Of a stretch of DNA of 15,821 bases, positions 1 to 15,821 are shown one piece after another. The notes beneath the pieces were generated by a model that ran no database searches, was not told the origin of the DNA, and saw only the letters and a list, made by a program, of their open reading frames with translations. Every line of letters begins with the position of its first letter. Positions within the stretch are counted from its first letter, which is position 1. The position numbers and the translations under genes were made by a program. The DNA comes from Candidatus Diapherotrites archaeon CG10_big_fil_rev_8_21_14_0_10_31_34 (GTDB taxonomy: Archaea; Iainarchaeota; Iainarchaeia; Iainarchaeales; 1-14-0-10-31-34). The stretch covers positions 1 to 15,821 of the forward strand of contig PFAI01000016.1 in the NCBI GenBank assembly GCA_002763225.1. Direction: 5' to 3'.

Positions 1-1
1 A

Positions 2-430
2 ATTCTCTAACCCTTCAACTATTTTTTCTCCCTGCACTTTTGTTTTTCCATAAAAATTCAATGGATTAACTGAATCTTTTTCTGAATAACTGCCTTTTAA
101 TCCATCAAAAACATAGTCAGTGGAAAAAAAAACGAGTTTGGAATTAAACGCCCTGCATGAATCAACAACATTTCTTGTGCCTTCAACATTAACTTCAATT
201 GCTTTTTCTTTTTCTGCTTCACAATATTCAACATTAGTTATTCCTGCAGGAAGCAAAACAATATCAGGATTTAAATCTTTAAACAAATAAATCAATGACT
301 GACCGTCAGTCATATCCAAAGAATAATCAACCCTGCCGTCAATTCCTGCAGTAATCACTTTGATTCCTTTTTTTTTGAAAACAGAAACAATTTTTTCTCC
401 AAGAAAACCTTTTCCAATCAAAAAAATCAT
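2..430 (-). CDS. rfbD: dTDP-4-dehydrorhamnose reductase (RmlD/RfbD family SDR), 5' part; runs off the left window edge
   Basis: Missing from the ORF track; translated by hand from ATG at 430: MIFLIGKGFLGEKIV...NPDIVLLPAGITNVEYCE...AIEVNVEGTRNVV...VFFSTDYVFDG.KGSYSEKD..NPLNFYGKTK. The STDYVFDG and YxxxK motifs are typical of RmlD. The start overlaps the rfbB stop (ATGA). Confidence 0.88.
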   Translation of the reverse strand, partial: MIFLIGKGFLGEKIVSVFKKKGIKVITAGIDGRVDYSLDMTDGQSLIYLFKDLNPDIVLLPAGITNVEYCEAEKEKAIEVNVEGTRNVVDSCRAFNSKLVFFSTDYVFDGLKGSYSEKDSVNPLNFYGKTKVQGEKIVEGLEN

Positions 431-1383
431 TTTTTCTTTAATGGTTTCCACCACCAAGAATTATTTTTATACCATTTAATAGTTTCTTTTAAAGCCTGTT
501 CAAAAGAATGTTCTGGAATAAAACCCAGTTTTTTTATTTTATCACAGTTTAAAGCATAACGCCAGTCATGCCCTTTCCTGTCTTCAACAAATTCAATTGA
601 ATCTTTTTCTTTTCCTAATTCATTCAAAATAAAATCAGTTATAAACAAATTTGATTTTTCATTTCCCCCGCCGACATTATAGGTTTCTCCTTTCTTTCCT
701 TTTTCCATTACTTTAATTACTGCATCACAATTATCTTTAACATAAATCCAGTCCCTGATGTTTTTTCCATCACCATAAACAGGAACTTTTTTTTGTTCCA
801 AAAGATTAGTGATAAACAAAGGAATTAATTTTTCTGGAAACTGGTTTGGCCCAAAATTATTTGAAGAACGAGTAATTTTTACATTCAAATCATAAGTTTT
901 AAAATAAGAAAAAGCAAGCCTGTCTGCTCCAGCTTTAGAAGCAGAATAAGGAGAAGAAGGCATTAATGCACTTTCCTCTGAAAACAAGCCTGATTCAATG
1001 CTCCCATAAACTTCATCAGTGGAAATCTGAATAAACTCTAAATCTTTTTTTCTTGCTTCCTCCAGCAAAACAAATGTTCCAAACACATCAGTTTTAATAA
1101 AGTCTTCAGGGGAAACAATTGAACGGTCAACATGAGATTCAGCAGCAAAATTAATTATTATATCAGAGTCTTTTGCTGCTTTTTCCACAACTTTTTTATC
1201 ACAAATATCTCCTTTAATAAAACTGTAATTCTTGTTTGATTCAATTTCTTTCAGGTTTTCTAATCTGCCTGCATAAGTTAATTTATCCAAATTAACTATT
1301 TTTGAGTCAGAATAAACAGAAAAATAATGCTTGATAAAATTGCTTCCGATAAATCCTGCTCCTCCGGTTACAAGCAAATTCAT
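427..1383 (-). CDS. rfbB: dTDP-glucose 4,6-dehydratase
   Basis: Motifs LLVTGGAGFIGSNF, DKLTYAG, FAAESHVDRSI, STDEVYG, PSSPYSASK, QFPEKLIP, RDWIYV and DRKGHD.RY. Start moved to ATG 1383 (MNLLVTGG), which follows a GGAGG RBS. Confidence 0.95.
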   Translation of the reverse strand: MNLLVTGGAGFIGSNFIKHYFSVYSDSKIVNLDKLTYAGRLENLKEIESNKNYSFIKGDICDKKVVEKAAKDSDIIINFAAESHVDRSIVSPEDFIKTDVFGTFVLLEEARKKDLEFIQISTDEVYGSIESGLFSEESALMPSSPYSASKAGADRLAFSYFKTYDLNVKITRSSNNFGPNQFPEKLIPLFITNLLEQKKVPVYGDGKNIRDWIYVKDNCDAVIKVMEKGKKGETYNVGGGNEKSNLFITDFILNELGKEKDSIEFVEDRKGHDWRYALNCDKIKKLGFIPEHSFEQALKETIKWYKNNSWWWKPLKKK

Positions 1384-1384
1384 T

Positions 1385-1849
1385 TCATCCTCCTTTTTTT
1401 GCCTTCCATTCAAAAGCAATCTCTTTTGAATTAAAAGCCAGCCTTATTTCATCCGGATTAACATAATCATATGTTTTTGTCGGAAAATTTAATATTAATG
1501 CCATGTTTTCATCAGCTGACTCAAAACCATGCATTACTTTTCTCGGAATTTTCAATAAAATTCTGTTTTCTTCTTTTTCTCCCAACAAAAATTCGTTTAC
1601 TTCATTAAATGTTTTTGAATTTTTTCTTTTATCGCATAAAACAACTTTAGCATTTCCTTTAACACAAACAAAATGATCTGTCTGATTTTCATGCATATGC
1701 CAGCCTTTAACATAATCAGGATTAACACAAGTAATATACGCCTGGCCGAATTCCTCAAAAATTTCATCATCTTTTCTGAGAATTTCCATTAAATAGCCTC
1801 TTTCATCATCAATTCTCTTTAATTTTTTTAGTTTGATTCCTTCAATCAC
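1385..1849 (-). CDS. rfbC: dTDP-4-dehydrorhamnose 3,5-epimerase family protein (RmlC-like cupin)
   Basis: Motifs DERGYLME, VKGWHMH and IPRKVMHGF. GTG start with GAGGTGA RBS (1856-1862). Adjacent to rfbB and rfbD. Confidence 0.85.
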   Translation of the reverse strand: MIEGIKLKKLKRIDDERGYLMEILRKDDEIFEEFGQAYITCVNPDYVKGWHMHENQTDHFVCVKGNAKVVLCDKRKNSKTFNEVNEFLLGEKEENRILLKIPRKVMHGFESADENMALILNFPTKTYDYVNPDEIRLAFNSKEIAFEWKAKKGG

Positions 1850-1885
1850 GCGACATCACCTCAATAAAATAACCAAACAAAACTA

Positions 1886-2818
1886 TTAAAGATTATTTTG
1901 TTCACGAAAAAAATCAATTGTCTTAATTAAACCTTCATTCAAAGAAATTTTTGGTTTCCAATTCAATTTTTTTTTAGCCAGAGAAATATCAGGTTTTCTT
2001 TGTTTTGGGTCATCCTGCAAAGAAGGCTTGAATTCTATTTTCAAGTCTTTTCCGGTTAATTCCTTTATTTTTTCTGCAAAATCCAGAATAGAAAATTCTT
2101 CCGGATTGCCTAAATTAATTGGCCCGAAAAAATCTGATTCCATTGTTTTTAAGATTCCTTCAATCATATCAGAAACAAAACAAAAACTTCTGGTTTGTTT
2201 TCCTGAACCATAAACAGTTAAAGGCCTGTTGTTTAAAGCCTGATTAATAAAATTTGGCACAACTCTCCCGTCATTAATTCTCATTCTTGGCCCATAAGTA
2301 TTAAAGATTCTGACAATTTTTCCTTTGAAATTAAATTGTTTTTCATAAGCCTTAATTAATGCTTCAGAAAATCTTTTTGATTCATCATAACAAGAACGGA
2401 TTCCGACAGGATTTACGTTTCCATAATAAGATTCTTTTTGGGGATGCTCTAAAGGGTCTCCATAAACTTCTGAAGTAGAAGTAAACAAAAATTTTGCCTT
2501 GTTTTTTAAAGCTAAATCAAGCAAGTTTTTTGTTCCAACTGAACCAACTAACATTGTTTCAACCGGCTTGGAAAAATAATCAACAGGAGAAGCAAGAGAA
2601 GCTAAATGAAAAACTTCTTCAACTTTTTCTTCAAAAGAAAAAAAATTAATATCCTGTTCCAGAAAATGGAATTTATTGTTTTCCATTAAATGCTCAATGT
2701 TTTTTTTGTTTCCTGAAACAAGGTTATCAACACAAAAAACTTTTTTTCCCTGTGCAATTAATGAATCACATAAATGGCTTCCAATAAAACCTGCGCCTCC
2801 GGAAACTAAAACTTTCAT
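1886..2818 (-). CDS. uxs: UDP-glucuronate decarboxylase (UDP-xylose synthase) family SDR
   Basis: Motifs GGAGFIGSHLCD, FHLASLASP, STSEVYGDPLEHPQ.ESYYGNVNPVG.RSCYDESKR, RIFNTYGPRM..NDGRVV.NF and DDPKQRKPDI. Same operon as UDP-glucose dehydrogenase. Confidence 0.85.
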   Translation of the reverse strand: MKVLVSGGAGFIGSHLCDSLIAQGKKVFCVDNLVSGNKKNIEHLMENNKFHFLEQDINFFSFEEKVEEVFHLASLASPVDYFSKPVETMLVGSVGTKNLLDLALKNKAKFLFTSTSEVYGDPLEHPQKESYYGNVNPVGIRSCYDESKRFSEALIKAYEKQFNFKGKIVRIFNTYGPRMRINDGRVVPNFINQALNNRPLTVYGSGKQTRSFCFVSDMIEGILKTMESDFFGPINLGNPEEFSILDFAEKIKELTGKDLKIEFKPSLQDDPKQRKPDISLAKKKLNWKPKISLNEGLIKTIDFFREQNNL

Positions 2819-2827
2819 AAAAAAACC

Positions 2828-3724
2828 TTAAATCAAATCAACAGAATTCTTCAGATATTTTGATAGTTCTTTATTCATTTCAGGTCTCTTTAAAGCATAC
2901 TCAATATTTGCCTTTAAATAACTCATTTTGTCTCCAACAGTAAGCCATTGCCCGTCCTGAATTTCATAAGCCATTAATTTATCTATTTCATTTAAAATCC
3001 TTAAACCATCAGTTAACTGAAGCTCGTTTCCTTTTCCAAAAGGAATTTCCTCTAAAATCCCAAAAATTTCAGGTTTCAACAAATATCTTCCAACAATAGC
3101 CAAATCAGACGGCGCTTTATTTACAGCAGGCTTTTCAACCATTCCTTCAACCACAATCTGACCATTAACTTTTTTGTATTTAATTATTCCAAACTTAGGG
3201 ATTTCACTTTTTGAAACTTTTTGAACGCATAAAACAGAAGAATTATGTTTTTCATAAACATTAATTAAATTCTTTAAAGCAGGCTTATCAGATAAAATCA
3301 AATCATCTCCTAACAAAACAGCAAAAGGCTCATTTCCAATATGCTTTTTTGCACACAACACAGCATGGCCTAAACCCAAAGGCTCTTTTTGTCTGATATA
3401 ATAAATGTCAGCAAGATTATCAATTTCCTGCAATTGTTTAAGCCAATCTTTTTTTCCTTTTTCTTCAAGAACAGAATATAATTCCGGAACCCTGTCAAAA
3501 TGATTTTCAATTGCAGTCTTGTCTTTTCCGGTAACAATAATAATATCATCAATTCCGGATTTAACTGCTTCTTCAACAATATACTGAATCGCAGGCTTGT
3601 CTACAACAGGAAACATTTCTTTTGGAATTGCCTTGCTTGCAGGCAAAAATCTTGTTCCAAGACCTGCAGCAGGAATAACAGCTTTTTTTACAACAGTAGT
3701 TTCATGAATTAAATTTTTTACCAA
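2828..3724 (-). CDS. galU: UTP--glucose-1-phosphate uridylyltransferase
   Basis: Motifs KAVIPAAGLGTRFLPASKAIPKEM, IENHFD, RQKEPLGLGHAV, LLGDD, VEKP and ELQLTD. TTG start overlaps the end of ugd; the exact start is uncertain. Confidence 0.92.
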   Translation of the reverse strand: MVKNLIHETTVVKKAVIPAAGLGTRFLPASKAIPKEMFPVVDKPAIQYIVEEAVKSGIDDIIIVTGKDKTAIENHFDRVPELYSVLEEKGKKDWLKQLQEIDNLADIYYIRQKEPLGLGHAVLCAKKHIGNEPFAVLLGDDLILSDKPALKNLINVYEKHNSSVLCVQKVSKSEIPKFGIIKYKKVNGQIVVEGMVEKPAVNKAPSDLAIVGRYLLKPEIFGILEEIPFGKGNELQLTDGLRILNEIDKLMAYEIQDGQWLTVGDKMSYLKANIEYALKRPEMNKELSKYLKNSVDLI

Positions 3725-4983
3725 GATAATCCCTCATAATTTAAGGGTTTAATTTCCTTAAAAATGTTTCTTGCATCAAAAACAGGCTTTTCTTTGAAAT
3801 CCAGAGAAGAAAATTCATTCCAGTCAGTTAAAATCAAAACAATATCACTTAAATCAACTGTATTTTGAGGGGAATTATTATAAGAAATTTCAGGAATTTC
3901 TTTTTTCATGTTTTCTTCTGCCTGAGGATCATGAGCAATAACTTCTGCACGCTCTTTTAAAAGCAGTTTAATTACAGGAATTGAACGGCTTTCCCTTACA
4001 TCATCTGTTCCTGCCTTAAAAGCCAATCCAAGAACAGCAACCTTTTTTCCTTTTAATTCAGTCCTGGATTTAATTAAATCCAAAAAAACTTTTGGCTGCA
4101 ATTCATTTACCTGCATAACAGAATCAAGCAAAAAAGTTTCAATGCCTAATTCATTTCCTTTAGCAATCAAAGCAGAAACATCTTTAGGAAAACAACTGCC
4201 CCCAAAACCAATTCCTGCATTTAAAAAATTCGGGGAAATTCTTTTATCCAACCCGACTCCTTTAGAAACAATATAAGTGTCAATGCCCATTCTCTTACAG
4301 ATATTTCCAACTTCATTAATAAAAGAAATTTTTGTTGCAAGCAAAGAGTTAGAAGCATATTTAATCATTTCAGCTTCAGAAAAACCGCAAAAAAATTTAG
4401 GAGAAGAAAAAGAAGAATAAACTTCTTCCATTATTTTCTTTGTTTTTTCTTCTTCTAGTCCTAAAATAATTCTATCAGGATTCAAAAAATCCTCTAAAGC
4501 AAATCCTTCCCTTAAAGTTTCAGGGTTCATGCACAAGCCAAACTCCCCAAGATTTTTTCCTGAATGCTTTTCAAGCAAAGGCAAAACAAGTTTTTCAGTT
4601 GTAGAAGGCACAACAGTACTTTTAACTACAACAACATGAAAATCCGTTTTTTCTTTTAAAGCAAAAGCAATTTCTTTTGAAACAGTTTCAACAAAACTCA
4701 AATCACATTTACCTTTTTCATCACAAGGAGTTCCAACACAAATAAAAGAAACAGCTGAATCAGATACTGCTTTTTTTAAATCAGTAGAGGCAAAAAGGTT
4801 TATTCCAACAGTTTTATTCAGTGCTTCCCTTAATCCTTTCTCAAAAATTGGAGGAATTTTATTGTTAATCATTTCAACTTTTTCTTTGTTGTTGTCAACA
4901 CAAACAACTTTATGGCCGTTTAATGCTAAACCAACTCCTGTAATCAACCCGACATAGCCTGTTCCAATAACCGAAATATTCAT
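3718..4983 (-). CDS. ugd: UDP-glucose/GDP-mannose 6-dehydrogenase family protein (probably UDP-glucose 6-dehydrogenase)
   Basis: Motifs IGTGYVGL, ICVGTP, KSTVVP, NPETLREG, catalytic GFGGSCFPKD and LGLAFKAGTDDVRES. GGAGTGA RBS at 4988-4994. Confidence 0.93.
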   Translation of the reverse strand: MNISVIGTGYVGLITGVGLALNGHKVVCVDNNKEKVEMINNKIPPIFEKGLREALNKTVGINLFASTDLKKAVSDSAVSFICVGTPCDEKGKCDLSFVETVSKEIAFALKEKTDFHVVVVKSTVVPSTTEKLVLPLLEKHSGKNLGEFGLCMNPETLREGFALEDFLNPDRIILGLEEEKTKKIMEEVYSSFSSPKFFCGFSEAEMIKYASNSLLATKISFINEVGNICKRMGIDTYIVSKGVGLDKRISPNFLNAGIGFGGSCFPKDVSALIAKGNELGIETFLLDSVMQVNELQPKVFLDLIKSRTELKGKKVAVLGLAFKAGTDDVRESRSIPVIKLLLKERAEVIAHDPQAEENMKKEIPEISYNNSPQNTVDLSDIVLILTDWNEFSSLDFKEKPVFDARNIFKEIKPLNYEGLSW

Positions 4984-5074
4984 TAAATCACTCCAAAAAA
5001 GATAACAGATAAAGAAAACTTAAAGAAACTATTTTAAAATAAGAATGGTGCATATATAATATGATAGTATATGC
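4984..5074. promoter_or_regulatory. Divergent promoter region (ugd operon / RHH-nucleotidyltransferase A) with TATA-like box and candidate operator
   Basis: TTTTAAAA at 5032-5039, preceded by purine-rich AAAGAAAC. Palindrome CATA-TATAA-TATG at 5051-5063. Outer inverted repeat GCATATA (5050-5056) / TATATGC (5068-5074). Confidence 0.6.
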
Positions 5075-5877
5075 GGGAAAGAGTCACAATTACAATTAAA
5101 GAAGATGTACTTAAGCAGGTTGACAGAATAGTTGACGGTTTAACTATTAGAAGCAGAAGCCAGGCAATAGAATTTCTTTTATCAAAAACCCTTTCAGATT
5201 ACAGATTAAAAAACGCATTGATTTTAGCCGGAGGAAAAGACTTAATCAAAGGAATTCCAAAGAAAAGCAAATTCATTTTAGAGATTAATGGAAAATATTT
5301 GATTGAAAAAGTAATAAACAATTTAGAGGAATTCCACACAGGAAAAATTACAGTCAGCATGGATTCAAACAAAGAACAAATAATAAAAAAGCTTAATGAA
5401 AAAAAGATTTCAGTTGATTTTCTTGAATTAGATAAAGCTTCTGGTACAATTGAACCAATCAATAAAATGAAAAACAATTTTAAAGACACTTTTGCTGTAG
5501 TTCATGGAGACACTTTAAGCAGTTTAAATTTAAATGAAATGCTTGAGTTTCATCAGTCAAATAAAGCTCTTGCAACAATTGCTTTAACTACTGTGAATAA
5601 CCCGAAAGATTATGGAGTAGCAATGCTGCAAGGCAAAAAAATAACTGAATTTATTGAAAAACCTAAAAACGAAGCAGGAAGTTATTTGATTAGCGCAGGA
5701 TATTATATTTTTGAGCCAGAAATATTCAAATATATTTCAAGGGATATGAAAAGCATTGAAAAAGACTTGTTTCCAAAGCTGGCAGAAAAAGGTTTGCTGA
5801 ATGGCTATCCTTTTCAGGGAATCTACTTAAATGTTAACACAAAAAAAGACTTTGAAAAAGCAAAAAGGATTTTGTAA
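5071..5877 (+). CDS. RHH (NikR/CopG-like) domain fused to a degenerate sugar-phosphate nucleotidyltransferase domain; probable transcriptional regulator (paralog A)
   Basis: N-terminus RERVTITIKEDVLKQVD...RSRSQAIEFLL fits the RHH strand-helix-helix pattern. The rest has ALILAGG, HGD, DYGVA, FIEKP and AGYYIFEP, but lacks GxGTRLxP. Confidence 0.8.
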   Translation: MRERVTITIKEDVLKQVDRIVDGLTIRSRSQAIEFLLSKTLSDYRLKNALILAGGKDLIKGIPKKSKFILEINGKYLIEKVINNLEEFHTGKITVSMDSNKEQIIKKLNEKKISVDFLELDKASGTIEPINKMKNNFKDTFAVVHGDTLSSLNLNEMLEFHQSNKALATIALTTVNNPKDYGVAMLQGKKITEFIEKPKNEAGSYLISAGYYIFEPEIFKYISRDMKSIEKDLFPKLAEKGLLNGYPFQGIYLNVNTKKDFEKAKRIL

Positions 5878-5879
5878 AA

Positions 5880-5987
5880 CAAACTTTTTCAAAAAAAGTT
5901 TGATCAAAAACGGTTTGCTTCGCAAACACAAATTCTCAGAAAAGTTTGATCAAAAACACTTTTTTCAAAAAAAGCTGCACCAAAAAC
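5880..5987. repeat. Intergenic hairpin/direct-repeat cluster between convergent genes (REP-like; possible bidirectional terminator)
   Basis: AAAAGTTTGATCAAAAAC is exact at 5894-5911 and 5940-5957, with a 14/18 copy at 5970-5987. Stem CAAACTTTT/AAAAGTTTG at 5880-5902. Hairpin GTTTGC-TTC-GCAAAC at 5913-5927. Confidence 0.8.
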
Positions 5988-5989
5988 AA

Positions 5990-6805
5990 TCAAAAAAATT
6001 CTTCAAACAATTCTTTTTCTTCTAAAATTTGTTTTTCTGTTACGCCCTTGAAGTGCTCGATGATTACAGGAATTTCTTTGATTTGTTTTATCTGCTTAAG
6101 CAGGTCAAGCTCTTTTTCAGAAACAGGCAAATGAATTTTTTCCCCAATTGGTTTATGCAAATGAATTTCCTTTATTTTATCCTTGAACTGCATTAAATCA
6201 CTGAAAGTGTTATCGCTTAAAGAATGACCTAAATCAAAAAGCAAACCAAAAGAAGGAAAAGAATCAAAAACCTTTTGAAATTTTTCCCCAAAAACCAAAG
6301 CCTTGTTTTCATTTGAACTAATGTTTTCAATAGCCAAAGAAAACTTTTGTTTTTTGTTTTTTTCAGCAAAATAATTTAATACGTCAAACAAATTTTTCCA
6401 GCTTTGTTTGCTGTCAAGTTTTTCTTCAATTTTTGCATCTCCGATTCCGCCAATATCTTTATAAGAAACTTCAAACAAGAACCCTGGATGAAAACTAATT
6501 ATTTTTGCCCCTGCAAGTCCGGCAAAAACAAAAAAAGAATCAATTATCTGTTTATTTGTTTCAGTTAAACCCAAAGAAGGATTAAACCAGATTTTTTCTC
6601 TCATTGGGGGAAATAAGCCGTGTAAAGTGAAAGCAACATCAGGAAAATTGTCACGGATTTTCTTTGTGGTTTCAATTAAGTTTTCTTCAAATTTGTGCGC
6701 AGCGCCTAACTCAATTGTTTTAAAGCCTAAAGAATAAGCTTGTTCAATTGAATCATAAACTGAAAAGCCATTTGAAGCAAAATAACTTGAACTAATTCCC
6801 AGCAT
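5990..6805 (-). CDS. Xylose isomerase-like TIM-barrel protein (sugar phosphate isomerase/epimerase, AP-endonuclease-2 fold)
   Basis: Strand-end motifs IELG, TLHG, SFHPG, AIEN, LLFDLGH, EIHLH, H.P and IIEH retain the E/D/H/E metal ligands. GGGGA RBS upstream. Confidence 0.8.
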   Translation of the reverse strand: MLGISSSYFASNGFSVYDSIEQAYSLGFKTIELGAAHKFEENLIETTKKIRDNFPDVAFTLHGLFPPMREKIWFNPSLGLTETNKQIIDSFFVFAGLAGAKIISFHPGFLFEVSYKDIGGIGDAKIEEKLDSKQSWKNLFDVLNYFAEKNKKQKFSLAIENISSNENKALVFGEKFQKVFDSFPSFGLLFDLGHSLSDNTFSDLMQFKDKIKEIHLHKPIGEKIHLPVSEKELDLLKQIKQIKEIPVIIEHFKGVTEKQILEEKELFEEFF

Positions 6806-6899
6806 TTTATCCCCGCAAAAAAATAAATTAAAGCAATAAAAAATTAGAAGAGTTTGATTTTTAAATAAATGTAATCATAATTAATATGAAAAAGTATGA
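6806..6899. promoter_or_regulatory. Divergent promoter region (TIM-barrel gene / RHH-nucleotidyltransferase B) with TATA-like box and candidate operator
   Basis: TTTTTAAATAA at 6858-6868. Palindrome TCATA-ATTAA-TATGA at 6875-6889. A further GTATGA at 6894-6899 overlaps the start codon. Confidence 0.6.
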
Positions 6900-7741
6900 A
6901 CAAGAAAAGCGATAAAGAAAGAGTAACAATTAATATTGCTTCTAATGTTTTAAAAACAATTGACAGCAGAATTGACGGCCAAAAAATAAGAAACAGAAGC
7001 CATGCAATAGAAAACCTGGTTAGAAAAGCAATTCAAAGCACTGATTTATCCGCTGCATTTATTTTAGCCGGAGGAAAAGGAACAAGATTAAGGCCTTTAA
7101 CTGACAACATAACAAAACCAATGATCCAAGTCAAAGAAAAACCAATTCTGGAATACATAATTGAACTGCTGGCAAAATATGATGTAAGAAACGCAATTAT
7201 AGCATTAGGATACAAAGGAGAACAAATCAAAGAATATTTTGGAAACGGAGAAAAATGGAATATGAACATTGAATATGTAACAGAAAAAAAGCCTTTGGGA
7301 ACAGGAGGGCCATTAAGACTGGCAAGAAATTTGCTTGTAGACGAATTCCTGATGTTTAACGGAGACAATTTAACTAATATTAATTTAAAAGACATGCATT
7401 CTTTTCACAAAAAAAACAATGCTTTTGCAACAATAGCCCTTTCATCAGTTAAAGACCCAAAAAACTTTGGGGTAATTGAATTGCAGGGAAACCAAATCAA
7501 AAGATTTATTGAAAAACCAAGCAAGCCGGAATCAAATCTGATTAACGCAGGAACATATATCCTGAAACCAGAAGTAATTGATTTGATTCCAAAAGGATTT
7601 TCTTTAATTGAAAAAGATGTTTTTCCTCAGTTAAGCGAAGAAGGAAAATTATATGGGTATGTCTATAACGGCCAATGGTTTCCAACTGACACATTTGAAA
7701 GATATGAAAAAGCAAAAACCGAATGGAAAGGAATAATTTGA
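6896..7741 (+). CDS. RHH domain fused to a sugar-1-phosphate nucleotidyltransferase (mannose-1-phosphate guanylyltransferase-like) domain (paralog B)
   Basis: RHH: KERVTINIASNVLKTID...RNRSHAIENLVRKAI. Transferase: ILAGGKGTRLRPLT..ITKPM, EKKPLGTGG, FNGD, FIEKP, INAGTYIL. No C-terminal beta-helix domain. Confidence 0.85.
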   Translation: MNKKSDKERVTINIASNVLKTIDSRIDGQKIRNRSHAIENLVRKAIQSTDLSAAFILAGGKGTRLRPLTDNITKPMIQVKEKPILEYIIELLAKYDVRNAIIALGYKGEQIKEYFGNGEKWNMNIEYVTEKKPLGTGGPLRLARNLLVDEFLMFNGDNLTNINLKDMHSFHKKNNAFATIALSSVKDPKNFGVIELQGNQIKRFIEKPSKPESNLINAGTYILKPEVIDLIPKGFSLIEKDVFPQLSEEGKLYGYVYNGQWFPTDTFERYEKAKTEWKGII

Positions 7742-7766
7742 TTATATTTATTACAGGGGGAATAAA

Positions 7767-8729
7767 ATGAAAAAAATACTGATAACAGGCATTAATGGTT
7801 TTGTGGGAAGCCATTTAGCTGAATATGTTTTAAACAACAATTTAGGCGAAGTGCATGGAAGCTACAGAAAAAACGAGGATTTATCTAACATTAAAGGAAT
7901 AATAAACCAAATAGAATTAATTGAATGCGATATAACTGATTCATATGGAGTAGACAAAACAATAAAAGAAATCAAGCCTGAATACATTTTTCATTTAGCT
8001 GCACAGGCTTTTGTTCCAAGTTCATGGAAATCCCCGATTGAAACAATGAATACAAACATTATTGGCTCATTAAATTTATTTGAAGCAATCAAAAACAACA
8101 ACAAAGACATTACAATCCAGATAGCTGGTTCAAGCGAAGAATACGGTTTAGTTAAAGAAAATGAAGTTCCAATGACAGAATTAAATCCTTTAAGACCTTT
8201 AAGCCCTTACGGAGTAAGCAAAGTCGCAATGGATTTGTTAGGCTACCAGTATTATCAAAGTTATGGACTAAAAATTGTCAGAACCCGAGCATTCAACCAT
8301 GAAGGCCCTAGAAGAGGAGAACAATATGTTACAAGCAATTTTGCAAAACAAGTTGCATTAATTGAAGCAGGAAAACAAAAACCAATTTTAATGGTGGGAA
8401 ACTTAGAAGCAAAAAGAGATTACACTGATGTAAGAGACATGGTTAAAGCTTACTGGCTTGCAGCAGAAAAAGGAGTTCCAGGAGAAGTATATAATATTGC
8501 TTCAGGAAAAGCATACAAAATTCAAGTAATAGTAGACATACTAAAAAAATTAACTAAAAAAGATTTTGAAGTAAAACAAGACCCAAAAAGATTAAGACCT
8601 TCAGATGTGCAAATTTTATTAGGAGACTCAACTAAATTCAGAAAACAAACCGGCTGGAAACCGGAAATCCCGTTTGAAAAAACAATGGAAGACTTATTAA
8701 ATTACTGGAGAGAAAAAATCAAGGAATAA
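7767..8729 (+). CDS. GDP-mannose 4,6-dehydratase family SDR (GMD, or the related GDP-4-keto-6-deoxymannose reductase RMD)
   Basis: Motifs LITGINGFVGSHL, FHLAAQAFVPSSW, SSEEYG, PLSPYGVSK, FNHEGPRRG, GNLEAKRD and LRPSDV..LLGD. GGGGG RBS upstream. Confidence 0.82.
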   Translation: MKKILITGINGFVGSHLAEYVLNNNLGEVHGSYRKNEDLSNIKGIINQIELIECDITDSYGVDKTIKEIKPEYIFHLAAQAFVPSSWKSPIETMNTNIIGSLNLFEAIKNNNKDITIQIAGSSEEYGLVKENEVPMTELNPLRPLSPYGVSKVAMDLLGYQYYQSYGLKIVRTRAFNHEGPRRGEQYVTSNFAKQVALIEAGKQKPILMVGNLEAKRDYTDVRDMVKAYWLAAEKGVPGEVYNIASGKAYKIQVIVDILKKLTKKDFEVKQDPKRLRPSDVQILLGDSTKFRKQTGWKPEIPFEKTMEDLLNYWREKIKE

Positions 8730-8743
8730 ACACCGGCGATTTT

Positions 8744-9268
8744 ATGGAAGACTTAAAAGAAAAAATAAGAAATATTCCTGATTTCCCAAAAAAAGGAATA
8801 ATGTTCAGGGATATAACTACATTATTGCAGGACCCAAAAGCAACAAAAAAAGCAATTCAAGGAATGATTAAACCATTTGAAAACGAAAAAATTGATGTTG
8901 TTATAGGAACAGAAGCAAGAGGATTTATTTTTGGAGCAATAATTGCATTTGAATTAGGGGTTTCTTTTGTTCCAGTAAGAAAACCTGGAAAGCTTCCATT
9001 TGAAACAGAAAAAGCTTCTTATGAAAAAGAATATGGAGAAGATGAATTAGAAATGCATTTAGATGCAATCAAAAAAGGAGACAAAGTTTTAGTTTGTGAC
9101 GATTTATTAGCAACTGCGGGGACCGCAAAAGCAGTGAAAGAACTAGTTGAAAAATTAGGTGGGGAAATAATTGGATTTTGTTTTTTAATTGAATTAAGTT
9201 TTTTGCAGGGAAGAGAAAAACTTAAGCCGTATAAAGTTTTTTCTTTAATTGATTATAATTCAGAGTGA
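8744..9268 (+). CDS. apt: Adenine phosphoribosyltransferase
   Basis: Motifs IPDFPKKGIMFRDIT, EARGFIFG, VRKPGKLP, EYG and the PRPP-binding loop VCDDLLATAGT. Confidence 0.96.
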   Translation: MEDLKEKIRNIPDFPKKGIMFRDITTLLQDPKATKKAIQGMIKPFENEKIDVVIGTEARGFIFGAIIAFELGVSFVPVRKPGKLPFETEKASYEKEYGEDELEMHLDAIKKGDKVLVCDDLLATAGTAKAVKELVEKLGGEIIGFCFLIELSFLQGREKLKPYKVFSLIDYNSE

Positions 9269-10050
9269 TTAAAATGATTGGATTAATCGGCGGAACAGGA
9301 TTTGAAGACCCAAATTTATTCAAATTAATAAAAGAAAAAAAAGTTTCAACTGAGTTTGGAAAACCCAGTTCAACAATAAAAATCGGAGAAATAGCAGGAA
9401 AAAAAGTTGCATTGCTTTCAAGGCATGGAACAAAACACACAATTAATCCTTCAAACGTAAATTACAGGGCAAACATTCAGGCATTAAAAGAAGTTGGAGT
9501 AACAAAAATTTTGAGTGCTTCTGCAGTAGGAAGCTTAAAAGAAGAATTCAAGCCAGGGGAATTTGTTTTTTTAGACCAGTTCATTGACCGCACAACAAAA
9601 AGACAGCAAACTTTTTTTGATAAAAACAAAGTATGCCATATTTCTGTTGCAGAACCATTTTGTTCAAATTTAAGAAAAAACTTAATCCAGTCAGCCAAAG
9701 AACTGAAATTTGATTTTCACGAAAAAGGAATTTGTGTTGTAATTGAAGGTCCTCGTTTTTCAACCAAAGCAGAAAGCAATTTATTCAGAAGCTGGAATGC
9801 AGATATAATTGGAATGACTTTAGTTCCAGAAGTTGTTTTAGCAAGAGAAGCAGAAATCTGTTATGCATCAATTTCAACAATAACCGATTATGATGTATGG
9901 AAAGAAAAACCAGTTGACGTGGAAAGCGTTTTAAAAACAATGAAAGAATCCAATTCAAAATTACAGCAGTTAATCAAACATGTTGTTCCATTAATAGATG
10001 AAAAAAAAGACTGTGAATGCTATCACTCTTTAGATAATGCGTTTGTTTAA
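9265..10050 (+). CDS. mtnP: S-methyl-5'-thioadenosine phosphorylase
   Basis: Motifs IGLIGGTG, RHG.KH...P..VNYRANI, SAVGSL, DQFIDRT, IEGPRFSTKAES, GMT..PE..LARE and TDYD. Start is GTG 9265 (overlapping the apt stop) or ATG 9274. Confidence 0.93.
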   Translation: MIKMIGLIGGTGFEDPNLFKLIKEKKVSTEFGKPSSTIKIGEIAGKKVALLSRHGTKHTINPSNVNYRANIQALKEVGVTKILSASAVGSLKEEFKPGEFVFLDQFIDRTTKRQQTFFDKNKVCHISVAEPFCSNLRKNLIQSAKELKFDFHEKGICVVIEGPRFSTKAESNLFRSWNADIIGMTLVPEVVLAREAEICYASISTITDYDVWKEKPVDVESVLKTMKESNSKLQQLIKHVVPLIDEKKDCECYHSLDNAFV

Positions 10051-10676
10051 AGCCTTCTTTTTGGAGTAACTTTTCTACTCGTTTTTTGTTTTTTCTTTTT
10101 TGACTCACTGACTATTTGGGTTAGGGTTTTGTGAGGATTTAACTTACTCAAAATATTATTCCTTTTAGCAACAAATTTTGGGTCAATTAACTGATTAGGC
10201 GTCAAAGGAATTAACTTAAGGAAATGCAATGCACTGGCAAAAGGAGTAAGCAATACTTTAGAATTAGTTTTATTCTTTAAATTAATTGAATGAGCTGCGC
10301 CAAGAAAATCAAGCGGGCACTTAGCAATACCTTTTTTAACAAAAACTTTTTCTCTTTCAGAAATCATTATTTTTGCTCTGATTAAATCCAAGGTTTTTCC
10401 TTTACTATACCAATCATAAAGCTTTTTTCTCAGTTTAGTTGAATCAACAAAAACAGGAATTCCTCCTGCATTTCTCACTAGTTTAACTACGCCTTTCCAA
10501 AAATCATCTTGAGGGAAAGCTGAAGGAATTTTCATTAATTCTTCAGTGTATTCAACTGCAACCTTCATTCCAGGTTTAACCATTTGTTTAACAATTCCCT
10601 CTAGTTCAGGCAAAAAGTCCGGGCTTGCAGTAACTCCGACAGAAACTCGTTCAGCTTTCTTTTTTTTCTCTGCCAT
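10047..10676 (-). CDS. Hypothetical basic protein with Lys/Arg-rich termini
   Basis: 209-aa ORF that fills the gap and shares TTAA stop overlap with mtnP. TTAAATA box about 22-28 nt before the ATG. No family recognised. Confidence 0.65.
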   Translation of the reverse strand: MAEKKKKAERVSVGVTASPDFLPELEGIVKQMVKPGMKVAVEYTEELMKIPSAFPQDDFWKGVVKLVRNAGGIPVFVDSTKLRKKLYDWYSKGKTLDLIRAKIMISEREKVFVKKGIAKCPLDFLGAAHSINLKNKTNSKVLLTPFASALHFLKLIPLTPNQLIDPKFVAKRNNILSKLNPHKTLTQIVSESKKKKQKTSRKVTPKRRL

Positions 10677-10709
10677 AAAATAATTAGGTTACAAGAAATA
10701 TTTAATATG

Positions 10710-10767
10710 TCCTTTTTTCTTTTAGGCTAACTTACACCTTTTCTTTTTCGGAAAAAAAAGGGGCAGA
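10710..10767. repeat. ~60-bp dispersed hairpin repeat, copy 1 (just downstream of the htpX stop)
   Basis: TCCTTTTTTCTTTTAGGCTAACTTACACCTTTTCTTTTTCGGAAAAAAAAGGGGCAGA matches 12530-12590 with 4 mismatches and one 3-nt indel. Confidence 0.9.
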
Positions 10768-10768
10768 T

Positions 10769-11662
10769 TTACATTTTGTCCAAAGCAGCAATTCTTTCTT
10801 CTATCGGAGGATGAGTGTTAAACATTCCCTTAAACCAAGACTTGTGATTTTTCTTAAATGGATTTGAAATATACAGGTTTTCTGTTGCCTCGCTTGCAAC
10901 TTTTAATGGTTCAACATCAGCATTAATTTTTCTTAAAGCATCAGCCAAGCCTTTTGGATACCTTGTAATCAATGCTCCGTCAGCGTCAGCCAAAAATTCT
11001 CTTTTACGTGAAATCGCAAGCTTAATTAACTGGGCAATAATTGGAGTTAAAATTGCTAAAATTAAACCTAAAACAATAAAAGCAATTTGAATTCCTCCTC
11101 CTTTTCTATTACTATTACCTGCTCCACCCCATAAAAAGCTTCTCAAAATAATATTGCTTAACAATGCTGCTGTCCCGACCATTACAGTAACTAACATCAT
11201 AAACCTGATATCAAAGTTTTTGATATGAGACATTTCATGAGCAATAACTCCTTCTAATTCTAATCTATTTAATCTTTGGGCTGCCCCTTTAGTTACAACT
11301 ATCACTGCATGCTTTGGATCTCTTCCAGTGGCAAAAGCGTTTATTGCAGGGTCATCAATCATGTAAAGCTTTGGTTTTGGGATTCCTGCAGCAATAGATA
11401 ATCCATCAACTGAATTGTATAAGTGAGGCCATTCTTTTTCCTGAACTTCTTTTGCCTGAGAAATTGACAAAACAAGTGAATCACTTTTATAAAAAGAAAC
11501 AAAAATCAGGATTAATGCAATAAAAAATGCAATAAAAATTCCAAAATAACCTAAACCAAAAATTTCTCCAAAAACCATTCCTAAAAATAAATTAAACAAA
11601 AAAAATAAAACAAATAAAATAATTGAATTCCTTTTGTTTGCTGCAATCCTGTCATAAATCAT
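10769..11662 (-). CDS. htpX: HtpX-like M48 zinc metalloprotease
   Basis: Motifs NAFATGRDP, ELEGVIAHEMSH (HExxH), ISRKREFLADA and THPPIEERI. Hydrophobic membrane segments. Confidence 0.93.
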   Translation of the reverse strand: MIYDRIAANKRNSIILFVLFFLFNLFLGMVFGEIFGLGYFGIFIAFFIALILIFVSFYKSDSLVLSISQAKEVQEKEWPHLYNSVDGLSIAAGIPKPKLYMIDDPAINAFATGRDPKHAVIVVTKGAAQRLNRLELEGVIAHEMSHIKNFDIRFMMLVTVMVGTAALLSNIILRSFLWGGAGNSNRKGGGIQIAFIVLGLILAILTPIIAQLIKLAISRKREFLADADGALITRYPKGLADALRKINADVEPLKVASEATENLYISNPFKKNHKSWFKGMFNTHPPIEERIAALDKM

Positions 11663-11721
11663 TTAATCACTTAAATTAAATGAAAGAAAAAGAATTTAAA
11701 GATTGAATACGTTTTCCTTTT
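11663..11721. promoter_or_regulatory. Compact divergent promoter region (htpX / methyltransferase)
   Basis: Palindromic TTTAAA at 11695-11700 after purine-rich AAAAGAA, starting 27 nt before ATG 11722 (leaderless geometry). AAGTGA RBS-like site before htpX. Confidence 0.45.
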
Positions 11722-12502
11722 ATGCCAAACACACGATTAAAGGCTCATAGAACTGCACAAAAAAAGACAACAAGAAAAAAAATATACTGGACTTCAAGAA
11801 AATTATATGAAAAAGGTCAGCCATTTAGGACTTTTTTAACTGAAGCAGGGTTCAGAGAAACTGACTTCCTGTTTAACAAAATACATTCAGTTGTTTCTCA
11901 TCCAGAAAAAACCAGCGCATTAGAAATCGGACCAGGAACATTAAAAAAAAATAGTTTGAAAACCAATATTAACTGAACTGCCTTTCAGAGAAAAATATTT
12001 TTTGGATTCAAGCATTAAACTAGCAAGAAACCTTAAATCAAGAACAGGGGAAACAGTTGTTGTAGGCGATGCAAGAAATCTTCCTTTTGACCAAAAACAA
12101 AAATTTGGATTAGTTTTAATGAATGAAGTATTAACACATATAAAGCCTTCTGAAAGATTAAAAACAATAATAAATATTTCAAAAATAGGCAATTCAATAG
12201 TAGTGCTTGACAGAAAACAATCTTCTTTAAATGAAATAATCAACAAAGAAAGAAGAAATGCTGTAGCTAAACTGGAAATACTATCAGGAGTAAAAGAAAA
12301 AAGCACTGCAAGAACCAGAAAAAAAATAAGAGAAAACAGTGATTTAAGAACAAGTCTTTCAAGTGCAAAAACAATTCAATCCAGAACAGTAAACTTTAAT
12401 CCACTAAAAAGAGTTTTGGAAAAAAACGGCTGGCAAGTGGAATTACAAGACATTGAATCAAGAGGAACCAAATACACCATACTTACTGCAAAAAGAAAAT
12501 AA
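11722..12502 (+). pseudogene. Class I SAM-dependent methyltransferase split by a +1 frame change between about 11957 and 11976
   Basis: ORF 11722-11976 ends just after motif I (ALEIGPGT). The +1 frame opens at 11960 with KPILTELPFREKYFLDSS...VVVGDARNLPF...FGLVLMNEVLTHI, the remaining methyltransferase motifs. Confidence 0.75.
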
Positions 12503-12529
12503 AAAAAAGAAGAATTGATTGAAGAAAGT

Positions 12530-12590
12530 TCCTTTTTTCTTTTGGGGCAACTTACACCTTTTCTTTTTTGGAAAAAAGAAAAGGGGCAGA
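12530..12590. repeat. ~60-bp dispersed hairpin repeat, copy 2 (just downstream of the lemA stop); possible terminator
   Basis: Perfect 13-bp inverted repeat CCTTTTCTTTTTT (12557-12569) / AAAAAAGAAAAGG (12572-12584). Direct repeat of 10710-10767. Confidence 0.9.
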
Positions 12591-12593
12591 AAG

Positions 12594-13145
12594 TCAGAAA
12601 CTGACTTTTGGTGCTGTTCTGGCTGATTCTTCTACTTCAAAAAATTCTTTGTCTGTAAAACCAAACATTCCTGCAACCATGTTGTTTGGAAAAGTCTGTT
12701 TTGAGTTATTGAATTCTAATACAGAGTCATTGTAAAACTGTCTTGCATAAGCAATCTTTGATTCAATTCCATCTAATTGTTCCTGCAATAACTTGAAGTT
12801 TTCGTTTGCTTTCAAGTTAGGGTAGGCTTCTGCTACAGCAAACAAAGATTTTAATGCTCCTGACAGCATGTTTTCTGCCTGGGCTTTTGCTTTAATGTCT
12901 GTTCCTGCCTGCATTGCCTGGCTTCTTGCTTTAGTTACATTTTCAAAAACACTTTTTTCATGTGTTGCATAACCTTTAACTGTTTCCACAAGATTTGGAA
13001 CCAAGTCAGCTCTTTTTCTTAACTGAACATCAATCTGACTCCAAGCATTATTAACTCTGTTTCTTTTAACAATTAACCCGTTGAAAACCACGATCAGGAA
13101 AATTATTATTACTGCAAGTAATATTCCTATAATCCATTCCCACAT
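12594..13145 (-). CDS. lemA: LemA family protein
   Basis: N-terminal TM helix, [52 protein letters not shown] and FPNN. GGAGGT RBS at 13153-13158. Confidence 0.96.
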
Positions 13146-13267
13146 AAAATAAACCTCCTACATTAAACTGAAAGAAATAGAATAAAAAAGGTATTGTTGA
13201 AAAGAAAAAACAACAAAAAAATGAAAAACCATTCCAATAAAAACTTTTTCCAGAAAAATTTAATGCA

Positions 13268-14857
13268 ATGGGAAAAGAATTAACTTTCAGAGCAATAATA
13301 GTTGGAAGCATTTTAGCTGTAATAATTACAATGTATTCTGCTTTTGCAGGATTGAAGATTGGGGGGGTATACTGGCCGATAACAACAGCATCAATAATGG
13401 CTTTAGGGATTTTAACTTTGCTGGGAAACACAAACAAAAACGAAATAAACATTGCACAAACAATTGCTTCAGCCGGAGGATTACTGGCAGCAGGAATAAT
13501 TTTCACTGTTCCGGCCTTATACCTGATTGGATTTGAGATTTCAATAATTGACATCACAATTATTTCTCTTGTAGGAGGAATAACCGGAGTAATTTTTTCT
13601 GTTCCATTAAGAAAACAAATGATTGAAAAAGAACAATTAGAGTTTGCTGACGGAAAAGCTGCTGCAGCAATCATTGAAGCAGGAGACGAAAAAGGAACAA
13701 AAATCAAACTGCTTTCAGCAATGTTTGGAATAGGAATAATATTTTCTTTTCTAAGAGATTATTTGAAATTAATTCCTTCTTTTTTTAATTTAGAGTCATT
13801 AAAAATTTCTTTTTCTAAATTGTTTTCTTTTGGTTCAAGCATTTCATTAATTCCTTTTTCCGGGGGATACTTAATCGGGCCAAAATTTACTGGAATCTGG
13901 TTTTTAGGAGCAATAATTTCTTATCTGATTATACTGCCTTTAGTGGTTGCAAACGGGTTTTTTTCTGATAAATTCACTGCAATGATTTCTTTAACAAAGC
14001 CTTTAGGAATAGGAATAGTAATCGGAGCAGCAATAATGTATTTTGTTTTAAAAGGACTGCCTGCATTAAAAAACATTTTTTCTGACTGGAAAGAATCTTT
14101 CAAAGAAAACCAAAAAATGATTGGCTTTGTGTTGATTGTTTTGGTTGCAACCCTAACTATTATTACTGAAATGAATTTAGTTTTAGCAGTAATTGCAGTT
14201 CTTGGTGCTTTTGTAATGGCTTACCTTGGAGGAAGAGTTACAGGAGAAATAAATGTTGACCCAATGGAATTGTTTGCAATGATTGTATTAATTACAGCAA
14301 AAATTTTGTTTGGATTTAACGCAGTTTTTTTGGTAATAATTGCTGCTGTGGTCTGCATTTCAGCAGGAGTAGCAGGAGACACTTTACAGGACTTAAAAAC
14401 AGGTTTTTTGCTTGGGACTAAACCAAAACACCAGTTCATTGCACAATTAATCGGGGTAGTAATTGGAGCACTACTAATTGGAGTAATATTAATGGCCTTG
14501 CAACAAACTTATGGTTTTGGAACAACTGAGTTACCTGCTCCACAGGCAGTAGCTTTAAGTGAAATAATCAAAACAGATACTTTGTCAGGAAATCTGCTTT
14601 TAGGAATTTTGATTGGAGGAATTCTTGCATTAATTGTTTCTTTTTTTGAATCAGCAATAATTGTTGTTGCTTTTGGAATCGGAGTTTATGTTCCAATTGA
14701 ATTAAGCTTTCCTTTATTTATTGGAGGGTTAATTAGATTTTATGCAGATAAAAAAAATTGGACTGAAAAAGGAAGATTAATTGCTGCAGGATTAATTGCA
14801 GGAGAAGGATTTACAGGAGTAGTATTAGCATTGCTTGGATTAGGAAAATTAATTTGA
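13268..14857 (+). CDS. OPT/YSL family oligopeptide transporter
   Basis: Motifs ELTFRAIIVG, GLKIG, EINIAQTIASAG, PLRKQMI, QDLKTGFLLGTKP..Q, LPAPQA and GLIAGEG. Many TM helices. Confidence 0.92.
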   Translation: MGKELTFRAIIVGSILAVIITMYSAFAGLKIGGVYWPITTASIMALGILTLLGNTNKNEINIAQTIASAGGLLAAGIIFTVPALYLIGFEISIIDITIISLVGGITGVIFSVPLRKQMIEKEQLEFADGKAAAAIIEAGDEKGTKIKLLSAMFGIGIIFSFLRDYLKLIPSFFNLESLKISFSKLFSFGSSISLIPFSGGYLIGPKFTGIWFLGAIISYLIILPLVVANGFFSDKFTAMISLTKPLGIGIVIGAAIMYFVLKGLPALKNIFSDWKESFKENQKMIGFVLIVLVATLTIITEMNLVLAVIAVLGAFVMAYLGGRVTGEINVDPMELFAMIVLITAKILFGFNAVFLVIIAAVVCISAGVAGDTLQDLKTGFLLGTKPKHQFIAQLIGVVIGALLIGVILMALQQTYGFGTTELPAPQAVALSEIIKTDTLSGNLLLGILIGGILALIVSFFESAIIVVAFGIGVYVPIELSFPLFIGGLIRFYADKKNWTEKGRLIAAGLIAGEGFTGVVLALLGLGKLI

Positions 14858-14867
14858 AGGAAAAAAA

Positions 14868-15770
14868 ATGAATGAAAAAATAAAGCTTTATTTAAAAGGA
14901 TTATTAATGGGAACATGCGATTTGATTCCTGGAATTTCCGGGGGAACAATAGCATTTATCACAGGAATTTATGACAAATTAATTAAATCAATTTCAAATA
15001 TTTCTTTAAAACTTTTTTCTGATGGAATAAAATATTTAACAAATAAAACTCCTGAAACAGAAAAAGAAATAAGAAAAGACCTGAAAGAAGCAGATGTATA
15101 TTTTTTGCTGACTTTAGGATTAGGAATTGCAACAGCAATTTTAATCGGATCAAAAGGAATCAAATATTTATGGATTAATTATTATACTTTCACTATCGCT
15201 TTTTTTGCGGGATTAATTATTGCTTCATCAAAAATAATTTTTGATGACATAAAAAAACATTCAAAACAAAACATTTTTTTTGGTTTAATTGGATTTGTTT
15301 TCGGGGCATCACTTGCATTTTTGATTCCTGTTAATGCTGCTCCCTCTCATTTATATGTTTTTATCGGAGGATTTTTTGCGGTTAGCGCAATGTTTTTGCC
15401 TGGAATATCAGGTTCATTTATTTTATTAATAATGGGATTATGGGATTTTATGATTAATGTTTTTACTGACATCCCAGGAAAAATTGATTATTTTATCGCT
15501 TCAGCTTCAGGCGCATTAATTGGAATGTTTTTTATTTCAAGAGTAATAAATTTTTTGTTTACAAAAGACAGATGCAAAACACTTTATTTTTTGCTTGGAT
15601 TAGTGCTTGGAAGTTTACTTGTTCCATTCAAAAGAATTTATGAAAACACAGTTGAATGGAATTTACAGACAATTTTACTGCTTTTAGGGCTGTTTTTTTT
15701 GGGAATTATAGCTGTTTTAATAATGCATAAACTGCAAAAAAAGAAAACACCAAAAACACTGAAAAGTTAA
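14868..15770 (+). CDS. DUF368 family membrane protein (putative polyprenyl-phosphate translocase)
   Basis: KGLLMGTCDLIPGISGGTIAFITGIYDKLI and the internal repeat AMFLPGISGSFILLIMG are DUF368 hallmarks. Confidence 0.92.
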   Translation: MNEKIKLYLKGLLMGTCDLIPGISGGTIAFITGIYDKLIKSISNISLKLFSDGIKYLTNKTPETEKEIRKDLKEADVYFLLTLGLGIATAILIGSKGIKYLWINYYTFTIAFFAGLIIASSKIIFDDIKKHSKQNIFFGLIGFVFGASLAFLIPVNAAPSHLYVFIGGFFAVSAMFLPGISGSFILLIMGLWDFMINVFTDIPGKIDYFIASASGALIGMFFISRVINFLFTKDRCKTLYFLLGLVLGSLLVPFKRIYENTVEWNLQTILLLLGLFFLGIIAVLIMHKLQKKKTPKTLKS

Positions 15771-15820
15771 TCAAATAAAAGCATTAAAAAACATTTTCCC
15801 TCAGAATATGCTACTGATTT
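15767..15820 (-). CDS. Possible C-terminal end of a convergent gene entering from the right edge
   Basis: Open minus frame KSVAYSEGKCFLMLLFD* whose TAA overlaps the DUF368 stop (TTAA). Too short to identify. Confidence 0.3.
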   Translation of the reverse strand, partial: KSVAYSEGKCFLMLLFD

Positions 15821-15821
15821 T

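Follow-up and report, generated by a model that had tools for sequence, protein, structure and literature searches.

Two closely spaced genes of Candidatus Diapherotrites archaeon CG10_big_fil_rev_8_21_14_0_10_31_34 raise the question of whether proteins named as nucleotidyltransferases (NTases) are enzymes, gene switches or both. The genes lie in a window of 15,821 nucleotides, the whole stretch of DNA that was analysed (contig PFAI01000016.1), and a preliminary description had read them as paired RHH-NTase fusions at 5071..7741 that would sense nucleotide-sugars and regulate transcription. That overall interpretation is partly supported. The pair itself was confirmed: both ORFs have RHH N-termini and NTP_transferase domains, and the two proteins share 38% identity over 269 aligned columns (E = 1e-56).

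5071..5877, plus strand: gene A, 268 aa; RHH at residues 1-40, linker, NTase fold whose signature loop (residues 56-69) is degenerate
6896..7741, plus strand: gene B, 281 aa; RHH at about residues 7-47, then an NTase with an intact GGKGTRLRP...K loop

In translation, the N-terminal strand and following segment read RVTITI and RSRSQAIE in A, and RVTINI and RNRSHAIE in B. Pfam places NTP_transferase (PF00483) at residues 50-244 of A (E = 5.1e-24) and 54-274 of B (E = 7.7e-46). When the whole of A was scanned, RHH_1 matched residues 4-37 at 19.7 bits, just below the cut-off of 20.5; the N-terminus scanned by itself exceeded it at 23.3 bits. B scanned singly by Pfam gave no significant RHH_1 match, and its residues 1-52 matched E. 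coli NikR (1q5v) at E = 0.014. RHH_1 was found in 32 of 40 family N-termini, and a profile built from these 40 matched 1q5v at E = 1.7e-7, with the R-V-T-I-T strands aligned, P. horikoshii NikR (2bj1) at E = 8.9e-4 and CopG at E = 7e-3. AlphaFold models of both proteins show an extended N-terminal strand and two helices, followed by the NTase fold. The RHH domains that had been proposed from the letters thus held in profile searches and in the models, and on this evidence the N-termini of A and B are judged to be true NikR-like RHH domains. Among the proteins of this genome, the family RHH profile finds this type only in A and B. A toxin-antitoxin or plasmid-partition RHH was considered and rejected: the window contains neither a toxin partner nor a ParA-type gene, and the domain is joined to a metabolic fold of 220 residues.

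The likeness to NikR (1q5v, 2hzv, 2bj1) comprises an N-terminal RHH, the R-V-T-I-T strand and an N-R-S-x-A-I helix start, and the family-profile match is limited to NikR residues 2-46. The DNA-contact residues of NikR are Arg3, Thr5 and Thr7. The C-terminal nickel-binding (ACT-like) tetramerisation domain of NikR is absent from A and B, where Pfam finds NTP_transferase instead; the ligand of this NTase fold is presumably a sugar phosphate or nucleotide-sugar, whereas that of NikR is a metal. NikR is a homotetramer with two RHH DNA-binding domains, and the operator of the E. coli protein is GTATGA-N16-TCATAC (PMC7055735). The layout resembles that of A and B (RHH, flexible linker, C-terminal ligand-binding domain, which in A and B could also hold dimers together), and the half-site GTATGA/TCATAC is the same hexamer as in the A-family operator described below, but A and B have three half-sites 9-10 bp apart and NikR has two with 16 bp between them.

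The genes around A and B are also as first described, with UGDH, GalU, UXS-like, RmlC, RmlB and RmlD genes on the minus strand and a GMD-like gene downstream of B.

1886..2818, minus strand: UXS-like gene, after GalU in the UGDH operon
2828..3724, minus strand: GalU (TIGR01099, 350.4 bits against a cut-off of 326.8)
3718..4983, minus strand: UDP-glucose 6-dehydrogenase (UGDH), three UDPG_MGDP_dh domains (Pfam), first gene of the operon divergent from A
5913..5927, no strand assigned: hairpin GTTTGC-GAA-GCAAAC, a terminator-like site between the convergent A and TIM-barrel genes
5990..6805, minus strand: xylose-isomerase-like TIM-barrel gene (AP_endonuc_2, Pfam E = 1.7e-13), divergent from B
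7767..8729, plus strand: GMD-like 4,6-dehydratase, 25 nt downstream of B
8744..9268, plus strand: phosphoribosyltransferase, 14 nt after the GMD-like gene
9265..10050, plus strand: PNP/MTAP-type phosphorylase, overlapping the phosphoribosyltransferase gene by 4 nt

In 17 of 20 related loci A and UGDH are immediate divergent neighbours, which supports the proposed association with nucleotide-sugar genes, and the UGDH operon is a candidate target of A. The genes downstream of B (7767-10050) form a probable operon, and the order GMD-like gene, phosphoribosyltransferase, phosphorylase also follows B orthologues in related loci. The opposite-strand TIM-barrel gene between A and B, which the preliminary description did not mention, has a homologue between the A and B orthologues in 10 of 20 loci; at an eleventh, where A was not called by the ORF filter, the homologue adjoins the B orthologue. 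The spacer in which A and the TIM-barrel gene converge is repeat-rich. Its hairpin, likely a terminator, came from a sigma-70 promoter and terminator scan of which only the hairpin was used, as the sigma-70 model is inapplicable to archaea.

The upstream regions of both genes contain a TATA-like box and a candidate operator.

5032..5042, plus strand: TATA-like box of A, TTTTAAAATAA, read from the sequence; a TTTAAA-type box lies at the same place in orthologous upstream regions
5050..5073, plus strand: putative operator of A, a palindrome (5050-5064) and a third half-site (5069-5073) overlapping the ATG
6858..6869, plus strand: TATA-like box of B, TTTTTAAATAAA, read from the sequence; geometry as in RHH-bearing B orthologues
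6875..6898, plus strand: putative operator of B, TCATAA-TTA-ATATGA, four bases, then GTATG overlapping the ATG

Both putative operators begin 21 nt upstream of the ATG. The TATA-like box of A is palindromic at its core and may therefore also serve the minus-strand operon. The A operator is degenerate here, reading GCATAT...ATATGA against TCATAy...GTATGA elsewhere.

Ahead of A orthologues, the motif TCATAy-N3-GTATGA-N4-GTATG lies just downstream of the TATA-like box. In 22 of 30 loci its exact core, TCATA-N5-TATGA, lies in the 130 nt preceding A, and a relaxed form is found in 28 of 29 loci of other genomes, although the related genomes are kin and such locus counts overstate independence; in the remaining genome, the site precedes an ORF upstream of A. 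Of all hexamers, GTATGA/TCATAC is enriched most strongly (26/30 upstream regions, 59/891 background windows), and TTTAAA comes second (25/30 against 101/891). Three genomes that are 95-99% complete (G018, G045 and G150) each contain the pattern once, at the A promoter. Among RHH-bearing B orthologues, which in this phylum all come from one family, the palindrome is found in four of five and its right arm alone in the fifth; RHH-less B orthologues have the site in 0 of 11 cases. B-family genes of other phyla carry tandem TCATAC repeats, with at least two upstream half-sites in 16/26 compared with 10/270 upstream regions of other ORFs.

A matrix was then built from 28 sites, taken only from A promoters of genomes other than the present one; it includes the GTATG that overlaps start codons, and so favours gene starts. 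Scanned over this genome (1.04 Mb, about 2.1 million positions), it ranked the B promoter first (22.95 bits) and the A promoter second (22.05 bits). Three sites scored at least 19 bits, after which the score dropped from 19.6 to 13.6 bits. One lower hit (C46:3669, 10.3 bits) was discarded, as it lies inside a coding region. The exact core motif is at chance level in this genome (5 occurrences, 5.0 expected), and the case therefore rests on cross-genome conservation together with matrix rank. A motif search for nadA in this genome did not find the gene; the assembly is 81% complete, so its absence does not follow. The conserved operator, present in the promoters of exactly the RHH-bearing genes, gives strong in-silico support to predicted sequence-specific DNA binding and autoregulation. 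The distance from operator to UGDH start ranges from 38 to 109 nt across loci; control of the UGDH operon is less certain than autoregulation.

Conservation of the proteins themselves separates A from B. Each belongs to a conserved family of its own in DPANN archaea; a recent local duplication was considered and rejected, as A and B fall in separate old clades. Homologue searches showed the RHH plus NTP_transferase architecture to be conserved and widespread. The RHH profile gave 936 hits, and at E ≤ 1e-10 it matches 276 clusters formed at 50% identity. A without B and B without A are each seen in many genomes; therefore neither requires the other. Homologues bear names such as 'NTP transferase domain-containing protein' or 'NDP-sugar pyrophosphorylase', just as had been anticipated of automated annotation, and our literature searches found no published description of the RHH-NTase architecture, in agreement with the earlier statement that no characterised regulator with it was known.

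The canonical signature loop G-G-x-G-T-R-x-x-P...K is present in 118 of 121 proteins of the B family and in none of the 121 from the A family. At the second metal-binding Asp motif, the A family reads N-x-N and most of the B family DTGT; the variant PTDT that replaces DTGT in B of this genus makes catalytic activity of B probable, not sure. Mean column identities differ by region:

A family: RHH 0.76; signature loop 0.37; rest of NTase 0.64
B family: RHH 0.62; signature loop 0.81; rest of NTase 0.70

The best-conserved part is thus the RHH in the A family and the signature loop in the B family, and on these alignments selection is inverted between the two. Within A, conservation peaks in the strand predicted to contact DNA and where helix 2 begins, and A keeps a conserved pocket despite its degenerate loop; in the B family, the usual catalytic positions vary little or not at all. 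Judged by the loop, A is a predicted pseudo-enzyme and B is not, and B is predicted to be an active enzyme that also binds DNA. The families include an apparently active form with a DNA-binding domain (B), a form whose loop is dead (A) and others eroded still further. The preliminary description mentioned neither the difference between the two loops nor the standing of A and B as old paralogous families.

A degenerate loop with a conserved pocket also recalls GMPPA and GalF, inactive NTase paralogues that regulate an active enzyme. A might by analogy (GMPPA/GMPPB, GalF/GalU) serve chiefly to modulate a catalytic NTase allosterically, be it B or a nearby RHH-less paralogue, with DNA binding secondary; we consider this unlikely. 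Its structural neighbours fit such a role, since the A model is closest to the GMPPB/GMPPA group among PDB chains (GMPPB, VTC1 and GMPPA; 7d74_G E = 2.5e-19, 7d72_A E = 4.3e-17; TMq 0.70-0.73 for GMPPB and VTC1), as does gene order: most related loci carry a B-type NTase at a few kb or less from A, and in two (L133, L135) it is the immediate neighbour of A. The structural alignments, however, span about 228 columns of targets 355-367 residues long: A stops after the NTase core and so lacks the C-terminal domain of GMPPB/GMPPA-type proteins. It is this domain that mediates GMPPA/GMPPB contacts. GMPPA and GalF act through protein contacts and have no DNA-binding domain. The highly conserved RHH and the operator of A would be left unexplained by a partner role. 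Such a role is compatible with transcriptional regulation by A and does not exclude it. For the A/B heterodimer that the preliminary description had raised as a possibility, complex prediction using both family alignments gave scores of 0.29 and 0.24 against a mark of 0.32, which weigh neither for nor against binding.

It is also quite improbable that B, like A, is only a regulator in vivo, its intact loop binding an NTP or NDP-sugar as a ligand without turnover. The operator design shared by B and A would suit this, as would the genus variant PTDT. So would the NCBIfam equivalogs (GalU, RmlA, mannose-1-phosphate guanylyltransferase, glucose-1-phosphate cytidylyltransferase and others), every cut-off of which B misses, its best match being the mannose-1-phosphate guanylyltransferase model at 184.1 bits against 440; the best for A is 88.8 bits against 300. 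The strong conservation of the B-family loop and catalytic positions argues against it, and RHH-less orthologues in the same operon position resemble ordinary enzymes. B matches GMPPB-like PDB chains at about 1e-39.

That A and B are only enzymes, with the RHH as a dimerisation module and the palindrome bound by another factor or serving as a promoter element, is no less improbable: the full NTase fold of both, the obligate dimerisation of RHH domains in general and the chance-level motif count would agree with it, but A is conserved best where it should touch DNA, all 121 A-family members lack the catalytic loop, the palindrome is confined to three high-scoring sites here and one in each of the three near-complete genomes and so is no general promoter element, the site is gone from RHH-less B orthologues, and in this genome the family RHH occurs in A and B alone.

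We return to A and B as one-component transcription regulators built from an RHH and an NTase, A a pseudo-enzyme repressor and B an enzyme plus autorepressor, a reading that we hold to be probable from the sequence comparisons. Most likely, A and B are local gene switches, and databases name such predicted RHH-NTase switches as plain enzymes. A would be an autoregulatory repressor that has lost its catalytic loop and kept the conserved pocket as a sensor. Its RHH dimers would occupy three GTATGA-type half-sites, two inverted and one direct, at a spacing of 9-10 bp in the stretch from the TATA box to the start of the leaderless gene A itself. The half-sites fall inside the short divergent spacer shared with the UGDH, GalU and UDP-xylose-synthase operon, which A may control as well, and a sugar phosphate or nucleotide-sugar in the dead-enzyme domain would alter DNA binding. 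B would be an active NDP-sugar pyrophosphorylase, its catalytic residues kept, that represses its own operon (B, GMD-like dehydratase, phosphoribosyltransferase and nucleoside phosphorylase) through an operator of the same design and start-codon distance as that of A. For both proteins we infer DNA binding, and repression rather than activation. A search for sequencing runs listed 24, all of them DNA from groundwater or aquifer metagenomes and none RNA.

As an apparently active enzyme with a DNA-binding domain, encoded behind its own operator, B resembles the trigger enzymes PutA, BirA and NadR. PutA also uses an RHH. Enzyme fold and pathway differ, however, and Pfam finds no PRODH, biotin-ligase or NMN-adenylyltransferase domain in A or B; the double function of B is a predicted one. 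The CopG, Arc, MetJ and omega class, whose CopG member the family profile also matches, typically binds rows of short half-sites spaced by about one helical turn, with one RHH dimer on each. Those repressors are small and stand alone or use a small co-repressor, and none is known to carry an enzyme fold of about 220 residues as a fused domain.

To our knowledge, characterised transcription regulators are very scarce in DPANN archaea and CPR bacteria. The RHH-NTase family offers a defined putative operator, a defined promoter geometry and a short target list, and its series of forms would illustrate an enzyme turning into a sensor. Plain-enzyme names miscount both the enzymes and the regulators of these organisms, for whose host-attached life surface glycans presumably matter. 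More tentatively, and as a possibility that we think doubtful, the metabolite-responsive transcription factors of these small-genome lineages may include the RHH-NTases as a large class that has gone unrecognised. B-type proteins would then be genuine trigger enzymes in which the catalytic state controls DNA binding, and A-type proteins their dead-enzyme descendants, specialised as sensors. A and B of this genus would form one circuit with slightly different half-sites, GTATGA and WTATGA, a difference that follows the replacement of a recognition-strand Thr by Asn or Ser. Through this circuit, the synthesis of UDP-xylose and NDP-deoxyhexose, along with nucleotide salvage, would be coupled to pyruvate phosphate dikinase, and in relatives also to nadA.

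Genes A and B each join an N-terminal ribbon-helix-helix (RHH) domain to a nucleotidyltransferase (NTase) domain, as the preliminary description had proposed. The Pfam NTP_transferase domain is detected in both proteins, which share 38% identity over their full length in a pairwise alignment. Scanned separately, the N-terminus of A scores 23.3 bits against RHH_1 (cut-off 20.5). RHH_1 is matched by 32 of 40 family N-termini in Pfam, and a profile of 40 N-termini retrieves E. coli NikR (E = 1.7e-7), P. horikoshii NikR (8.9e-4) and CopG (7e-3). In the profile alignment, the family strand R-V-T-I-T and helix start N-R-S-x-A-I match NikR residue for residue. The predicted models of A and B show an extended N-terminal segment and two helices, followed by a linker of lower confidence and the NTase fold. 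The expected RHH character of the N-termini was recovered by profile, Pfam model and structure prediction. The nearest solved structures to B are GDP-mannose pyrophosphorylases (e.g., 7whr and 7d72_K, about 1e-39), and a structure search with the model of A (pLDDT 89) matched GMPPB, VTC1 and GMPPA chains at TMq 0.70-0.73.

The genome (G000; 1.04 Mb, 81% complete, about 31% G+C) yields only A and B when searched with the family RHH profile, and the general RHH_1 model adds two small ORFs. The closest homologues of the pair carry source names of Diapherotrites, Iainarchaeia or Micrarchaeota type (DPANN archaea). The window is the opening 15,821 bases of contig C39, which continues beyond it, as a motif match at C39:15993 indicates.

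Features of the locus
Upstream of A, minus strand: operon divergent from A (UDP-glucose dehydrogenase (UGDH), GalU, UXS-like epimerase, RmlC, RmlB, RmlD)
5071-5877, plus strand: gene A, 268 aa
5990-6805, minus strand: xylose-isomerase-like TIM-barrel gene, separating A from B
6896-7741, plus strand: gene B, 281 aa
3' of B: GMD-like 4,6-dehydratase, phosphoribosyltransferase and PNP/MTAP-type phosphorylase genes (gaps of 25 nt and 14 nt, then a 4-nt overlap)
10047-10676, minus strand: 209-aa ORF, no Pfam match at E ≤ 0.01
11722-11976, plus strand: 84-aa ORF, no Pfam match at E ≤ 0.01

The flanking nucleotide-sugar operon and GMD-family gene noted previously are both present, and the GalU of the divergent operon exceeds its NCBIfam cut-off. 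The suggested association of homologues with nucleotide-sugar genes is also seen, with A directly divergent from UGDH in 17 of 20 related loci; of the other three, one has an ORF between A and UGDH and two were not resolved by the ORF filter. The phosphoribosyltransferase and phosphorylase genes (window 8744-10050) trail the B orthologue in many of loci L116-L135, RHH present or not, so that an NDP-sugar enzyme and nucleotide salvage are joined in one operon. A and the TIM-barrel gene converge on a repeat-rich spacer (window 5861-5987). It contains a 51-nt unit in four overlapping copies, inverted repeats, TTTGATCAAA twice and, at 5913-5927, a GC-containing hairpin with a T-run after it on the minus strand.

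Upstream of A orthologues, an operator motif, TCATAy-N3-GTATGA-N4-GTATG, sits 8-11 nt past a TTTAAA-type box; in the window it lies within the 87-bp spacer between A and UGDH. The exact core TCATA-N5-TATGA occurs in 22 of 30 A loci and the relaxed form in 28 of 29 A loci of other genomes, although related genomes are non-independent samples and counts across them are not independent. In the 29th genome the operator precedes a 204-aa ORF located before A. The operator starts 21 nt before the ATG in 16 of 28 sites, with the third half-site overlapping the ATG, and most loci with longer leaders keep that half-site (GTATG or ATATG in 9/12). In a hexamer test, GTATGA/TCATAC was the most enriched word, ahead of the TATA word, being found in 26 of 30 upstream regions compared with 59 of 891 windows of the same loci.

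Strand residues Arg3, Thr5 and Thr7 of NikR read its half-site. That half-site, GTATGA/TCATAC, is the same hexamer that is most enriched upstream of A. In E. coli the NikR operator reads GTATGA-N16-TCATAC, and the tetrameric protein has two RHH domains for DNA binding (PMC7055735).

A position matrix built from 28 sites of other genomes, with the B promoter outside the training set, was run on both strands of the whole G000 genome. The B promoter ranked first (position 6875, 22.95 bits) and the A promoter second (5050, 22.05 bits), followed by the start of a pyruvate phosphate dikinase (PPDK) gene (C20:5769, 19.6 bits) and a fourth site at 13.6 bits. The frequency of the exact motif in G000 alone is not above chance. 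In three other genomes (G018, G045, G150) TCATAH-N3-DTATGA occurs once each, at the A promoter, compared with 0, 3 and 0 copies of a reversed-pattern control. Across 20 related loci of 12.8 kb each, every UGDH-A spacer (20/20) matched the matrix at ≥10 bits; the other matches were three B promoters from this same genus, plus one weak 14.5-bit site in locus L132.

The PPDK site, outside the window, is the palindrome TCATAC-TTT-TTATGA (C20:5769-5783; L115 3270-3284), placed between a TTTAAAA box and the Shine-Dalgarno/start. It is present in G012, G013 and G015, degenerate in G011 and absent from G014 and G018, and PPDK may be a third target within the genus. Two same-genus genomes (G013:C7:27524-27538, L145; G015:C2:31824-31838, L146) share another, identical palindrome, TCATACAAAGTATGA, with a TTTTAAAA box 10 nt away, before a quinolinate-synthase-like (nadA) gene; a motif search of the 81%-complete G000 assembly did not find nadA.

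Presence of the site follows presence of the RHH domain. Among RHH-bearing B orthologues of the phylum, 4 of 5 have TCATAA-N3-WTATGA at the 21-nt position and the fifth has the right arm alone, compared with 0 of 11 RHH-less B orthologues having such a half-site in the 110 nt upstream. B-family loci of other phyla carry the hexamer in direct tandem repeats (10-nt period) immediately 5' of the TATA box, or, in some CPR loci, adjoining the start codon; at least two half-sites fall within 120 nt in 16 of 26 of these other-phyla loci versus 10 of 270 other ORF upstream regions of the same loci. Left-arm position 6 is C or T in all 24 A-type loci with strand T-x-T, A in all five with T-x-S (one clade), and A in RHH-bearing B of this family (T-x-N). 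The third exposed strand residue (Thr vs Ser/Asn) tracks this base across loci L030-L034 versus L005-L029, and in L116-L119. The correlation hints at a recognition code between strand residue and base; as it represents two evolutionary events at most, we treat it as a lead only.

The two families are under opposite constraints. Searches with A and B each gave at least 120 full-length relatives with an N-terminal extension among the matches listed, and the canonical signature loop was scored as GG-x-G-[TSEV]-[RK]-[LM].

Loop occurrence and mean column identity in relatives among the matches listed
Canonical loop: A family 0/121; B family 118/121
Identity, RHH: A family 0.76; B family 0.62
Identity, signature loop: A family 0.37; B family 0.81
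Identity, rest of NTase: A family 0.64; B family 0.70

Among these matches the A-family loop differs in length as well as in sequence, some forms being half-eroded. A retains the GD, F-x-E-K-P and G-Y motifs, and N-x-N replaces the second Asp motif of B. With the loop lost and these motifs retained, A resembles a pseudo-enzyme in which selection still acts on the pocket. B appears to be an active enzyme, with the caution that its second Asp motif is PTDT in this genus versus DTGT in most of the family.

If A and B behave like NikR and other RHH repressors, one RHH dimer would occupy each hexamer. The three hexamers, at spacings of 9 and 10 bp, share one DNA face between the TATA box and the start, and their occupation would block polymerase recruitment, the usual mode of archaeal repression. 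A self-only regulator would make little sense, so the UGDH/GalU/UXS operon is likely a second target of A, though the operator-to-UGDH distance varies from 38 to 109 nt across related loci. The conserved dead-enzyme pocket of A is likely a ligand site, for which UDP-sugars or hexose-1-phosphates are the obvious putative candidates. B would be a repressor of its own operon and would also supply NDP-hexose to the adjacent GMD-like dehydratase. We regard A and B as probable one-component regulators with an enzyme-derived sensor; binding, repression and ligand control are computational predictions throughout.

The architecture, which had been proposed for a search across archaea, proved widespread. 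Full-length A-type genes occur in 32 of 215 phylum genomes, and RHH-bearing B-type genes in records labelled Nano-, Woese-, Alti- and Parvarchaeota and several CPR bacterial groups. A occurs without B, and B without A, in many genomes. The CPR-labelled loci (L052, L054, L062, L065, L070, L072, L073, L078, L085, L111) bear the names Berkelbacteria, Microgenomates, Saccharibacteria, Andersenbacteria, Roizmanbacteria and Magasanikbacteria; in L065, L072 and L085 GTATGA-type half-sites adjoin the start codon. CPR-DPANN gene transfer or binning errors could explain these records.

Among 1.84 billion representatives, the RHH profile matched 936 clusters at E ≤ 0.001, 276 of them at E ≤ 1e-10. The 148 newly listed matches comprise 37 full-length proteins with the NTase AGG start, 58 shorter ones that have it (probably truncated by contig ends), 14 under 70 aa, and 39 that include C-terminal domains degenerate further still. 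Ten proteins (P0307, P0358, P0375, P0384, P0386, P0389; P0298, P0303, P0325, P0353) have the same RHH type with a shorter (205-233 aa) or different C-terminal region, lacking even the AGG start; such fusions could represent sensor domains that have eroded further, or other architectures.

A midpoint-rooted FastTree phylogeny covered 54 NTase cores (13 A, two of the 15 chosen having been lost to the trimming pattern; 10 RHH-bearing B of this family; 11 RHH-less B; 15 RHH-bearing B of other phyla; 5 other NTases). A forms a clade (support 0.996), as do A plus all B (0.93); RHH-less B orthologues are sister to the RHH-bearing B of this family (0.86), and the clade of all B is weak (0.45). This fits an old fusion and an old A/B split, with the RHH dropped later from some B lineages, in a tree that is only indicative given its five outgroup sequences.

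No description of an RHH and NTP_transferase protein was found in the literature searched, which covered few subscription journals. What is new here is the pairing of A with an RHH-bearing B of intact loop, B's own operator and a single matrix tying both promoters, together with the joint loss of site and RHH, the wider occurrence in other DPANN phyla and CPR bacteria, and candidate further targets.

Follow-up and report, generated by a model that had tools for sequence, protein, structure and literature searches.

Two neighbouring genes of a small-genome archaeon are each preceded by nearly the same palindromic 14-mer, and this locus raises the question of whether the two sites are operators, which protein reads them, and which genes they govern. 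The window, that is, the whole stretch of DNA analysed, comprises 15,821 nucleotides of a host genome of 1.04 Mb that is 81% complete. Its features are the following:

2..4983, minus strand: divergent operon for nucleotide sugars, ugd-galU-uxs-rmlC-rmlB-rmlD, a candidate for control by array A (Pfam; rmlD label read from the sequence)
5030..5041, either strand: self-complementary TATA element TATTTTAAAATA, presumably common to paralogue A and the divergent ugd operon
5049..5075, plus strand: predicted operator array A with boxes at 5049-5055 (inverted), 5059-5065, and 5069-5075 (overlapping the ATG), from sequence and orthologue conservation
5071..5877, plus strand: paralogue A, domain of the ribbon-helix-helix (RHH) type plus NDP-sugar pyrophosphorylase fold whose nucleotide-binding loop is decayed (Pfam PF00483, RHH_1, NikR match, AF2 model)
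5990..6805, minus strand: xylose-isomerase-like TIM-barrel gene, divergent from paralogue B, candidate target of array B (PF01261)
6858..6867, either strand: TATA element of paralogue B that can be read from both strands and presumably serves the divergent TIM-barrel gene too
6874..6900, plus strand: predicted operator array B with ATCATAA at 6874-6880, ATATGAA at 6884-6890, and GTATGAA at 6894-6900 (overlapping the ATG), kept in B orthologues
6896..7741, plus strand: paralogue B, RHH domain plus NDP-sugar pyrophosphorylase with an intact GGKGTRLRPLT...KP loop (PF00483, alignments)
7767..10050, plus strand: GDP-mannose-dehydratase-like (gmd-like) gene, phosphoribosyltransferase (apt-like), and nucleoside phosphorylase (mtaP-like) (Pfam/NCBIfam scans)

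The two sites, CATATATAATATGA at 5051-5064 and CATAATTAATATGA at 6876-6889, are identical in 12 of 14 positions and each stop 7 nt upstream of the ATG (5071 and 6896, respectively). Half-sites start with a period of 10 bp, at 5050/5060/5070 in array A and at 6875/6885/6895 in array B; all of these features, which the preliminary description had pointed out, are present in the sequence. It had also taken the palindrome as the operator unit, of which the half-sites stand: the unit is rather a 7-bp box—with the family consensus GTATGAT or its complement—that is repeated at 10 bp in either orientation, and both window sites are arrays of three such boxes. When the three-box arrays of the genome are scored with a matrix derived from distant metagenome loci, array B comes out first. 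Site A is imperfect: with this matrix, it takes rank 55 when scored as a pair and rank 16 as a triple, and an A-type matrix likewise places it at rank 16. A genome-wide scan shows no enrichment of CATA-N5-TATG by itself: the genome contains 15 copies versus 3-18 for spacers of 0-20, and because this count falls within the range of the other spacers, genome frequency alone proves nothing. The chance of an occurrence computed from it is approximately 1.4e-3 per 100-nt window.

The footprint set consists of 138 collected fusion genes, with the other promoters at the same loci as controls, from which 51 phylum and 22 metagenome promoters common to the fusion gene were dropped. Box pairs with at most two mismatches are present in the promoters of 26 of 61 fusion genes from the phylum, compared with 0 of 204 controls; for the metagenome fusion homologues, the figures are 38 of 69 and 2 of 140. 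These counts include related genes, and since kin are not independent rows, p-values are given no weight. One of the two box-positive metagenome controls is the promoter of a divergent ugd. Dinucleotide shuffles yield a mean of 0.3 and a maximum of 3. About half of the homologues (35/61 in the phylum and 31/69 from metagenomes) have no box pair at two mismatches. With at most one mismatch, 53 of 68 fused genes have a pair upstream, in contrast to 0 of 32 homologues of the catalytic domain that are unfused, some of the latter being operon-internal; row L106 was left out of the unfused set, being a fused gene. Of the pairs, 70 are spaced at 10 bp and 21 at 20 bp, no other spacing accounting for more than 5, and the 70 pairs at 10 bp divide by sequence pattern into 28 inverted, 36 direct, and 6 tail-to-tail ones. 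An operator of at least two subsites, tandem or inverted, as characterizes the RHH superfamily, is thus seen at the level of sequence pattern. Three of the metagenome proteins, all with arrays that are perfect or nearly so, fall into clusters with named proteins of Patescibacteria. The boxes of Patescibacteria homologues are the same and occur in sigma-70-like promoters, where they overlap TTGAC and -10-like elements or lie between them, and in bacteria a single box can at the same time serve as the -10 element. Across the orthologue promoters, flanks and spacers vary and the cores are constant. The motif is conserved upstream of orthologues, as the preliminary description would have it, and, judged by the phylum counts above, it is this conservation and not genome frequency that excludes chance. 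The window arrays are very probably operators at their own promoters.

Both downstream genes encode members of PF00483 with 85.6 bits for paralogue A and 157 bits for paralogue B at a cut-off of 21.2, and the fold match has a TM of about 0.72. This domain spans residues about 47-268, where the NikR family has its nickel-binding tetramerisation domain, and the winged-helix TrmB domain PF01978, which TrmB proteins combine with a sugar-binding domain, matches other host genes and neither A nor B; by the defining traits of the NikR and TrmB families, the fusion proteins fall outside both. Among the 25 matches listed for each paralogue, no NCBIfam model reaches its cut-off. The N-terminal domain of A matches RHH_1 with 19.7 and 22.2 bits in two Pfam scans (cut-off 20.5), and a Pfam RHH match for B was not found. 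A profile of 18 RHH domains retrieves E. coli NikR at E 6.1e-5, Pyrococcus NikR at 0.0017, and CopG at 0.07. The AF2 models (pLDDT 91 for paralogue A) feature an extended N-terminus followed by two helices, 11-20 and 29-43, and the best Foldseek fold match of the RHH part is again NikR, a weak one (E 0.57, prob 0.87). The monomer models are without a strand, as expected for an RHH domain without its partner. As judged by profile and model, the N-terminal domains belong to the RHH superfamily. E. coli NikR reads DNA with Arg3/Thr5. R-V-T, noticed early on in both proteins, is there; the full R-V-T-I-T strand of NikR occurs in A only, and B has R-V-T-I-N.

The two C-terminal domains differ in their active sites. 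The loop of paralogue A reads LAGGKDLIKGIPKKSK, not GGxGTRLxPLT...PK, and varies in length and sequence across the A clade; A is predicted to be a sensor-type regulator. A pattern match for an intact loop is crude for bacterial members and is applied to A and B only. In paralogue B, the loop, NGD, and EKP align with GMPPB, and its best PDB matches include mannose-1-phosphate guanylyltransferases at E about 1e-39. Because WFPTD replaces the WMDI/V of solved enzymes, the enzyme activity of B is unsure, and B is a candidate enzyme-regulator. The proteins are 39% identical to each other and fall into separate old clades of a quick 132-row tree. An RHH-plus-linker profile retrieves 910 clusters (50% identity) at E 0.001 and 329 at 1e-10, not all of which need be fusions; look-alike clusters in the Atlas come mostly from Aenigmarchaeota, Woesearchaeota, and Altiarchaeota, and one from Methanobacteriota. 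A scan of genome contigs yields 9 loci, of which only 2 are fusion genes. Databases label A- and B-type proteins as enzymes, and a description of an RHH-pyrophosphorylase family or its regulon was not found in the literature covered, which leaves out subscription journals and bioRxiv supplements.

Each window array lies downstream of the TATA box for the regulator gene and 8-9 nt upstream of it for the divergent gene. Of the 50 non-B phylum rows, 27 have ugd as the divergent neighbour of the fusion gene and another 6 have an epimerase/dehydratase; in the phylum B rows, this neighbour is the TIM-barrel gene in 8 of 8, and a gmd-like gene lies downstream of B in 7 of 8. Since ugd and the TIM-barrel gene recur in this way, the shared control of the ugd operon and the TIM-barrel gene suggested previously is plausible. 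The gmd-like, apt-like, and mtaP-like genes are likely co-transcribed with B.

The sites are not confined to this locus: a variant recurs before central-carbon genes. A palindrome search across the family finds recurrent distal sites upstream of nadA, ppdK, gap, gdh, tkt, fbp, and ald. All five exact WTCATA-N5-TATGAW matches in the host genome, 11% of which is intergenic, are intergenic:

C20:5768: ppdK
C35:11435: tkt
C52:20468: gap-pgk
C63:15446: gdh
array B in the window: gene B

Six genomes of the genus carry 3-7 such palindromes each versus 0-1 in the reversed control, and most others of 215 carry 0-2. Exact sites in the genus lie within 200 nt of gap in 4/6 genomes (5 at one mismatch), ppdK in 4/6, tkt in 3/5, gdh in 5/6, nadA in 4/6 copies, and fbp in 2/4 plus G005—counts that are partly circular, as these genes and ald were chosen for carrying sites. 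Outside the genus, the palindrome at one mismatch occurs in 0 of 60 target-gene loci; an exact pair in any orientation occurs in 2 of 60, both direct repeats upstream of gap in genomes that carry A-type genes (G012 and G022). Searches of the 81%-complete host genome yielded no nadA, fbp, or ald, and those of five relatives no ald.

A B-only matrix, built from 18 boxes in 9 B promoters outside the host genome, places gdh first genome-wide, followed by an aminotransferase (rank 2), tkt (3), gap (4), B (6), and ppdK (9). Of the other sites among the top ten, those at 5 and 8 overlap a start codon and those at 7 and 10 fall in coding DNA. The site upstream of the aminotransferase gene (C42:6417, after pckA), an unexpected target found blind by this matrix, is a direct repeat that is seen again as such in 4 of the 5 other genomes of the genus; in G007, the pair there is tail-to-tail. 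In G007, ppdK was not found and a B-type direct repeat precedes ppsA (PEP synthase). A column-permuted regulon matrix, a weak control, reaches the observed count in 9 of 200 permutations at score 12 and in 60 of 200 at score 10. Two genes were rejected as regulon members, pckA with a site in 0/5 and [FeFe]-hydrogenase with a site in 1/3, at 1 mismatch. Extra palindrome or repeat sites in 13 non-genus genomes were likewise set aside, being mostly in coding DNA (15/22 examined in one set and most of a second set). In G006, a GTATGAA array also lies upstream of an antitoxin-like gene.

That paralogue B reads these sites has to be weighed against a reading in which only the window sites are autoregulatory RHH operators and a TrmB-like or Lrp-like factor with a look-alike palindrome serves the distal carbon genes, with B maybe among its targets. 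The host genome does contain TrmB-like and Lrp genes, one wHTH gene adjoins ppdK, and TrmB proteins are described as running such regulons elsewhere (PMC4706686, PMC10817205) and as not necessarily autoregulated (PMC10817205). The near restriction of the distal palindromes to one genus also fits such a factor, as does the presence of B in G006 and G007, where the palindrome is absent before gap and gdh. The distal sites share the family core and the 10-bp period in inverted, direct, and tail-to-tail arrangement, a variety whose recognition by a fixed HTH dimer would be unexpected, and the matrix from B promoters alone recovers them. The palindrome is found within 450 nt at fewer than 2 mismatches for 0 of 12 other regulator-like genes, TrmB-like and Lrp included, a count that does not in itself exclude TrmB or Lrp. 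We consider a separate factor unlikely; control of the distal regulon by B is, on the site patterns, the probable reading.

The boxes differ according to the third DNA-facing ribbon residue of the proteins. For R-T-T proteins, the first box base is G in 118 of 162 boxes and T in 2. For R-T-N proteins, the B clade, it is G in 0 of 18 and T in 11, with A as the last base in 13; paralogue B has the variant box TTATGAA. A nested A-type R-T-S clade has its left box shifted to TTCATAA, another R-T-S clade is without this shift, and K-S-T proteins accompany GTAGGA-like boxes in one genus. With two lineage changes and one counter-example, the apparent covariation of the third ribbon residue is a hint rather than a code, and the B-only matrix provides the cleaner test. 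The tkt and gdh sites score 19.4 with the B matrix versus 6.9 with the A matrix, the perfect A-type nadA sites 8.1 versus 22.7, and the hybrid ppdK sites (TTATGAA + GTATGAA) 15.3 versus 12.5.

The hybrid ppdK scores would also suit joint or interchangeable action of A and B, by cross-binding or by heterodimers like those of GMPPA/GMPPB, in which case no site could be assigned to one paralogue. The RHH domains are 52% identical, and the predicted fold of A matches GMPPA/GMPPB complexes, in which GMPPB is regulated by a non-catalytic paralogue (PMC11228364). The opposite preferences of tkt and gdh on the one hand and nadA on the other speak against it, as do many genomes that have A without a fused B and retain the A array; joint action is distinctly improbable.

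As to the position of the arrays, the TTTAAA of the TATA element of array A begins 17 nt upstream of the first core, and arrays A and B of the window lie 15-17 nt downstream of the TATA box, a distance of 14-19 nt being kept in 45 of 52 inverted arrays. Since the motif lies where transcription is expected to start, TATG contains ATG, and 36 of the 52 inverted arrays lie 22 nt upstream of an ATG, it might be supposed to be a core-promoter or initiator element in general use among these archaea, or to arise as a side effect of the start codon. Such an element should not be missing from all 204 other promoters or be limited to 15 copies in the genome, and the motif persists in bacterial promoters and where the ATG moves. 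In the 15 orthologues with the ATG displaced, by 36-235 nt, the array remains 17-18 nt from the TATA start in 14, so that, as far as these 15 rows reach, the array is anchored on the TATA box rather than on the ATG; we regard the initiator reading as very improbable. The third half-site, earlier discounted as weak evidence because of its overlap with the start codon, is real: among the 15 orthologues in which it does not form the start codon, 9 have an exact TATGA. Duplication residue or chance, for which the adjacency of the A and B genes and the lack of genome-wide enrichment could be cited, is contradicted by the footprint across families and domains, by the divergence of the two proteins into separate clades, and by constant cores amid varying flanks and spacers, and is hardly credible.

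The autoregulatory reading of the preliminary description is supported by the footprint in orthologues, the empty phylum control and unfused sets, and the anchoring on TATA. In its full form, the arrays are probably autoregulatory operators of an RHH/NDP-sugar-pyrophosphorylase regulator, with the B variant box also reaching gluconeogenic and amino-acid genes.

Among known systems, NikR (E. coli, PDB 1q5v/2hza; Pyrococcus, 2bj1) is the closest solved RHH protein by sequence and model, with its RVTIT strand being shared by A. The NikR half-site is GTATGA and its operator GTATGA-N16-TCATAC (PMC7055735); of the NikR-like half-sites claimed at the outset, the half-site itself agrees and the layout does not, since adjacent boxes with a 10-bp period in any orientation replace half-sites separated by N16, just as a pyrophosphorylase-fold C-terminus replaces the nickel-binding domain. 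Arrays of short boxes bound by several dimers are described for the RHH repressors of the Reg576, ParG, and CopG type, where Reg576 binds dual heptamers 2 bp apart (PMC6294495, PMC3413123), in comparison with 3 bp here; these repressors are small, plasmid-encoded, and have no sensor domain. Trifunctional PutA, an autogenous repressor with an N-terminal RHH domain fused to an enzyme (PMC5293562), has an architecture that B would fit, although the enzyme is another one, the active-site loop of one paralogue here is decayed, and the predicted regulon extends to central carbon genes. TrmBL1/Tgr of Thermococcales and haloarchaeal TrmB run a palindrome-marked gluconeogenic and amino-acid regulon, have sites upstream or downstream of TATA, and are linked to surface glycosylation (PMC4706686, PMC10817205). 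They differ in using a winged helix and TATCAC-N5-GTGATA instead of an RHH domain and the present motif, and the signal predicted here, an NDP-sugar or sugar phosphate, would be sensed by an enzyme fold. GMPPA/GMPPB share that fold, with a non-catalytic paralogue sensing the product beside the active one (PMC11228364), but this is allosteric feedback on the enzyme, whereas the present proteins are predicted to act on transcription. By analogy, DNA reading would resemble that of NikR and Reg576, the architecture that of PutA, and the scope that of TrmB.

In the proposed mechanism, the RHH domains of A and B would bind their own arrays and repress the genes that encode them, a single RHH dimer occupying each box and cooperating with neighbours one helical turn away; free orientation at a fixed period fits RHH dimers (PMC6294495). 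With the archaeal TATA box near -26 (PMC10817205), an array of the window type would cover about -13 to +14, and its occupancy would block RNA polymerase. The ppdK, gap, gdh, and aminotransferase sites begin 25-33 nt after the TATA start, and a like block may occur at these arrays just past TATA. The ugd, TIM-barrel, tkt, fbp, and nadA sites lie upstream of TATA, where binding could either activate, as described for TrmBL1 at sites before TATA (PMC4706686), or occlude TFB. The pyrophosphorylase domain would bind an NDP-sugar or sugar-1-phosphate and thereby switch DNA binding, with A as a pure sensor and B as both enzyme and sensor. End-product feedback is favoured because the targets form an amino-acid-to-hexose-phosphate route, the precursor of the NDP-sugars made by the locus: plentiful NDP-sugars would slow the flow from amino acids to pyruvate, PEP, and triose phosphate and on to hexose phosphate.

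The widest reading, which we rate as evenly balanced between true and false, is that of a transcription factor family with one heptamer code from DPANN archaea to Patescibacteria and direct reading of nucleotide-sugars, in which one genus has split the paralogues via a Thr versus Asn ribbon residue. The decayed A would then act through GTATGAT at the ugd operon and nadA and the active B through TTATGAA at gap-pgk, ppdK, fbp, tkt, gdh, ald, and the aminotransferase, making B a TrmB-independent master regulator of gluconeogenesis. It is open to test with named proteins, named sites of 17-27 bp, few ligands, and a one-residue specificity prediction. If true, DPANN archaea and Patescibacteria would have in common a specific transcription factor with a defined operator, one genus would have expanded such a regulator into a central-carbon regulon, and nucleotide-sugar feedback would operate at the level of transcription through an enzyme fold.

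The candidate operators of A and B, paralogues that fuse an RHH domain to an NDP-sugar pyrophosphorylase fold, both carry an out-of-frame ATG within the second box (window positions 5061 and 6886), which lies 10 nt upstream of the true start of the respective gene and close to the predicted transcription start. A short upstream reading frame could begin at either ATG. The window features, in addition, a repeat downstream of A:
5880-5975: AAACTTTT...AAAAGTTTGATCAAAAAC, present in two to three copies in the intergenic stretch where the A and TIM-barrel genes converge
With one mismatch allowed, a 15-nt core of this repeat has 53 occurrences across the genome. The repeat is a REP-like or terminator-like element of the source genome.

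Group A [FeFe]-hydrogenase-like genes are present in three of the nine family genomes:
G000:C29:1058-2146
G003:C58:2893-3984
G002:C2:40769-41854
Only the G003 gene has a one-mismatch site adjoining its start. In G025, which also encodes a B-type protein, a form III RuBisCO gene has the inverted box pair (palindrome) at its start (L346:1502), and a possible ATG accounts for half of the pair. A weaker pair of A-type boxes (consensus GTATGAT) lies upstream of a glycosyltransferase/glycogen-synthase-like gene (G000:C7:7933). The gene group facing ppdK holds a candidate alternative regulator:
G000:C20:1172-2960: genes for a PfkB-like kinase, a small protein and a winged-helix protein, in convergent orientation to ppdK

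The bacterial-type locus L172 features a perfect GTATGAT/ATCATAC pair inside a TTGACA promoter (1027-1043), immediately 3' of the bacterial-type fusion gene and 5' of an unannotated gene. In G006, a direct repeat of B-type boxes (typically TTATGAA; L364:1501) is located approximately 190 nt upstream of a gene that had no match in an NCBIfam scan and whose product we read as secreted and S-layer-like. At L367:1501 of the same genome, a TATA box followed by three GTATG boxes at 10-bp period precedes a two-gene pair, which by their sequences putatively encode an AbrB-like antitoxin and a MazF-like protein; this array may reflect either co-regulation or a look-alike operator.
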